Shown here: positions 1-25,248 of the stretch, piece by piece | Numbering within the stretch: position 1 is the stretch's first letter | How the letters are laid out: each line of letters opens with the position of its first letter | Virus record (IMG/VR): IMGVR_UViG_2700989400_000006 | Location: 1-25,248 of that record | DNA from: a virus | Lineage: Duplodnaviria > Heunggongvirae > Uroviricota > Caudoviricetes | Reading direction: 5' to 3' (one strand) | Length of the DNA stretch: 25,248 bases | Notes under the pieces: model-generated | Seen by the model: the letters and a program-made list of their open reading frames with translations, nothing else | What the model was told of the DNA's origin: nothing | The model's database searches: none | Program-made: the position numbers and the translations under genes

Positions 1-1344
1 TGCACCATTCCGGCGGGTATAGGTTTTATTGATGGCCTCATCCACACGCAGCAGCGTCTGTTCATCGTCGTGGCGACCCATAATAATCTGCCGGTCAATC
101 AGCCAACTTTCCTCACCCGGCCCCCATCCCCATACGCGCATTTCGTAGCGGTCCAGCTGGGAGTCGATACCGGCGGTCAGGTAAGCCACACGGTCAGGAA
201 CGGGCGCTGAATAATGCTCTTTCCGCTCTGCCATCACTTCAGCATCCGGACGTTCGCCAATTTTCGCCTCCCACGTCTCACCGAGCGTGGTGTTTACGAA
301 GGTTTTACGTTTTCCCGTATCCCCTTTCGTTTTCATCCAGTCTTTGACAATCTGCACCCAAGTGGTGAACGGGCTGTACGCCGTCCAGATGTGAAAGGTC
401 ACGCTGTCCGGCGGCTCAATCTCTTCACCGGATGACGAAAACCAGAGAATGCCATCACGGGTCCAGATCCCGGTCTTTTCGCAGATATAACGGGCATCAG
501 TAAAGTCCAGCTCCTGCTGACGGATGACGCAGGCATTATGCTCGCAGAGATAAAACACGCTGGAGGGATCATCCGGCGTCCATTTGAGGCCAAACGGCGT
601 CTCTTTATCGCCAAATTTAAGGTACTGCTCCTCCCCGCAGTGCGGGCAGGCAACATGAAAACGCATAAAATGCGGGGATTCACTGGCTGCACGCTCAATC
701 TGGCAGGTGCCTCTCACTTTGGGGGTGGAGCCACGGATGGACTTTGGCCAGACCGAGCCTTCAATACGTTTGTCGCCAAGGAACGTCGGAGAGCCTTCCT
801 GTTCAATATCCTCATCAAAGGCAGCAAGTTCATCATAACCCGCCACATCCACCGACTTTTCACGGTAGTTTTTTGCCGCTTTACCGCCCAGGCACCAGAA
901 GCCACGACCATTGGAAAAACGCTTCATGGTGAGCGTGTTATCCCGGTGCTTTTTGCCATACCACGGAGCCAGCGCCAGCAGCAACGGAATATCGCGGATG
1001 GTCGGCTCAACGTGGGTTTTCATAAAGTTCTCGGCATCACCATCCGTCGGCAACCAGATAAGTGTGTTGCGCTGCTTATGCTCTATGAAGTAGGCATAAA
1101 CACCCAACAGCATTTTGGAATAACCAACACGGGCAGACTTCACCACATTCACCTCGCGGATGTAGTCGCTGCCCATCGCATTCATGATGGCCCGCTGAAA
1201 GGGCAGTGTTTCCCAGCGCCCTTCCTGGTATGCGGATTCTTTCGGGAGATAGTAATTAGCATCCGCCCATTCAACGGGGGTCATTGGCAATGGTCTTTTC
1301 AGGACTGAGAGACCCGCCTTCACTGCCAATACGAAATTATTCAT
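1..1344 (-). CDS. Terminase large subunit (lambda gpA-like), N-terminal 448 codons; 3' end runs off the window start
   Basis: Reverse-strand frame opens with ATG at 1344-1342 and is open to position 1. Translation (MNNFVLAVKAGLSVLKRPLPMTPVEWADANYYLPKESAYQEGRWETLPFQRAIMNAMGSDYIREVNVVKSARVGYSKML...NKTYTRRNGA) matches my recollection of lambda gpA almost residue for residue after the first ~20 aa. Missing from the ORF track because no stop lies in the window. The listed plus ORF 538..1308 is its antisense shadow. Confidence 0.9.
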   Translation of the reverse strand, partial: MNNFVLAVKAGLSVLKRPLPMTPVEWADANYYLPKESAYQEGRWETLPFQRAIMNAMGSDYIREVNVVKSARVGYSKMLLGVYAYFIEHKQRNTLIWLPTDGDAENFMKTHVEPTIRDIPLLLALAPWYGKKHRDNTLTMKRFSNGRGFWCLGGKAAKNYREKSVDVAGYDELAAFDEDIEQEGSPTFLGDKRIEGSVWPKSIRGSTPKVRGTCQIERAASESPHFMRFHVACPHCGEEQYLKFGDKETPFGLKWTPDDPSSVFYLCEHNACVIRQQELDFTDARYICEKTGIWTRDGILWFSSSGEEIEPPDSVTFHIWTAYSPFTTWVQIVKDWMKTKGDTGKRKTFVNTTLGETWEAKIGERPDAEVMAERKEHYSAPVPDRVAYLTAGIDSQLDRYEMRVWGWGPGEESWLIDRQIIMGRHDDEQTLLRVDEAINKTYTRRNGA

Positions 1345-1867
1345 CTGTATTTCTGTAATACTCATCCGCAAATTCCTTCATTTTTTCAGCGGACTCAACG
1401 CATTTATTAGCCCCCTTCGCAACCAGCTCTTTTAGATAAGCCAATTGTCTGCCTGTCAATTCAGGGAATTTTCTTTGCATCGAAAGCGGAATACTGTCCA
1501 AAACAGATGCCAGTTCTCCGGATAACCGGGACAGGGCAAAAATAGAGAAAGCTGTATCAATCACCTTATGCTCTGCAACCTGGTTTTTTAACCGCTGAGC
1601 AATAGCCTGTTCTTCCGTCAGGTTAACCCTGGCCTGAAGTAGCCTTTCCTCAAGATCATTTTCACCACCTGAAGATTTCTGGTTTTGTTGACGTCGCTCG
1701 CGATCTATCTCCAGTACAGTTTTAACGTCATAGAAAACCTCTCTCCCCCGGCGCTCAACAGGAGGAACACCCCATTTATCAAATGCCTGTACTGAGATAC
1801 CGATGGAGGAGGCCATGTCGCTTTTATTCAATAAAAAGGCCACAGCCCCTCCATAAACCACCGGCAA
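1337..1867 (-). CDS. Terminase small subunit (Nu1-like)
   Basis: 176-aa ORF immediately downstream of cos on the phage strand, stop overlapping the large-subunit ATG (ATGA). C-terminal two thirds (VIDTAFSIFALSRLSGELASVLDSIPLSMQRKFPELTG) resemble lambda Nu1 (VVETAFCTFVLSRIAGEIASILDGLPLSVQRRFPELEN); N-terminus looks like the Nu1 winged-HTH. Exact start codon uncertain. Confidence 0.7.
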   Translation of the reverse strand: MPVVYGGAVAFLLNKSDMASSIGISVQAFDKWGVPPVERRGREVFYDVKTVLEIDRERRQQNQKSSGGENDLEERLLQARVNLTEEQAIAQRLKNQVAEHKVIDTAFSIFALSRLSGELASVLDSIPLSMQRKFPELTGRQLAYLKELVAKGANKCVESAEKMKEFADEYYRNTDE

Positions 1868-2048
1868 AAAAGCAATACAACAACCACGTTTTTTGTAAAA
1901 CCCTCTGATTTTACATGCTTTTTCGTATAAGAAAGATCATCAGGTTGTTGTGTTTATTTTTCTTTCTTATTACTTATCAAGTAGATATATCAAACGATAA
2001 AACAACAACCATCACCTCAAAAAAACTCGTAAATAGCGAAAACCCGCG

Positions 2049-2060
2049 AGGTCGCCGCCC
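2049..2060 (-). other. cosN cohesive-end sequence (12-nt, lambda-type) within a cos region spanning roughly 1868-2110
   Basis: Plus strand 2021-2060 is the reverse complement of GGGCGGCGACCTCGCGGGTTTTCGCTATTT, which I recall as the left end of the lambda genome; 2049-2060 = AGGTCGCCGCCC is the complement of the 12-nt cohesive end. The flank at 2061-2100 (CGGATCACCGGAAAGGACCCG) resembles the lambda right-end/cosQ side. Confidence 0.8.
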
Positions 2061-2236
2061 CGTAGCCTGCCGGATCACCGGAAAGGACCCGCAAAACCGA
2101 GAATAAGTATCAATACTATTTGTGATTTGAATGATGCACATCATTGAAACGCCATTCATCCATATACCAGCAGCAGTCGGTGTTGCACTTCGTAACTCTG
2201 TGACTACGGTTATAAAAGCATTGGCAACTTTTGCCA

Positions 2237-2274
2237 CCGGCAAGTCTTCAATGGATTTCCCCTGCCGGTTTTTT
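2237..2274 (+). terminator. Hairpin followed by T-run (CCGGCA...TGCCGG then TTTTTTATTTT)
   Basis: 6-bp stem with a ~20-nt loop followed by T6; seen on the plus strand only. Confidence 0.35.
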
Positions 2275-2370
2275 ATTTTCGTCGATGCATAACATTGCAT
2301 TTACATCAATAGCAGCTATTGTCATTAGTATGTTGCATCGATGCATGGGTGGTATTGGCGGTCTTCGCCG

Positions 2371-2405
2371 ACCGGTTCTGTGTAGCTCCCTATGACCGGT
2401 TTTTT
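2371..2405 (+). terminator. Hairpin followed by T-run (ACCGGT...ACCGGT then TTTTTATTT)
   Basis: Two copies of the palindromic hexamer ACCGGT separated by 18 nt, followed by T5; the CCGGTTTTTTATTT unit is a direct repeat of 2262-2276. Confidence 0.35.
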
Positions 2406-2620
2406 ATTTCTAAGATTACAGAAGCCCTTCACTGTATGAAGGGCTTATGTAACTCTTCTTACTTAGTAATTTTCGCACCTTCCGGTATTTCCATGAGTTG
2501 AGAAAACCTCATACTATCCGACAATAATCATCAATATACGATAAAGACATCTGACCAGATTGCAGTATTAAAAGCACTCATGCAGACTACGCCCCTCATA
2601 TCATATACAAGGGGATACTG

Positions 2621-3031
2621 ATGGCTCAGGTTGCCATTTTTAAAGAAATATTTGATCAAGTGCGGAAAGATTTAAACTGTGACCGGTTTTACTCTGAACT
2701 AAAACGCCACAATGTCTCACATTACATTTACTATTTAGCCACAGGTAATATTCACATTGTATTTGAGAGCGATAACACGGTGTTAATAAAAGGTTTCCAT
2801 GATGTTATTCATGTTAGCTTTTGCAGAGACACGCGACTTATAGAAACTTACCTTCATAAGTTGAAATCAAGAGAAATCACATTTCATGAATACAGGGTAA
2901 ATCTGGCTAAAGCTGGAGTTTTCCGATGGGTTACAAATATCCACGAACACAAAAGATATTACTATACCTTTGACAACTCATTATTGTTTACCGAAAGCAT
3001 CCAGAACACGACTCAAATTTTTCCACGCTAA
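2621..3031 (+). CDS. Hypothetical moron protein, YbcV-like (DUF1398-type as I recall)
   Basis: 136-aa ORF on the strand opposite the late genes, AT-rich, located between cos and bor as ybcV is in E. coli DLP12 (from memory). Confidence 0.5.
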
Positions 3032-3255
3032 ACCATAACGTCCGGTTTGATCCGCCTCAGTAGCCGGCACTCCCACACAGGAGTTACCAGTCGGTGCTGT
3101 GGCCATAGTTAATCTGGGTATACAGTAAAGATACAGCACATCTGGCATACTTTAATAAACATTAACAATATGAGATTTCAACTCATTGTTTAGGTTTTGT
3201 TTAAATTTCCACAAATACGATGCACCAAACTTAAAAACACAACGGGAATCACACG

Positions 3256-3549
3256 ATGAAAAAAACGCTACTCACTTTCACACTGGCGCTGCTTATCTCT
3301 GGATGTGCTCAACAGACGTTTACAGTTGAAAACAAACCTACAACAGTAACACCGAAGGAAACCATCACTCATCATTTCTTCGTTTCAGGAATTGGTCAGA
3401 AGAAAACTGTCGATGCAGCCAAAATTTGTGGTGGCGCAGATAAAGTTGTTAAAACTGAAACCCAGCAAACATTCGTAAATGGATTGCTCGGTTTTATTAC
3501 TTTAGGCATTTATACTCCGCTTGAAGCTCGGGTCTATTGCTCACAATAA
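3256..3549 (+). CDS. bor: Bor lipoprotein (serum-resistance, Iss family)
   Basis: 97-aa ORF MKKTLLTFTLALLISGCAQQTFTVENKP...ITLGIYTPLEARVYCSQ with lipobox LISGC; near-identical to my recollection of lambda Bor; transcribed opposite to the late operon as in lambda. Confidence 0.9.
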   Translation: MKKTLLTFTLALLISGCAQQTFTVENKPTTVTPKETITHHFFVSGIGQKKTVDAAKICGGADKVVKTETQQTFVNGLLGFITLGIYTPLEARVYCSQ

Positions 3550-3558
3550 TTACATGCG

Positions 3559-3586
3559 CTGCCCATCAATATGGGCAGTTTTATTT
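3559..3586 (+). terminator. Intrinsic terminator downstream of bor
   Basis: Perfect 8-bp stem CTGCCCAT/ATGGGCAG with 4-nt loop CAAT followed by TTTTATTT, 10 nt after the bor stop. Confidence 0.65.
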
Positions 3587-3631
3587 ACACTGTTAACCCC
3601 TTGGTTGTTTCAGCCGCCGGGGTTTTACTTG

Positions 3632-3880
3632 TTATTCACTGGTATGAGTACGACATCTGGCCATTTCATTCCGGGCTTTACTGTCGCCGCGACAGATGCA
3701 ACGCATCGTATCGCCGTTCAGCGTAGTGATATAAGCCTCATCCGTTTTCTCTACCTGCAAACATGAAATATTCCCGTTCCGGCAATACTCAATTTTTGCT
3801 GCCAGATGGGTATTACGCGGGTAAAACTCCATACGATACATATCCCCCCAGGACATGCACTTCCTCAACCTGACGACCAT
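3632..3880 (-). CDS. Hypothetical protein (82 aa) downstream of the endolysin; coding status uncertain
   Basis: ORF from the track; no transmembrane segment or lipobox, so not a recognisable spanin. An alternative 33-codon ORF (3813-3914) with a GGAGG Shine-Dalgarno overlaps in another frame. Confidence 0.3.
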   Translation of the reverse strand: MVVRLRKCMSWGDMYRMEFYPRNTHLAAKIEYCRNGNISCLQVEKTDEAYITTLNGDTMRCICRGDSKARNEMARCRTHTSE

Positions 3881-3946
3881 CTTCAGTTACCGTAATCTTT
3901 TTCAGTGCGTACATACGTACCTCCGTTCTTTCGTTTTTTGAACAAT

Positions 3947-3967
3947 AAAAAAGCCACCGAAGTGACC
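3947..3967 (-). terminator. Putative intrinsic terminator after the endolysin gene (minus strand)
   Basis: Minus-strand RNA would read GGUCAC-UUCG-GUGGCU (6-bp stem with two G.U pairs, UUCG tetraloop) followed by UUUUUUAUU. The same stem on the plus strand would carry A-C mismatches, so it is strand-specific. Confidence 0.45.
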
Positions 3968-3979
3968 TTTTCGATGAGT

Positions 3980-4534
3980 TTATAAACCAACGCGCTCTTT
4001 CATCCAGCCATAGACAAACGACTCGTTAGCCTCGCGTTTCTCGGCCAGCGCCAGATAACGCTCACCCTGCGTACAGTTCAGGGCTTTCACCAGTACCAGT
4101 TCGCCATCCCTGCCGCGATTTTTCAGATAAGAACGTAACGCATTAATGGTTCGCGGCCCGATCCCCCCGTCTGTAACTATGTCCGGATACAGCATTCCCT
4201 TCTGATTAAACACATTCAGCCAGCGCTGAAGCATTTTTGTGGCTACCGACGGCCCCATGTTTACCCCGGTATCACACAGTTCTGCAGCAATATCAGGAGA
4301 CAGGTTTGCCACCTGGTCAAAACGAGGTCCATACCAATAGTCTGCCTCAAGGATTTCCAGAGCCTGCCCGCGGCTCAAATCACGCATATCACCACGGTAA
4401 CCATGCGCGCGCGCCACTTTTTCAGTAATTCCCCACTTCGTCGCTCCGCCTGTATCGTCAGGATGACTGACATACCCCCCCTCTTTTCCGAGGATTTCAT
4501 CAAAAATTTCATCTCTCGATTTCATATCAGCCAC
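3980..4534 (-). CDS. Endolysin, glycoside hydrolase family 108-like with C-terminal peptidoglycan-binding domain
   Basis: 184-aa ORF; N-terminal motif EILGKEGGYVSHPDDTGGATKWGIT is the GH108 signature as I recall it; no N-terminal hydrophobic (SAR) segment; start overlaps the stop of the upstream membrane-protein gene. Confidence 0.8.
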   Translation of the reverse strand: MADMKSRDEIFDEILGKEGGYVSHPDDTGGATKWGITEKVARAHGYRGDMRDLSRGQALEILEADYWYGPRFDQVANLSPDIAAELCDTGVNMGPSVATKMLQRWLNVFNQKGMLYPDIVTDGGIGPRTINALRSYLKNRGRDGELVLVKALNCTQGERYLALAEKREANESFVYGWMKERVGL

Positions 4535-4805
4535 TCAGGAAAGCAAAAATTTTTGAAACATTACCGCGCGCACGCACTACCATGACACCAAACACCAGGT
4601 TCAGCATCACTACCAGCCAGTCTGCCGGCAACGGATGACCACAGAGATAACTTAACGGCGTTATCGCATACAACAGCATCAGACACCAGGCGCACCACGA
4701 TATCAGCGGTTTGTGTCGGGACTCTTTTCTGCGGTAGAAAAAAAGCGTCAGTACGATAACCGTACATAACGCCGCATTCAGTAATCCTGGAAGATTATTT
4801 GTCAT
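4527..4805 (-). CDS. Lysis-cassette membrane protein (holin/antiholin-like)
   Basis: Start chosen at ATG 4805 (MTNNLPGLLNAALCTVIVLTLFFYRRK...) preceded by GGAGGAGG; the track start 4823 is GTG. Two to three predicted hydrophobic helices; 8-nt overlap with the endolysin start. Confidence 0.5.
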   Translation of the reverse strand: MTNNLPGLLNAALCTVIVLTLFFYRRKESRHKPLISWCAWCLMLLYAITPLSYLCGHPLPADWLVVMLNLVFGVMVVRARGNVSKIFAFLSG

Positions 4806-5187
4806 TACCACCACCTCCTCCACGCTGACGGGAGAACAGACCGGATACCAGTGATGTAATCTCCTGCTGGTGGATGAATGACAGGACTTTTACTGAGAGC
4901 ACCGACACCAGGACCGCACACAACGCATCAACGGAAGCACTGTTAAACCCAATACGTTCCGCCATGTAACCGGCCACACCACGGGCCCCAAGCACACCAA
5001 CAATAAAGGACACCAGAAAATGTGCAGCCACACGCCAGGCTGAAAGTGTCTGCGGCATTGTTGCCACAAATAACGCACCAGCGAACGCACCAAATACAAT
5101 CCCGAAATCCGTCCCGGTAAACAGCCCGAATACCGTCGCCCCGCCGAGCGCCACAGCAGTGCCGGAACCGGATAAGGGTTCAGACAT
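4795..5187 (-). CDS. Holin-like membrane protein (Gly/Ala-rich, ~131 aa)
   Basis: Start chosen at ATG 5187 (MSEPLSGSG...) with AGGAGA 6 nt upstream rather than the track start 5217; several Gly/Ala-rich hydrophobic segments; sits at the head of the endolysin module. Confidence 0.55.
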   Translation of the reverse strand: MSEPLSGSGTAVALGGATVFGLFTGTDFGIVFGAFAGALFVATMPQTLSAWRVAAHFLVSFIVGVLGARGVAGYMAERIGFNSASVDALCAVLVSVLSVKVLSFIHQQEITSLVSGLFSRQRGGGGGNDK

Positions 5188-5272
5188 ATTTATTCTCCTG
5201 TAAATAAAAAGGACCATCAGCGGCCCTAAAAAACTTTATCAAAGGTACCCGCAGATACCTTTTGTAGGCTGT

Positions 5273-5425
5273 TTATTCAGATTTGCGAAGTAAAGGCCAG
5301 AGTAAGACCGTTACCATCGCCACCAGCACACCATCAGCCAGTACCGACATCAGCCATCCAGTGAAATCCACTGCCACTACCAGAAACAACAGGATGGCAG
5401 CCAGCACAAGGCCCGCACTTTTCAC
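5273..5425 (-). CDS. Small hydrophobic peptide (50 aa), possible membrane peptide of the lysis module
   Basis: GTG start overlapping the TGA stop of the TerB-like gene (GTGA); translation VKSAGLVLAAILLFLVVAVDFTGWLMSVLADGVLVAMVTVLLWPLLRKSE is almost entirely hydrophobic. Below the ORF-track size cut-off. Confidence 0.3.
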   Translation of the reverse strand: MKSAGLVLAAILLFLVVAVDFTGWLMSVLADGVLVAMVTVLLWPLLRKSE

Positions 5426-5847
5426 AGATACTGCTCCAGTGGTAACTGAAGCGCCTGTGCAATTTTCTTGAGCTGCGCTTCTTCATCCGGACCAATGCCA
5501 TCCTGATCAGCGATATCCAGACAGAGGCAAAGCACGTCAACCGCCTCAGTTGTCCCCGCCACATCAGCCAGCTCACGCAATGCATGCGCATTCGCACTAC
5601 GCGGTGACGCTTCATAACGGGCGCGGATATTGGCGCTCATCTGGGCAATCTCACCAGAGAACGGTGCAAAAGCAGGAAGCGCAGCAATAGTTTTCTCCAG
5701 TACTGCGATTTCTTTCGCATCGCAGGTGCCGTCGGCATATGCAATGGAATATGCGCCCCAGACGGTCGCCTCCACCGCATCACGGTTCTCCATCTTCTTC
5801 ACTTCTGTGATGGCCTTGCGGGTTTTCTTTTTGAAAATACCTAACAT
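5422..5847 (-). CDS. TerB-like (tellurite-resistance TerB fold) protein
   Basis: 141-aa ORF; C-terminal DIADQDGIGPDEEAQLKKIAQALQLP resembles the acidic helix motif of TerB-family proteins as I recall them. Confidence 0.55.
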   Translation of the reverse strand: MLGIFKKKTRKAITEVKKMENRDAVEATVWGAYSIAYADGTCDAKEIAVLEKTIAALPAFAPFSGEIAQMSANIRARYEASPRSANAHALRELADVAGTTEAVDVLCLCLDIADQDGIGPDEEAQLKKIAQALQLPLEQYL

Positions 5848-5981
5848 CGTGACTTTTCCTTTGCGTAGACGAGCCTGCGCCAGATGGTTACCAGTCCACA
5901 GTGAAAGTCACACTGACAATCCCGTAAGCACCTCCTGAAAGGCTCTGTGTTTTTGATGTGCGCCAGGTGTGGCTCAGATAC

Positions 5982-6005
5982 AAAAAAAGCTCGCCGTAGC
6001 GAGCT
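5982..6005 (-). terminator. Intrinsic terminator (minus strand) after the 92-aa gene
   Basis: Minus-strand RNA: AGCUCGC-UACG-GCGAGCU (perfect 7-bp stem) followed by UUUUUU; 24 nt downstream of the stop at 6029. Confidence 0.6.
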
Positions 6006-6028
6006 AACAGAAAATATGAAGCATGTTT

Positions 6029-6307
6029 TTATCCACGAAGTATGACGTTGAATTCATCCATACCGACACGGCTGGCTATCTCGTTGTATTCCTCAACAAG
6101 AGCCAGCAATTCTGAATTAGCAGCCATGAACTCTTCAAAAACCTTATGGATGGCATCACTGTTTAATAAAACAATGTTCTTTCCTGAAAGGCGATCAGGG
6201 GTAGAAAATATAACTGTCAAACGACTAAAGGCCCTGGCTCGTTCAGCATTAACATCCTCAATACGCTGCAACAAGCTGGAGCACCTGGAAATATCATCAA
6301 TATTCAC
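6029..6307 (-). CDS. Hypothetical protein (92 aa)
   Basis: ORF from the track, co-oriented with the late operon and followed by a strong intrinsic terminator; no recognisable motif. Confidence 0.5.
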   Translation of the reverse strand: MNIDDISRCSSLLQRIEDVNAERARAFSRLTVIFSTPDRLSGKNIVLLNSDAIHKVFEEFMAANSELLALVEEYNEIASRVGMDEFNVILRG

Positions 6308-6827
6308 TCTACTCCTGTCATCTGGATGATAATCATTTCACGGAGAGAAGCACTCAGAAGTACCACTGAAGTATAACTGGTGACCAGCTGCTTACACATC
6401 TGTTGCCATCCTGCTGATGATAAGTCGATATTAACCCTTCTGTCTATAAACGAAACAAAGGATAAGTTCAGGTTTTAAACACACTGCCAGGATAAAGTAT
6501 TGTATACAGTATAGAAGAGCGTTATTGAATGACATAAAAAACCAGACCTAATCCCTTATCCGGAAGATATATCAAATAAACGGGGAAAATGTATTAAGAT
6601 GGCGTTCCTATTCTCTCCATCCCTGATGTCCACGTAACTCGTTATAGAATCAGAACGCCATCTGAATACACAGAAAAAAAGCTGGCTTCACACCCTCCTG
6701 CATGTGTGAACGCAGTGCCCGACCACGTGCTTTCGCAACCAGCGAAAATCAGTTTTAAATACCGAAAAACGATAAGAATATATCAGAACTTCCAAGCATC
6801 CTGCTTGGCTTAGATATTAATCGAGGA

Positions 6828-7913
6828 TTAGCTCCTGTTCTTATCTAATTGTGCATTTCGCAATTTATCGTTCAGCACCAATATTTCACCAACTGTTTGT
6901 TCAAAACGCCCGGACTCAAGTTCAACCCCAATCGTGCGACGCCCCAATCCCATTGCTGCTTTTATTGTTGCCCCCGATCCCATAAAAAAATCCGCAACCA
7001 CATCCCCCGGACGACTGCTGGCAGAAATTATCTGACGCAACATATCCGCCGGTTTTTCGCAGGGATGCTTACCCGGATAATACTGTACGGGCTTATGCGT
7101 CCAGACATCCGTATAAGGAACGGCGGCCGATACAGAAAAATAACGCCGCAGAGATTTGTATTCCTCAAGCAGACTGGCATATTGCCGGTTCAGTTCACTG
7201 TATGTGCTGACCAGCAGTTGGTGTGGCGTTGCCAGCTCCCCACGCTGGTGTTTTTCTTCTGCAACACGCGCGAACAGCGCCTGCAGTTTTCTGTAATCAG
7301 CTTCGTTCGGTAACTGCCACTGACTGGTACCAAACCAGTGCGACACCATGTTTTTCTTTCCGGTGGCTTCCGCTATCTGTTTGGACGTTATTCCCAGTGA
7401 TTCACGCGCATCACGAAAGTAAAAAATCAGCGGGGCCATGACGTGTTGTTTAAGCTCGCGCTCCTTTGCCGCATAGCCGGCATTTTTTGGCTGATATGGC
7501 CACTGATAATGTTCGGCAAACAGAATGCGCTCTGTTGCCGGGAAATACGCCCGCAGGCTTTCTTTGTTGCACCCGTTCCAGCGTCCGGACGGCTTCGCCC
7601 AGATAATGTGGTTCAGCACATTAAAGCGCTCACGCATCATGATTTCGATATCAGATGCCAGGCGATGACCACAAAACAGGTAAAGACTTCCGGCAGGCTT
7701 CAGTACCCGCCAGAACTGAGCCAGACACTGGTCCAGCCATTTTAGGTAATCATCGTCGCCCTTCCACTGGTTATCCCAGCCCTCGGGCTTCACTTTAAAA
7801 TATGGCGGGTCTGTGACTATAAGATCGACAGAGTTTTCCGATAAGGTCTGGATAAATTCCAGGCAATCAGTGTTGATTAACTCACAACTGGATATTTTTA
7901 CAGTATTAGCCAT
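6828..7913 (-). CDS. DNA methyltransferase, N6-adenine/N4-cytosine class
   Basis: 361-aa ORF with the catalytic DPPY motif (LIVTDPPYF) near the N-terminus and a glycine-rich AdoMet-binding motif near the C-terminus (FFMGSGAT); this order is typical of the N6_N4 methyltransferase family. Confidence 0.9.
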   Translation of the reverse strand: MANTVKISSCELINTDCLEFIQTLSENSVDLIVTDPPYFKVKPEGWDNQWKGDDDYLKWLDQCLAQFWRVLKPAGSLYLFCGHRLASDIEIMMRERFNVLNHIIWAKPSGRWNGCNKESLRAYFPATERILFAEHYQWPYQPKNAGYAAKERELKQHVMAPLIFYFRDARESLGITSKQIAEATGKKNMVSHWFGTSQWQLPNEADYRKLQALFARVAEEKHQRGELATPHQLLVSTYSELNRQYASLLEEYKSLRRYFSVSAAVPYTDVWTHKPVQYYPGKHPCEKPADMLRQIISASSRPGDVVADFFMGSGATIKAAMGLGRRTIGVELESGRFEQTVGEILVLNDKLRNAQLDKNRS

Positions 7914-8063
7914 AGATCAATAAGCACTTCTCTGATAGGCTCATACCGCTTTTGCGCAAAGCAGATGGGCCTGAGGTTTGCTTGTGACCTCAACACATGA
8001 GCAGATGGCTGGCAGGTGCCGCTAACACCCACCAGCCGCCCATTACCACAAAGTAAAAAGCCT

Positions 8064-8261
8064 TCACTGCGGAAGGCGTCTGTAACAACCGAACTGATAA
8101 TCTGCCAGACCCGCCATCACAAGCTGGGTCAGTATTAACTGGCAGCGTTCGCGTGAAAGGTAAGTATTCTGCGCAATTTCCCCAACTGTTGCCGGTTCAG
8201 TGACGCTTAATTCATTAAACACCACTCTGGCTGTTTCGGTCATATCCTGCTGTTTTAGCAT
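8064..8261 (-). CDS. Hypothetical small protein (65 aa), possible winged-helix fold
   Basis: ORF from the track; the segment TVGEIAQNTYLSRERCQLILTQLVMAGL looks like a helix-turn-helix recognition unit. Weak evidence. Confidence 0.4.
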   Translation of the reverse strand: MLKQQDMTETARVVFNELSVTEPATVGEIAQNTYLSRERCQLILTQLVMAGLADYQFGCYRRLPQ

Positions 8262-8435
8262 GTCTTTTTCTCTTTATTGGTTAACGTGACATACCAATAA
8301 CTCTTGTCGAAAAAGCCAGCAAGCTGAAAGACCGGTATTAATAACCACCAGCACATTTTATGTACCACACCATTTTTCTGGCATAAAAAAACCGCTCAAT
8401 GCCGGGCAGTAAAAATCTTCATTACTCAAGAAATT

Positions 8436-9149
8436 TTAACGCACTCTGATAGTATTAATTTCAAAATCATTAATATTTCCGCTATTAAATATAACGAATT
8501 TCTTACCCCCACTCCTGTATGATTTCGATAACACCAGACGATCATCATAACGCGCAATAATGTAATACCATACATTCTCATAGTGGATCGCCTGATATTC
8601 CCTCTTAAACTGTGGTTTGTACCAACCGGCAATAAGAGAGAATGCCCAGAAATAAATCATAAACCCAGCCATCATGAACTCAATTCGGTGATGGCGAATA
8701 AAAGACATTTCCGAAAAACATTTGACTGAAACAAGTCTTCTTCCAGACCTGACAAAAAGCGTGATTGTAAAGGCAGCAAGAATGCAGAAAATCAGTACAT
8801 CTGGCTCAACATGCTGATGAATTACCGAAAACTCCAGAACAGGTGGAATAAAAAGCAGCAATATCGCGAGAAAAAGCCGGATAAAACTCAAATTTTGTAT
8901 ATTGCGCTTTTGTTTTATGCCCAAAAAGAAAACAATACCAACTCCCCATCCAATAAGGAATATAACGATAACTGTCACAGCATAAAACAAACTTCGTGCA
9001 ACATCATCGACACCAGCCCCGACAACCCACCATGGAAAGCCATAGTAAAATGAAGTACCCCATCCATAGAAATAAGCGCTTCCCCATCCTAGACAGCCCA
9101 TATAAGCAACAAAAAGTGAAGAGTTTCTGAGCAGAGCACTGTCATTCAT
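8436..9149 (-). CDS. Integral membrane protein (237 aa) encoded on an AT-rich moron
   Basis: Four to five hydrophobic, Trp/Tyr/Phe-rich segments in the first ~170 aa followed by a soluble C-terminal tail; first gene downstream of the tR'-like terminator; hand counts on sampled 60-nt lines give ~27% G+C. Confidence 0.6.
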   Translation of the reverse strand: MNDSALLRNSSLFVAYMGCLGWGSAYFYGWGTSFYYGFPWWVVGAGVDDVARSLFYAVTVIVIFLIGWGVGIVFFLGIKQKRNIQNLSFIRLFLAILLLFIPPVLEFSVIHQHVEPDVLIFCILAAFTITLFVRSGRRLVSVKCFSEMSFIRHHRIEFMMAGFMIYFWAFSLIAGWYKPQFKREYQAIHYENVWYYIIARYDDRLVLSKSYRSGGKKFVIFNSGNINDFEINTIRVR

Positions 9150-9291
9150 AGTAACACCATTAACAACTCAAAAATATCAACACATATTACATAACAAATT
9201 GGATTCCATGCAGTCAAGGGGCGTCATTGATGGAGAAAGTATTGGCACAATCGTCATCACGTTTAATGTCTATGCCATTTTTTGGGGGGAT

Positions 9292-9313
9292 AAAAAACCC
9301 ACTCGGTCGCGGG
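9292..9313 (-). terminator. tR'-like intrinsic terminator downstream of the Q-like gene
   Basis: Minus-strand RNA: AAAA-CCCGC-GACCGA-GUGGG-UUUUUUAU (5-bp stem with one G.U pair, then U6), about 70 nt downstream of the pR'-like promoter. Confidence 0.55.
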
Positions 9314-9367
9314 TTTTACTAGCTTTGCCATCACGTATAAAAACGGCAAAATATCAGATTTACACGA

Positions 9368-9396
9368 AATATATGCGTTTTAATCTACTTTTGCAA
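9368..9396 (-). promoter_or_regulatory. pR'-like late promoter (sigma70 -35 TTGCAA, 17-bp spacer, -10 TATATT)
   Basis: Read on the minus strand 8 nt after the TAG stop of the Q-like gene: TTGCAA-aagtagattaaaacgca-TATATT. Position and the downstream terminator mirror the lambda Q-pR'-tR' arrangement. Confidence 0.5.
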
Positions 9397-9403
9397 TACT
9401 TTG

Positions 9404-10075
9404 CTATGAAAATGCCGCCTTTTGTTTTGAACGTGTTCTCTCCACTAACAATAAAGCTTCACTATCCAGCCGATGAAAAATGTGTTTCATTGCAACCCAG
9501 TGACCAGTAAATGTCTTGGACCAGTTTTTGGTTGTTACTCCCACCAGTAACGCCAGTTCCTGGTATTCGTAACCTTCCCCACCAAAAAGCTCAGCTTTTA
9601 CCGCCTGCGCCGCCAACCAGATCAACGTCTTCAGGCGCACCAGAGTTTTTCCTGCAATTTTTCTGGTACCGGATTGAGCATTAAATTCAGTCCACGCCCA
9701 CTGCGTTATCGCGATCTGATGCTCCCAGCAAATGCTACCGCTGTAACACCACAGCAGCCAGGCTTTATGATGTTCTTCAAGAGACAGAACGGCGCGTCGC
9801 CATGATGATGTCGAAAACTCAACCGGACTGACCAGGGCAATTGATGAACCTTTCGCCAGCGATTGCTTTCCCGGGATCGGTGGATTATCCAGCGTTACTA
9901 TTTTTCCAGTGACCTTATCGCGGTACCGGATTTTTTTACGTCTGTAACGCCCTGTATTGAACATGGCATTCTCCTGCCAGGCTTCAAGCTGACCTTTTGT
10001 TGCTCCACTCAAATCAGCGGTGGCGATCGTGAGCTGCTCACGCACAAACTGTAAATACTGGTTATTCATGCGCAC
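9404..10075 (-). CDS. Putative late-gene antiterminator (Q-like, non-lambda family)
   Basis: 223-aa ORF directly downstream of rusA and directly upstream of the pR'/tR'-like elements. No lambda-type zinc finger; the assignment rests mainly on position. Confidence 0.5.
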   Translation of the reverse strand: MRMNNQYLQFVREQLTIATADLSGATKGQLEAWQENAMFNTGRYRRKKIRYRDKVTGKIVTLDNPPIPGKQSLAKGSSIALVSPVEFSTSSWRRAVLSLEEHHKAWLLWCYSGSICWEHQIAITQWAWTEFNAQSGTRKIAGKTLVRLKTLIWLAAQAVKAELFGGEGYEYQELALLVGVTTKNWSKTFTGHWVAMKHIFHRLDSEALLLVERTRSKQKAAFS

Positions 10076-10428
10076 TCCAGTTCTGTGATTTTTATCCCCA
10101 GCCGACCACCGGGAACAACCTGACCGCGCATAATATTAACTTCATCAAACTGCTCGTCGTCGATAAGCAGTCCCGCATGTGTCAGTGCATCCAGTGGTGC
10201 TTTCAGAATATTGTCCAGGTCACGACGGCGCTTATCCGGTGGCTCTGCAATAATTTTTATTGCCAGCCTTCCGGACAGATTTAATTTCAGCCGCTGCTGG
10301 CGAACAATAAGCGCCACATCCCGGCGATAACGCTCCCCTGCTTTTGATACAAAATATGTGCTGCCACGACGACGCCAGTAGGTATTTACCGTCGGCGGGT
10401 AAGGCAAAACAAATTCTATCCCCATCAA
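10066..10428 (-). CDS. rusA: Holliday-junction resolvase RusA
   Basis: 120-aa ORF MMGIEFVLPYPPTVNTYWRRRG...EPPDKRRRDLDNILKAPLDALTHAGLLIDDEQF; the DKRRRDLDN motif and length match RusA as I recall it. Confidence 0.9.
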   Translation of the reverse strand: MMGIEFVLPYPPTVNTYWRRRGSTYFVSKAGERYRRDVALIVRQQRLKLNLSGRLAIKIIAEPPDKRRRDLDNILKAPLDALTHAGLLIDDEQFDEVNIMRGQVVPGGRLGIKITELECA

Positions 10429-10437
10429 TAACCTCTT

Positions 10438-11487
10438 TTATCCGAGCACGCCGGTTGCAAAGGCGTGATCAAGAAAACGAAAAATTAAATCAACCTGAGA
10501 ACCATGCTTTTCTTCGAACGCCAACGGATCTGCATGAAGCTCGTTATGATGTTTACGACACAACGGTAACGTGAAAATATCGTGGGCCTTTGTTCCCATT
10601 CCGCCCTGACCATGACCTATCAGGTGATGGGGATCGTCAGCTGGCTTACCACAGCACGCACACGACTGTGTCTTTACCCAGCGTGTGTATTTCTCATTTA
10701 CCCAACGGCGACGTTTAGGTCGCTTCATGAAAGATTCCGGGGACTCAGGATCAACGGCGATGCTTACCACCGCCTTTTCCTGTGGTGAGTTTTGTTGCTG
10801 GTGGACGTGAGGCGGTAGCGCAATATTTTTTGTGCGCTGCTTCAGTATGCTGGTGGCTGTCTGTTCTCCCGGTACGATGTCGCTCTCGCGATACACAGAG
10901 AGGATTTTTTCCACCGGTAATCCCAACGAACGACGTGATACTGCCTCAGGTAGAGCATCCACCATCTGATTGCAAACCGCCCACCAGGATAATTCAGCCA
11001 GCGATAATTCCCGCTCCTGCGTGCCATTCATTGCGTGACGTATAACCTCAAGCATCCAGGCTGTCAGATTTTGTTGAGCAAGTTGCTCGAGTGATTCCGA
11101 TGTCTGGTCGCGCAGCTGGTTGTCGCAGTGCCAGCACAATACCATCGCGCCGGTACCGTAACGGTGAATAACGGTTTCACTATGGTGGTAATCACCATGA
11201 GGCCACTGGCAGGATTTGACATGGCGCAGTAACCAGTCAGACAGTGCACCAGCGCCGCCAGCAGCACGAATCACTCGTTTGTTACTGAAAAACGGCAGTA
11301 ATGATTTATCCTCCGCCAGCGGCTGGCGAACGGTAGGGACGACTCCGGACGGCAGACCGCGCATGCTTTTTGGTTCCGGCTCCACCAGTACTCTGTCGTT
11401 ATGGAATACCGACATTGATTCACGGCCTGGCTTAACGATAACCACCCCGAGTTCCGGTACCGGAACAGGTCGAAGTAATACCCGCAC
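10438..11487 (-). CDS. DUF968-family phage protein (YdfU-like) with C-terminal Cys/His cluster
   Basis: 349-aa ORF, GTG start after GGAGG; C-terminus SCACCGKPADDPHHLIGHGQGG...LCRKHHNELH suggests a zinc-binding or HNH-like module; size and position match Qin YdfU as I recall. Confidence 0.65.
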   Translation of the reverse strand: MRVLLRPVPVPELGVVIVKPGRESMSVFHNDRVLVEPEPKSMRGLPSGVVPTVRQPLAEDKSLLPFFSNKRVIRAAGGAGALSDWLLRHVKSCQWPHGDYHHSETVIHRYGTGAMVLCWHCDNQLRDQTSESLEQLAQQNLTAWMLEVIRHAMNGTQERELSLAELSWWAVCNQMVDALPEAVSRRSLGLPVEKILSVYRESDIVPGEQTATSILKQRTKNIALPPHVHQQQNSPQEKAVVSIAVDPESPESFMKRPKRRRWVNEKYTRWVKTQSCACCGKPADDPHHLIGHGQGGMGTKAHDIFTLPLCRKHHNELHADPLAFEEKHGSQVDLIFRFLDHAFATGVLG

Positions 11488-11488
11488 G

Positions 11489-11899
11489 TTACCTCCAGAT
11501 CCGTTGCTGGAATGTGCGGGACTGACGCGGTGGGCGTTCGGAATAAGGAAGCCTGACGTAGATTATCCAGTGACGATAATCGGGGCTGAGGGCTTTCTTA
11601 ATCTCGTATCCGCGTCTGCGGTAGCAATGAATTAACCATTCAGCCTGTTCTTCAGTGCATGGAGAATGCTGGAACCAGTCCGATTTGAATGCGTGAAAAC
11701 GCCGTCCGCACCTTCTGGCAAAGACGGTAGAATCATCAGAATTGTGTAATTTGGTATCGTGCGCCATCGGTTGTCTCTGCTGGCGCAGCAGGTGCCAGTT
11801 GTTCAGGCTGGCGTATAAAGTATAAATAAACTGGTTCCAGTGTAAAGCCCCTACATTAATGAAATAAAAATCAAACAACAGATTGCTGGGATAAAACAC
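11489..11899 (-). CDS. Hypothetical phage protein (nin-region); true start may be internal
   Basis: ORF from the track, stop adjacent to the DUF968 start; the first ~45 codons are AT-rich with no clear Shine-Dalgarno. Confidence 0.4.
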   Translation of the reverse strand: MFYPSNLLFDFYFINVGALHWNQFIYTLYASLNNWHLLRQQRQPMAHDTKLHNSDDSTVFARRCGRRFHAFKSDWFQHSPCTEEQAEWLIHCYRRRGYEIKKALSPDYRHWIIYVRLPYSERPPRQSRTFQQRIWR

Positions 11900-12226
11900 A
11901 ACGCTTATTATTAAAAGCGATTAGATAAATTAAATTTTAATGTTATGCAAATTTGCCAGATCACCATAATATCTCGTTTGAAACCACCGAAATAACAACC
12001 ATATCAATATTGATTATGTTAAAGCGAGTAAATATGGAAAACAACAAATCTGCACATTACGCTCCTTTTTTATCTGTGATACTTTTTGTTTTATGCTGTG
12101 TGTGGGCATTATTTTTATAAAAATATTTACAGATAAAATAAACCCGCCGAATCAAGTTAAGTGTGGGTGCATTGAGGATGCCTGACTCATCAGAGGTGGC
12201 GAGGGATTTCTCCCTCGCCTGGTCTC

Positions 12227-12382
12227 TTACTCCTCAGGTTCGTAAGCTGTGAAGACAGCGACCTCCGTCTGGCCGGTTCGGATTCGTACCTCGCAGAGGT
12301 CTTTCCTCGTTACCAGTGCCGTCACTATGACGGTTAAACAGATGACGATCAGGGCGATTAACATCGCCTTTTGCTGCTTCAT
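12227..12382 (-). CDS. hokD: Hok/Gef-family type I toxin (51 aa)
   Basis: MKQQKAMLIALIVICLTVIVTALVTRKDLCEVRIRTGQTEVAVFTAYEPEE matches my recollection of E. coli HokD (RelF). A perfect 9-bp hairpin (12198-12219) follows the stop, consistent with the folded 3' end of hok-type mRNAs. Confidence 0.9.
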   Translation of the reverse strand: MKQQKAMLIALIVICLTVIVTALVTRKDLCEVRIRTGQTEVAVFTAYEPEE

Positions 12383-12439
12383 AGCCTGCTTCTCCTTGCC
12401 TTTCGGCACGTAAGAGGCTAACCTAGATTTGCCGTTCAT
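12227..12439 (-). CDS. Mok-like upstream reading frame containing hok (70 aa, same frame)
   Basis: In-frame N-terminal extension MNGKSRLASYVPKGKEKQA preceding the Hok methionine, as in chromosomal mokC/hokC pairs (from memory). Confidence 0.5.
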   Translation of the reverse strand: MNGKSRLASYVPKGKEKQAMKQQKAMLIALIVICLTVIVTALVTRKDLCEVRIRTGQTEVAVFTAYEPEE

Positions 12440-12949
12440 AGATTGAGCCTCAGATTAATGTTAAACGTCTTGCAGGACGCGTAATGTTAACTGGGGCTTT
12501 TCTCTATCTGCCTTTGGTGTTCATGCCTGAGGCAGATAGCCTCAAGCACCCGCAGCAATTCTACTTAACTCCCGTCACCTCGCCAATATAAAATCAATCA
12601 GAAAGGCGATCCGTAAGAACAACAGCAAGACAATAAATTGCCATTACAGCCGCAATAGCTAGCGCACATTTGAGAACCAGCACGACAACCTCCTGTATTG
12701 GACGTACACCAATTCTGATAAATATGAGGCTGTCTCATCATTGATTCAATATAACTATTGGGTATAGTTTCTGTGATTTTGTTCTGTAGAAATGGAACAC
12801 AACAACCAGTCACCACCAGCACTTCTTTAAATACGCCAAGTCCGACGCAAGCTAACCTTCTAGTCCGCTTTGAGCGAAGAGCGGACATTGCTAACAGCAT
12901 CCTGTGTGAATCATTACGATCAAATCGATGACTAGATAAGTACAAACCG

Positions 12950-12978
12950 GAAAAGGGGCCTACTGACGAAGTAGGCCT
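12950..12978 (-). terminator. Intrinsic terminator of the three-gene cassette
   Basis: Minus-strand RNA: GGCCUACU-UCGUC-AGUAGGCC (perfect 8-bp stem) followed by CCUUUUCCGGUUU, starting 17 nt after the stop of the last cassette gene. Confidence 0.6.
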
Positions 12979-12994
12979 GAGTTCCTTATATATT

Positions 12995-13651
12995 TCACAA
13001 AATTCTGAGAGTTTCTAAGATGGATAAAAGTGTTGGAAGCTGACTCTCTCTCACACGGAATCTACCCGTCCTAGATAATTCCGTTTCAATTCCGTTAACG
13101 AAGAAATGTACGGAATCAAAAACGGCCGAACTATTCATGTATTTATTCTGATAAATTTCTTGGAGATTCTTTGAGCTTACTATTTTTGTCTTTGCTAAAG
13201 TAAAAGGATCAACAGAGATATTAGATAGAGACATGGATTTTATCTTGATGTCAAAGCCCTCAGAAAGACCATTTACAATTTTTCTCAGATCAAATTCTAC
13301 TGGTCTCAAGCCACTATCTTCACCAAATAGTTTTTGCACCATAGTATAAGGCACTTTCATACTTAATGGAGGATTAGTGGCATATAGTATGATTTTTTTC
13401 CCTTGTCTGACGCCAAAGTCCACATTTAAGTAAGTTGCTATTTCAACCTCTGAACGCTCGCCATTAGCATATTCTAAGCTTTGCTTGCTAATGCTTCTCA
13501 TGGTAAATCTTAGTTTAAGCACTTCAGAGTTATTAATGATTTGAAAACCATATCCTTTATCTTCATCATAGAGGTTGTCATTTACTTTATGTAATAACTC
13601 ACTTTTAGTTATATCCTTTTCTGCTTTATAAATTTTTACCTTTATCATCAT
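12995..13651 (-). CDS. Cassette gene C: uncharacterized protein (~218 aa), third gene of the AT-rich three-gene operon
   Basis: Start chosen at ATG 13651 (MMIKVKIYKAEKD...) with AGGAGG 6 nt upstream, overlapping the TGA of gene B as ATGA; the track start 13678 is TTG. No motif I recognise. Confidence 0.75.
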   Translation of the reverse strand: MMIKVKIYKAEKDITKSELLHKVNDNLYDEDKGYGFQIINNSEVLKLRFTMRSISKQSLEYANGERSEVEIATYLNVDFGVRQGKKIILYATNPPLSMKVPYTMVQKLFGEDSGLRPVEFDLRKIVNGLSEGFDIKIKSMSLSNISVDPFTLAKTKIVSSKNLQEIYQNKYMNSSAVFDSVHFFVNGIETELSRTGRFRVRESQLPTLLSILETLRIL

Positions 13652-14895
13652 CCAGCCTCCTGATTCAAAGTCTCGCAAGACATAGCTTTCGTTACTGGGT
13701 ATCGCTTGGTATGCTCTTCGATAATAAAGTCATTAATCAAAAATATTTTATCTTCTAATTGTTTCATGACTTGATCAAAGTCTGCGTCACTGAGTTTTTC
13801 TCTCTCTGCGGATGCAGAGTTGCTTTCTTTGTATAACGCTCTGAATTTTATATTTTTCCCAAGATATTTATCATCGAAACTAAGTTCAAAAGTTATAGTA
13901 TGATTCTTAACTACTGAGGAAAATGACTTCCATCGAATTAAGCTTCGATAAAACCCATCACTGCACAGTTCCTTAATTTGAGGTGCGTTCACTAATGATA
14001 GGCCATCATACGCGGCATTGTTAATGTTAAAAGTTAGGTTTTCATCATCGTCAGATGCCATTTCCTGATTATTAATGTCATCATCATTTTCGTTATCTGT
14101 AGAAGGTGAAATCTTGTTTAATAACTCTTGTGTTTCTTCGTTATTATTTCCTTCGAGATTATCTCCATTAATATCCAGAGATGTTTTTATTCTGCTTACT
14201 CTAACCTTTTCAAGACCAGCATATTCAAGTCCTGTTTTTTTATAATTTCCATCAAAATCATAAAGATGAACAGCAAAAATATTCCTAAGATCTGTATCAA
14301 CGATACTTGATAAATCTATTTCGTTGACAACTATGTTGTTACAAACTGTTGATGAATATGTATCAATTATTTGCTTGAGAATTTCTGAAATGCGTGGCGT
14401 ATAGTTATATCTTACTGAAACATATCCTTTTTTTACTATAAAAACTATACTCCCACTGTACAATTTTTTCTGCTGAAACTTACCCCTTCTAAAATCAAAC
14501 TCAGTATAATCAATAGATATATGATAGGTTTGCAAGCCTGAGTAATGATCAATTTTCTCATGCCCTAGCAACTTGGGTCTATTTTCTTTCACTTTGTTTA
14601 CAACGTCATAGAGTTTCTCTATATCAAATTCTTCATATATACGTTTTACTGAGAAGACGTCTTGGCTGGGTTTGGTTGCCAGTTTATCTTGTACTTCTCT
14701 GATGTGATTATATGAAAATGGCAGGTCTGATAATTTTTCTATCAATACCTCTTTTGATAAGTTAGATGGGAAAATTATCCCTCTATTGAAGGCGATTTTC
14801 CTTAATGTAACATCTGTGATTTTTGCACTGTTAGAGTGGAGGGCGGTATAAATGTCACTTTCGTTTGAAAACAACGTAGCTTGATATTTATTCAT
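13648..14895 (-). CDS. Cassette gene B: uncharacterized protein (415 aa) with a central acidic low-complexity linker
   Basis: ATG 14895 lies 10 nt after the gene A stop with AGGAG in between. Residues ~240-285 (NNNEETQELLNKISPSTDNENDDDINNQEMASDDDENL) form an Asn/Asp/Glu-rich linker between two halves. No Walker A/B or other motif I recognise. Confidence 0.8.
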   Translation of the reverse strand: MNKYQATLFSNESDIYTALHSNSAKITDVTLRKIAFNRGIIFPSNLSKEVLIEKLSDLPFSYNHIREVQDKLATKPSQDVFSVKRIYEEFDIEKLYDVVNKVKENRPKLLGHEKIDHYSGLQTYHISIDYTEFDFRRGKFQQKKLYSGSIVFIVKKGYVSVRYNYTPRISEILKQIIDTYSSTVCNNIVVNEIDLSSIVDTDLRNIFAVHLYDFDGNYKKTGLEYAGLEKVRVSRIKTSLDINGDNLEGNNNEETQELLNKISPSTDNENDDDINNQEMASDDDENLTFNINNAAYDGLSLVNAPQIKELCSDGFYRSLIRWKSFSSVVKNHTITFELSFDDKYLGKNIKFRALYKESNSASAEREKLSDADFDQVMKQLEDKIFLINDFIIEEHTKRYPVTKAMSCETLNQEAG

Positions 14896-14905
14896 GTCAT
14901 ACTCC

Positions 14906-15997
14906 TTATGAAAAGTGACATTTTCTATTCACCTGCTTGCTGGCAACCTGGTACTCAAATATAGATAGCTTTTGATTAACAAAAGGAATGGATACTATTT
15001 TTTCCTTTAACGTTTCTATATGAGATTGAGTGAAAGAATATATTCCTATGTAATCATTAATGGCGGATTGCAAATGAATGCTTGAGTGTGATGAGAACGG
15101 AGTTATAACAAATATTTTGTTAAATTGATTGAGTAATTGATAGTTAAATATATACTCTAAAAGAAATATAAAGTGGTTACTGGAATCAATCTCTTCCTTC
15201 CAGAATATATTCAATATTTTATTTCTTATTCTATCGCCACCATCATTTCTAATATATTCGTGTTCATATGAGTAAAAAATCATCCCAGATGTTATCATTT
15301 CAATTGTGGCTGGAAGGATTTTCCCTTTCGTTGCTATTTTATTATGTTTGTCAGGGTAAAAATATGTACAGTTCTCTATCTCAGGAATTTTTTGCCATAA
15401 CATATTTGTTTCTTGTGTTACTTTGTCAGTAATTCCTCTTCTAGTCTCGATGTGTTCTGTAACATCTAGTAAAAATCTGATCATAGTTGGGTCAAAAACG
15501 GCAATCACAGAGTTCTCTGGAAAATCATAACTTGCTGTGGCTGCTCCATTTAATTTCTCAATTAAATCAGAGTCATATTTATTGTCATGATTATATATAA
15601 AAAGTAGGCCGTTAACTTGATATTTCTCATTTGTGCTGTCAACAAATAGACGCCGCCACTCAGGACTTCTTGGCGCGCAAGCTACCTGTTGTGATAAACT
15701 TCGTACAGTGTTCAATATTGATTTTGTACCGTCAAGCGTGCTGGCACAATAAGATTTTAAATCTGTTTGTATATACTGAGTTATATCTGAATAAGGATCT
15801 TTATATTTGAAGACTACATCCGTAGGATGAGTTTTTTTTGGGTTTTCAGATAAAAGTTGTTTAGCGTTTAGATGAGATCTCAAACAACAGTCCCAACTTA
15901 TATCCGTTGTATTTTGGGTTTTCCAGCCTAACTCATCAAAAATTCTACTGGAAATGATACCTGCAATCTCATCAATATTCTTAGTTTCGCCGCCCAC
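14906..15997 (-). CDS. Cassette gene A: uncharacterized protein (363 aa), first gene of the operon
   Basis: GTG start at 15997 preceded by GGAGGA; no in-frame ATG upstream. The N-terminal ~90 aa carry a pattern compatible with, but not diagnostic of, a PD-(D/E)xK nuclease core (FDE ... HPTDVVF ... IQTDLK). Confidence 0.7.
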   Translation of the reverse strand: MGGETKNIDEIAGIISSRIFDELGWKTQNTTDISWDCCLRSHLNAKQLLSENPKKTHPTDVVFKYKDPYSDITQYIQTDLKSYCASTLDGTKSILNTVRSLSQQVACAPRSPEWRRLFVDSTNEKYQVNGLLFIYNHDNKYDSDLIEKLNGAATASYDFPENSVIAVFDPTMIRFLLDVTEHIETRRGITDKVTQETNMLWQKIPEIENCTYFYPDKHNKIATKGKILPATIEMITSGMIFYSYEHEYIRNDGGDRIRNKILNIFWKEEIDSSNHFIFLLEYIFNYQLLNQFNKIFVITPFSSHSSIHLQSAINDYIGIYSFTQSHIETLKEKIVSIPFVNQKLSIFEYQVASKQVNRKCHFS

Positions 15998-16287
15998 GCT
16001 TCCTCCATAGTTCGTTGTTTTATCTAGTGAAGATCTGATTCATGGTTTTCCAAGCCCATGCGCAAAACAATTAATCAAGTAAGAATAATCTTAATCAATT
16101 TAATCTTTTTTATTTGAATCATCAAGAGCCCCATTACTGATAGGCATCAGTTGGTGGTATCTCTGCTCAAGCTTCAGTAAAATCTGGTTTGCTACTTCCG
16201 CTCCTGGCACAAAGCGGACAACCGCGCTAGCTCTACCCTGTGCCACAAAATGTCAATTTGCATCTGAACTAATGCACTTTAATCTCG

Positions 16288-16710
16288 TCACTTCAGTAAA
16301 TACCGAACATCCCCCTGATAAAACGACAATATGCGCTGCATAACTTCGCTTTTACGACACTCAGTACAAATCATATTATGACGCCTGTCGTAACGACGTA
16401 TTTCTCCATCAGGTAATGACCAGATAAGGTCCGGATCAACCGCAGATGGTTTCTTCAGCTTTGCCCTTGAGAGCTTTTTACGGGCATTTTGCCAGTCCTT
16501 ACGCGCCTGTTCAGACGGGAATAACCCGTAACCAGAGTTGTATACATCGCCACTGGCAACCAGCTCTCTGGCCAGAACGTTCATCAGATATCTTGTTGCC
16601 CCAGTTTTAGTTTCCAGTTGTCGTAACGTCTCGCGCCCACTCTGGCGTACGAGTTCAACAACCTGCCCTTTAATTTTTTCCCGCTCTTCTTGTGTAAAAA
16701 CTTTTGCCAC
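16288..16710 (-). CDS. Hypothetical phage protein (140 aa) downstream of the replication gene
   Basis: ORF from the track; basic C-terminal half (RKKLSRAKLKK) and a possible helix-turn-helix (LRQLETKTGATRYLMNVLARELVASG). Confidence 0.5.
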   Translation of the reverse strand: MAKVFTQEEREKIKGQVVELVRQSGRETLRQLETKTGATRYLMNVLARELVASGDVYNSGYGLFPSEQARKDWQNARKKLSRAKLKKPSAVDPDLIWSLPDGEIRRYDRRHNMICTECRKSEVMQRILSFYQGDVRYLLK

Positions 16711-16750
16711 AAGCCCTCCTGAAAATTACCTCATGACCAGAAATTAACAC

Positions 16751-17827
16751 TTACCCCCTGAAGCCCGGCGGAATTTCGTTATCCGGTTCAGAAATATGAT
16801 TCACACAACGCTGGTTGTTCGTGCCGCTTACCGGGAGCAACCAGGGATTCTCAAAATTCCGGTCCGGTCCAAAAAACGTCGTCGCTCGCTGAACAAATTC
16901 CGTTCCCGTTTTCCCGGTAGCCGCCAAGTATCTTGCGTAACGCCTCACGCCATCCAGCATGGCCTCTGGTGGCACCCCCTCGCGTAATCTGGCCTTCCAG
17001 GCACTGAAAGCGGATTTCTTCGGGTTTGCCCCAGCACGCAACGGGTACTCCCGCCAGACCTGTTCGAACACATCCGGATAATCCACTCGTCCCACAGACT
17101 GCCCGGTGTTTTCCGGGACTACCCGATCGGCTTCCCGCTGAATGGCGGAATCGGCTTCGGGCTGCTGCAGTTGGTGTGATTGCTCCGGTCTTGCGGTCAT
17201 CACCTGCTGCACAGCGCCCGAATCGGCTTTCAGCGCATACGCTGAATCGGCTTCCGGTGTCGTGCCTGCTGGCTGACCAGGATTGACGGTCTGAACATCC
17301 CCTGCCTGGTTCGTGGCGTTTTTTACGCCATGGACCATAGTGTTTTGATCTTCTTGATCTGTATCTTTATCTGTATCTTTATCTGTCGTGACTCGTCGTG
17401 ACATGTGCGTGACATTTCGTGACGCGCCGTGACAATCGCCATTTTGTTCCCGCTTTCTTTCCCTCTCTCGCTGCGCCCTCTTGCGCTCTGCAGGAGATTT
17501 TGCGGTTTGCGAAATATTGCCGTTGTCCTCTTTAAGCACCTGGCGTTTTTCCCATCCAGTGATTAAATCACCATCAAGTACCCGCCCCTGCATCGTCTGC
17601 AAAATTGAATCAATTACCTCTTCTGTCACGTCGAGCGCACTTGCCAAATCTTCTGTCGTGACATCAATGTGACCTCGCGTGACATTTCGTGACGCGCTCA
17701 CCAGGAGGTGGATATACACTGCCATCACTGTTGCAATTGGCTGCCCTGACACCCTGGCAATTGTTCGCCACTTAGGGTCATTTGGCATGTCATGCCATAA
17801 TCTGAGCCAGGCGTTAGCCATACTCAC
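16751..17827 (-). CDS. Replication initiation / replisome-organizer protein (lambda O analogue) with internal iterons
   Basis: 358-aa ORF downstream of the Cro-like/YdaT-like pair; N-terminus MANAWLRLWHDMPNDPKWRTIARVSGQPIATV resembles phage replication-protein N-terminal domains; the gene contains two clusters of phased CGTGAC repeats, as ori-lambda lies inside O. Confidence 0.65.
   Translation of the reverse strand: MSMANAWLRLWHDMPNDPKWRTIARVSGQPIATVMAVYIHLLVSASRNVTRGHIDVTTEDLASALDVTEEVIDSILQTMQGRVLDGDLITGWEKRQVLKEDNGNISQTAKSPAERKRAQRERERKREQNGDCHGASRNVTHMSRRVTTDKDTDKDTDQEDQNTMVHGVKNATNQAGDVQTVNPGQPAGTTPEADSAYALKADSGAVQQVMTARPEQSHQLQQPEADSAIQREADRVVPENTGQSVGRVDYPDVFEQVWREYPLRAGANPKKSAFSAWKARLREGVPPEAMLDGVRRYARYLAATGKTGTEFVQRATTFFGPDRNFENPWLLPVSGTNNQRCVNHISEPDNEIPPGFRG
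17385..17433. repeat. Iteron cluster 1: five copies of (G/T)CGTGAC at 10-11-bp spacing
   Basis: CGTGAC at 17387, 17397, 17408, 17418, 17428 (helically phased); flanked on the lower-coordinate side by an AT-rich tandem repeat (TATCTGTATCTTTA, 17355-17385). Confidence 0.6.
17625..17693. repeat. Iteron cluster 2: four direct copies of (C/T)GTGAC plus one inverted copy
   Basis: Direct copies at 17657, 17668 (TGTGAC), 17678, 17688 and an inverted GTCACG at 17625; the 21-bp block GCGTGACATTTCGTGACGCGC occurs in both clusters (17408-17428 and 17678-17698). Confidence 0.6.
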
Positions 17828-17892
17828 CTCTTTTGATACCGAATCTTTTTACTCACAAATTGCCGGAAGTGATCCGGTATGAATATTGCGAG

Positions 17893-18318
17893 TCAATGCA
17901 CAGCCACAATATTTCCTGCAGGGCCACCACGATTCATCTGGTTGAAACCAGCGATCGCCACTGCGACAAAATCATCAGCGTCTCTCACCAGTCGTTCCCG
18001 CGTCTCCACTAGTTCCCGAAAATATGCTGAGCTATGACTGCGCATTCGGGCCACCAGCAGAGGTGGCATTGCTTTTTCGATAGCTGGTAACAACGCCTGA
18101 ATTTTTTTAACCGCATCAGGGGTGTCTTTCTCCACCCAGCGGAAAATTTTCTGAGTATTGCGAGCCAGGGCTTCCGGATGGTTGTCGTCATACAGTTCCG
18201 GGAACGTCATTCCCAGCTCGAAATACGCTTTGGTAATTTTCGCAGCCGGTACTTTTTCGCCGTCCGGATGCGCCCAGGCATTCATCGCCATGCGGATGTG
18301 TTCATGCTTGATTTTCAT
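17893..18318 (-). CDS. YdaT-like protein (CII-position gene of Rac-type immunity regions)
   Basis: 141-aa ORF whose start overlaps the Cro-like gene stop; size and position match Rac YdaT as I recall; no sequence check possible. Confidence 0.5.
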   Translation of the reverse strand: MKIKHEHIRMAMNAWAHPDGEKVPAAKITKAYFELGMTFPELYDDNHPEALARNTQKIFRWVEKDTPDAVKKIQALLPAIEKAMPPLLVARMRSHSSAYFRELVETRERLVRDADDFVAVAIAGFNQMNRGGPAGNIVAVH

Positions 18319-18569
18319 GAATCAACTCCCATCAGCTTTTTCGTAGTAGTTTTATTCCTGCCAATAGTTAAAATTGCATCGGCAGAAAATAATCCGTTTG
18401 ATGCAAGAGCGATTTTTTCAGCGTAATTTGTTTCGCCGGTATATTCTGTGCGAGGCAATTTTCCGTTATCCATCCATTTATAGATTGCTCTTTGGCTGAC
18501 ACCACAAACGTCGGCCACAACAGCAACGCGAACAGTTTTGATTACATCTTCAAGTGTTTTCTGGTTCAT
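18315..18569 (-). CDS. Cro-like HTH regulator (YdaS/DicC-position)
   Basis: 84-aa ORF divergent from the repressor gene; HTH segment VCGVSQRAIYKWMDNGKLP. Confidence 0.65.
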   Translation of the reverse strand: MNQKTLEDVIKTVRVAVVADVCGVSQRAIYKWMDNGKLPRTEYTGETNYAEKIALASNGLFSADAILTIGRNKTTTKKLMGVDS

Positions 18570-18648
18570 ATCACCCTCACAGTGTGAACTTTAAGTACAT
18601 GCTATAACAGAACTGACAGTACATTCAAGAGCGAATATCATTGAACTT
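18570..18648. promoter_or_regulatory. Divergent promoter/operator region between the Cro-like gene and the repressor gene
   Basis: 79-bp intergenic region between divergent start codons; contains two direct AGTACAT motifs (18594-18600, 18618-18624); the same motif family recurs downstream of the repressor gene at 19144-19184. Confidence 0.5.
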
Positions 18649-19068
18649 ATGGTTCATGAAGATAAAGCGCGTAAAGAGTTCGCCAGTAGGCTTGCGCTAG
18701 CCTGTGAAAACGCTGGTTATGAACAACATGGAAGGCAGGCAGAAATTGCCCGTCGAATGAAATTAACACCAAAAGCGGTTAGCAAATGGTTTAATGGCGA
18801 AACAATTCCTCGCCGGGAGAAATTAAGGGAATTAGCAACACTAATAGGAACAACACCAACCTATCTTTTGGGAGAGGATACAGAAGAAAGTGGACAGGTA
18901 CGTTTCTATCAGGAGTTAAATCCAAGACAAAAAATCATCATTGACCTTCTGGACGAGCTCCCTGACAGTGAGACAGATGAACTTTTAAAAACTCTTGAAG
19001 AGAAAAAACAGAAGTACAATGCAATTTACGAAGAGTTAGCACGAAAGAAAAAACAAAAAGCCTCTTAA
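18649..19068 (+). CDS. Prophage repressor, XRE-family HTH (DicA/RacR-type, no S24 peptidase domain)
   Basis: 139-aa ORF with N-terminal HTH (RQAEIARRMKLTPKAVSKWFNGE) and charged helical C-terminus; too short for a LexA-like autocleavage domain; divergent from the Cro-like gene. Confidence 0.8.
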   Translation: MVHEDKARKEFASRLALACENAGYEQHGRQAEIARRMKLTPKAVSKWFNGETIPRREKLRELATLIGTTPTYLLGEDTEESGQVRFYQELNPRQKIIIDLLDELPDSETDELLKTLEEKKQKYNAIYEELARKKKQKAS

Positions 19069-19362
19069 ACCAGCATAAATCCGGTAGCGCCTTCCTCCGG
19101 GTTTGTGCTTCACTTTATCCCATCTCATTTTTTTACACACAAAATGTACTAAAAGTACTTTACAACAATGAACGCAAAGTACATTATATACCTGCCACCC
19201 ACCCCGCCCCACAGAATGCAGGGTAATACTTCGAGTTACCAGGCAGTGGTCAGGGGTTAAGTAGCCAGCCCGAGGCGTAAGAACATGACGGCAGGGTTCA
19301 ACTTTAACTATGCAGCAGGTTTTTGTTCCGCCACCCCGGCGTTAAGGGGAAATGAGGTCAGC

Positions 19363-19515
19363 ATGGATACTATCGATCTTGGCAACAGCGAATCTCTGGT
19401 ATGTGGCGTGTTCCCCAACCAGGACGGTACGTTCACCGCGATGACATATACCAAAAGCAAAACGTTTAAAACCGAAACTGGCGCGCATCGCTGGTTAGCC
19501 AGAAACACTGACTGA
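19363..19515 (+). CDS. Small phage protein (YdfA-like, ~50 aa)
   Basis: Start chosen at ATG 19363 (MDTIDLGNSESLVCGVFPNQDGTF...) with GAGGT upstream; resembles the small first gene of the Qin dicB operon as I recall. Confidence 0.45.
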   Translation: MDTIDLGNSESLVCGVFPNQDGTFTAMTYTKSKTFKTETGAHRWLARNTD

Positions 19516-19526
19516 TGAGGTTGACT

Positions 19527-19916
19527 ATGGAATTTAAAGAGTTACCAAAAGAAATCCAAGAAATTGCAGCACATACACTTCGTCAACGTCTGAACGAAGT
19601 TGCATTAGAAGCTGAAACGAAAAAAGACATTGATAATATGGCTCGTAATGTGCGCGATGCGTTTACCGGACTGTATTCTGTTTCTGTTGAGGGCAATAAC
19701 ATTCCTGACGAACAGGAAGAGAGTACAGACCCCCACAAATTCTGGAAATCTGTAGAGGTCATTGCAAAAGCCAAACTACTGGAACTTAACAACTTATATC
19801 ATCGTGAGAATGATGGTCGTCAATCTTTGCATCATCAGGGAGTCGCCACCCTGATAGCTCTAACGAAAGAGCAAGGCGAATATCATCCAGTGGCATTAAA
19901 CGACACTGTGAAATAG
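19527..19916 (+). CDS. Hypothetical phage protein (129 aa)
   Basis: Start chosen at ATG 19527 (MEFKELPKEIQ...) with GAGG 6 nt upstream; the track start 19515 overlaps the previous stop. Confidence 0.5.
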   Translation: MEFKELPKEIQEIAAHTLRQRLNEVALEAETKKDIDNMARNVRDAFTGLYSVSVEGNNIPDEQEESTDPHKFWKSVEVIAKAKLLELNNLYHRENDGRQSLHHQGVATLIALTKEQGEYHPVALNDTVK

Positions 19917-20437
19917 TCCATCCATGTTTACGGGATAGATAAAGATATATCGCTTCGAAACCATCGACATGGTTTGGATAGCCTTCCTCAGCAGCAAGGT
20001 TATCCCCAAAACATTCAAGAATATAATTTAAACGCGCTGTTTAATAATGAATCTTCCAGCGAGTCTGATTTAGTTTGCTGACCATTTTAATTTTATCCTC
20101 CATTGAGGTTACTGGTTGAGAATGGAGACCACACGTGACAGCGCGTGGTCGTGCGCCGGACACGGATAAGAATCCGGCACAAACAGTTTACTGAAAGGAT
20201 ATATCCCTGAAAAGTCAGGGCATAACGCGAAAGCGCACGGCGAAGTCATTCCTCCCTTTGTTGTGTACTACTGACATCTTCGTCTGTGCGCTTCCGGTTG
20301 TGGCAATCCGCGAAATGGCGCGGCGGTAAGTATGGCGGGGTTATTCCTTCCCCGTTGAGGACACCGGGTTGTCAGGTTGACCATACGCTTAAGTGGCAAC
20401 CCCGCTGCAACGCCCTCTGTTATCAATTTTCTGGTGA

Positions 20438-20495
20438 CGTTTGGCGGTATCAGTTTTACTCCGTGACTGCTCTGCCGCCCTTTTTAAAGTGAATT
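20438..20495 (+). ncRNA. dicF: DicF small RNA (ftsZ-targeting sRNA of the dicB operon)
   Basis: TTTCTGGTGACGTTTGGCGGTATCAGTTTTACTCCGTGACTGCTCTGCCGCCC followed by TTTTT matches the 53-nt DicF sequence as I recall it, including the terminal GC-rich stem and U-tail; it sits upstream of dicB as in Qin. Confidence 0.8.
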
Positions 20496-20668
20496 TTGTG
20501 ATGCGGTGAATGCGGCTCAGCGCACGCGGAACAGTTAAAAAGGCCAGTTGACTTCCGTATTGGTTCTTATGGGTGGGTTCTCTGTATCCGGCGTTAATTA
20601 TTAACTGGTTAACGTCACCTGGAGGCACCAGGCACCGCATCACAAAATTCATTGTTGAGGATGCGATA

Positions 20669-20851
20669 ATGGAAACGTTATTACCAAACGTCAATACGTC
20701 TGAAGGTTGTTTTGAAATTGGTGTCAGAATCAGTAACCCTGTATTTACTGAAGATGCCATTAATAAGAGAAAACACGAACGGGAGCTATTAAATCAAATA
20801 TGCATTGTTTCAATGCTGGCCCGTTTACGCCTGATGCAAAAAGGACGCTGA
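20669..20851 (+). CDS. dicB: Cell-division inhibitor DicB
   Basis: 60-aa ORF METLLPNVNTSEGCFEIGVRISNPVFTEDAINKRKHERELLNQICIVSMLARLRLMQKGR closely matches my recollection of E. coli DicB; GAGGA upstream of the ATG. Confidence 0.85.
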   Translation: METLLPNVNTSEGCFEIGVRISNPVFTEDAINKRKHERELLNQICIVSMLARLRLMQKGR

Positions 20852-20853
20852 CA

Positions 20854-21057
20854 ATGAATACAGTATTTGCACTCGTTCTGACAGTTTTTCTTAATACAGG
20901 CGAGCCAGTCGATCTTGTTATTGGTATACATGACTCAATGAAAGAATGCATGGCTGCCGCAGCGGAACAGAAAATTCCCGGCAACTGTTATCCGGTTGAT
21001 AAAGTTATTCGCATGGACAATAACGAAATCCCGGCAGGACTTAAAACAGCACCGTAA
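20854..21057 (+). CDS. YdfD-like small protein (67 aa, N-terminal hydrophobic segment)
   Basis: Start chosen at ATG 20854 (MNTVFALVLTVFLNTGEP...) with AAGGA upstream, immediately after dicB as ydfD is in Qin (from memory). Confidence 0.5.
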   Translation: MNTVFALVLTVFLNTGEPVDLVIGIHDSMKECMAAAAEQKIPGNCYPVDKVIRMDNNEIPAGLKTAP

Positions 21058-21137
21058 TTAATATCCGGTTTCATTTTTATATGCCAGCAATGGCAGGGAT
21101 TTGTTCACCCTTAAATCTGTAATGAGGTTAAAACAAA

Positions 21138-23609
21138 ATGAGTAAAGTCTTTATTTGCGCCGCCATTCCGGACGAACAGGCAATAAAGGAAGAAGGTGCA
21201 GTCGCTGTAGCCACTGCCATTGAAGCCGGCGACGAACGCCGCGCCCGAGCCAAATTTACCTGGCAATTCCTGGAGCAATATCCGGCTGCTCAGGACTGCG
21301 CTTATAAATTTCTTGTCTGCGAGGATAAACCCGGCATGCCCCGCCCTGCCATCGACTCCTGGGATACCGAATATATGCTGGAAAACCGCTGGGATGAGGA
21401 AGGCGCTTCCTTTGTCCCGGTCGAACCAGAATCCGATCCGATGAACGTCAATTTTGACAAGCTGTCCCCTGAAGTACAGAACGCGGTCCTGGTTAAGTTC
21501 GACACATGTGAAAACATCACCGTTGATATGGTTATTAGCGCACAGGAATTGTTGCAGGAAGACATGGCAACATTCGACGGACATATCGTTGAAGCGTTGA
21601 TGAAAATGCCAGAAGTTAACGCCATGTATCCGGAGCTTAAGTTGCACGCCATTGGGTGGGTTAAGCATAAATGTATTCCTGGTGCTAAATGGCCCGAAAT
21701 TCAGGCAGAGATGCGCATCTGGAAAAAACGTCGCGAAGGTGAACGCAAGGAAACCGGAAAATACACGTCTGTTGTTGATCTCGCCCGCGCCAGAGCCAAT
21801 CAACAGTACACTGACAATTCAACAGGAAAAATCAGCCCGGTCATTGCTGCCACTCATCGCGAATACAAGCAGACATGGAAAACACTGGATGACGAACTGG
21901 CCTACGCTCTCTGGCCTGGTGATGTGGATGCCGGAAACATTGACGGCAGCATCCATCGCTGGGCAAAAAATGAAGTTATCGACAACGACCGCGAAGACTG
22001 GAAGCGTATCTCGGCATCAATGCGCAAACAGCCTGATGCCCTTCGCTACGACCGCCAGACTATTTTTGGCCTTGTCCGTGAACGTCCGATCGACATTCAC
22101 AAAGACCCTGTGACACTGAACAAATACATTACTGAATACCTGACTACAAAGGGCGTGTTTGAAGATGAAGGAAGAAATCAGAGCGCAACTGATACTCTCT
22201 CGTCGCCAGTACCAGAAACTGATGCAGTGGAAACGGCAATTCCGGACAACGAAAAAACCGAATGCAAAGTGGAAGTCGAACCATCTGTAGAGCGTGAGGG
22301 GCCGTTCTACTTCCTCTTCACCGACAAGGATGGCGAAAAATATGGTCGCGCAAACAAACTTTCTGGTCTGAATAAGGCGCTGACTGCAGGGGCTACTGAA
22401 ATCACGAAAGAAGAATATTTTGCCCGTAAAAACGGTACATACTCAGGTTCACAACAAAATACTGGTGCATCTGACACGACCGCACAACCAGAGCCGGTAA
22501 AAGTTACCGCTGACGAAGTAAACAAAATTATGCAGGCAGCCAATATCAGCCAGCCTGACGCCGATAAGTTGCTTGCTGTATCACGTGGTGAATTTGTTGC
22601 AGGGATTAGCGACCCGAATGATCCGAAATGGGTGAAGGGGATTGAAACCCGCGATTCAGTGAATCAGAACCAGCAAGAAACGGAACAGAACGACCAGAAA
22701 GCAGAACAAAACAGCCCAAATGCGTTACAAAACGAGCCAGAAACGAAACAACCTGAGCCAGTAGCGCAACAGGAAGCGGAAAAAGTCTGCACCGCATGCG
22801 GTCAGACCGGCGGCGGCAACTGCCCTGATTGTGGTGCGGTGATGGGCGACGCAACATACCAGGAAACATTCGATGAAGAGAATCAGGTTGAAGTTCAGGA
22901 AAATGATCCGGAGGAAATGGAAGGCGCTGAACATCCACACAAGGAGAATGCTGGCAGCGCTCAGGACCACGCCAGCAATAATGAAACTGGCGAGACGGCA
23001 GATCCCTTAATTGCGGTGAACGGTCATCACGTTATCACATCCACCAGCAGGACGTGTGACCATCTAATGATCGACCTTGAAACCATGGGAAAAAATCCTG
23101 ATGCCCCGATTATCTCAATAGGTGCAATATTTTTCGATCCGCAAACCGGAGATATGGGACCGGAATTTAGTAAGACTATCGATCTGGAAACTGCTGGCGG
23201 AGTCATTGATCGGGACACCATTAAATGGTGGCTTAAGCAATCACGCGAAGCGCAATCTGCCATTATGACCGATGAAATCCCGTTAGATGATGCACTGTTA
23301 CAATTGCGGGAATTTATCGACGAAAACTCCGGTGAATTTTTTGTTCAGGTCTGGGGAAATGGAGCCAACTTCGACAACACGATTTTGCGCCGTTCATACG
23401 AACGGCAGGGGATCCCCTGCCCGTGGCGTTACTACAACGATCGCGATGTACGCACAATCGTTGAGCTGGGGAAAGCCATAGACTTCGATGCCAGAACGGC
23501 TATTCCATTCGAAGGTGAGCGCCATAATGCACTTGATGACGCCCGTTACCAGGCAAAATACGTTTCAGTTATCTGGCAAAAACTGATCCCGAGTCAGGCT
23601 GATTCTTAA
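21138..23609 (+). CDS. Large phage exonuclease (823 aa) with central CxxC-CxxC zinc ribbon and C-terminal DEDDh-type 3'-5' exonuclease domain
   Basis: C-terminal motifs MIDLETMG (Exo I), WGNGANFDNTIL (Exo II) and HNALDDARYQAKY (Exo III, His type); central CTACGQTGGGNCPDCG; acidic/Gln-rich linker before it. The antisense ORF 21111..21803 is rejected. Confidence 0.75.
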   Translation: MSKVFICAAIPDEQAIKEEGAVAVATAIEAGDERRARAKFTWQFLEQYPAAQDCAYKFLVCEDKPGMPRPAIDSWDTEYMLENRWDEEGASFVPVEPESDPMNVNFDKLSPEVQNAVLVKFDTCENITVDMVISAQELLQEDMATFDGHIVEALMKMPEVNAMYPELKLHAIGWVKHKCIPGAKWPEIQAEMRIWKKRREGERKETGKYTSVVDLARARANQQYTDNSTGKISPVIAATHREYKQTWKTLDDELAYALWPGDVDAGNIDGSIHRWAKNEVIDNDREDWKRISASMRKQPDALRYDRQTIFGLVRERPIDIHKDPVTLNKYITEYLTTKGVFEDEGRNQSATDTLSSPVPETDAVETAIPDNEKTECKVEVEPSVEREGPFYFLFTDKDGEKYGRANKLSGLNKALTAGATEITKEEYFARKNGTYSGSQQNTGASDTTAQPEPVKVTADEVNKIMQAANISQPDADKLLAVSRGEFVAGISDPNDPKWVKGIETRDSVNQNQQETEQNDQKAEQNSPNALQNEPETKQPEPVAQQEAEKVCTACGQTGGGNCPDCGAVMGDATYQETFDEENQVEVQENDPEEMEGAEHPHKENAGSAQDHASNNETGETADPLIAVNGHHVITSTSRTCDHLMIDLETMGKNPDAPIISIGAIFFDPQTGDMGPEFSKTIDLETAGGVIDRDTIKWWLKQSREAQSAIMTDEIPLDDALLQLREFIDENSGEFFVQVWGNGANFDNTILRRSYERQGIPCPWRYYNDRDVRTIVELGKAIDFDARTAIPFEGERHNALDDARYQAKYVSVIWQKLIPSQADS

Positions 23610-23681
23610 TGTTCAACTGTCGCCGGTTGTGACTGGTATTCTGCAACCGGCGCTCGTCTGATGTAAGAGATAAAGAAATCG

Positions 23682-23933
23682 ATGAGCGAAGTAATCATGA
23701 TTGTCTCTCCCGGCAAATGGGTATCCGAAGAGCAGTTAATTGCGCTGAAAGGAATAAAAAAAGGTACGTTAAAAAAGGCCCGGGAAAAATCGTTTATGGA
23801 AGGAAGGGAATATAAGCATGTCGCTCATGACGGTATGCCATGGGATAACAGTCCATGCTTTTACAACCTGGAAGAAATTGATCGCTGGATTGAGCGCCAG
23901 GCATCAGCGAGACCAAGACGTCATCTTACTTGA
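23682..23933 (+). CDS. Excisionase-like / small DNA-binding protein upstream of int
   Basis: 83-aa ORF directly upstream of and co-oriented with the integrase gene; no sequence check possible. Confidence 0.45.
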   Translation: MSEVIMIVSPGKWVSEEQLIALKGIKKGTLKKAREKSFMEGREYKHVAHDGMPWDNSPCFYNLEEIDRWIERQASARPRRHLT

Positions 23934-23952
23934 CTAAAAGCCACACTAACTA

Positions 23953-25248
23953 ATGAGAGAAGTTGAAATGAAATATCCGACAGGCGTGGAAAACCATGGA
24001 GGGAAATTACGTATCTGGTTTGTTTATAAAGGCGTAAGAGTCAGGGAAAATCTGGGGGTTCCTGACACAGCAAAAAACAGGCGCGTTGCAGGTGAACTAC
24101 GCTCCTCTGTTTGTTACGCAATAAAAACTGGTGTTTTCGACTATGCAAAACAGTTTCCCTCCTCACGCAATCTGGAAAAATTTGGTGAGGCCCGACAAGA
24201 TTTAACCATAAAAGAACTGGCTGAAAAATTTCTGGCACTGAAAGAAACTGAAGTCGCCAAAGCATCACTCAACACATACCGTGCCGTCATCAAAAATATC
24301 CTGAGCATAATCGGTGAAAAAAATCTTGCCTCATCGATTAATAAAGAAAAATTACTGGAGGTTCGTAAAGAGCTACTGACTGGATACCAGATCCCCAAAA
24401 GTAACTATATTGTTACACAACCAGGGAGATCGGCTGTAACTGTAAATAATTACATGACAAATCTTAACGCCGTGTTCCAGTTTGGTGTTGATAACGGTTA
24501 CCTGGCAGATAATCCGTTTAAGGGGATCTCGCCATTAAAGGAATCAAGAACCATTCCTGATCCTCTTTCACGGGAGGAATTTATCCGTCTTATCGACGCC
24601 TGCAGAAATCAGCAGGCCAAAAATTTATGGTGTGTTTCTGTTTATACAGGCATTCGCCCTGGTGAACTGTGTGCGCTTGGGTGGGAGGACATAGATCTGA
24701 AAAATGGAACAATGATGATCAGGAGAAATTTAGCAAAAGATCGTTTTACGGTACCGAAAACACAGGCTGGTACCAATCGGGTAATTCACCTTATCAAGCC
24801 TGCAATCGACGCTCTCAGGAGTCAGATGACACTAACGAGGCTGAGCAAAGAACATATTATTGACGTTCACCTCAGAGAGTTCGGCAGAACAGAAAAACAA
24901 AAATGCACCTTTGTTTTTCAACCTGAAGTGTCAGCGAGAGTAAAAAATTATGGTGACCATTTTACCGTTGACTCAATAAGGCAGATGTGGGACGCAGCGA
25001 TAAAGCGCGCTGGCCTCCGCCACCGCAAATCATATCAGTCGAGACATACTTATGCCTGCTGGTCGTTGACAGCCGGTGCCAACCCGGCATTCATAGCAAA
25101 CCAGATGGGACATGCAGATGCGCAAATGGTGTTTCAGGTATACGGGAAATGGATGTCTGAAAACAATAATGCACAGGTAGCCCTGTTAAATACACAGCTA
25201 AGCGAGTTTGCCCCAACCATGCCCCAAAACGAGGTGGTGAAAAATTAA
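23953..25248 (+). CDS. Tyrosine recombinase (phage integrase)
   Basis: 431-aa ORF whose stop codon is the last three bases of the window. The C-terminal domain carries the conserved Arg (TGIRPGELCAL), the H-x-x-R box (SRHTYACWSL) and a candidate catalytic Tyr (VFQVYGKW). The start may be the downstream ATG at 23968 (MKYPTG...). Confidence 0.9.
   Translation: MREVEMKYPTGVENHGGKLRIWFVYKGVRVRENLGVPDTAKNRRVAGELRSSVCYAIKTGVFDYAKQFPSSRNLEKFGEARQDLTIKELAEKFLALKETEVAKASLNTYRAVIKNILSIIGEKNLASSINKEKLLEVRKELLTGYQIPKSNYIVTQPGRSAVTVNNYMTNLNAVFQFGVDNGYLADNPFKGISPLKESRTIPDPLSREEFIRLIDACRNQQAKNLWCVSVYTGIRPGELCALGWEDIDLKNGTMMIRRNLAKDRFTVPKTQAGTNRVIHLIKPAIDALRSQMTLTRLSKEHIIDVHLREFGRTEKQKCTFVFQPEVSARVKNYGDHFTVDSIRQMWDAAIKRAGLRHRKSYQSRHTYACWSLTAGANPAFIANQMGHADAQMVFQVYGKWMSENNNAQVALLNTQLSEFAPTMPQNEVVKN

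Follow-up and report, generated by a model that had tools for sequence, protein, structure and literature searches.

The window, a 25,248-nucleotide stretch covering positions 1 to 25,248 of IMG/VR virus record IMGVR_UViG_2700989400_000006, carries on its minus strand an open reading frame that contains two arrays of short repeats and an AT-rich tract (Table 1). The encoded 358-aa protein matches PHROG 3729 'replication initiation protein' (E = 5.6e-258) and, at E = 5e-6 and 2e-4, PHROG 'replisome organizer' families, and its relatives are named 'phage replisome organizer' or 'DnaT-like ssDNA-binding domain-containing protein' at NCBI; the RefSeq label of the gene itself is 'hypothetical protein'.

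Table 1. Features of the initiator gene and of the DNA elements lying within it
Feature	Position	Strand	Remarks
Replication initiator gene, 358 aa	16751..17827	-	ORF; PHROG 3729 match
C-terminal tail GTNNQRCVNHISEPDNEIPPGFRG	16754..16825	-	similar to the C-terminal end of DnaT, the E. coli replication-restart protein
Imperfect inverted repeat, 13-nt arms, AAAAA loop	17307..17337	.	just past AT tract
AT tract, presumed DNA-unwinding element	17340..17386	-	gene orientation ACAGATAAAGATACAGATAAAGATACAGATCAAGAAGATCAAAAC; strand-asymmetric
Array B, origin-proximal iterons	17387..17433	-	five exact GTCACG, gene-orientation spacing 10, 10, 11, 10 bp
Single inverted repeat copy	17625..17630	+	GTCACG on + strand, 27 bp from array A
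Array A, accessory iterons	17657..17693	-	GTCACG at 17688-17693, 17678-17683, and 17657-17662; GTCACA at 17668-17673

The initiator and its embedded repeats

The protein consists of an N-terminal helical domain of DNA-binding type (approximately aa 1 to 95), a basic helix (aa 112 to 129), a disordered linker (aa 130 to 165 or further), and a C-terminal domain that ends in a DnaT-like tail. A Pfam scan of the full 358 aa returned no family at E <= 0.01. PF09681 (Phage_rep_org_N) aligned over positions 1 to 119 of its 121 and scored 15.6 bits where the cut-off is 23.3 (E = 0.017), and an hhalign comparison of the N domain with SPP1 G38P gave no similarity (probability, 0.07%). PF04492 (Phage_rep_O) was absent among N-domain Pfam matches at E <= 1; the first-pass annotation had placed the iterons within an O-like ORF, and they do lie inside the ORF, but a relationship to lambda O is not detectable. 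An AlphaFold2 model of aa 1 to 165 gives the N domain the topology helix, loop/strand, helix, helix, and beta-hairpin, with pLDDT values of 86 to 97 for most of residues 11 to 90 and of 80 for the block from 41 to 50, while the linker stretch coded by array B and the AT tract scores below 50 and is modelled as disordered. A Foldseek search of this N-domain model against the PDB found no significant match, the best hits being to MarR/GntR/sigma-4 structures (winged-helix MarR/GntR at E >= 0.2). Because the fold search gave no significant match and the PF09681 score is below threshold, we regard the domain as putatively DNA binding.

The C-terminal tail matches 6aep 'Primosomal protein 1' in a phmmer search of the PDB (E = 0.0029), as well as 2ru8 and 9zbt, and the PDB sequence search with the initiator returned nothing beyond this DnaT tail. 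Positions 156 to 179 of the NCBIfam DnaT model also match it at E = 7.4e-4, far under the family cut-off. The resemblance to DnaT is short and weak and confined to the last 24 residues, and PF17948 (DnaT DNA-binding domain) was not detected in the window protein; it was found in 9 of 60 family members, ones with other C domains. The tail is probably the handle that recruits host DnaB-DnaC. Between the initiator gene and Q, the prophage encodes neither a helicase nor a loader.

On the + strand, exact copies of CGTGAC (GTCACG in the orientation of the gene) start at 17387, 17397, 17408, 17418, and 17428 in array B, in steps of 10, 11, 10, and 10 bp, and at 17657, 17678, and 17688 in array A; a single inverted copy lies between the arrays. 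The first-pass annotation had described five helically spaced copies at 17387-17433 (its cluster 1, our array B, downstream at gene nt 395-441), and all five proved exact and 10 to 11 bp apart. In its cluster 2 (our array A, upstream at gene nt 135-171, with the inverted copy at nt 198-203), it had counted four direct copies and one inverted copy, of which the inverted and three direct ones are exact, while the fourth direct copy is TGTGAC, with one mismatch to CGTGAC. The array A spacing is 11, 10, and 10 bp because this one-mismatch copy occupies 17668-17673. The 21-bp block GCGTGACATTTCGTGACGCGC, which it had described as duplicated between the clusters, is indeed identical at 17407-17427 and 17677-17697. 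The 16 CGTGAC sites in the window are unremarkable in number by themselves (9.3 expected). Nine of the 16 fall within 307 bp (Poisson P = 7e-16, the background being 7 sites in 24.9 kb), and when 16 sites were placed at random 100,000 times, nine never fell within such a span.

The array B copies lie in codon phases 2, 3, 1, 3, and 1 and code for part of the disordered linker (CHGASRNVTHMSRRVT). Array A codes for aa 45 to 57, the end of a helix and the loop preceding a putative helix-turn-helix, and the inverted copy encodes D-V-T within that putative helix-turn-helix. We also considered the loop coded by array A as a DNA-reading element in its own right. This was rated unlikely, because relatives without array A keep the 'EERG' loop and because the corresponding loop in winged-helix folds usually faces away from DNA.

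The AT tract is 70% AT, with 72% purine in the coding strand. Three 12-nt repeats lie in it, as do two GATC sites (17347 and 17356); GC content drops to 30% over 17340-17379. The AT-rich tandem repeat that had been noted as abutting cluster 1 and encoding DKDT is present at 17352-17387 and does encode DKDT, but its unit, TCTT[G/T]ATCTGT[A/C] in three copies, is 12 nt long and not 14. The inverted repeat just beyond the tract folds as DNA at -8.7 kcal/mol (z = -2.84; 4 of 200 shuffles equally good). Shigella phage 75/02 Stx has the same hairpin with a compensatory change of the closing pair from T-A to A-T, and many homologues carry short hairpins with differing stems 22 to 60 nt past the AT tract, each weakly significant. 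The inverted repeat may be a hairpin or cruciform part of an origin, a suggestion that we make with low confidence. An Rfam scan of 17100-17900 for an RNA element gave one sub-threshold match that we attribute to chance, and this candidate was rejected.

Recurrence of the layout across the family

The locus was compared with about 60 homologous genes from many bacterial groups, 61 of which entered the tally of arrays. Both arrays were present in 45 genes and the linker array alone in 12, and no gene had the upstream array alone. An iteron array at the position of array B was detected in 57 of the 61, always adjoining the AT tract, and the array A counterpart sits about 230 to 260 bp upstream in N-domain coding DNA in the 45 genes that have it. 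Nearly every family member has array B, the one abutting the AT tract, and array A is accessory, missing in 12 relatives. The two clusters about 270 bp apart in the first-pass annotation are both present, but they are not equivalent. Their relative helical phase is not constant, with offsets of 250 to 281 bp that leave differing remainders modulo 10.5 (judged by eye). Absence of the repeats from functional homologues is not seen family-wide; repeats are weak or missing in L110, L112, L125, L127, L130, and L142, and a few homologues are without them (e.g., L127 and L130). A scan of viral contigs yielded 80 loci, which are uninformative for covariation because all are ~99% identical to the window.

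In nearly all homologues, a tract of the form (C)AGATAAAGATA(A/C)AGA comes directly after the last iteron. Across the family, this tract has a mean AT content of 62% versus 44% for the gene and a purine content of 70% versus 57%. It is translated in differing frames, as DKDTD, QIREE, or PDTDTD among homologues, and is therefore conserved as DNA. The arrangement of iterons and adjoining AT tract, which recurs in about 50 of 60 homologues, has the layout of the class of origins embedded in the initiator gene (lambda, P22, and SPP1).

The arrays could alternatively be operators for the early-right operon, mediating autoregulation or a roadblock by the initiator or another phage regulator, with the true origin elsewhere. 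Array A begins only 135 nt into the gene with the inverted copy as its neighbour, and initiators of iteron plasmids often autoregulate via iteron-like sites. Against this, promoter-like sites in 16700-18700 are at chance (2 versus 2.0 expected; both promoter and terminator counts are at the level of shuffles), and array A is dispensable in the 12 relatives mentioned. The element that is near-universal, array B with the AT- and purine-rich linker tract, is moreover an origin signature (PMC5737612, PMC7466680). We consider operators improbable as an account of the whole locus, although they may still fit array A alone.

Selection on the repeats as DNA and exchange of the N-terminal module

The periodic-hexamer score of the window gene exceeds that of 300 of 300 synonymous-codon shuffles, and all shuffles are likewise beaten in about 40 of 60 homologues. 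The hexamers occur in every codon phase and are translated variously as VT, SR, and CH/GH, and therefore the protein sequence does not explain them. Over 23 GTCACG-type genes from different genera, codon entropy within array A is 0 to 0.8 bit (one codon, 1.2), compared with 1.5 to 2.4 bit for most of the flanking four- and six-fold codons. Synonymous sites in the array are nearly fixed (Ser TCA, 21 of 23; Val GTC, Thr ACG, and Gly GGT, 22 of 23 each), while flanking Val, Ala, Leu, and Pro positions use four to six codons. About 14 homologues of the GTCACG type have the inverted copy at the corresponding position. Its Val67 is GTG in 19 of 20 sequences, but the DNA-level constraint is only partial, because the codons of Asp66 and Thr68 vary.

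These patterns bear on whether the repeats arose only through repetition of a peptide (ASRNVT...) or through recent internal duplication or gene conversion, with no function as DNA sites. The identical 21-bp block does code for ASRNVT twice, and array A lies within a structured domain of conserved protein sequence. Such an origin of the repeats nevertheless appears very improbable in view of the codon phases and shuffles, of synonymous sites that are frozen within the hexamers only, and of array B peptides that differ widely among homologues. Homologues with as little as about 40% N-domain identity also keep the arrangement, with a hexamer that has changed but is the same in the two arrays. 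The repeat is GTCACG in about 24 of the 61 genes, (C)GAACGC in about 14, and GTAACG in about 6, and its type is equal in the two arrays of a gene, barring register shifts and one mixed case. Gene conversion, as may be read from the identical 21-bp block, could account for some of the between-array co-variation.

The repeats track the N domain and not the C domain or the downstream helicase or loader gene. Pseudomonas phage P7869 has only the N domain in common with the window protein (69.5% aa identity), followed by an unrelated C domain and a downstream primase-helicase gene, and it carries GTCACG arrays at both of the same positions. Shigella phage 75/02 Stx has only the C domain in common and no GTCACG, and a third type of N domain, fused to the same C domain, is accompanied by different linker repeats of roughly 20 bp. 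The isolated phage Tritos bears an identical module of rep and DUF977, without a loader. Elsewhere in the family, the downstream partners are lambda-P-like proteins (11), DnaB-like helicases (5), IstB/DnaC-like proteins (4), and Toprim primase-helicases, a variety that would be expected of a portable origin-recognition module. Since the arrays lie inside the gene and are physically inherited with the N domain, linkage alone is no proof of recognition, and for this reason the argument rests on the synonymous-site constraint and the co-variation. Taken with the shuffles, codon entropy, relatives sharing only one of the two domains, and matching of repeat types, these data argue for selection of the repeats as DNA and for their specificity to the N-terminal module.

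That the arrays serve a host protein or another phage function overlapping the gene, such as a partition centromere or packaging, is scarcely credible and was rejected on context and lineage-specific co-variation: two sets of about five helically spaced direct repeats do resemble ParR-type centromeres (the R1 parC centromere consists of two sets of 11-bp repeats), but no partition or terminase gene is adjacent, neighbouring genes and C domains differ among carriers, and the repeat type follows the N-domain lineage over gamma-, beta-, and alpha-proteobacterial to Acidobacteria hosts, the GTCACG type itself being found in both gamma- and beta-proteobacterial hosts, an argument against a host-factor site.

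A proposed origin and its relation to known systems

We conclude that the locus is quite probably the replication origin of a lambdoid E. coli prophage with Rac-like immunity, situated inside its own initiator gene. The first-pass annotation had proposed a likely phage origin composed of iterons and an AT-rich region in the replication gene, and the comparative evidence (conservation, shuffles, and frozen synonymous sites) supports it. The best reading of the sequence places the origin core at array B and the AT tract, possibly together with the hairpin at 17307-17337. The N-terminal helical domain would bind the 10- to 11-bp-phased iterons head to tail on one face of the helix, and the resulting nucleoprotein complex, aided by supercoiling, would melt the adjoining AT tract. 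The C-terminal domain would then bring host DnaB-DnaC via the DnaT-like tail. Array A and the inverted copy at 17625 would be accessory putative binding sites for the same initiator, with array A most likely stabilising or regulating the origin complex by cooperative looping, by titration or handcuffing, or as a roadblock on the initiator transcript.

A stronger version, which we hold to be rather unlikely, is a truly bipartite origin, in which the initiator acts on two co-evolving arrays, the upstream one within the code for its own DNA-binding domain. The DNA between them (230 to 260 bp) would form a loop or be wrapped, or else array A would brake synthesis of the initiator or the first fork, and the conserved AGATAA-repeat element and a hairpin would form a common platform for different helicase systems. 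If so, a change of repeat type would be needed in both arrays and, via the array A codons, in the protein, and the shared loading platform would serve host DnaB-DnaC (through the DnaT-like tail), P-like, DnaC-like, and primase-helicase systems.

Among the closest known systems is ori-lambda, in the middle of gene O. There, an AT-rich unwinding tract comes after the iterons, and this DNA codes for a linker, itself dispensable, that joins the N-terminal half of O, which binds the origin, to the C-terminal half, which recruits the helicase (PMC7466680, PMC6022878). In lambda and the six-iteron variants of Stx phages, iteron number changes by in-frame insertion, and modules swap at the linker joint (PMC7466680, PMC6022878). 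The locus had been said to mirror ori-lambda, and the likeness holds for the mid-gene position, the order of iterons and AT tract inside the initiator gene, the disordered linker that they encode, the in-frame variation in iteron number, and the exchange of modules at the joint. It does not extend to the repeats themselves. Lambda iterons are palindromic, inverted repeats of about 18 to 19 bp with an O dimer on each (PMC6022878), whereas those described here are direct cores of 6 to 8 bp every 10 to 11 bp, with no internal dyad. The locus further differs in its second array 230 to 260 bp upstream in N-domain coding sequence, in an initiator without detected O similarity or PF04492 match, and in having no P-like loader, which 11 relatives have downstream.

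SPP1 oriL lies inside gene 38, with direct repeats (AB boxes) adjoining an AT-rich unwinding element (PMC5737612, PMC6316719), and in the SPP1 sequence, the repeats and a AACAATGATAACAA x3 tract are also within a low-complexity linker. Gene 38 encodes a replisome organizer (G38P), a label that NCBI also gives to the relatives here, and G38P binds two separate sets of sites (oriL and oriR). The SPP1 oriR, however, is about 13 kb away, compared with 260 bp in the same gene here, and SPP1 supplies its own loader and helicase. Iteron plasmids (P1 oriR/incC and incA, F, and R6K) have two direct-repeat clusters for one initiator, flanking or overlapping its gene, one next to an AT-rich region and the other dispensable. 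They differ in their iterons of about 19 to 22 bp, their double winged-helix initiators of the RepA/pi type, and a control cluster outside coding sequence. Origins of Staphylococcus aureus pathogenicity islands (SaPI) have two sets of hexanucleotide iterons and an AT-rich region, but the sets flank this region downstream of the Rep helicase gene, whereas here both arrays are on one side of the AT tract, within the initiator gene, whose product lacks a helicase domain. No description of this family's origin was found in the searchable literature, including for GTCACG iterons, for phage origins of the replisome-organizer or DnaT-like kind, and for phage Tritos (results for the latter being swamped by an author name). 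The origin is most likely of the lambda/SPP1 style, within the initiator gene, in a two-part variant that we did not find described.

The replication module has some match in 2,925 of 5,426 complete E. coli genomes, with at least 80% of the query matched in 1,647. Isolated phages that infect Escherichia, Pseudomonas, and Aeromonas have it as well. With its origin delimited to about 100 to 350 bp and a single protein, it is a candidate minimal replicon, and it could help to explain how a phage that lacks a loader would capture host DnaB-DnaC. The iterons and the AGATAA tract could also be used in annotation as a marker of prophage origins. With its matched pairs of initiator and iteron type (GTCACG, GTAACG, and CGAACGC), the family forms a natural series in which to follow the evolution of origin specificity where the sites sit in the gene of the protein presumed to read them.

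Prophage setting of the replication gene

The window is a lambdoid E. coli prophage, in which a 358-aa replication gene follows a Rac-like immunity region. The 1.2-kb stretch around this gene occurs at 100% identity in E. coli chromosomes and, used as a query, found a match in 2925 of 5426 complete E. coli genomes, with at least 80% of the query covered in 1647. The gene is annotated there as "hypothetical protein"; PHROGs labels it a replication initiation protein (phrog_3729, E = 5.6e-258), and NCBI names its relatives "phage replisome organizer" or "DnaT-like ssDNA-binding domain-containing protein." Three consecutive genes lying after the replication module and before the nin-like region have no Pfam match and match the PADLOC candidate-defence models PDLC03004 Hp1 (E = 7.6e-41), PDLC03005 Hp2 (9.6e-11), and PDLC03006 Hp3 (4.2e-11).

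Features of the prophage and of the candidate origin, in window coordinates
Feature	Position	Strand	Remark
Integrase	23953-25248
Exonuclease, 823 aa
Repressor	18649-19068	+	Rac-like immunity region
Cro-like gene	18315-18569	-	Rac-like immunity region
YdaT/CII-like gene	17893-18318	-	Rac-like immunity region
Replication gene, 358 aa	16751-17827	-	after immunity region
Upstream array	17657-17693		gene nt 135-171
Linker array	17387-17433		gene nt 395-441; downstream one, adjoins AT tract
Hairpin	17307-17337		just past AT tract
DnaT-like tail	16754-16825	-	last 24 residues
DUF977/Ren-like, three candidate defence genes, DUF968, RusA, Q, methylase			beyond the 358-aa gene, in this order
Candidate defence genes, 363, 415, and 227 aa	12995-15997	-

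Phased repeats and constraint on their DNA

The first-pass annotation had described two clusters of CGTGAC iterons inside an O-like replication gene and read them as a likely phage origin resembling ori-lambda. The 16 CGTGAC sites of the window are unremarkable in number (9.3 ± 3.5 in shuffles); nine of them fall within 17387-17693 (Poisson P = 7e-16), a clustering reached in 0 of 100,000 random placements. All five copies of the linker array are exact, spaced 10, 11, 10, and 10 bp. The upstream array had been credited with four direct copies and one inverted copy; three direct copies and the inverted copy (17625) are exact, while the fourth direct copy is TGTGAC (17668), and the direct copies are spaced 11, 10, and 10 bp. 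The proposed 21-bp duplication is exact (17407-17427 and 17677-17697), and the AT-rich tandem repeat beside the linker array is present as three copies of a 12-nt unit, with GC content down to 30%. The repeats do lie inside the replication gene, which is on the minus strand, so that they read GTCACG in gene orientation. In the E. coli version, the AT-rich tract includes two GATC (Dam) sites (17347 and 17356), a possible link to methylation or control by SeqA.

The codon phases of the nine copies are 3, 1, 2, and 1 in the upstream array and 2, 3, 1, 3, and 1 in the linker array, with VT, SR, or CH/GH as the encoded residues. The number of same-hexamer pairs 10 to 11 bp apart is 5 in this gene, compared with a mean of 0.5 and a maximum of 3 in 300 shuffles that kept protein and codon usage, and is likewise above shuffles in about 40 of 60 homologues. 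Across 23 GTCACG-type genes from different genera, upstream-array codons are near-invariant (Ser46 TCA in 21; Val49 GTC, Thr50 ACG, Gly52 GGT, and Val56 GTC in 22 each), while adjacent Val, Ala, Leu, and Pro residues use four to six codons (entropy, 1.5 to 2.4 bit). Because synonymous codons are near-fixed inside the array, shuffles are exceeded, and codon phases are diverse, these comparisons indicate that selection on the iterons acts at the DNA level.

The hairpin past the AT tract is weak (z = -2.84). It is retained in Shigella phage 75/02 Stx (L002 2513-2545), whose N-domain differs, with the closing pair changed in a compensatory way from T-A to A-T, and many homologues carry hairpins with different stems at that place (loops such as TGAC, TAAC, or TCACTACGTTC). 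The hairpin is possibly a third component of the origin, with weak support at any single locus. Its plus strand also scores terminator-like, antisense to the 358-aa gene.

Homologues and modular exchange

A tblastn search against phage genomes identified a modular protein, with similarity confined to aa 1-140 in some phages and to aa 160-358 or 224-358 in others. Pseudomonas phage P7869 has an N-domain 69.5% identical, an unrelated C-domain, a primase-helicase downstream, and GTCACG at gene nt 129-160, accompanied by inverted copies including one at 192, and again at 388-418. The same C-domain on other N-domains is accompanied by other linker elements: Shigella phage 75/02 Stx, which has only the C-domain in common, is without GTCACG, and its linker holds a purine-rich tract and the hairpin. 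Phage phiSTEC1575-Stx2k (L150 847-975) fuses a third N-domain type to this C-domain, and its Gly/Ser-rich linker contains four or five ~20-bp repeats (GGTGCAG.A.ATTCACTAG) that are probably that phage's own origin.

Scanned over one genome per species, an N-domain alignment detected 63 loci in gamma-, beta-, and alpha-proteobacteria, Acidobacteria, and other groups. GTCACG arrays occupy both positions in about 26 of these loci. A de novo periodic-hexamer search found the same layout in more distant homologues with GTAACG, (C)GAACGC, or GTGACG. Of 61 genes tallied, both arrays are present in 45, the linker array alone in 12, the upstream array alone in none, and neither in 4; repeat type agrees between the two arrays of one gene, the exceptions being one mixed case and shifts of register. 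In nearly all genes the last linker iteron is followed immediately by an AT tract rich in purines, (C)AGATAAAGATA(A/C)AGA (mean AT, 62% versus 44% gene-wide; purine, 70% versus 57%), which is taken as a DNA element since it is translated in different frames among homologues. The upstream array of Escherichia albertii (L085, gene nt 155-186) contains an insertion of 21 bp, the length of two iterons and of seven codons (TCHGVSL), which shows iterons gained in frame-preserving pairs, the 10- plus 11-bp units fitting the reading frame.

Most loci scored as lacking arrays (L110, L112, and L125) nevertheless retain one or two AACGC-like copies ahead of an AGATAA tract. L127 and L130 have neither iterons nor AT tract and instead a PVPVP-type linker; with L134 and L135, both cut at contig ends, they are four paralogous N-domain genes in one beta-proteobacterial MAG (Day6-1_bin-090), and these genes may not bear origins. 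In a Serratia MAG (L126) and Pantoea (L141), TACTACGTA-type palindromic repeats stand in place of the family's iterons and AT tract (gene nt 330-470), and the C-terminal part is longer and different, starting …YVYYVATTDGDVVRVGISRNPWAR.

The initiator protein and the candidate origin

An AlphaFold2 model of aa 1-165 (30-sequence alignment; mean pLDDT, 72; block means of 86 to 97 for most of residues 11-90 and 80 for 41-50) has helices at 3-16, 18-27, 31-47, 58-65, and 69-79; residues 48-57 form a loop that includes a short strand, residues 80-88 a beta-hairpin, and residues 112-129 a basic helix. The modelled N-domain topology resembles a winged helix; Foldseek gave weak MarR/GntR/sigma-4 matches (E ≥ 0.2), Pfam Phage_rep_org_N aligned end to end below threshold, and hhalign found no similarity to SPP1 G38P. 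The upstream array encodes a helix end and loop ahead of a putative HTH, where the peptide varies with repeat type (SRNVTRGH, SNATERGR, and similar). As residues 130-165 are modelled as disordered, the linker array and AT tract are predicted to encode a disordered linker, as origin DNA likewise does in lambda O.

In its last 24 residues (…NHISEPDNEIPPGFRG) the protein resembles the C-terminal end of E. coli DnaT (PDB 6aep, 2ru8, and 9zbt), a restart factor believed to bring in DnaB-DnaC (PMC5778457, PMC13220808). Pfam DnaT occurs in 9 of 60 C-domains of homologues, and the related C-domain of phiSTEC1575-Stx2k ends IPAGFRG. The window annotation has no helicase or loader gene between the 358-aa gene and Q, and the same rep and DUF977 module recurs in the isolated phage Tritos. 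Elsewhere among homologues the next gene is lambda-P-like (11), a DnaB-like helicase (5), IstB/DnaC-like (4), or a Toprim primase-helicase.

Taken as sequence evidence, the linker array and AT tract appear to be a near-universal core with the classic signature of an origin inside an initiator gene, and we consider it quite probable that 17340-17433 is an origin core bound by the 358-aa protein. The N-domain would bind the phased repeats, the complex would melt the purine-rich AT tract, and the C-domain would recruit a helicase, in this prophage that of the host via the DnaT-like tail. Origins are embedded in initiator genes in lambda (PMC7466680) and at SPP1 oriL (PMC5737612, PMC6316719). SPP1 gene 38 (L149 2540-2627) has the same layout in an N/D-rich linker, with AAACGACAGAGAAACG-type repeats followed by three copies of AACAATGATAACAA; its repeats contain AAACG, recalling the AACG core of the GTAACG and CGAACGC types, which may be coincidence.

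A purely regulatory operator may still apply to the upstream array, but would leave the near-universal junction of iterons and AT tract unexplained, and a promoter scan of 16700-18700 found no promoter excess. Host-factor, partition, or packaging sites are unlikely, given that repeat type tracks N-domain lineage across very different hosts while neighbour genes vary. The diversity of codon phases, the shuffle results, and the constrained synonymous sites rule out that the iterons are purely an artefact of a peptide repeat or a duplication.

Within the proposed origin, the upstream array looks like a lineage-specific accessory, presumably not needed for origin function generally because the relatives that diverge most lack it. 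Where present, its strong DNA-level constraint and its repeat type matching the origin array suggest that the same initiator reads it. Several roles are conceivable for it: enhancing the origin cooperatively or by looping, restraining it by titration or handcuffing as P1 incA does, or blocking transcription or forks, the roadblock function proposed for SPP1 oriR.

An origin inside the gene of a modular initiator is a textbook kind of element. The searchable literature yielded no description of the particulars seen here: an initiator family of its own, direct repeats of a hexamer spaced by about one helical turn, a conserved AGATAA-type tract presumed to unwind, and a second array that co-varies with the first and lies in the coding sequence of the DNA-binding domain.

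Follow-up and report, generated by a model that had tools for sequence, protein, structure and literature searches.

The immunity region of phage HK022 has been described by Oberto et al. (1989) and Carlson and Little (1993), as cited in PMC8053113, and according to the latter, which refers to Carlson and Little (1993), the HK022 repressor CI is reported to bind adjacent operators at OR and OL cooperatively and to form loops between them. Another repressor, DicA, is known from the Qin prophage of Escherichia coli K-12, and its operator Oc has the sequence TTGTTAGTCATAACTAACAA (PMC3441716). DicA belongs together with RacR to the Gifsy-type repressor class, which is widespread in prophages of E. 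coli and Salmonella and has LexA-controlled antirepressors (Lemire et al., 2011, PMC3121763). Repressors of the DicA class act independently of RecA and are controlled by antirepressors (PMC3121763, PMC10448788), and for DicA itself the antirepressor Rem and a bistable flipping have been shown (PMC10448788). Heat and urea are further inducing conditions known for DicA.

Here, we analyzed a stretch of 25,248 nucleotides from a Caudoviricetes record (IMGVR_UViG_2700989400_000006; hereafter the window), in which a short repressor gene is flanked on both sides by copies of the heptamer AGTACAT and related words. The prophage occupies the Qin locus next to rspB. Its immunity region is 99.5% identical to that of Tritos, a prophage of the AIEC strain LF82 that is a plaque-forming phage, and about 1047 of 5426 complete E. 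coli genomes contain the module region. The dicF-dicB-ydfD region is 90.6% identical to its counterpart in K-12 Qin, and dicB is annotated in Tritos as well as in the prophage of strain PCN061, which carries IS insertions. We found no paper that mentions the repressor accession or that links HK022 specificity with the control of dicB. Judged from the DNA sequence, the AGTACAT copies are, with a probability of about 0.87, half-sites of five HK022-type operators, which would guard both early promoters of the prophage (Table 1).

Table 1. Features of the immunity region and the early-left operon; positions refer to the window.
Feature	Position	Strand	Description
Predicted O_R1 equivalent, GTGAACTTTAAGTACAT	18584..18600		20.5 bits; ungapped alignment to HK022 oR1
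Predicted O_R2 equivalent, CAGAACTGACAGTACAT	18608..18624		15.1 bits; aligns to HK022 oR2 GGAACTGATAGTACA
Predicted O_R3 equivalent, TTGAACTTATGGTTCAT	18641..18657		20.7 bits, top match of the window
Predicted O_L2 equivalent, ATGTACTAAAAGTACTT	19144..19160		19.4 bits; aligns to HK022 oL (L001 1262-1276)
Predicted O_L1 equivalent, ATGAACGCAAAGTACAT	19168..19184		13.0 bits; aligns to HK022 oL (L001 1286-1300)
Repressor gene, 139 aa	18649..19068	+	HK022 CI-type HTH N-terminal domain, disordered linker, DicA-like helical tail
cro-like gene, 84 aa	18315..18569	-	Transcribed divergently from the repressor; shares 58% identity with HK022 Cro; PHROG 35 transcriptional repressor
Candidate pR-like promoter of the cro-like operon	18601..18628	-	-35 TTGAAT 18628-18623, -10 TATAGC 18606-18601
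Candidate repressor-gene promoter (PRM-like)	18613..18641	+	CTGACA-17 nt-TATCAT; promoter scan 10/12
Hairpin, likely terminator	19072..19109	+	Directly 3' of the repressor stop codon; RNA fold
Predicted pL-like promoter (dicBp analogue)	19159..19187	+	TTTACA-17 nt-CATTAT; promoter scan 9/12
ydfA-like gene (DUF1391)	19363..19515	+	Pfam 7e-28; first gene of the operon with predicted O_L control
DicF sRNA	20429..20480	+	Rfam RF00039, 76.7 bits, E 1.4e-15; same operon, downstream
dicB, 60 aa	20669..20851	+	ORF translation METLLPNVNTSEGCF...; same operon, downstream

The initial annotation had placed AGTACAT copies on the plus strand at 18594-18600 and 18618-18624, an imperfect palindrome ATGTACT-aaa-AGTACTT at 19144-19160 and a further copy, AAGTACAT, at 19177-19184; all these positions were confirmed when the sequence was re-read. 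The copies between the divergent genes had been regarded as direct repeats. They are present, but not as standalone repeats; they represent the right halves of pseudo-palindromes with left halves of the GAACT type (GTGAACT-TTA-AGTACAT, CAGAACT-GAC-AGTACAT and ATGAACG-CAA-AGTACAT). Counted as a bare 7-mer across the window, the motif is not significantly enriched (5 copies versus 2.27 expected, with 10 of 100 shuffles reaching 5), whereas its clustering is significant, since four copies fall within 631 bp, a density reached in none of 2000 dinucleotide shuffles. A sixth 7-mer-like copy in the window (8794) is at chance level. The actual unit is a 17-bp pseudo-palindrome, ATGWACT-N3-AGTWCAT (aTGwACT-N3-AGTwCAt), which is found with two or fewer mismatches at five sites compared to 0.32 expected (five were reached in 0 of 1000 shuffles), and all five fall inside the two regulatory regions. 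The 7-mer was dropped as the unit, because its window-wide count is not significant and the 17-bp pseudo-palindrome covers all copies and adds a fifth site.

A scoring matrix trained only on the six annotated operators of HK022 and HK75 gave these five sites the highest scores in the 25-kb window (13.0-20.7 bits, with O_L1 and O_R2 as the weaker matches). The 99.9th percentile of the window lies at 2.2 bits and 0.20 matches of at least 13 bits are expected per shuffle; single matches at this level occur in 18% of the shuffles. In strain PCN061, of which 39 kb were scanned with the matrix, the same five are the sole strong matches. The best match outside the regulatory regions, 10.0 bits at 23332-23348 inside the recE-like gene, was rejected as a sixth site, because 1.0 match of at least 10 bits is expected per shuffle and the match is thus at chance level. 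The sequence at 23332-23348 is conserved in Tritos and PCN061.

The similarity to HK022 and HK75 (GenBank X16093 and HM173637) extends beyond the sites themselves. The cro-like gene, the intergenic region (approximately 72% to HK022) and the repressor gene over its first third, up to about codon 54, show 71-72% DNA identity to these phages, and all five sites align ungapped to the annotated oR1, oR2, oR3, oL2 and oL1, as do the annotated pR and pL hexamers. HK022 and the window share the operator word, the site length, the core site number (3 + 2), the spacings of 24 and 33 bp at oR and 24 bp at oL, the placement with respect to the pR and pL hexamers, and an oR3 that contains the repressor start codon. 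Three cores in the window are identical or nearly identical to those of HK022 oL1, oR3 and oR2; the 15-bp core of O_R1 is identical to that of HK022 oL1 and the core of O_R3 to that of HK022 oR3. The differences concern the surroundings. The early-left operon of HK022 consists of nun-cIII-kil, whereas the one in the window comprises ydfA, DicF, dicB and recE-like genes. No counterpart of HK022 putL was seen in the window, and the 175-nt leader at 19194-19365 folds no better than shuffled sequences (z = -0.23) and gave nothing in Rfam that would point to a put-like structured RNA. At the position equivalent to HK022 oL3, 53 bp upstream of oL2, the window scores -29.9 bits versus 9.0 in HK022, and the best match at the place of OFR, downstream of cro and approximately 270 bp from oR1, reaches -0.8 bits versus 19.7 in HK022. 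Several loci with long-form repressors are likewise without a strong oL3, so that we propose no link between the missing sites and the short tail.

Between the divergent genes, two motif copies had been noticed initially and the third oR site at 18641-18657 had been overlooked. O_R1 is situated just downstream of the pR-like -10 and covers the expected transcription start of the cro-like gene; among near-identical alleles its sole variable base is the central spacer base (A, T or G). O_R2, 24 bp away from it, lies within the spacer and -35 of the pR-like promoter, and O_R3, 33 bp from O_R2, contains the repressor start codon (ATG 18649), with which an N-terminus MV(H/Q) begins that is common to all enterobacterial homologues compared. 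On the other side of the repressor gene, O_L2 adjoins the -35 of the early-left promoter and extends into it, while O_L1 lies 24 bp from O_L2 over the spacer and the -10. O_L1 is the weakest of the five sites, having G for T at the usually conserved position 7. The pR-like hexamers are positional orthologues of the pR -35 and -10 annotated in X16093, and the pL-like hexamers correspond in the same way to HK022 pL (-35 TTTACA, -10 CATCAT in X16093). The pR-like promoter was not reported by the promoter scan, because it matches the consensus at only 8 of 12 positions. The PRM-like candidate promoter would yield a leaderless or near-leaderless repressor mRNA, and no Shine-Dalgarno sequence precedes the repressor ATG. 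Its predicted -35 is located inside O_R2, which makes a lambda-like positive autoregulation doubtful. Transcription is predicted to start at about 18592-18595 on the minus strand for the cro-like operon, at about 19193-19195 on the plus strand for the early-left operon and at 18645-18649 on the plus strand for the repressor gene. Behind the repressor gene, the hairpin listed in Table 1 is the sole structure predicted for 19050-19145 (-19.2 kcal/mol, z = -4.0, with 0 of 200 shuffles as stable). Owing to its interrupted T-run it escaped a simple terminator scan, and it likely separates repressor transcription from the early-left operon as a terminator.

The repressor itself combines parts that are otherwise found in different proteins. 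Its N-terminal domain shares 44 of 75 residues (59%) with HK022 CI and 21 of 29 in the HTH segment, and recognition helix 3 is near-identical (TPKAVSKWFNGE versus TPKAISKWFNGE in HK022 CI, i.e. PKAVSKWFNGE versus PKAISKWFNGE). Only HTH_3 (1.8e-9, residues 29-73) and HTH_31 were above the Pfam threshold; the S24 family (PF00717), which is carried by long-form homologues, was not detected in it, in agreement with the earlier statement that a LexA-like cleavage domain is lacking. HK022 CI, in contrast, has 235 aa including an S24 peptidase/oligomerization domain. Residues 82-139 resemble K-12 DicA at the equivalent C-terminal position (BLASTP, 32% over 50 residues, E 9e-8). An AF2 model of moderate confidence has five helices in the N-terminal domain and two in the C-terminal part, connected by a disordered linker (77-87). 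In a Foldseek search against the PDB this model gave generic XRE-HTH matches only, none at E 1e-3 or better, and a PDB sequence search returned only the N-terminal domain of P22 C2 (E 0.006). In a farther-reaching reading, to which we give somewhat less than an even chance together with the consequences outlined at the end, the repressor would be a natural chimera, in which HK022 operator specificity is coupled to an SOS-blind tail of the DicA/Gifsy type. HK022 CI is described as dependent on cooperative binding, a property that in lambda-type repressors resides in the C-terminal domain. As this domain is replaced in the 139-aa repressor, an affinity and cooperativity like those of HK022 CI at the 24-bp spacing are a prediction only.

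The initial annotation had proposed that one repressor controls two promoters, a view to which the oR/oL positional orthology with HK022 and HK75, the matrix results and the conserved architecture all lend support. We predict that the 139-aa repressor binds these 17-bp sites as a dimer through its HK022 CI-type HTH. Occupation of O_R1 and O_R2 would cover the -10 and start as well as the spacer and -35 of the leftward cro-like promoter, and occupation of O_L2 and O_L1 would do so for the edge of the -35, the spacer and the -10 of the promoter directed rightward (TTTACA-17-CATTAT), which presumably drives ydfA, DicF, dicB and the recE-like gene. RNA polymerase would thereby be excluded and both early operons would be silent. 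O_R3 likely serves in negative autoregulation and/or allows the Cro-like protein, which is expected to recognize these operators as well, to repress the repressor gene, and the hairpin probably ends repressor transcripts ahead of the dicB-type operon.

The sites are conserved beyond this prophage. In an alignment of 10 loci, the half-site columns are conserved to 94% compared to 71% for the other intergenic columns. Within the sites, positions G3, A5 and C6 as well as G12, T13 and C15 are near-invariant. In a wider set of 28 loci from other species, belonging to Enterobacterales, Pasteurellaceae and Pseudomonas, helix 3 (.TPKAVSKWFN) is kept in nearly all, with one variant, and the same operator word is found alongside; the 24/33-spaced trio at the repressor start is present in 22 of 27 loci and the 24-bp pair downstream in 21 of 27. 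In the short-form relatives from Salmonella (62-65% identity), a higBA module is inserted and the oL pair lies approximately 900 bp farther downstream behind it. As the pair nevertheless marks the beginning of the early-left operon there, the sites go with the promoter rather than with the repressor gene. These data bear on the possibility that the sites are relics of an HK022-like ancestor, not all of which are used by the hybrid repressor, so that for instance the Cro-like protein alone or the oR sites alone would still function, and that the dicB-type operon is silenced otherwise, e.g. by H-NS or termination. The swapped C-terminal domain, the missing oL3 and OFR and the mismatch of O_L1 would fit such decay, and many Qin-like prophages are defective, as the IS insertions in PCN061 illustrate. 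Nevertheless, we regard it as improbable, because the 3+2 set is retained in short-form relatives from E. coli and Salmonella at 62-89% protein identity, including the insertion-shifted oL pair that still sits on its promoter, because the region is present in almost a fifth of the E. coli genomes and in a plaque-forming, repressor-expressing phage, and because the allelic variation is placed at the non-contacted center of O_R1.

Regarding induction, the initial annotation had suggested that it probably does not occur via RecA-mediated autocleavage. This seems well founded; the S24 peptidase domain is replaced by a DicA/Gifsy-type helical tail, which argues against derepression by RecA-stimulated self-cleavage, and Tritos was not induced by the SOS-inducing treatments tested. 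It was not induced by ciprofloxacin, its production decreased slightly with trimethoprim, and in the lysogen this repressor is expressed at a level 24-fold above the prophage background (PMC9928086). By analogy, derepression of the operators may occur via an antirepressor encoded elsewhere and/or via stochastic, bistable flipping between repressor and Cro. The searches for antirepressors and LexA boxes covered the window, which holds only part of the prophage. Within it, neither a homologue of the Qin antirepressor Rem nor one of the TumE-like gene found near the Salmonella relatives was detected, the latter gene having no LexA box, and scans of the neighboring ORFs with PHROG, Pfam and PADLOC revealed no antirepressor. 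A perfect LexA box CTGT-N8-ACAG was not found in the window and one-mismatch boxes are at chance level; the best-looking candidate, AACTGGATATTTTTACAGTA at 7886-7905, falls within a methyltransferase gene, at its 5' end. Instead of an antirepressor or flipping, a metalloprotease of the ImmA/IrrE type could inactivate the repressor, as for ImmR and DdrO. Tritos is reported to express an ImmA/IrrE-like metallopeptidase gene, LF82_280 (PMC9928086), and DdrO and ImmR are among the weak fold matches. These matches are, however, non-significant and confined to the generic HTH, no ImmA/IrrE-like protein was present among the window ORFs scanned (Pfam gave nothing for 12598-15997), and the tail shares homology with DicA, for which the Rem antirepressor and bistable flipping are established (PMC10448788). 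We consider this route slightly less probable still than the relic scenario.

The comparison with K-12 Qin yields a divided picture. The initial annotation had likened the arrangement to that of DicA, which holds for the organization and the C-terminal tail, but not for the operator sequence. Both have the same chromosomal locus, order of genes and targeted operon (ydfA, DicF, dicB), the repressors are short and non-cleavable, and in both cases the repressor gene diverges from a Cro-like gene and precedes a PL-like promoter, with operators located in each of these two regions. However, the DNA-binding domain and the Cro-like protein differ, and the repressors are only 24% identical overall. 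One might assume from the gene order (cro-like, repressor, ydfA, DicF, dicB), the position by rspB and the shared tail that the sites are operators of the K-12 DicA type and the region is the Qin dicA-dicC-dicBp system. We judge this very improbable, given that Oc (TTGTTAGTCATAACTAACAA) bears no likeness to the 17-bp unit, the N-terminal domains are poorly related and homology to the Qin DNA does not set in again before 19325, past the early-left promoter. Furthermore, the HK022 matrix finds no site in the dicA-dicC and dicBp regions of K-12, and the only match in L004 (9.0 bits) lies elsewhere. As the K-12 DicA operator is unrelated in sequence, the closest relative is HK022 and not DicA. The Gifsy-type repressors GfoR, GtgR and GfhR are likened to the window repressor by their features, i.e. 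approximately 136-139 aa, an N-terminal HTH and the lack of the Ala-Gly/Ser-Lys cleavage apparatus, but these systems have a LexA-controlled antirepressor, while none could be tied to the repressor within the window. The logic is also that of lambda: the repressor and cro genes are divergent, OR is tripartite, the operators are 17-bp pseudo-palindromes spaced 24 bp apart, OR and OL flank the repressor gene, and the repressor mRNA is leaderless, as is probable here as well. The lambda operators are, however, unrelated in sequence, oR2 and oR3 are 33 bp apart in the window versus 23 in lambda, OL has two sites only and the repressor is without the cleavable C-terminal domain of lambda. Finally, the notion that the motif copies are chance products of AT-rich promoter DNA without a specific function, which could appeal to the unenriched 7-mer count and the frequency of single strong matches in shuffles, is effectively refuted by the number and clustering of the sites, by the 24/33/24 spacing identical to HK022 and by an arrangement kept ungapped in most of the 28 loci while the flanking intergenic DNA diverges.

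Altogether, an operator code, a predicted promoter layout and a predicted HK022 specificity can be assigned to the repressor that would silence the dicBF cell-division inhibitors in this Qin variant, and operators of K-12 DicA are not transferable to strains that carry it. The switch is of a well-understood kind and the general understanding of such switches is unchanged; the locus does provide a clean natural example in which the DNA-binding and regulatory domains of a phage repressor were exchanged while the operator architecture stayed fixed. If the operators function as proposed, the tail would have to provide the cooperativity between paired sites for which HK022 CI relies on its S24 domain, and it would then represent a minimal oligomerization module that acts at the same 24-bp spacing although the looping sites oL3 and OFR are missing. 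Moreover, if the repressor binds as predicted, the roughly one fifth of E. coli genomes with the module would be immune to HK022-type phages, and the CI or Cro of an incoming or co-resident phage of this type could act in trans on the host-toxic dicBF operon, either repressing or derepressing it.

The initial annotation had proposed copies of AGTACAT on both sides of the repressor gene as candidate operators. The plus-strand copies at 18594-18600 and 18618-18624 are indeed present, as are ATGTACT-aaa-AGTACTT at 19144-19160 and AAGTACAT at 19177-19184. However, the bare 7-mer is clustered but not enriched over the whole window: five copies compare with 2.27 expected, a number reached or exceeded in 10 of 100 shuffles, and only the presence of four copies within 631 bp is exceptional (0 of 2000 dinucleotide-preserving shuffles). 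The copies described as direct were correctly positioned, but each belongs to a 17-bp pseudo-palindrome, in which it is the right half and a GAACT-type sequence the left half. When the full unit ATGWACT-N3-AGTWCAT is searched with up to two mismatches, five matches are found against 0.32 expected, which none of 1000 shuffles reached, and all five are confined to the two regulatory regions.

Features of the immunity region and of the adjacent operon, with the five predicted operator sites
Feature	Position	Strand	Sequence or remark
Cro-like HTH gene	18315-18569	-	84 aa
O_R1	18584-18600		GTGAACTTTAAGTACAT
O_R2	18608-18624		CAGAACTGACAGTACAT
O_R3	18641-18657		TTGAACTTATGGTTCAT; overlooked in the initial annotation; includes the repressor ATG (18649)
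Repressor gene	18649-19068	+	139-aa HTH_3 protein
O_L2	19144-19160		ATGTACTAAAAGTACTT
O_L1	19168-19184		ATGAACGCAAAGTACAT
ydfA (DUF1391)	19363-19515	+	downstream of repressor
DicF	20429-20480	+	Rfam
dicB	20669-20851	+	

In a distant DNA search against a phage collection, a match to the phages HK022 and HK75 at 71-72% identity extended from the cro-like gene through the intergenic region to about codon 54 of the repressor gene, i.e. over its first third. Operators and promoters are annotated in the records of both phages. In the HK022 record, oR1 and oR3 are annotated as TGAACTTATGGTTCA, oR2 as GGAACTGATAGTACA and the two oL sites as TGTACTATTGGTACT and TGAACTTTAAGTACA. The oR and oL regions align with the window without gaps, the five window sites lie exactly over the five HK022 sites, and the centre-to-centre spacing is the same, with 24 and 33 bp for the oR sites and 24 bp for the oL sites. 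The promoters correspond as well: the pL hexamers TTTACA/CATCAT of HK022 (X16093) have their counterparts in TTTACA (19159-19164) and CATTAT (19182-19187), a promoter independently picked up by a promoter scan, and the annotated pR hexamers in TTGAAT (18628-18623) and TATAGC (18606-18601) on the minus strand.

A position weight matrix, for which the six annotated HK022/HK75 sites were the sole input and no window site was used, ranked the five sites 1 to 5 among approximately 25,000 positions, with 20.7, 20.5, 19.4, 15.1 and 13.0 bits; the 99.9th percentile of the window is 2.2 bits. Since shuffled windows contain 0.20 matches of at least 13 bits and 1.0 match of at least 10 bits, the five sites stand far above chance, which is not the case for the sixth-best match of 10.0 bits. 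This match, GTGAATTTTTTGTTCAG at 23332-23348 within the recE-like gene, was hence rejected as a further operator; phage Tritos (prophage 3 of the AIEC strain LF82) and strain PCN061 conserve it. Over 39 kb of PCN061, which comprise the prophage and flanking host DNA, only these five sites and the equivalent of 23332-23348 exceed 10 bits. The auxiliary HK022 operators, searched in the window with the HK022 matrix, are absent: oL3 (53 bp from oL2) scores 9.0 bits in HK022, whereas the window has -29.9 bits at that position, and OFR (approximately 270 bp from oR1) scores 19.7 bits, against a best window score of -0.8 bits in the stretch downstream of the cro-like gene. A strong oL3 is also missing from several loci with long repressors found in a species scan, hence we do not conclude on a link between the exchange of the repressor tail and the loss of oL3.

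The operators are conserved well beyond these phages. In an ungapped set of ten loci (the window, HK022, HK75, two Klebsiella phages, a Citrobacter and a Providencia phage, two Salmonella loci with short repressors and a divergent E. coli one), the half-site columns are 94% conserved, compared to 76% in the spacer and outer positions of the operators and 71% in other intergenic positions. Behind the repressor gene, the Salmonella short-form loci carry an inserted higBA module, with the 24-bp pair lying approximately 900 bp further along and still heading the early-left operon; thus, the operators track the promoter and not the repressor gene. This higB/higA-like toxin-antitoxin pair, located between the repressor gene and oL/pL (L011 4553-5220, L012 4588-5255), occupies the place of rexAB in lambda. 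The species scan, which used the N-terminal domain as query and one genome per species, gave 28 loci from Enterobacterales, Pasteurellaceae and Pseudomonas. Nearly all of them kept helix 3 as.TPKAVSKWFN, with a variant in one Salmonella locus, the 24/33-spaced trio at the repressor start was found in 22 of 27 loci and the downstream 24-bp pair in 21 of 27. According to the pooled consensus a-T-G-w-A-C-t-www-a-G-T-w-C-A-t, in which G3, A5 and C6 reach approximately 98%, AGTACAT is a perfect half-site. The operator word, the trio and the PKAVSKWFN helix occur together in hosts as distant as Haemophilus, Gallibacterium and Pseudomonas. The Pasteurellaceae loci have approximately 19 bp more between the start codon and the trio upstream of it, and a spacing of 29 + 24 bp in the downstream cluster. 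In near-identical alleles, O_R1 varies at a single base, the central spacer base at 18593 (A in the window, T in Tritos, G in PCN061), consistent with a site in which this base would not be specifically contacted.

The repressor itself is, judged by its sequence, a mosaic that combines a predicted HK022-type DNA-binding specificity with a DicA-class tail. Its residues 1-75 share 44 of 75 positions with the N-terminal domain of HK022 CI, the HTH segment 21 of 29 with conservative differences, and the recognition helices read TPKAVSKWFNGE and TPKAISKWFNGE, respectively. In place of the S24 peptidase-type domain of HK022 CI, the window repressor ends with a 60-residue tail, whose counterpart in K-12 DicA is 32% identical (E 9e-8); the proposed absence of a LexA-like cleavage domain is thus borne out. 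Long database homologues (approximately 235-240 aa, with PF00717) resemble it only in the N-terminal part, which likewise argues for the mosaic; short ones, found in E. coli and Salmonella, have 138-151 aa and 62-89% identity. For some database entries (P0015, P0021) the start codons were apparently called too far upstream. All short forms recovered belong to Escherichia, Shigella and Salmonella, and the species scan contained only one, in a Shigella locus identical to the window; hence, the DicA-type tail is an exception in the family within this one-genome-per-species sample. In the AlphaFold model (mean pLDDT 81), five helices make up the N-terminal domain, residues 77-87 form a disordered linker, and two helices (92-103, 106-138) follow at the C-terminus; fold and sequence searches of the PDB with the repressor returned only generic XRE-type HTH relatives. 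The codons ATG GTT CA. (18649-18656) form the right half-site of O_R3, and every enterobacterial homologue compared keeps the MV(H/Q) N-terminus, suggesting that these bases are constrained both as codons and as an operator.

The resemblance to K-12 DicA seen in the initial annotation holds for the organisation, the target operon and the tail but not for operator specificity. The K-12 dicA-dicC intergenic region includes Oc, TTGTTAGTCATAACTAACAA, to which DicA binding was shown genetically (PMC3441716); this sequence is unrelated to the window sites, which rules them out as DicA operators, and homology to K-12 Qin restarts only at 19325, approximately 40 bp before ydfA and past promoter and operators. 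HK022 operators of such sequence and layout have been known since 1989-1993, and DicA control of dicBp as well as short non-cleavable repressors are also established. The window sites are, as far as sequence can tell, a further set of the HK022 operator family linked with a DicA-class repressor, the kind of mosaic that is typical of lambdoid phages. Our search found no literature on the repressor protein or on HK022 specificity tied to dicB control.

The cro-like gene is followed by a YdaT/CII-like and a replication-initiator gene; on the plus strand, a recE-like gene, xis and int also lie downstream of the repressor. Between ydfA and DicF, a 129-aa ORF (19527-19916, plus strand) has no Pfam or PADLOC match, and the segment 19507-20150 lacks DNA homology to K-12 Qin, which has ydfB and ydfC there. 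On the minus strand, three consecutive ORFs of 363, 415 and 227 aa without Pfam domain (12995-15997) match PADLOC Hp1, Hp2 and Hp3 (E 8e-41, 1e-10 and 4e-11) and may form a defence cluster; they are flanked by hok/sok and the replication genes, a place where Tritos has other genes. The sok antitoxin RNA (12377-12551, minus strand; Rfam RF01794, 111.7 bits) adjoins a hokD-like ORF; HokD is reported as the top-expressed Tritos moron in LF82.

The proposal that one repressor controls both promoters is supported as a prediction by HK022-type sites on the pR-like and pL-like promoters and the matching DNA-binding domain. HK022 CI shows cooperative binding at neighbouring operators of OR and OL and forms loops between the two regions (PMC8053113, citing Carlson & Little 1993). 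Repressor dimers at O_R1 and O_R2 would occlude the cro-like promoter and dimers at O_L2 and O_L1 that of the ydfA-DicF-dicB-recE operon, and O_R3 may serve negative autoregulation and/or shut-off of the repressor gene by the Cro-like protein. A candidate repressor promoter from the promoter scan, CTGACA-17-TATCAT, ends 8 nt before the ATG, which has no Shine-Dalgarno sequence, so the mRNA is probably leaderless or near-leaderless; since its -35 element sits inside O_R2, we do not claim a lambda-like positive autoregulation. Directly after the repressor stop, a strong hairpin (19072-19109; fold of 19050-19145 -19.2 kcal/mol, z = -4.0) with a T-rich, interrupted tail, unreported by a simple terminator scan, probably ends repressor transcripts ahead of the toxic dicB-type operon.

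In this class of short repressors, which includes Gifsy GfoR/GtgR, DicA and RacR, inactivation is not by cleavage but by antirepressors, usually under LexA control (PMC3121763). For K-12 Qin, an antirepressor, Rem, and a bistable DicA/DicC switch were demonstrated, and heat and urea were shown to cause derepression independently of RecA (PMC10448788). In the window, which covers part of the prophage, neither a Rem homologue or other antirepressor candidate nor a convincing LexA box was found; AACTGGATATTTTTACAGTA at 7886-7905 (one mismatch to CTGT-N8-ACAG, AT-rich centre) was rejected, because such boxes occur there at chance rate. A type II methyltransferase-like gene (6828-7913, minus strand) contains this sequence within its 5' end. 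Tritos in LF82 forms plaques and expresses its repressor gene 24-fold above prophage background; ciprofloxacin at MIC strongly induced two other LF82 prophages but no induction was reported for Tritos, and trimethoprim slightly lowered its production (PMC9928086).

The immunity region of the window is 99.5% identical to that of Tritos, the PCN061 element adjoins rspB, i.e. the Qin locus, and the 1-kb region is found at a coverage of at least 80% in 1047 of 5426 complete E. coli genomes. Tentatively, and at somewhat less than even odds, we propose that HK022-type phages and this widespread Qin variant may be cross-immune and cross-regulated, and that the DicA-type tail may serve as a minimal module for cooperativity.

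Follow-up and report, generated by a model that had tools for sequence, protein, structure and literature searches.

The question raised by this locus is whether the prophage carries an intact DicF/DicB module capable of blocking host division, and what to make of the long, hairpin-rich stretch in front of DicF. The original prediction, made from the sequence alone, held that an apparently intact DicF was followed by dicB and a YdfD-like ORF, and took the hairpins to be consistent with excision of DicF from a longer precursor. We followed these claims up in the window, i.e. the whole 25,248-nt stretch of DNA. With a probability of roughly 0.9, it represents the dicBF segment from the early-left operon of a lambdoid prophage of the Qin type that is less decayed than Qin of E. 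coli K-12; this assignment is made because DicF is called over the full Rfam model, DicB and DUF1482 are matched in Pfam, synteny with K-12 is kept and the paired RNase III helices are present. The module is a well-studied and already known system of E. coli lambdoid prophages and is very common; a match to it was found in 4732 of 5426 complete E. coli genomes (87 %), with a median of two copies per genome.

In an Rfam covariance search of the whole window, two RNAs scored above threshold. The first, DicF (RF00039), is called at 20429–20480 on the + strand with 76.7 bits (gathering score 48, E=1.4e-15) and covers model positions 1–52 of 52; the second, unrelated to DicF, is a sok RNA at 12377–12551 on the − strand. 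By the K-12 annotation, DicF is 53 nt long, which adds one 5′ U to the Rfam call, and all 53 positions are identical to K-12 dicF (b1574), the target-pairing (seed) sequences being unaltered from those of the sRNA characterised in K-12. The 3′ intrinsic terminator hairpin is also present (GGCGGUAUCAG...CUGCUCUGCCGCC, then CUUUUU). The original prediction had proposed a covariance search as the check on DicF and named disabling seed changes as what would refute it; the call lies well above threshold and no such change was found. Its statement that DicF is intact was thus upheld, while the coordinates given (20438–20495) proved to be shifted, starting 10 nt inside the 5′ seed region of the sRNA and ending 15 nt past DicF. 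The automatic annotation of the closest genome leaves DicF and its precursor unmarked. When one genome per species was scanned for the DicF pattern, only eight loci came up, in Escherichia/Shigella and in MAGs assigned to unrelated taxa, the latter being taken to be contamination or mis-binning; with so few loci, covariation has no deep phylogenetic sampling to draw on.

Both of the proteins expected downstream of DicF are encoded. The dicB product matches Pfam DicB with 127.5 bits (cut-off 27) over profile positions 1–59 of 62, and the ydfD homologue matches DUF1482 with 80.9 bits (cut-off 25). DicB is 92 % identical to its K-12 counterpart over 59 aa; it falls short of the 62-aa form of K-12, the 60-aa allele here lacking the last two residues on account of a TGG to TGA change relative to E. 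coli Ceylon31, the nearest complete genome (98.8 % identity over the module). A Shine-Dalgarno sequence (GAGGA, 20657–20661) precedes the dicB ATG, which is internal to a longer ORF with a GTG start at 20573. The YdfD homologue is 71 % identical to K-12 YdfD and, at 67 versus 63 aa, four residues longer, because the K-12 gene carries a 1-nt insertion near its end; the exact protein is found on at least 1000 contigs.

The window covers the early and late regulatory regions of a lambdoid prophage, and its genes are, in order, terminase, lysis genes, Q, the replication genes, two divergent helix-turn-helix (HTH) genes, ydfA, the dicBF module, an exonuclease of 823 aa, xis and int. The exonuclease, xis, int, replication, Q and lysis genes are all full length, whereas the exonuclease, xis and int are pseudogenes in K-12. 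When aligned with the dicBF operon of K-12 Qin (ydfABC-dicF-dicB-ydfDE), the comparison that had been called for, the window shows the genes in the same order and orientation behind a repressor gene, with the exception that ydfB and ydfC are missing: in place of the ydfA-ydfB-ydfC order, ydfA is followed by a 129-aa ORF and a 184-nt spacer. Alignment with both K-12 and Ceylon31 bears out the earlier impression that no ydfB/ydfC-type genes are evident. The prophage of Ceylon31, a near-identical relative, adjoins rspB, which is the Qin site in K-12.

The 129-aa ORF returned no match in a Pfam search, is annotated as hypothetical in Ceylon31 and is found as an exact protein on 97 contigs. A reverse-strand pseudogene suspected by eye at 19786–20040 was rejected, as the ORF list lends it no support and the + strand ORF has strong PHROG support. 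Among 211 fetched loci, only nine keep at least 80 % of the length of the spacer behind this ORF. From ~20100 onward the window is again homologous to the Qin ydfC-dicF spacer, and matches to the leader in the phage collection begin at query position 231, corresponding to ~20150 in the window. Some 580 nt of non-K-12 sequence (the ORF plus the spacer) therefore precede the conserved leader, and this different upstream sequence, together with the missing ydfB and ydfC, could affect transcript stability.

The predicted promoter sits between the repressor gene and ydfA and matches the consensus only; its region aligns with the K-12 dicA-ydfA intergenic region, and a 10-bp inverted repeat that overlaps it (19155–19182) is, by appearance, a candidate operator. 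The repressor (18649–19068) shares only 29 % identity with DicA, and the divergent Cro-like gene has no similarity to DicC. Judged from these two genes, a different immunity type would drive the same payload here, and the induction signals may therefore differ from those of K-12. Lambda kil and Rac kilR are likewise small inhibitors of host division encoded, as dicB is, in the early leftward operon of lambdoid phages; their proteins are unrelated in sequence to DicB and have no sRNA partner. In some related phages, a Kil gene stands in the dicB position. The features of the segment are collected in Table 1.

Table 1. Features of the dicBF segment, in window positions
Feature	Positions	Strand	Description
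Predicted sigma-70 promoter	19159–19187	+	TTTACA-17-CATTAT; consensus scan; position of dicBp / lambda PL
ydfA	19363–19515	+	DUF1391, 50 aa, first operon gene; Pfam PF07151, 96.5 bits; aligned with K-12 ydfA
129-aa ORF	19527–19916	+	Function unassigned; occupies the place of ydfB/ydfC; PHROG 1363, 131.6 bits
Lineage-specific non-coding spacer	19917–20100	+	No counterpart in K-12 Qin or the phage collection
Hairpin 1	20127–20150	+	GACCACACG/CGCGTGGTC; arms 20127–20135/20142–20150, 8/9 pairs
Hairpin 2	20152–20181	+	Arms 20152–20160/20173–20181; GCCGGA/TCCGGC core 20155–20178
Hairpin 3	20205–20220	+	CCCUGA-AAAG-UCAGGG
Long hairpin	20221–20302	+	23-bp helix 20221–20245/20278–20302 with variable apical part; MFE fold
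Precursor core	20306–20404	+	~100 nt, nearly invariant; CCGCG/CGCGG hairpin, variable covarying hairpin, GGGUUGUCAGGU...UGGCAACCC hairpin
DicF sRNA	20428–20480	+	Single-stranded 5′ seed, then terminator hairpin GGCGG...CCGCC and U-run; RF00039 and K-12 identity
Structured DicF-dicB spacer	20488–20653	+	21-bp closing helix 20488–20508/20633–20653 around three or four internal hairpins
dicB	20669–20851	+	60-aa allele, ends ...MQKGR*; Pfam PF05358
ydfD homologue	20854–21057	+	67 aa, DUF1482; Pfam PF07358; starts 2 nt after the dicB stop codon

The 512-nt leader between the 129-aa ORF and DicF has a predicted folding energy of −170.8 kcal/mol as against −144.2 ± 6.4 kcal/mol for shuffled sequences (z=−4.15), and its fold is more stable than that of every shuffle; the DicF-dicB interval likewise outdoes all of its shuffles (z=−4.73), so that the folds exceed their shuffles by z=−4.2 to −4.7 overall. 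All three short leader hairpins of the original prediction were found in the sequence. Single hairpins of this size are expected by chance. Across a comparison set of 160 unique homologous loci from IMG/VR and genomes, the position of hairpin 1 is occupied in nearly all related loci, by two to three sequence families (e.g. CUCCAC/GUGGAG in K-12); hairpin 2, where present, has an invariant stem and varies in its loop only; and hairpin 3 retains just 4 bp in roughly one third of the loci, K-12 included, with one compensatory variant (CUCUGA/UCAGAG). The proposal that these hairpins betray a longer DicF precursor is supported as an interpretation; the published cleavage positions, however, coincide with two other helices.

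The upstream one is the 23-bp helix of the long hairpin, in which 96 % of cells are paired across the 160 unique loci compared with 33–40 % when the partners are shifted; across both helices, the shifted-partner control gave 29–48 %. In K-12, a 190-nt DicF precursor owes its 5′ end to RNase III, and the 53-nt form then receives its own 5′ end through RNase E (PMC10448788). Since K-12 and the window are colinear here (~99 % identical at 20290–20540, with both helices kept), the 5′ end of the 190-nt precursor can be mapped to ~20291, in the 3′ arm of the 23-bp helix, and we infer that this helix is the upstream RNase III site. The downstream one is the 21-bp helix that closes the DicF-dicB spacer. 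Nineteen of its base pairs form a perfect inverted repeat (19 nt, 100 % complementary), 99 % of it is paired across the unique loci, and the 19-bp stem is kept paired in K-12 and Ceylon31 by means of G·U wobble changes. RNase III cleavage of read-through transcripts yields a 72-nt DicF (PMC5069750, PMC9438474), the 3′ end of which falls at ~20499 in the 5′ arm of this helix, marking it as the putative downstream RNase III site. Both cleavage positions were placed by RNA length and not by alignment to the published primer-extension data. The 21-bp helix stops 4 nt before the dicB Shine-Dalgarno sequence.

The same DicF-dicB spacer resembles STnc100 (RF02076), a prophage-associated sRNA of Salmonella and STEC. 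It aligns to model positions 21–154 and shares the closing helix and a UCACCNGGAGGCACCNGGCACC hairpin (E=2.8e-5 in a 1.2-kb search); the match (20492–20646) is reproducible and scores 33.5 bits, below the gathering score of 47, as does the K-12 copy with 34.4 bits. The genomic position is not that of canonical STnc100 copies, which are found in the late region behind stx2 (PMC12370729), and the STnc100 prophage RNA family has recently been tied to PasD (bioRxiv 10.64898/2026.05.13.724894).

Between the upstream helix and DicF lies the precursor core. In loci chosen by their DicF (106 loci), the interval 20289–20528 is the most conserved of the module, with 94–99 % identity, compared with 67–94 % for dicB and 54–85 % for ydfD; in loci chosen by their DicB, the precursor interval is no more conserved than dicB. 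Because the latter sample lacks the excess over dicB, the conservation of the precursor partly reflects ascertainment or linkage. Two blocks of the core are essentially invariant in all haplotypes, and its nucleotide diversity (0.03–0.11) compares with 0.09–0.26 at third codon positions of dicB and 0.24–0.34 at those of ydfD. A consensus from a 21-sequence alignment has four helices with 97.8 % pairing; only 3 of 23 pairs are changed on both sides, the sequence varying too little for covariation to prove the structure.

The core also recurs outside dicBF operons. It lies just downstream of cI in phages cdtI and 2H10, and in the ban-operon leader of P1/P7 (the 'dicF-like region', P1 68791–68892) it is ~79–83 % identical over ~97 nt. 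There it stands ~45 nt downstream of a C1-controlled promoter, thus again close behind a promoter under repressor control, and a short RNA bearing a terminator hairpin and U-run comes next. The P1/P7 leader differs in that this RNA is unlike DicF, the sequence of the upstream RNase III helix is not shared, and tRNA genes and ban take the place of dicB and ydfD. The tRNA genes that follow the P1 element had suggested a tRNA-like or RNase P substrate, an idea ruled out when ARAGORN found no tRNA in the window. Among related loci, too, short RNAs with a terminator hairpin that differ from each other and from the one in P1 occupy the DicF position, several of which are missed by the Rfam DicF model while others fall below its threshold (34–45 bits).

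Three other explanations of the locus were weighed. The leader could encode one or more unannotated small proteins, given that ORFs of 46–68 codons are present on both strands, e.g. 20286–20492 (+), 20109–20249 (−) and 20268–20426 (−). We give this next to no credence. The view that the ~500 bp upstream of DicF hold no credible ORF agrees with the annotations, none being recorded for 19917–20428 in K-12 or the closest RefSeq genome, and a coding role is disfavoured because the longest leader ORFs cross the 20336–20362 hairpin, which carries ±1-nt indels among homologues. A shared GCGCCGGACACGG block is moreover in different reading frames in K-12 and the window, and no convincing Shine-Dalgarno sequence and start codon are conserved; the small ORFs were rejected on the grounds of the frame-breaking indels and the lack of annotation. 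That the module is instead a decaying, functionally silent remnant which no longer inhibits division might be argued from the two codons missing from DicB, the absence of ydfB and ydfC and the decayed state of K-12 Qin, yet we consider this very improbable. A DicB identical to this 60-aa protein is recorded on 997 contigs, and 20 of the 160 unique loci carry the allele; from this spread the shortened form is evidently an established, widespread allele and not a private inactivating mutation, and because it is common the loss of two residues, which may bear on the interactions with MinC, ZipA or ManYZ, probably leaves function unaffected. The last three residues are, besides, the most variable part of DicB (CAQ, CWQ, YWQ, RWQ, ERQ), and against a silent remnant stand also the intact DicF, both RNase III helices and the full-length flanking genes from the exonuclease to the lysis genes.

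The remaining alternative accepts the module and assigns more to the core, as a cis-acting RNA with an activity of its own beyond that of a passive precursor. It could be a processing scaffold that places RNase E for the precise release of whichever small RNA comes next, or a put-like element that modifies RNA polymerase so that transcription continues past the terminator of DicF to dicB, exo, xis and int; the interval from the promoter to that terminator contains no N-like gene. The low diversity of the core next to variable coding DNA, its occurrence in P1/P7, cdtI and 2H10 and the different terminator-hairpin RNAs behind it are what such an activity would lead one to expect. [quoted passage not shown] A core profile (20292–20428, 101 unique sequences) had no nhmmer match in HK022 22000–33000 (best E>8), a range assumed to include putL/putR since the sparse annotation names neither put nor immunity genes; on this null result, a put-like antiterminator was discarded as a sequence homologue of the core. 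We regard an independent activity of the core as a tentative possibility, on balance unlikely.

A joint reading, which we advance as a rather doubtful one, would combine these strands. The core, common to lambdoid prophages and P1-like phages and bracketed by both RNase III helices, would be a portable launcher of small RNAs with a function of its own, behind which seed-plus-terminator cassettes are swapped: canonical DicF here, and elsewhere at least two classes unrecognised by the Rfam DicF model. Its role could be the precise release of the cassette by RNase E or help with read-through of the cassette terminator, and the STnc100-like spacer excised by RNase III would perhaps be a second stable RNA. 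This angle is only mildly new, concerns the family and not this window, and was partly anticipated by the annotation of the P1 'dicF-like region' and, reportedly, by Faubladier and Bouché in 1994.

Returning to the dicBF operon as we read it, the identity and conservation of its elements come from the comparisons above, while the biochemistry is carried over from K-12 studies. Transcription would begin upstream of ydfA, at a PL-like promoter under repressor control, and run through ydfA and the 129-aa ORF into the structured non-coding leader. RNase III would cut the 23-bp helix to give a ~190-nt precursor, and RNase E would then cut the AU-rich single strand just before 20428 to release the 53-nt DicF, the 3′ end of which would be set by its own intrinsic terminator (20442–20480 and U-run). 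Transcripts that read through this terminator would fold into the 21-bp helix, where RNase III cleavage would yield the 72-nt DicF and separate the dicB-ydfD mRNA. Because the sRNA is identical to that of K-12, the same targets are expected, with DicF pairing through Hfq with the ftsZ, xylR, pykA and manX mRNAs. DicB would recruit MinC to the septum, blocking FtsZ-ring formation, and inhibit ManYZ-dependent entry of phage DNA, while the YdfD homologue would be a small membrane lysis protein. Filamentation and ManYZ-dependent phage exclusion are the predicted outcomes of the module.

The value of the window is mainly one of annotation, in that DicF and its precursor can now be placed exactly. 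The prophage would carry a complete, apparently functional module for division inhibition and superinfection exclusion, and with its exonuclease, xis and int intact, the window displays the ancestral form of the decayed left arm of K-12 Qin. Few other parts of the module are conserved as well as the non-coding precursor core and both RNase III stems, and the sRNA cassette between them is exchangeable; the dicBF locus thus lends itself naturally to studies of how new regulatory RNAs evolve in phages.

The ~100-nt core upstream of DicF is nearly invariant and is common to the window and the leader of the P1/P7 ban operon, and in several phages it directly follows a repressor-controlled promoter. 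A search of the HK022 put region (22000-33000, assumed to include putL/putR) revealed no sequence similarity to the core. In many prophages, canonical DicF is replaced by a different short terminator-hairpin RNA (for example, ACCUUUUGGCGGGUAUCCGUUUUUUGUUUUCCCUUGUGAUACCCGCCCUUUUU). In these prophages the leader core, the RNase III stem and dicB are all near-identical; the alternative RNAs either score 34-45 bits with the Rfam DicF model, below the threshold, or return no score at all. The sRNA at the DicF position looks like an exchangeable cassette.

The spacer between DicF and dicB (20492-20646) returned a match to the Rfam family STnc100 (RF02076; 33.5 bits, E=2.8e-5) that falls below the gathering score of 47. 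The same sub-threshold match was detected in K-12 Qin (34.4 bits) and the same match in six further loci. Were RNase III to cut both arms of the closing helix, the spacer could be freed as a separate ~140-nt RNA.

Exact DicF matches were also returned by the genome-contig search from MAGs labelled Peptostreptococcaceae, Veillonella parvula, Collinsella and 'Proteobacteria bacterium' (L005, L007, L008 and L009); the contigs bearing them are most likely mis-binned E. coli prophage contigs.

Features of the window and of homologous loci (L-numbers, each in its own coordinates)
Feature	Location	Strand	Remarks
hok-type ORF	12227-12439	-	overlapped by sok RNA
sok antisense RNA, full-length	12377-12551	-	Rfam RF01794, 111.7 bits
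YdaT-family gene	17893-18318	-	follows Cro-like gene
Immunity pair	18315-19068		repressor + Cro-like gene
129-aa ORF	19527-19916	+	PHROG 1363 (unknown function), no Pfam match
Unique spacer	19917-20100		184 nt
Core	20306-20404
Core counterpart	L212 (phage P1) 2501-2595
Core counterpart	L213 (P7) 601-698
Core counterpart	L215 and L216 (cdtI, 2H10) 1201-1326
Alternative terminator-hairpin RNA at DicF position	L144, L175, L211, L180, L133, L145, ~1260-1312		equivalent to window 20415-20485
Exonuclease, intact	21138-23609	+	823 aa; C-terminal Rv2179c-like 3'-5' exoribonuclease domain (PF16473, 226.5 bits)

The immunity region differs from that of Qin: identity between the window repressor and DicA is 29%, and DicC shows no relationship to the Cro-like protein. 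Inverted repeats containing GTAC overlap a predicted PL-like promoter (repeats and promoter together span 19155-19187) and likely represent operators with a specificity other than the DicA/DicC type. The place of ydfB/ydfC is taken by the 129-aa ORF and the unique spacer. As Ceylon31, the closest complete E. coli genome, encodes ydfB, a ydfC-like gene and the 129-aa ORF together, whereas the window retains only the last of these, the window appears to carry a variant that arose by deletion or recombination.

The sok RNA and the hok-type ORF constitute a hok/sok toxin-antitoxin locus within the prophage, just as hokD lies inside K-12 Qin. Downstream of the module, the window encodes an intact exonuclease; where this gene starts, K-12 has no more than ydfE, a pseudogene disrupted by IS2. 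The window therefore shows the left arm of Qin in its undecayed state.

Follow-up and report, generated by a model that had tools for sequence, protein, structure and literature searches.

A YdfE-type protein of a Qin-type lambdoid prophage carries a DEDDh exonuclease domain on a non-catalytic region partly shared with RecE

In E. coli K-12, the recE gene of the Rac prophage occupies the early-left operon slot of a lambdoid prophage, the same slot as that of YdfE-type genes, and is followed by recT. The Qin prophage of the same strain carries ydfE (b1577), a pseudogene that IS2 interrupts after codon 256 and that lacks all of the remaining part with the exonuclease domain. Among DEDDh enzymes, T4 DexA (exonuclease A; PDB 8KEL/8KEN) is a 227-AA stand-alone protein with extra loops, from a virulent phage, one that breaks down the DNA of its host, and Rv2179c of M. 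tuberculosis, the founder of Pfam family PF16473, is a stand-alone chromosomal exoribonuclease. EcD, a stand-alone DexA homolog of E. coli, was claimed to digest T4 DNA and to protect E. coli by a strategy named 'HREX'; in the same work W152 and D169 of DexA are the proposed 5hmC-recognition residues, and the DexA tetramer contact D90 is Ala in EcD (PMC12153337). A scan of genome contigs for the 17-nt primer core of the EcD gene (HAK9828821.1) gave 99 stretches, and the 80 of these that were listed come from unrelated taxa, none of them E. coli. We found no functional study of the YdfE-type family in the literature.

The stretch of DNA analyzed here, referred to as the window, comprises 25,248 nt of a tailed-phage record (IMG/VR IMGVR_UViG_2700989400_000006) and contains an uninterrupted YdfE-type gene (Table 1). 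The gene is real and represents the unbroken orthologous form of K-12 ydfE. The ORF begins with ATG behind an AGG-rich stretch and encodes an 823-AA protein, for which precomputed annotation of an identical protein gives both Pfam YdfE_N (PF27430) and YdfE_C (PF27432). Residues 1-256 show 93% identity with K-12 ydfE, whose neighbors dicF, dicB and ydfD flank the present gene as well, and 205 blocks of the indexed assembly collection contain a protein identical to ours. Many database entries of the family are partial or begin at the internal M644. We considered translation from M644 as a source of a stand-alone nuclease domain and rejected it, as no obvious Shine-Dalgarno sequence lies ahead of this codon; the 180-AA entries starting with MIDLET are therefore probably truncated gene calls.

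Table 1. Features of the YdfE-type gene, its protein domains and the neighboring genes, in window coordinates
Feature	Position	Strand	Evidence
DicF sRNA	20429-20480	+	Rfam DicF, 76.7 bits
dicB	~20669-20851	+	Pfam DicB
ydfD-like DUF1482 gene	20854-21057	+	Pfam DUF1482
YdfE-type exonuclease, 823 AA, whole gene	21138-23609	+	ORF; end-to-end match to phrog_2082; precomputed Pfam YdfE_N, YdfE_C, Rv2179c-like
YdfE_N domain, residues 1-257	21138-21908	+	AlphaFold2 pLDDT mostly >90
Helical middle domain common with RecE (~residues 278-360 of RecE), residues 258-345	21909-22172	+	BLASTP against K-12 RecE; pLDDT 89-96
Small 'GPFYF' beta-hairpin/helix domain, residues 385-435	22290-22442	+	pLDDT 92-96; local phmmer domain map
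Conserved SRGEFVxGISDPNDPKW motif, then Q/E/N-rich low-complexity stretch, residues 476-550	22563-22787	+	Composition; pLDDT <50
C-x2-C-x7-C-x2-C zinc ribbon, residues 551-565	22788-22832	+	Motif positions
Acidic linker, predicted disordered, residues 571-640	22848-23057	+	Composition, AlphaFold2, dN/dS, recE DNA alignment
DEDDh 3′-5′ exonuclease domain (Rv2179c-like/DexA-like), residues 641-823	23058-23609	+	Pfam, catalytic residues, AlphaFold2, Foldseek
Excisionase	23682-23933	+	Pfam DUF1233
Tyrosine integrase, cut by the window end	23953-25248	+	Pfam Phage_integrase

Residues 642-813 match the Rv2179c-like family over profile positions 2-177 of 177 (E 2.4e-67; 226.5 bits with a cut-off of 27). 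The ExoI, ExoII and ExoIII-h motifs could be seen as MIDLET at 644 (D646, E648), GANFD at 742 (D746) and HNALDD at 796 (H796, D801), respectively. The resulting DEDDh pentad is complete, is invariant across a six-sequence alignment and aligns with D7, E9, D119, H186 and D191 of T4 DexA. The AlphaFold2 model of this domain has pLDDT values of 80-94, and a Foldseek search with it gave 132 matches at E<=1e-3, which confirmed the RNase H-like DnaQ fold. T4 DexA was the best of these (8KEL, E 8.8e-12) and also the closest PDB sequence match, at only ~27% identity; RNase T and REXO2/Orn came close behind in the fold search (target-based TM-scores of 0.62-0.75). The earlier note, made from the letters of the DNA, had placed this ORF at exactly these coordinates and had read three DnaQ-like motifs of a DEDDh 3′-5′ exonuclease in its last ~190 residues, naming an HMM search and structure prediction as checks. 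Both agree with it: all five catalytic residues were found, the profile assigns the domain to a nuclease and not to a non-nuclease family, and the predicted fold lies nearest to DexA.

The remaining part of the protein is non-catalytic and composite. YdfE_N is modeled as an alpha/beta lobe (residues 1 to ~100) followed by a helical lobe (residues ~105-225), and the GPFYF domain is conserved among relatives with YdfE_N but undetected in K-12 RecE. A Foldseek search with the confident model of residues 1-470 returned nothing significant, the best matches having E values of 0.75 (PDB) and 0.07 (BFVD); weak matches, ~65 residues long, involved small phage and ribosomal proteins. Almost all of residues 440-639 have pLDDT below 50. 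The zinc ribbon consists of CTAC at 551-554 and CPDC at 562-565, two CxxC pairs seven residues apart, and it is kept both in RecE and in a distant relative (P0381); the Pfam DZR profile matches it weakly (E 0.13). Residues 500-600 contain 18% E, 14% Q and 9% N with a net charge of -19, and the acidic linker itself has a net charge of -15, pLDDT of 29-41 and dN/dS of 0.5-0.8. Thus, the CxxC-type ribbon ahead of the nuclease and the Gln/Glu/Asn-rich acidic segment around residues 500-600, both noticed beforehand in the sequence, were borne out by motif spacing, composition and low pLDDT.

Comparison with RecE showed that the product is a chimera and is not RecE. Residues 262-625 are homologous to RecE 278-591 (BLASTP E 1e-63), a non-catalytic middle region of ~360 residues that includes the ribbon; the SRGEFVxGISDPNDPKW motif and the acidic linker are likewise common to both proteins. 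Identities are concentrated in residues ~470-625, the region around the SRGEFV motif being near-identical to RecE 456-515, and the linker DNA just past the ribbon is ~97% identical to K-12 recE. This DNA homology breaks off abruptly at about nt 23012 (residue 625), a mosaic breakpoint beyond which the nuclease domains differ: DEDDh (3′-5′) in the YdfE-type protein and PD-(D/E)xK (5′-3′) in RecE. In line with this, Pfam DUF3799 (PF12684), which matches K-12 RecE at 614-849 (E 4.1e-28), is absent from our protein, and so is the RecE N-terminal domain Exonuc_VIII (PF06630), from which YdfE_N is distinct. The NCBIfam RecE equivalog NF007259 reaches 285.7 bits, its cut-off being 1269, and matches only residues 238-626 (model positions 261-603). 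The doubt raised earlier about a RecE label was therefore justified for the catalytic domain, yet the ~360 shared residues with the ribbon are RecE-like. This shared region explains why many phage records name the protein exodeoxyribonuclease VIII.

The gene order DicF, dicB, ydfD, YdfE-type gene, xis, int resembles that of Qin in K-12 and is kept in three deposited phage genomes (mEp460_ev081, vB_EcoS-640R1 and 118970_sal3). In near-identical prophages the int end adjoins rspB, the integration site, as it does for Qin in K-12. The prophage is Qin-type, and not of the Rac type with which the earlier note compared it; the gene fills the last large position ahead of xis-int, which in lambdoid phages houses recombination genes. 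Whereas recE is followed by recT, xis and int come immediately after the YdfE-type gene. Scans of ORFs with Pfam and PHROGs revealed no RecT, Bet, Erf or Rad52-like gene in the window, and the PGAP annotation of near-identical prophages lists no annealase, in agreement with the initial impression that none lies adjacent. Nor was an annealase found in the six related loci that we examined (L001, L004, L005, L006, L109-111 and L112). A scan for promoters and terminators gave no more sites than shuffled sequence did, and none immediately ahead of the gene, a result that weighs little either way. The same prophage also contains a defence-like island of three genes.

This is a known and very common prophage protein, and its family already has annotations in PGAP, PHROGs and Pfam (YdfE_N, YdfE_C). 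Of 5426 complete E. coli genomes, 4048 (~75%) contain the segment coding for the DEDDh domain, often in several copies, and the gene also occurs in the deposited phages mEp460_ev081, Tritos and HannyBb. The gene is under purifying selection: dN/dS against the mEp460_ev081 copy is ~0.3 overall and 0.15-0.27 in the folded parts. Naming is inconsistent, as many copies carry the PGAP name '3′-5′ exoribonuclease' and phage records routinely mislabel the gene as RecE or exonuclease VIII.

Among 52 long relatives, a set including the present protein and K-12 RecE, we distinguished C-terminal modules of the Rad52-like (17), PD-(D/E)xK (14) and DEDDh (8) kinds, besides an unknown tail (7) and proteins with none detected (6). 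Both N-terminal types pair with PD-(D/E)xK, Rad52-like and DEDDh modules. Two observations underlie the Rad52 assignment: 16 of 39 members match Pfam Rad52_Rad22, and a family profile matches only human RAD52 in PDB, with a modest E value of ~0.007; a single-sequence PDB search with the module gave no match. At one locus (L112), a RecE N-terminus is fused to a DEDDh domain within a Rac-like operon (sieB, kilR, ydaE), from which recT was lost along with the RecE nuclease domain. That one region bears nucleases of either polarity or a Rad52-like annealase suggests a targeting or tethering platform. We tentatively propose, as a possibility that we hold to be rather less than even, that the YdfE/RecE non-catalytic N-terminal region is a modular delivery platform on which lambdoid prophages swap C-terminal modules of four sorts (5′-3′ nuclease, 3′-5′ nuclease, Rad52-like annealase and unknown tail) through recombination in the conserved DNA of the zinc ribbon and linker, the DEDDh version, found in about three-quarters of E. 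coli genomes, representing an annealase-independent pathway.

As to function, we consider it on balance probable that the protein is a chimeric early-lytic nuclease of the Qin-type lambdoid prophage, which would trim or degrade 3′ ends, most likely of DNA, independently of an annealase. Its ~640 N-terminal residues (YdfE_N, the RecE-shared helical middle, the GPFYF domain, the ribbon and the disordered acidic tether) carry a two-metal DEDDh exonuclease in place of RecE's PD-(D/E)xK nuclease. After induction or infection the gene would be co-transcribed with dicF, dicB and ydfD from a repressor-controlled early-left promoter, an operon membership that we infer from gene order and the absence of a predicted promoter. 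The enzyme would then strip nucleotides from free 3′-OH ends, again most likely of DNA, and contribute to phage DNA metabolism by trimming or degrading such ends without an annealase, rather than as the resecting half of a RecET- or Red-type recombinase, since resection requires 5′-3′ polarity and an annealase. DNA is favored as the substrate because the closest solved relative, DexA, is a DNA exonuclease and because the N-terminal region elsewhere bears DNA-recombination modules, namely the RecE nuclease and the Rad52-like annealase.

The similarity to DexA may also be read as pointing to anti-phage defence or superinfection exclusion, in which the DEDDh domain would degrade incoming modified-base phage DNA as claimed for EcD. 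DexA is the closest solved structure, and EcD was reported to digest T4 DNA and to protect E. coli (PMC12153337); that published claim points to a role other than early-lytic trimming. EcD begins with MIDTET, aligning with M644-T649 of our protein, and both are enterobacterial DexA-like DEDDh enzymes; moreover, members of the family are exceedingly frequent in E. coli prophages and a three-gene defence-like island shares this one. Nevertheless, we regard this explanation as unlikely. The gene belongs to an early-left operon downstream of a DicA-like repressor and has no predicted promoter of its own, and so should be silent in lysogens. EcD is a ~190-AA stand-alone enzyme, whereas ours is a fusion of 823 AA encoded within a phage operon under repression, and the 5′ and 3′ ends of EcD derived from its primers are unlike those of our gene. 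In a part of the MAFFT alignment that is uncertain, DexA W152 and D169 fall opposite Y766 and A780, two positions that differ between close homologs, and three residues upstream of Y766 lies W763, which is invariant; D90 is retained as D718, and thus the HREX-type loss of this tetramer contact was not seen. PADLOC has no dedicated model for the protein and gave only a generic CRISPR-associated DEDDh match (E 1.9e-5), so that no known defence system can be assigned. A role as an RNA or oligonucleotide exonuclease similar to Rv2179c, Orn or RNase T, acting in nucleotide recycling, in processing of transcripts such as DicF or, in an anti-defence role, in degradation of host defence molecules that have free 3′ ends, seems to us improbable as well. 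Many DEDDh enzymes accept either sugar, and the Pfam family of the domain is named for an exoribonuclease, which makes RNA and short oligonucleotides possible substrates. The proximity of RNase T, REXO2 and Orn to DexA in the fold search, the PGAP exoribonuclease names and the position of DicF in the same operon are all compatible with such a role. However, no RNase comes as near in sequence or fold as DexA, a DNA exonuclease, and in other proteins the N-terminal region is joined to modules for DNA recombination. In spite of the strong HMM match to its family, an Rv2179c-named PDB chain was absent from the sequence matches at E<=1 and from the top 50 fold matches.

The common genomic slot, the ~360 shared residues with the zinc ribbon, the Rad52-like annealase borne by relatives on the same N-terminal region and the many exodeoxyribonuclease VIII labels could be taken to indicate a functional RecE analog, supplying the nuclease of a two-component recombinase whose annealase is host-encoded or has escaped recognition. 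We judge this very unlikely: a DEDDh enzyme works with the opposite polarity and would remove the very 3′ tails on which single-strand annealing depends, the PD-(D/E)xK domain is missing with the equivalog score far below its cut-off, and no annealase was seen at the loci examined, recT having disappeared together with the RecE nuclease domain at L112. Finally, a decaying cryptic-prophage remnant without function, a reading that the IS2-truncated K-12 ydfE and the many partial or M644-initiated entries might bring to mind, is scarcely credible given the intact reading frame here and in thousands of genomes, the dN/dS of ~0.3 with conserved catalytic residues, and the presence of the gene in three deposited phages (mEp460_ev081, Tritos and HannyBb).

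For the annotation of such prophages, the early-lytic 3′-end nuclease that we favor matters because a RecE label would wrongly predict 5′-3′ resection and recombineering ability. Should foreign or modified DNA be the target of the DexA-like domain, as was claimed for EcD, the finding would bear on phage-phage competition in E. coli. If the platform proposal is true, the DEDDh form could trim 3′ ends wherever the N-terminal region targets it, be it a site or a host factor, or could counter host defence. The natural module swaps offer a route to testing what the common N-terminal region does, and the platform, if real, would give a handle on the function of the N-terminal region of RecE.

The C-terminal part of the window protein was assigned by Pfam to the Rv2179c-like 3'-5' exonuclease family (residues 642-813, E 2.4e-67, 226.5 bits vs. 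a cut-off of 27), with a weaker match to RNase_T across the same residues. Alignment of the window protein with T4 DexA and four enterobacterial homologs revealed that the five putative catalytic residues (table) are invariant, their counterparts in DexA being D7, E9, D119, H186 and D191. In the AlphaFold2 model of residues 440-823 the domain was predicted with a pLDDT of 80-94, and its closest fold by Foldseek was T4 DexA (8KEL; E 8.8e-12, TM-score 0.65-0.72 on the target), with RNase T, REXO2 and oligoribonuclease ranking next. DexA was also the sole match in a PDB sequence search. At the level of alignment and predicted structure, these results show an intact two-metal DEDDh active site on a DexA-like fold, bearing out the C-terminal 3'-5' exonuclease domain that an earlier note had read from the sequence.

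Features of the window and of the exonuclease protein (window nucleotides unless residues are indicated)
Feature	Position	Strand	Details
Exonuclease ORF	21138-23609	+	ATG start, 823 residues
Exonuclease motifs			MIDLET (D646, E648); GANFD (D746); HNALDD (H796, D801)
CxxC pairs	residues 551-554 and 562-565		
Folded blocks, N-terminal model	residues 1-225, 245-340, 385-435		AlphaFold2
EREGPFYF...GRANK domain	22290-22442 (residues 385-435)		small beta-hairpin/helix domain
Putative recombination hinge	22563-23012		
DicF sRNA gene	20429-20480	+	Rfam RF00039, 76.7 bits; upstream of dicB and of the exonuclease gene in the early-left operon
Low-GC island	12995-15997	-	GC 0.32-0.34; three ORFs of 363, 415 and 227 aa
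sok antitoxin RNA	12377-12551	-	Rfam RF01794, 111.7 bits
DNA methyltransferase (N6_N4_Mtase), RusA resolvase, DUF968/HNH-like protein	6828-7913, 10066-11487	-	

The zinc ribbon and acidic linker described in the same note are likewise present: two CxxC pairs were found, and E, Q and N are abundant in residues 500-600, whose net charge is -19. The pLDDT was below 50 across nearly all of residues 440-639 and ~58 near the ribbon; the acidic tether is predicted to be disordered, and the ribbon is conserved. Residues 1-470 were modelled confidently (mean pLDDT 82.6), and this model gave no significant structural match in PDB and BFVD. The confidently predicted EREGPFYF...GRANK domain is conserved among relatives of the YdfE_N type; no counterpart was detected in K-12 RecE. 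Compared with the copy of phage mEp460_ev081, the gene as a whole has a dN/dS of 0.30, with values of 0.15-0.27 for the folded parts and 0.82 for the acidic linker; the N-terminal region, partly common to RecE, is shown to be under purifying selection. The dS along the gene ranged from 0 to 0.30, as expected for a mosaic gene.

As proteins in this position in Rac-type prophages are usually called RecE, the earlier note had judged the domain type worth confirming, and HMM search gave the exonuclease family. The window protein is not RecE. The NCBIfam RecE equivalog scored 285.7 bits vs. a cut-off of 1269 and matched only residues 238-626. Unlike K-12 RecE, which has both a PD-(D/E)xK and an Exonuc_VIII domain, the window protein has neither in Pfam. 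The segment aligned between the two (RecE 278-591 with residues 262-625 of the window protein; BLASTP, E 1e-63) is non-catalytic, and its identities come mostly from ~residue 470 on, including the SRGEFVxGISDPNDPKW motif, the zinc ribbon and the acidic linker. DNA identity to K-12 recE reaches ~97% within the linker, just downstream of the ribbon, and the homology ends sharply at ~nt 23012 (residue 625), before the differing nuclease domains. This identity and the dS variation point to a possible recombination hinge for module swapping. The K-12 pseudogene ydfE is 93% identical to residues 1-256 of the window protein and, unlike the window gene, is truncated by an IS2 insertion.

A search of residues 1-640 against 1.84 billion representative proteins returned only 254 clusters at E<=1e-3, the named relatives being mainly enterobacterial. 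Local phmmer mapping of 52 sequences with 480 or more residues, window protein and K-12 RecE included, distinguished a Rad52-like module (17/52), a RecE-type PD-(D/E)xK nuclease (14), the DEDDh module (8) and an unknown tail ending in ...GLCANPA... (7), with no C-terminal module detected in the remaining 6. YdfE_N and RecE-type Exonuc_VIII N-termini each combine with PD-(D/E)xK, Rad52-like and DEDDh modules (phmmer, Pfam checks). The non-catalytic region common to RecE and YdfE carries interchangeable C-terminal modules. The Rad52 assignment is supported by Pfam Rad52_Rad22, matched by 16 of 39 family members (best E 1.1e-6), and by a profile match to human RAD52, the only PDB sequence found (E ~0.007). 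Fusions of YdfE_N to this predicted single-strand annealing domain (P0249, P0253, P0257, P0286 and P0299, from enterobacterial prophages) hold the exonuclease's slot before xis-int; in a Morganella prophage (L108, 6067-8065) such a fusion is followed by a Sipho_Gp157 gene. The fourth module (P0245, P0254, P0371, P0378 and P0382-P0384), which ends in ...LTIAAL(H/Q)GLCANPA... and corresponds to the C-terminal part of phrog_26058, takes the nuclease's place on this N-terminal region and had no Pfam match.

The DEDDh domain itself was found in other contexts. The protein of phage vB_EcoS-640R1 (L006) combines the same DEDDh C-terminus with another N-terminus, which begins MSTDKE, and in GCA_039763085.1 (L112, 5001-7418) a K-12-type RecE N-terminus (Exonuc_VIII) is fused to DEDDh as a natural chimera. 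This chimera lies in a Rac-like operon (sieB, kilR, ydaE) followed directly by xis and int, with both recT and the RecE nuclease domain absent. Stand-alone homologs of 180-190 aa, 57-90% identical, were among the database matches, and in Salmonella phage 118970_sal3 one of these (190 aa, ~57% identical) is found in the same slot before int.

The genes around the exonuclease are those of the Qin prophage: a DicA-like repressor, ydfA, DicF, dicB, a ydfD-like DUF1482 gene, the exonuclease gene, excisionase and integrase, the last adjoining rspB in near-identical prophages. The methyltransferase, RusA and DUF968/HNH-like protein were the sole other nucleic-acid enzymes detected among the scanned window ORFs. 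Elsewhere in the window, the three ORFs of the low-GC island match PADLOC models Hp1 (E 5e-40), Hp2 (1e-10) and Hp3 (4e-11), which belong to the candidate three-gene defence system 'Rst_3HP', and none of the ORFs has a Pfam match. The island adjoins a hok/sok-type toxin-antitoxin locus, marked by sok, and in a related prophage (L004) its slot holds a different 2.5-kb gene.

We identify the exonuclease with high confidence, and propose its role with moderate to low confidence. The gene would be expressed from the repressor-controlled early-left operon, as suggested by gene order and by the lack of a predicted promoter upstream of it, the promoter scan being weak evidence. The enzyme would trim nucleotides from 3'-OH ends, and its most probable substrate is DNA, because DexA is its nearest relative and the same N-terminal region elsewhere bears DNA-recombination modules. 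RNA or oligonucleotides are a possible substrate too, in line with the name of the Rv2179c-like family and with the fold-search matches to RNase T and Orn.

Single-strand annealing requires 3' tails, which an enzyme of 3'-5' polarity would destroy; we therefore consider it improbable that the gene supplies one half of a RecET/Red-type recombinase, and a true RecE analog is also unlikely. No RecT, Bet, Erf or Rad52-like gene was found in the window, in two near-identical prophages (L001, L004), in phages mEp460_ev081 (L005) and vB_EcoS-640R1, or in related loci L109-L111. The missing annealase, too, had been noticed earlier; the observation of the earlier note as a whole is confirmed in every detail and its interpretation supported. 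A dead remnant is unlikely, given the catalytic residues and the constraint. Alternatively, the enzyme could protect cells against phage, as is reported for EcD, a stand-alone E. coli DexA homolog said to digest T4 DNA (PMC12153337). The first codons of EcD, compared by its primer-derived ends, align with M644 of the window protein, but the residues proposed to recognise 5hmC show no clear conservation, and the position in a repressed operon argues against a role in lysogens.

The YdfE-type family is very common and already annotated, and does not represent a new type of system. Of 5426 complete E. coli genomes, 4048 contain the DEDDh-coding segment (558 bp, coverage >=80%), a single genome having up to 7 copies; an assembly collection lists the exact protein in 205 blocks, and deposited phages with the gene include mEp460_ev081, Tritos and HannyBb. 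The identical protein bears the Pfam labels YdfE_N, YdfE_C and Rv2179c-like, its full-length PHROGs family is phrog_2082, and PGAP names it 'exonuclease', '3'-5' exonuclease' or '3'-5' exoribonuclease'. Phage GenBank records (LR597641, ON470612, OV696610, PV340562 and others) label it 'exodeoxyribonuclease VIII' or 'ds DNA exonuclease'; these labels are a propagated misannotation, arising because RecE shares a region with the DEDDh gene product. The main gain is the correction of this frequent RecE misannotation, and the interchangeable modules make the function of the RecE/YdfE non-catalytic region open to experimental test.
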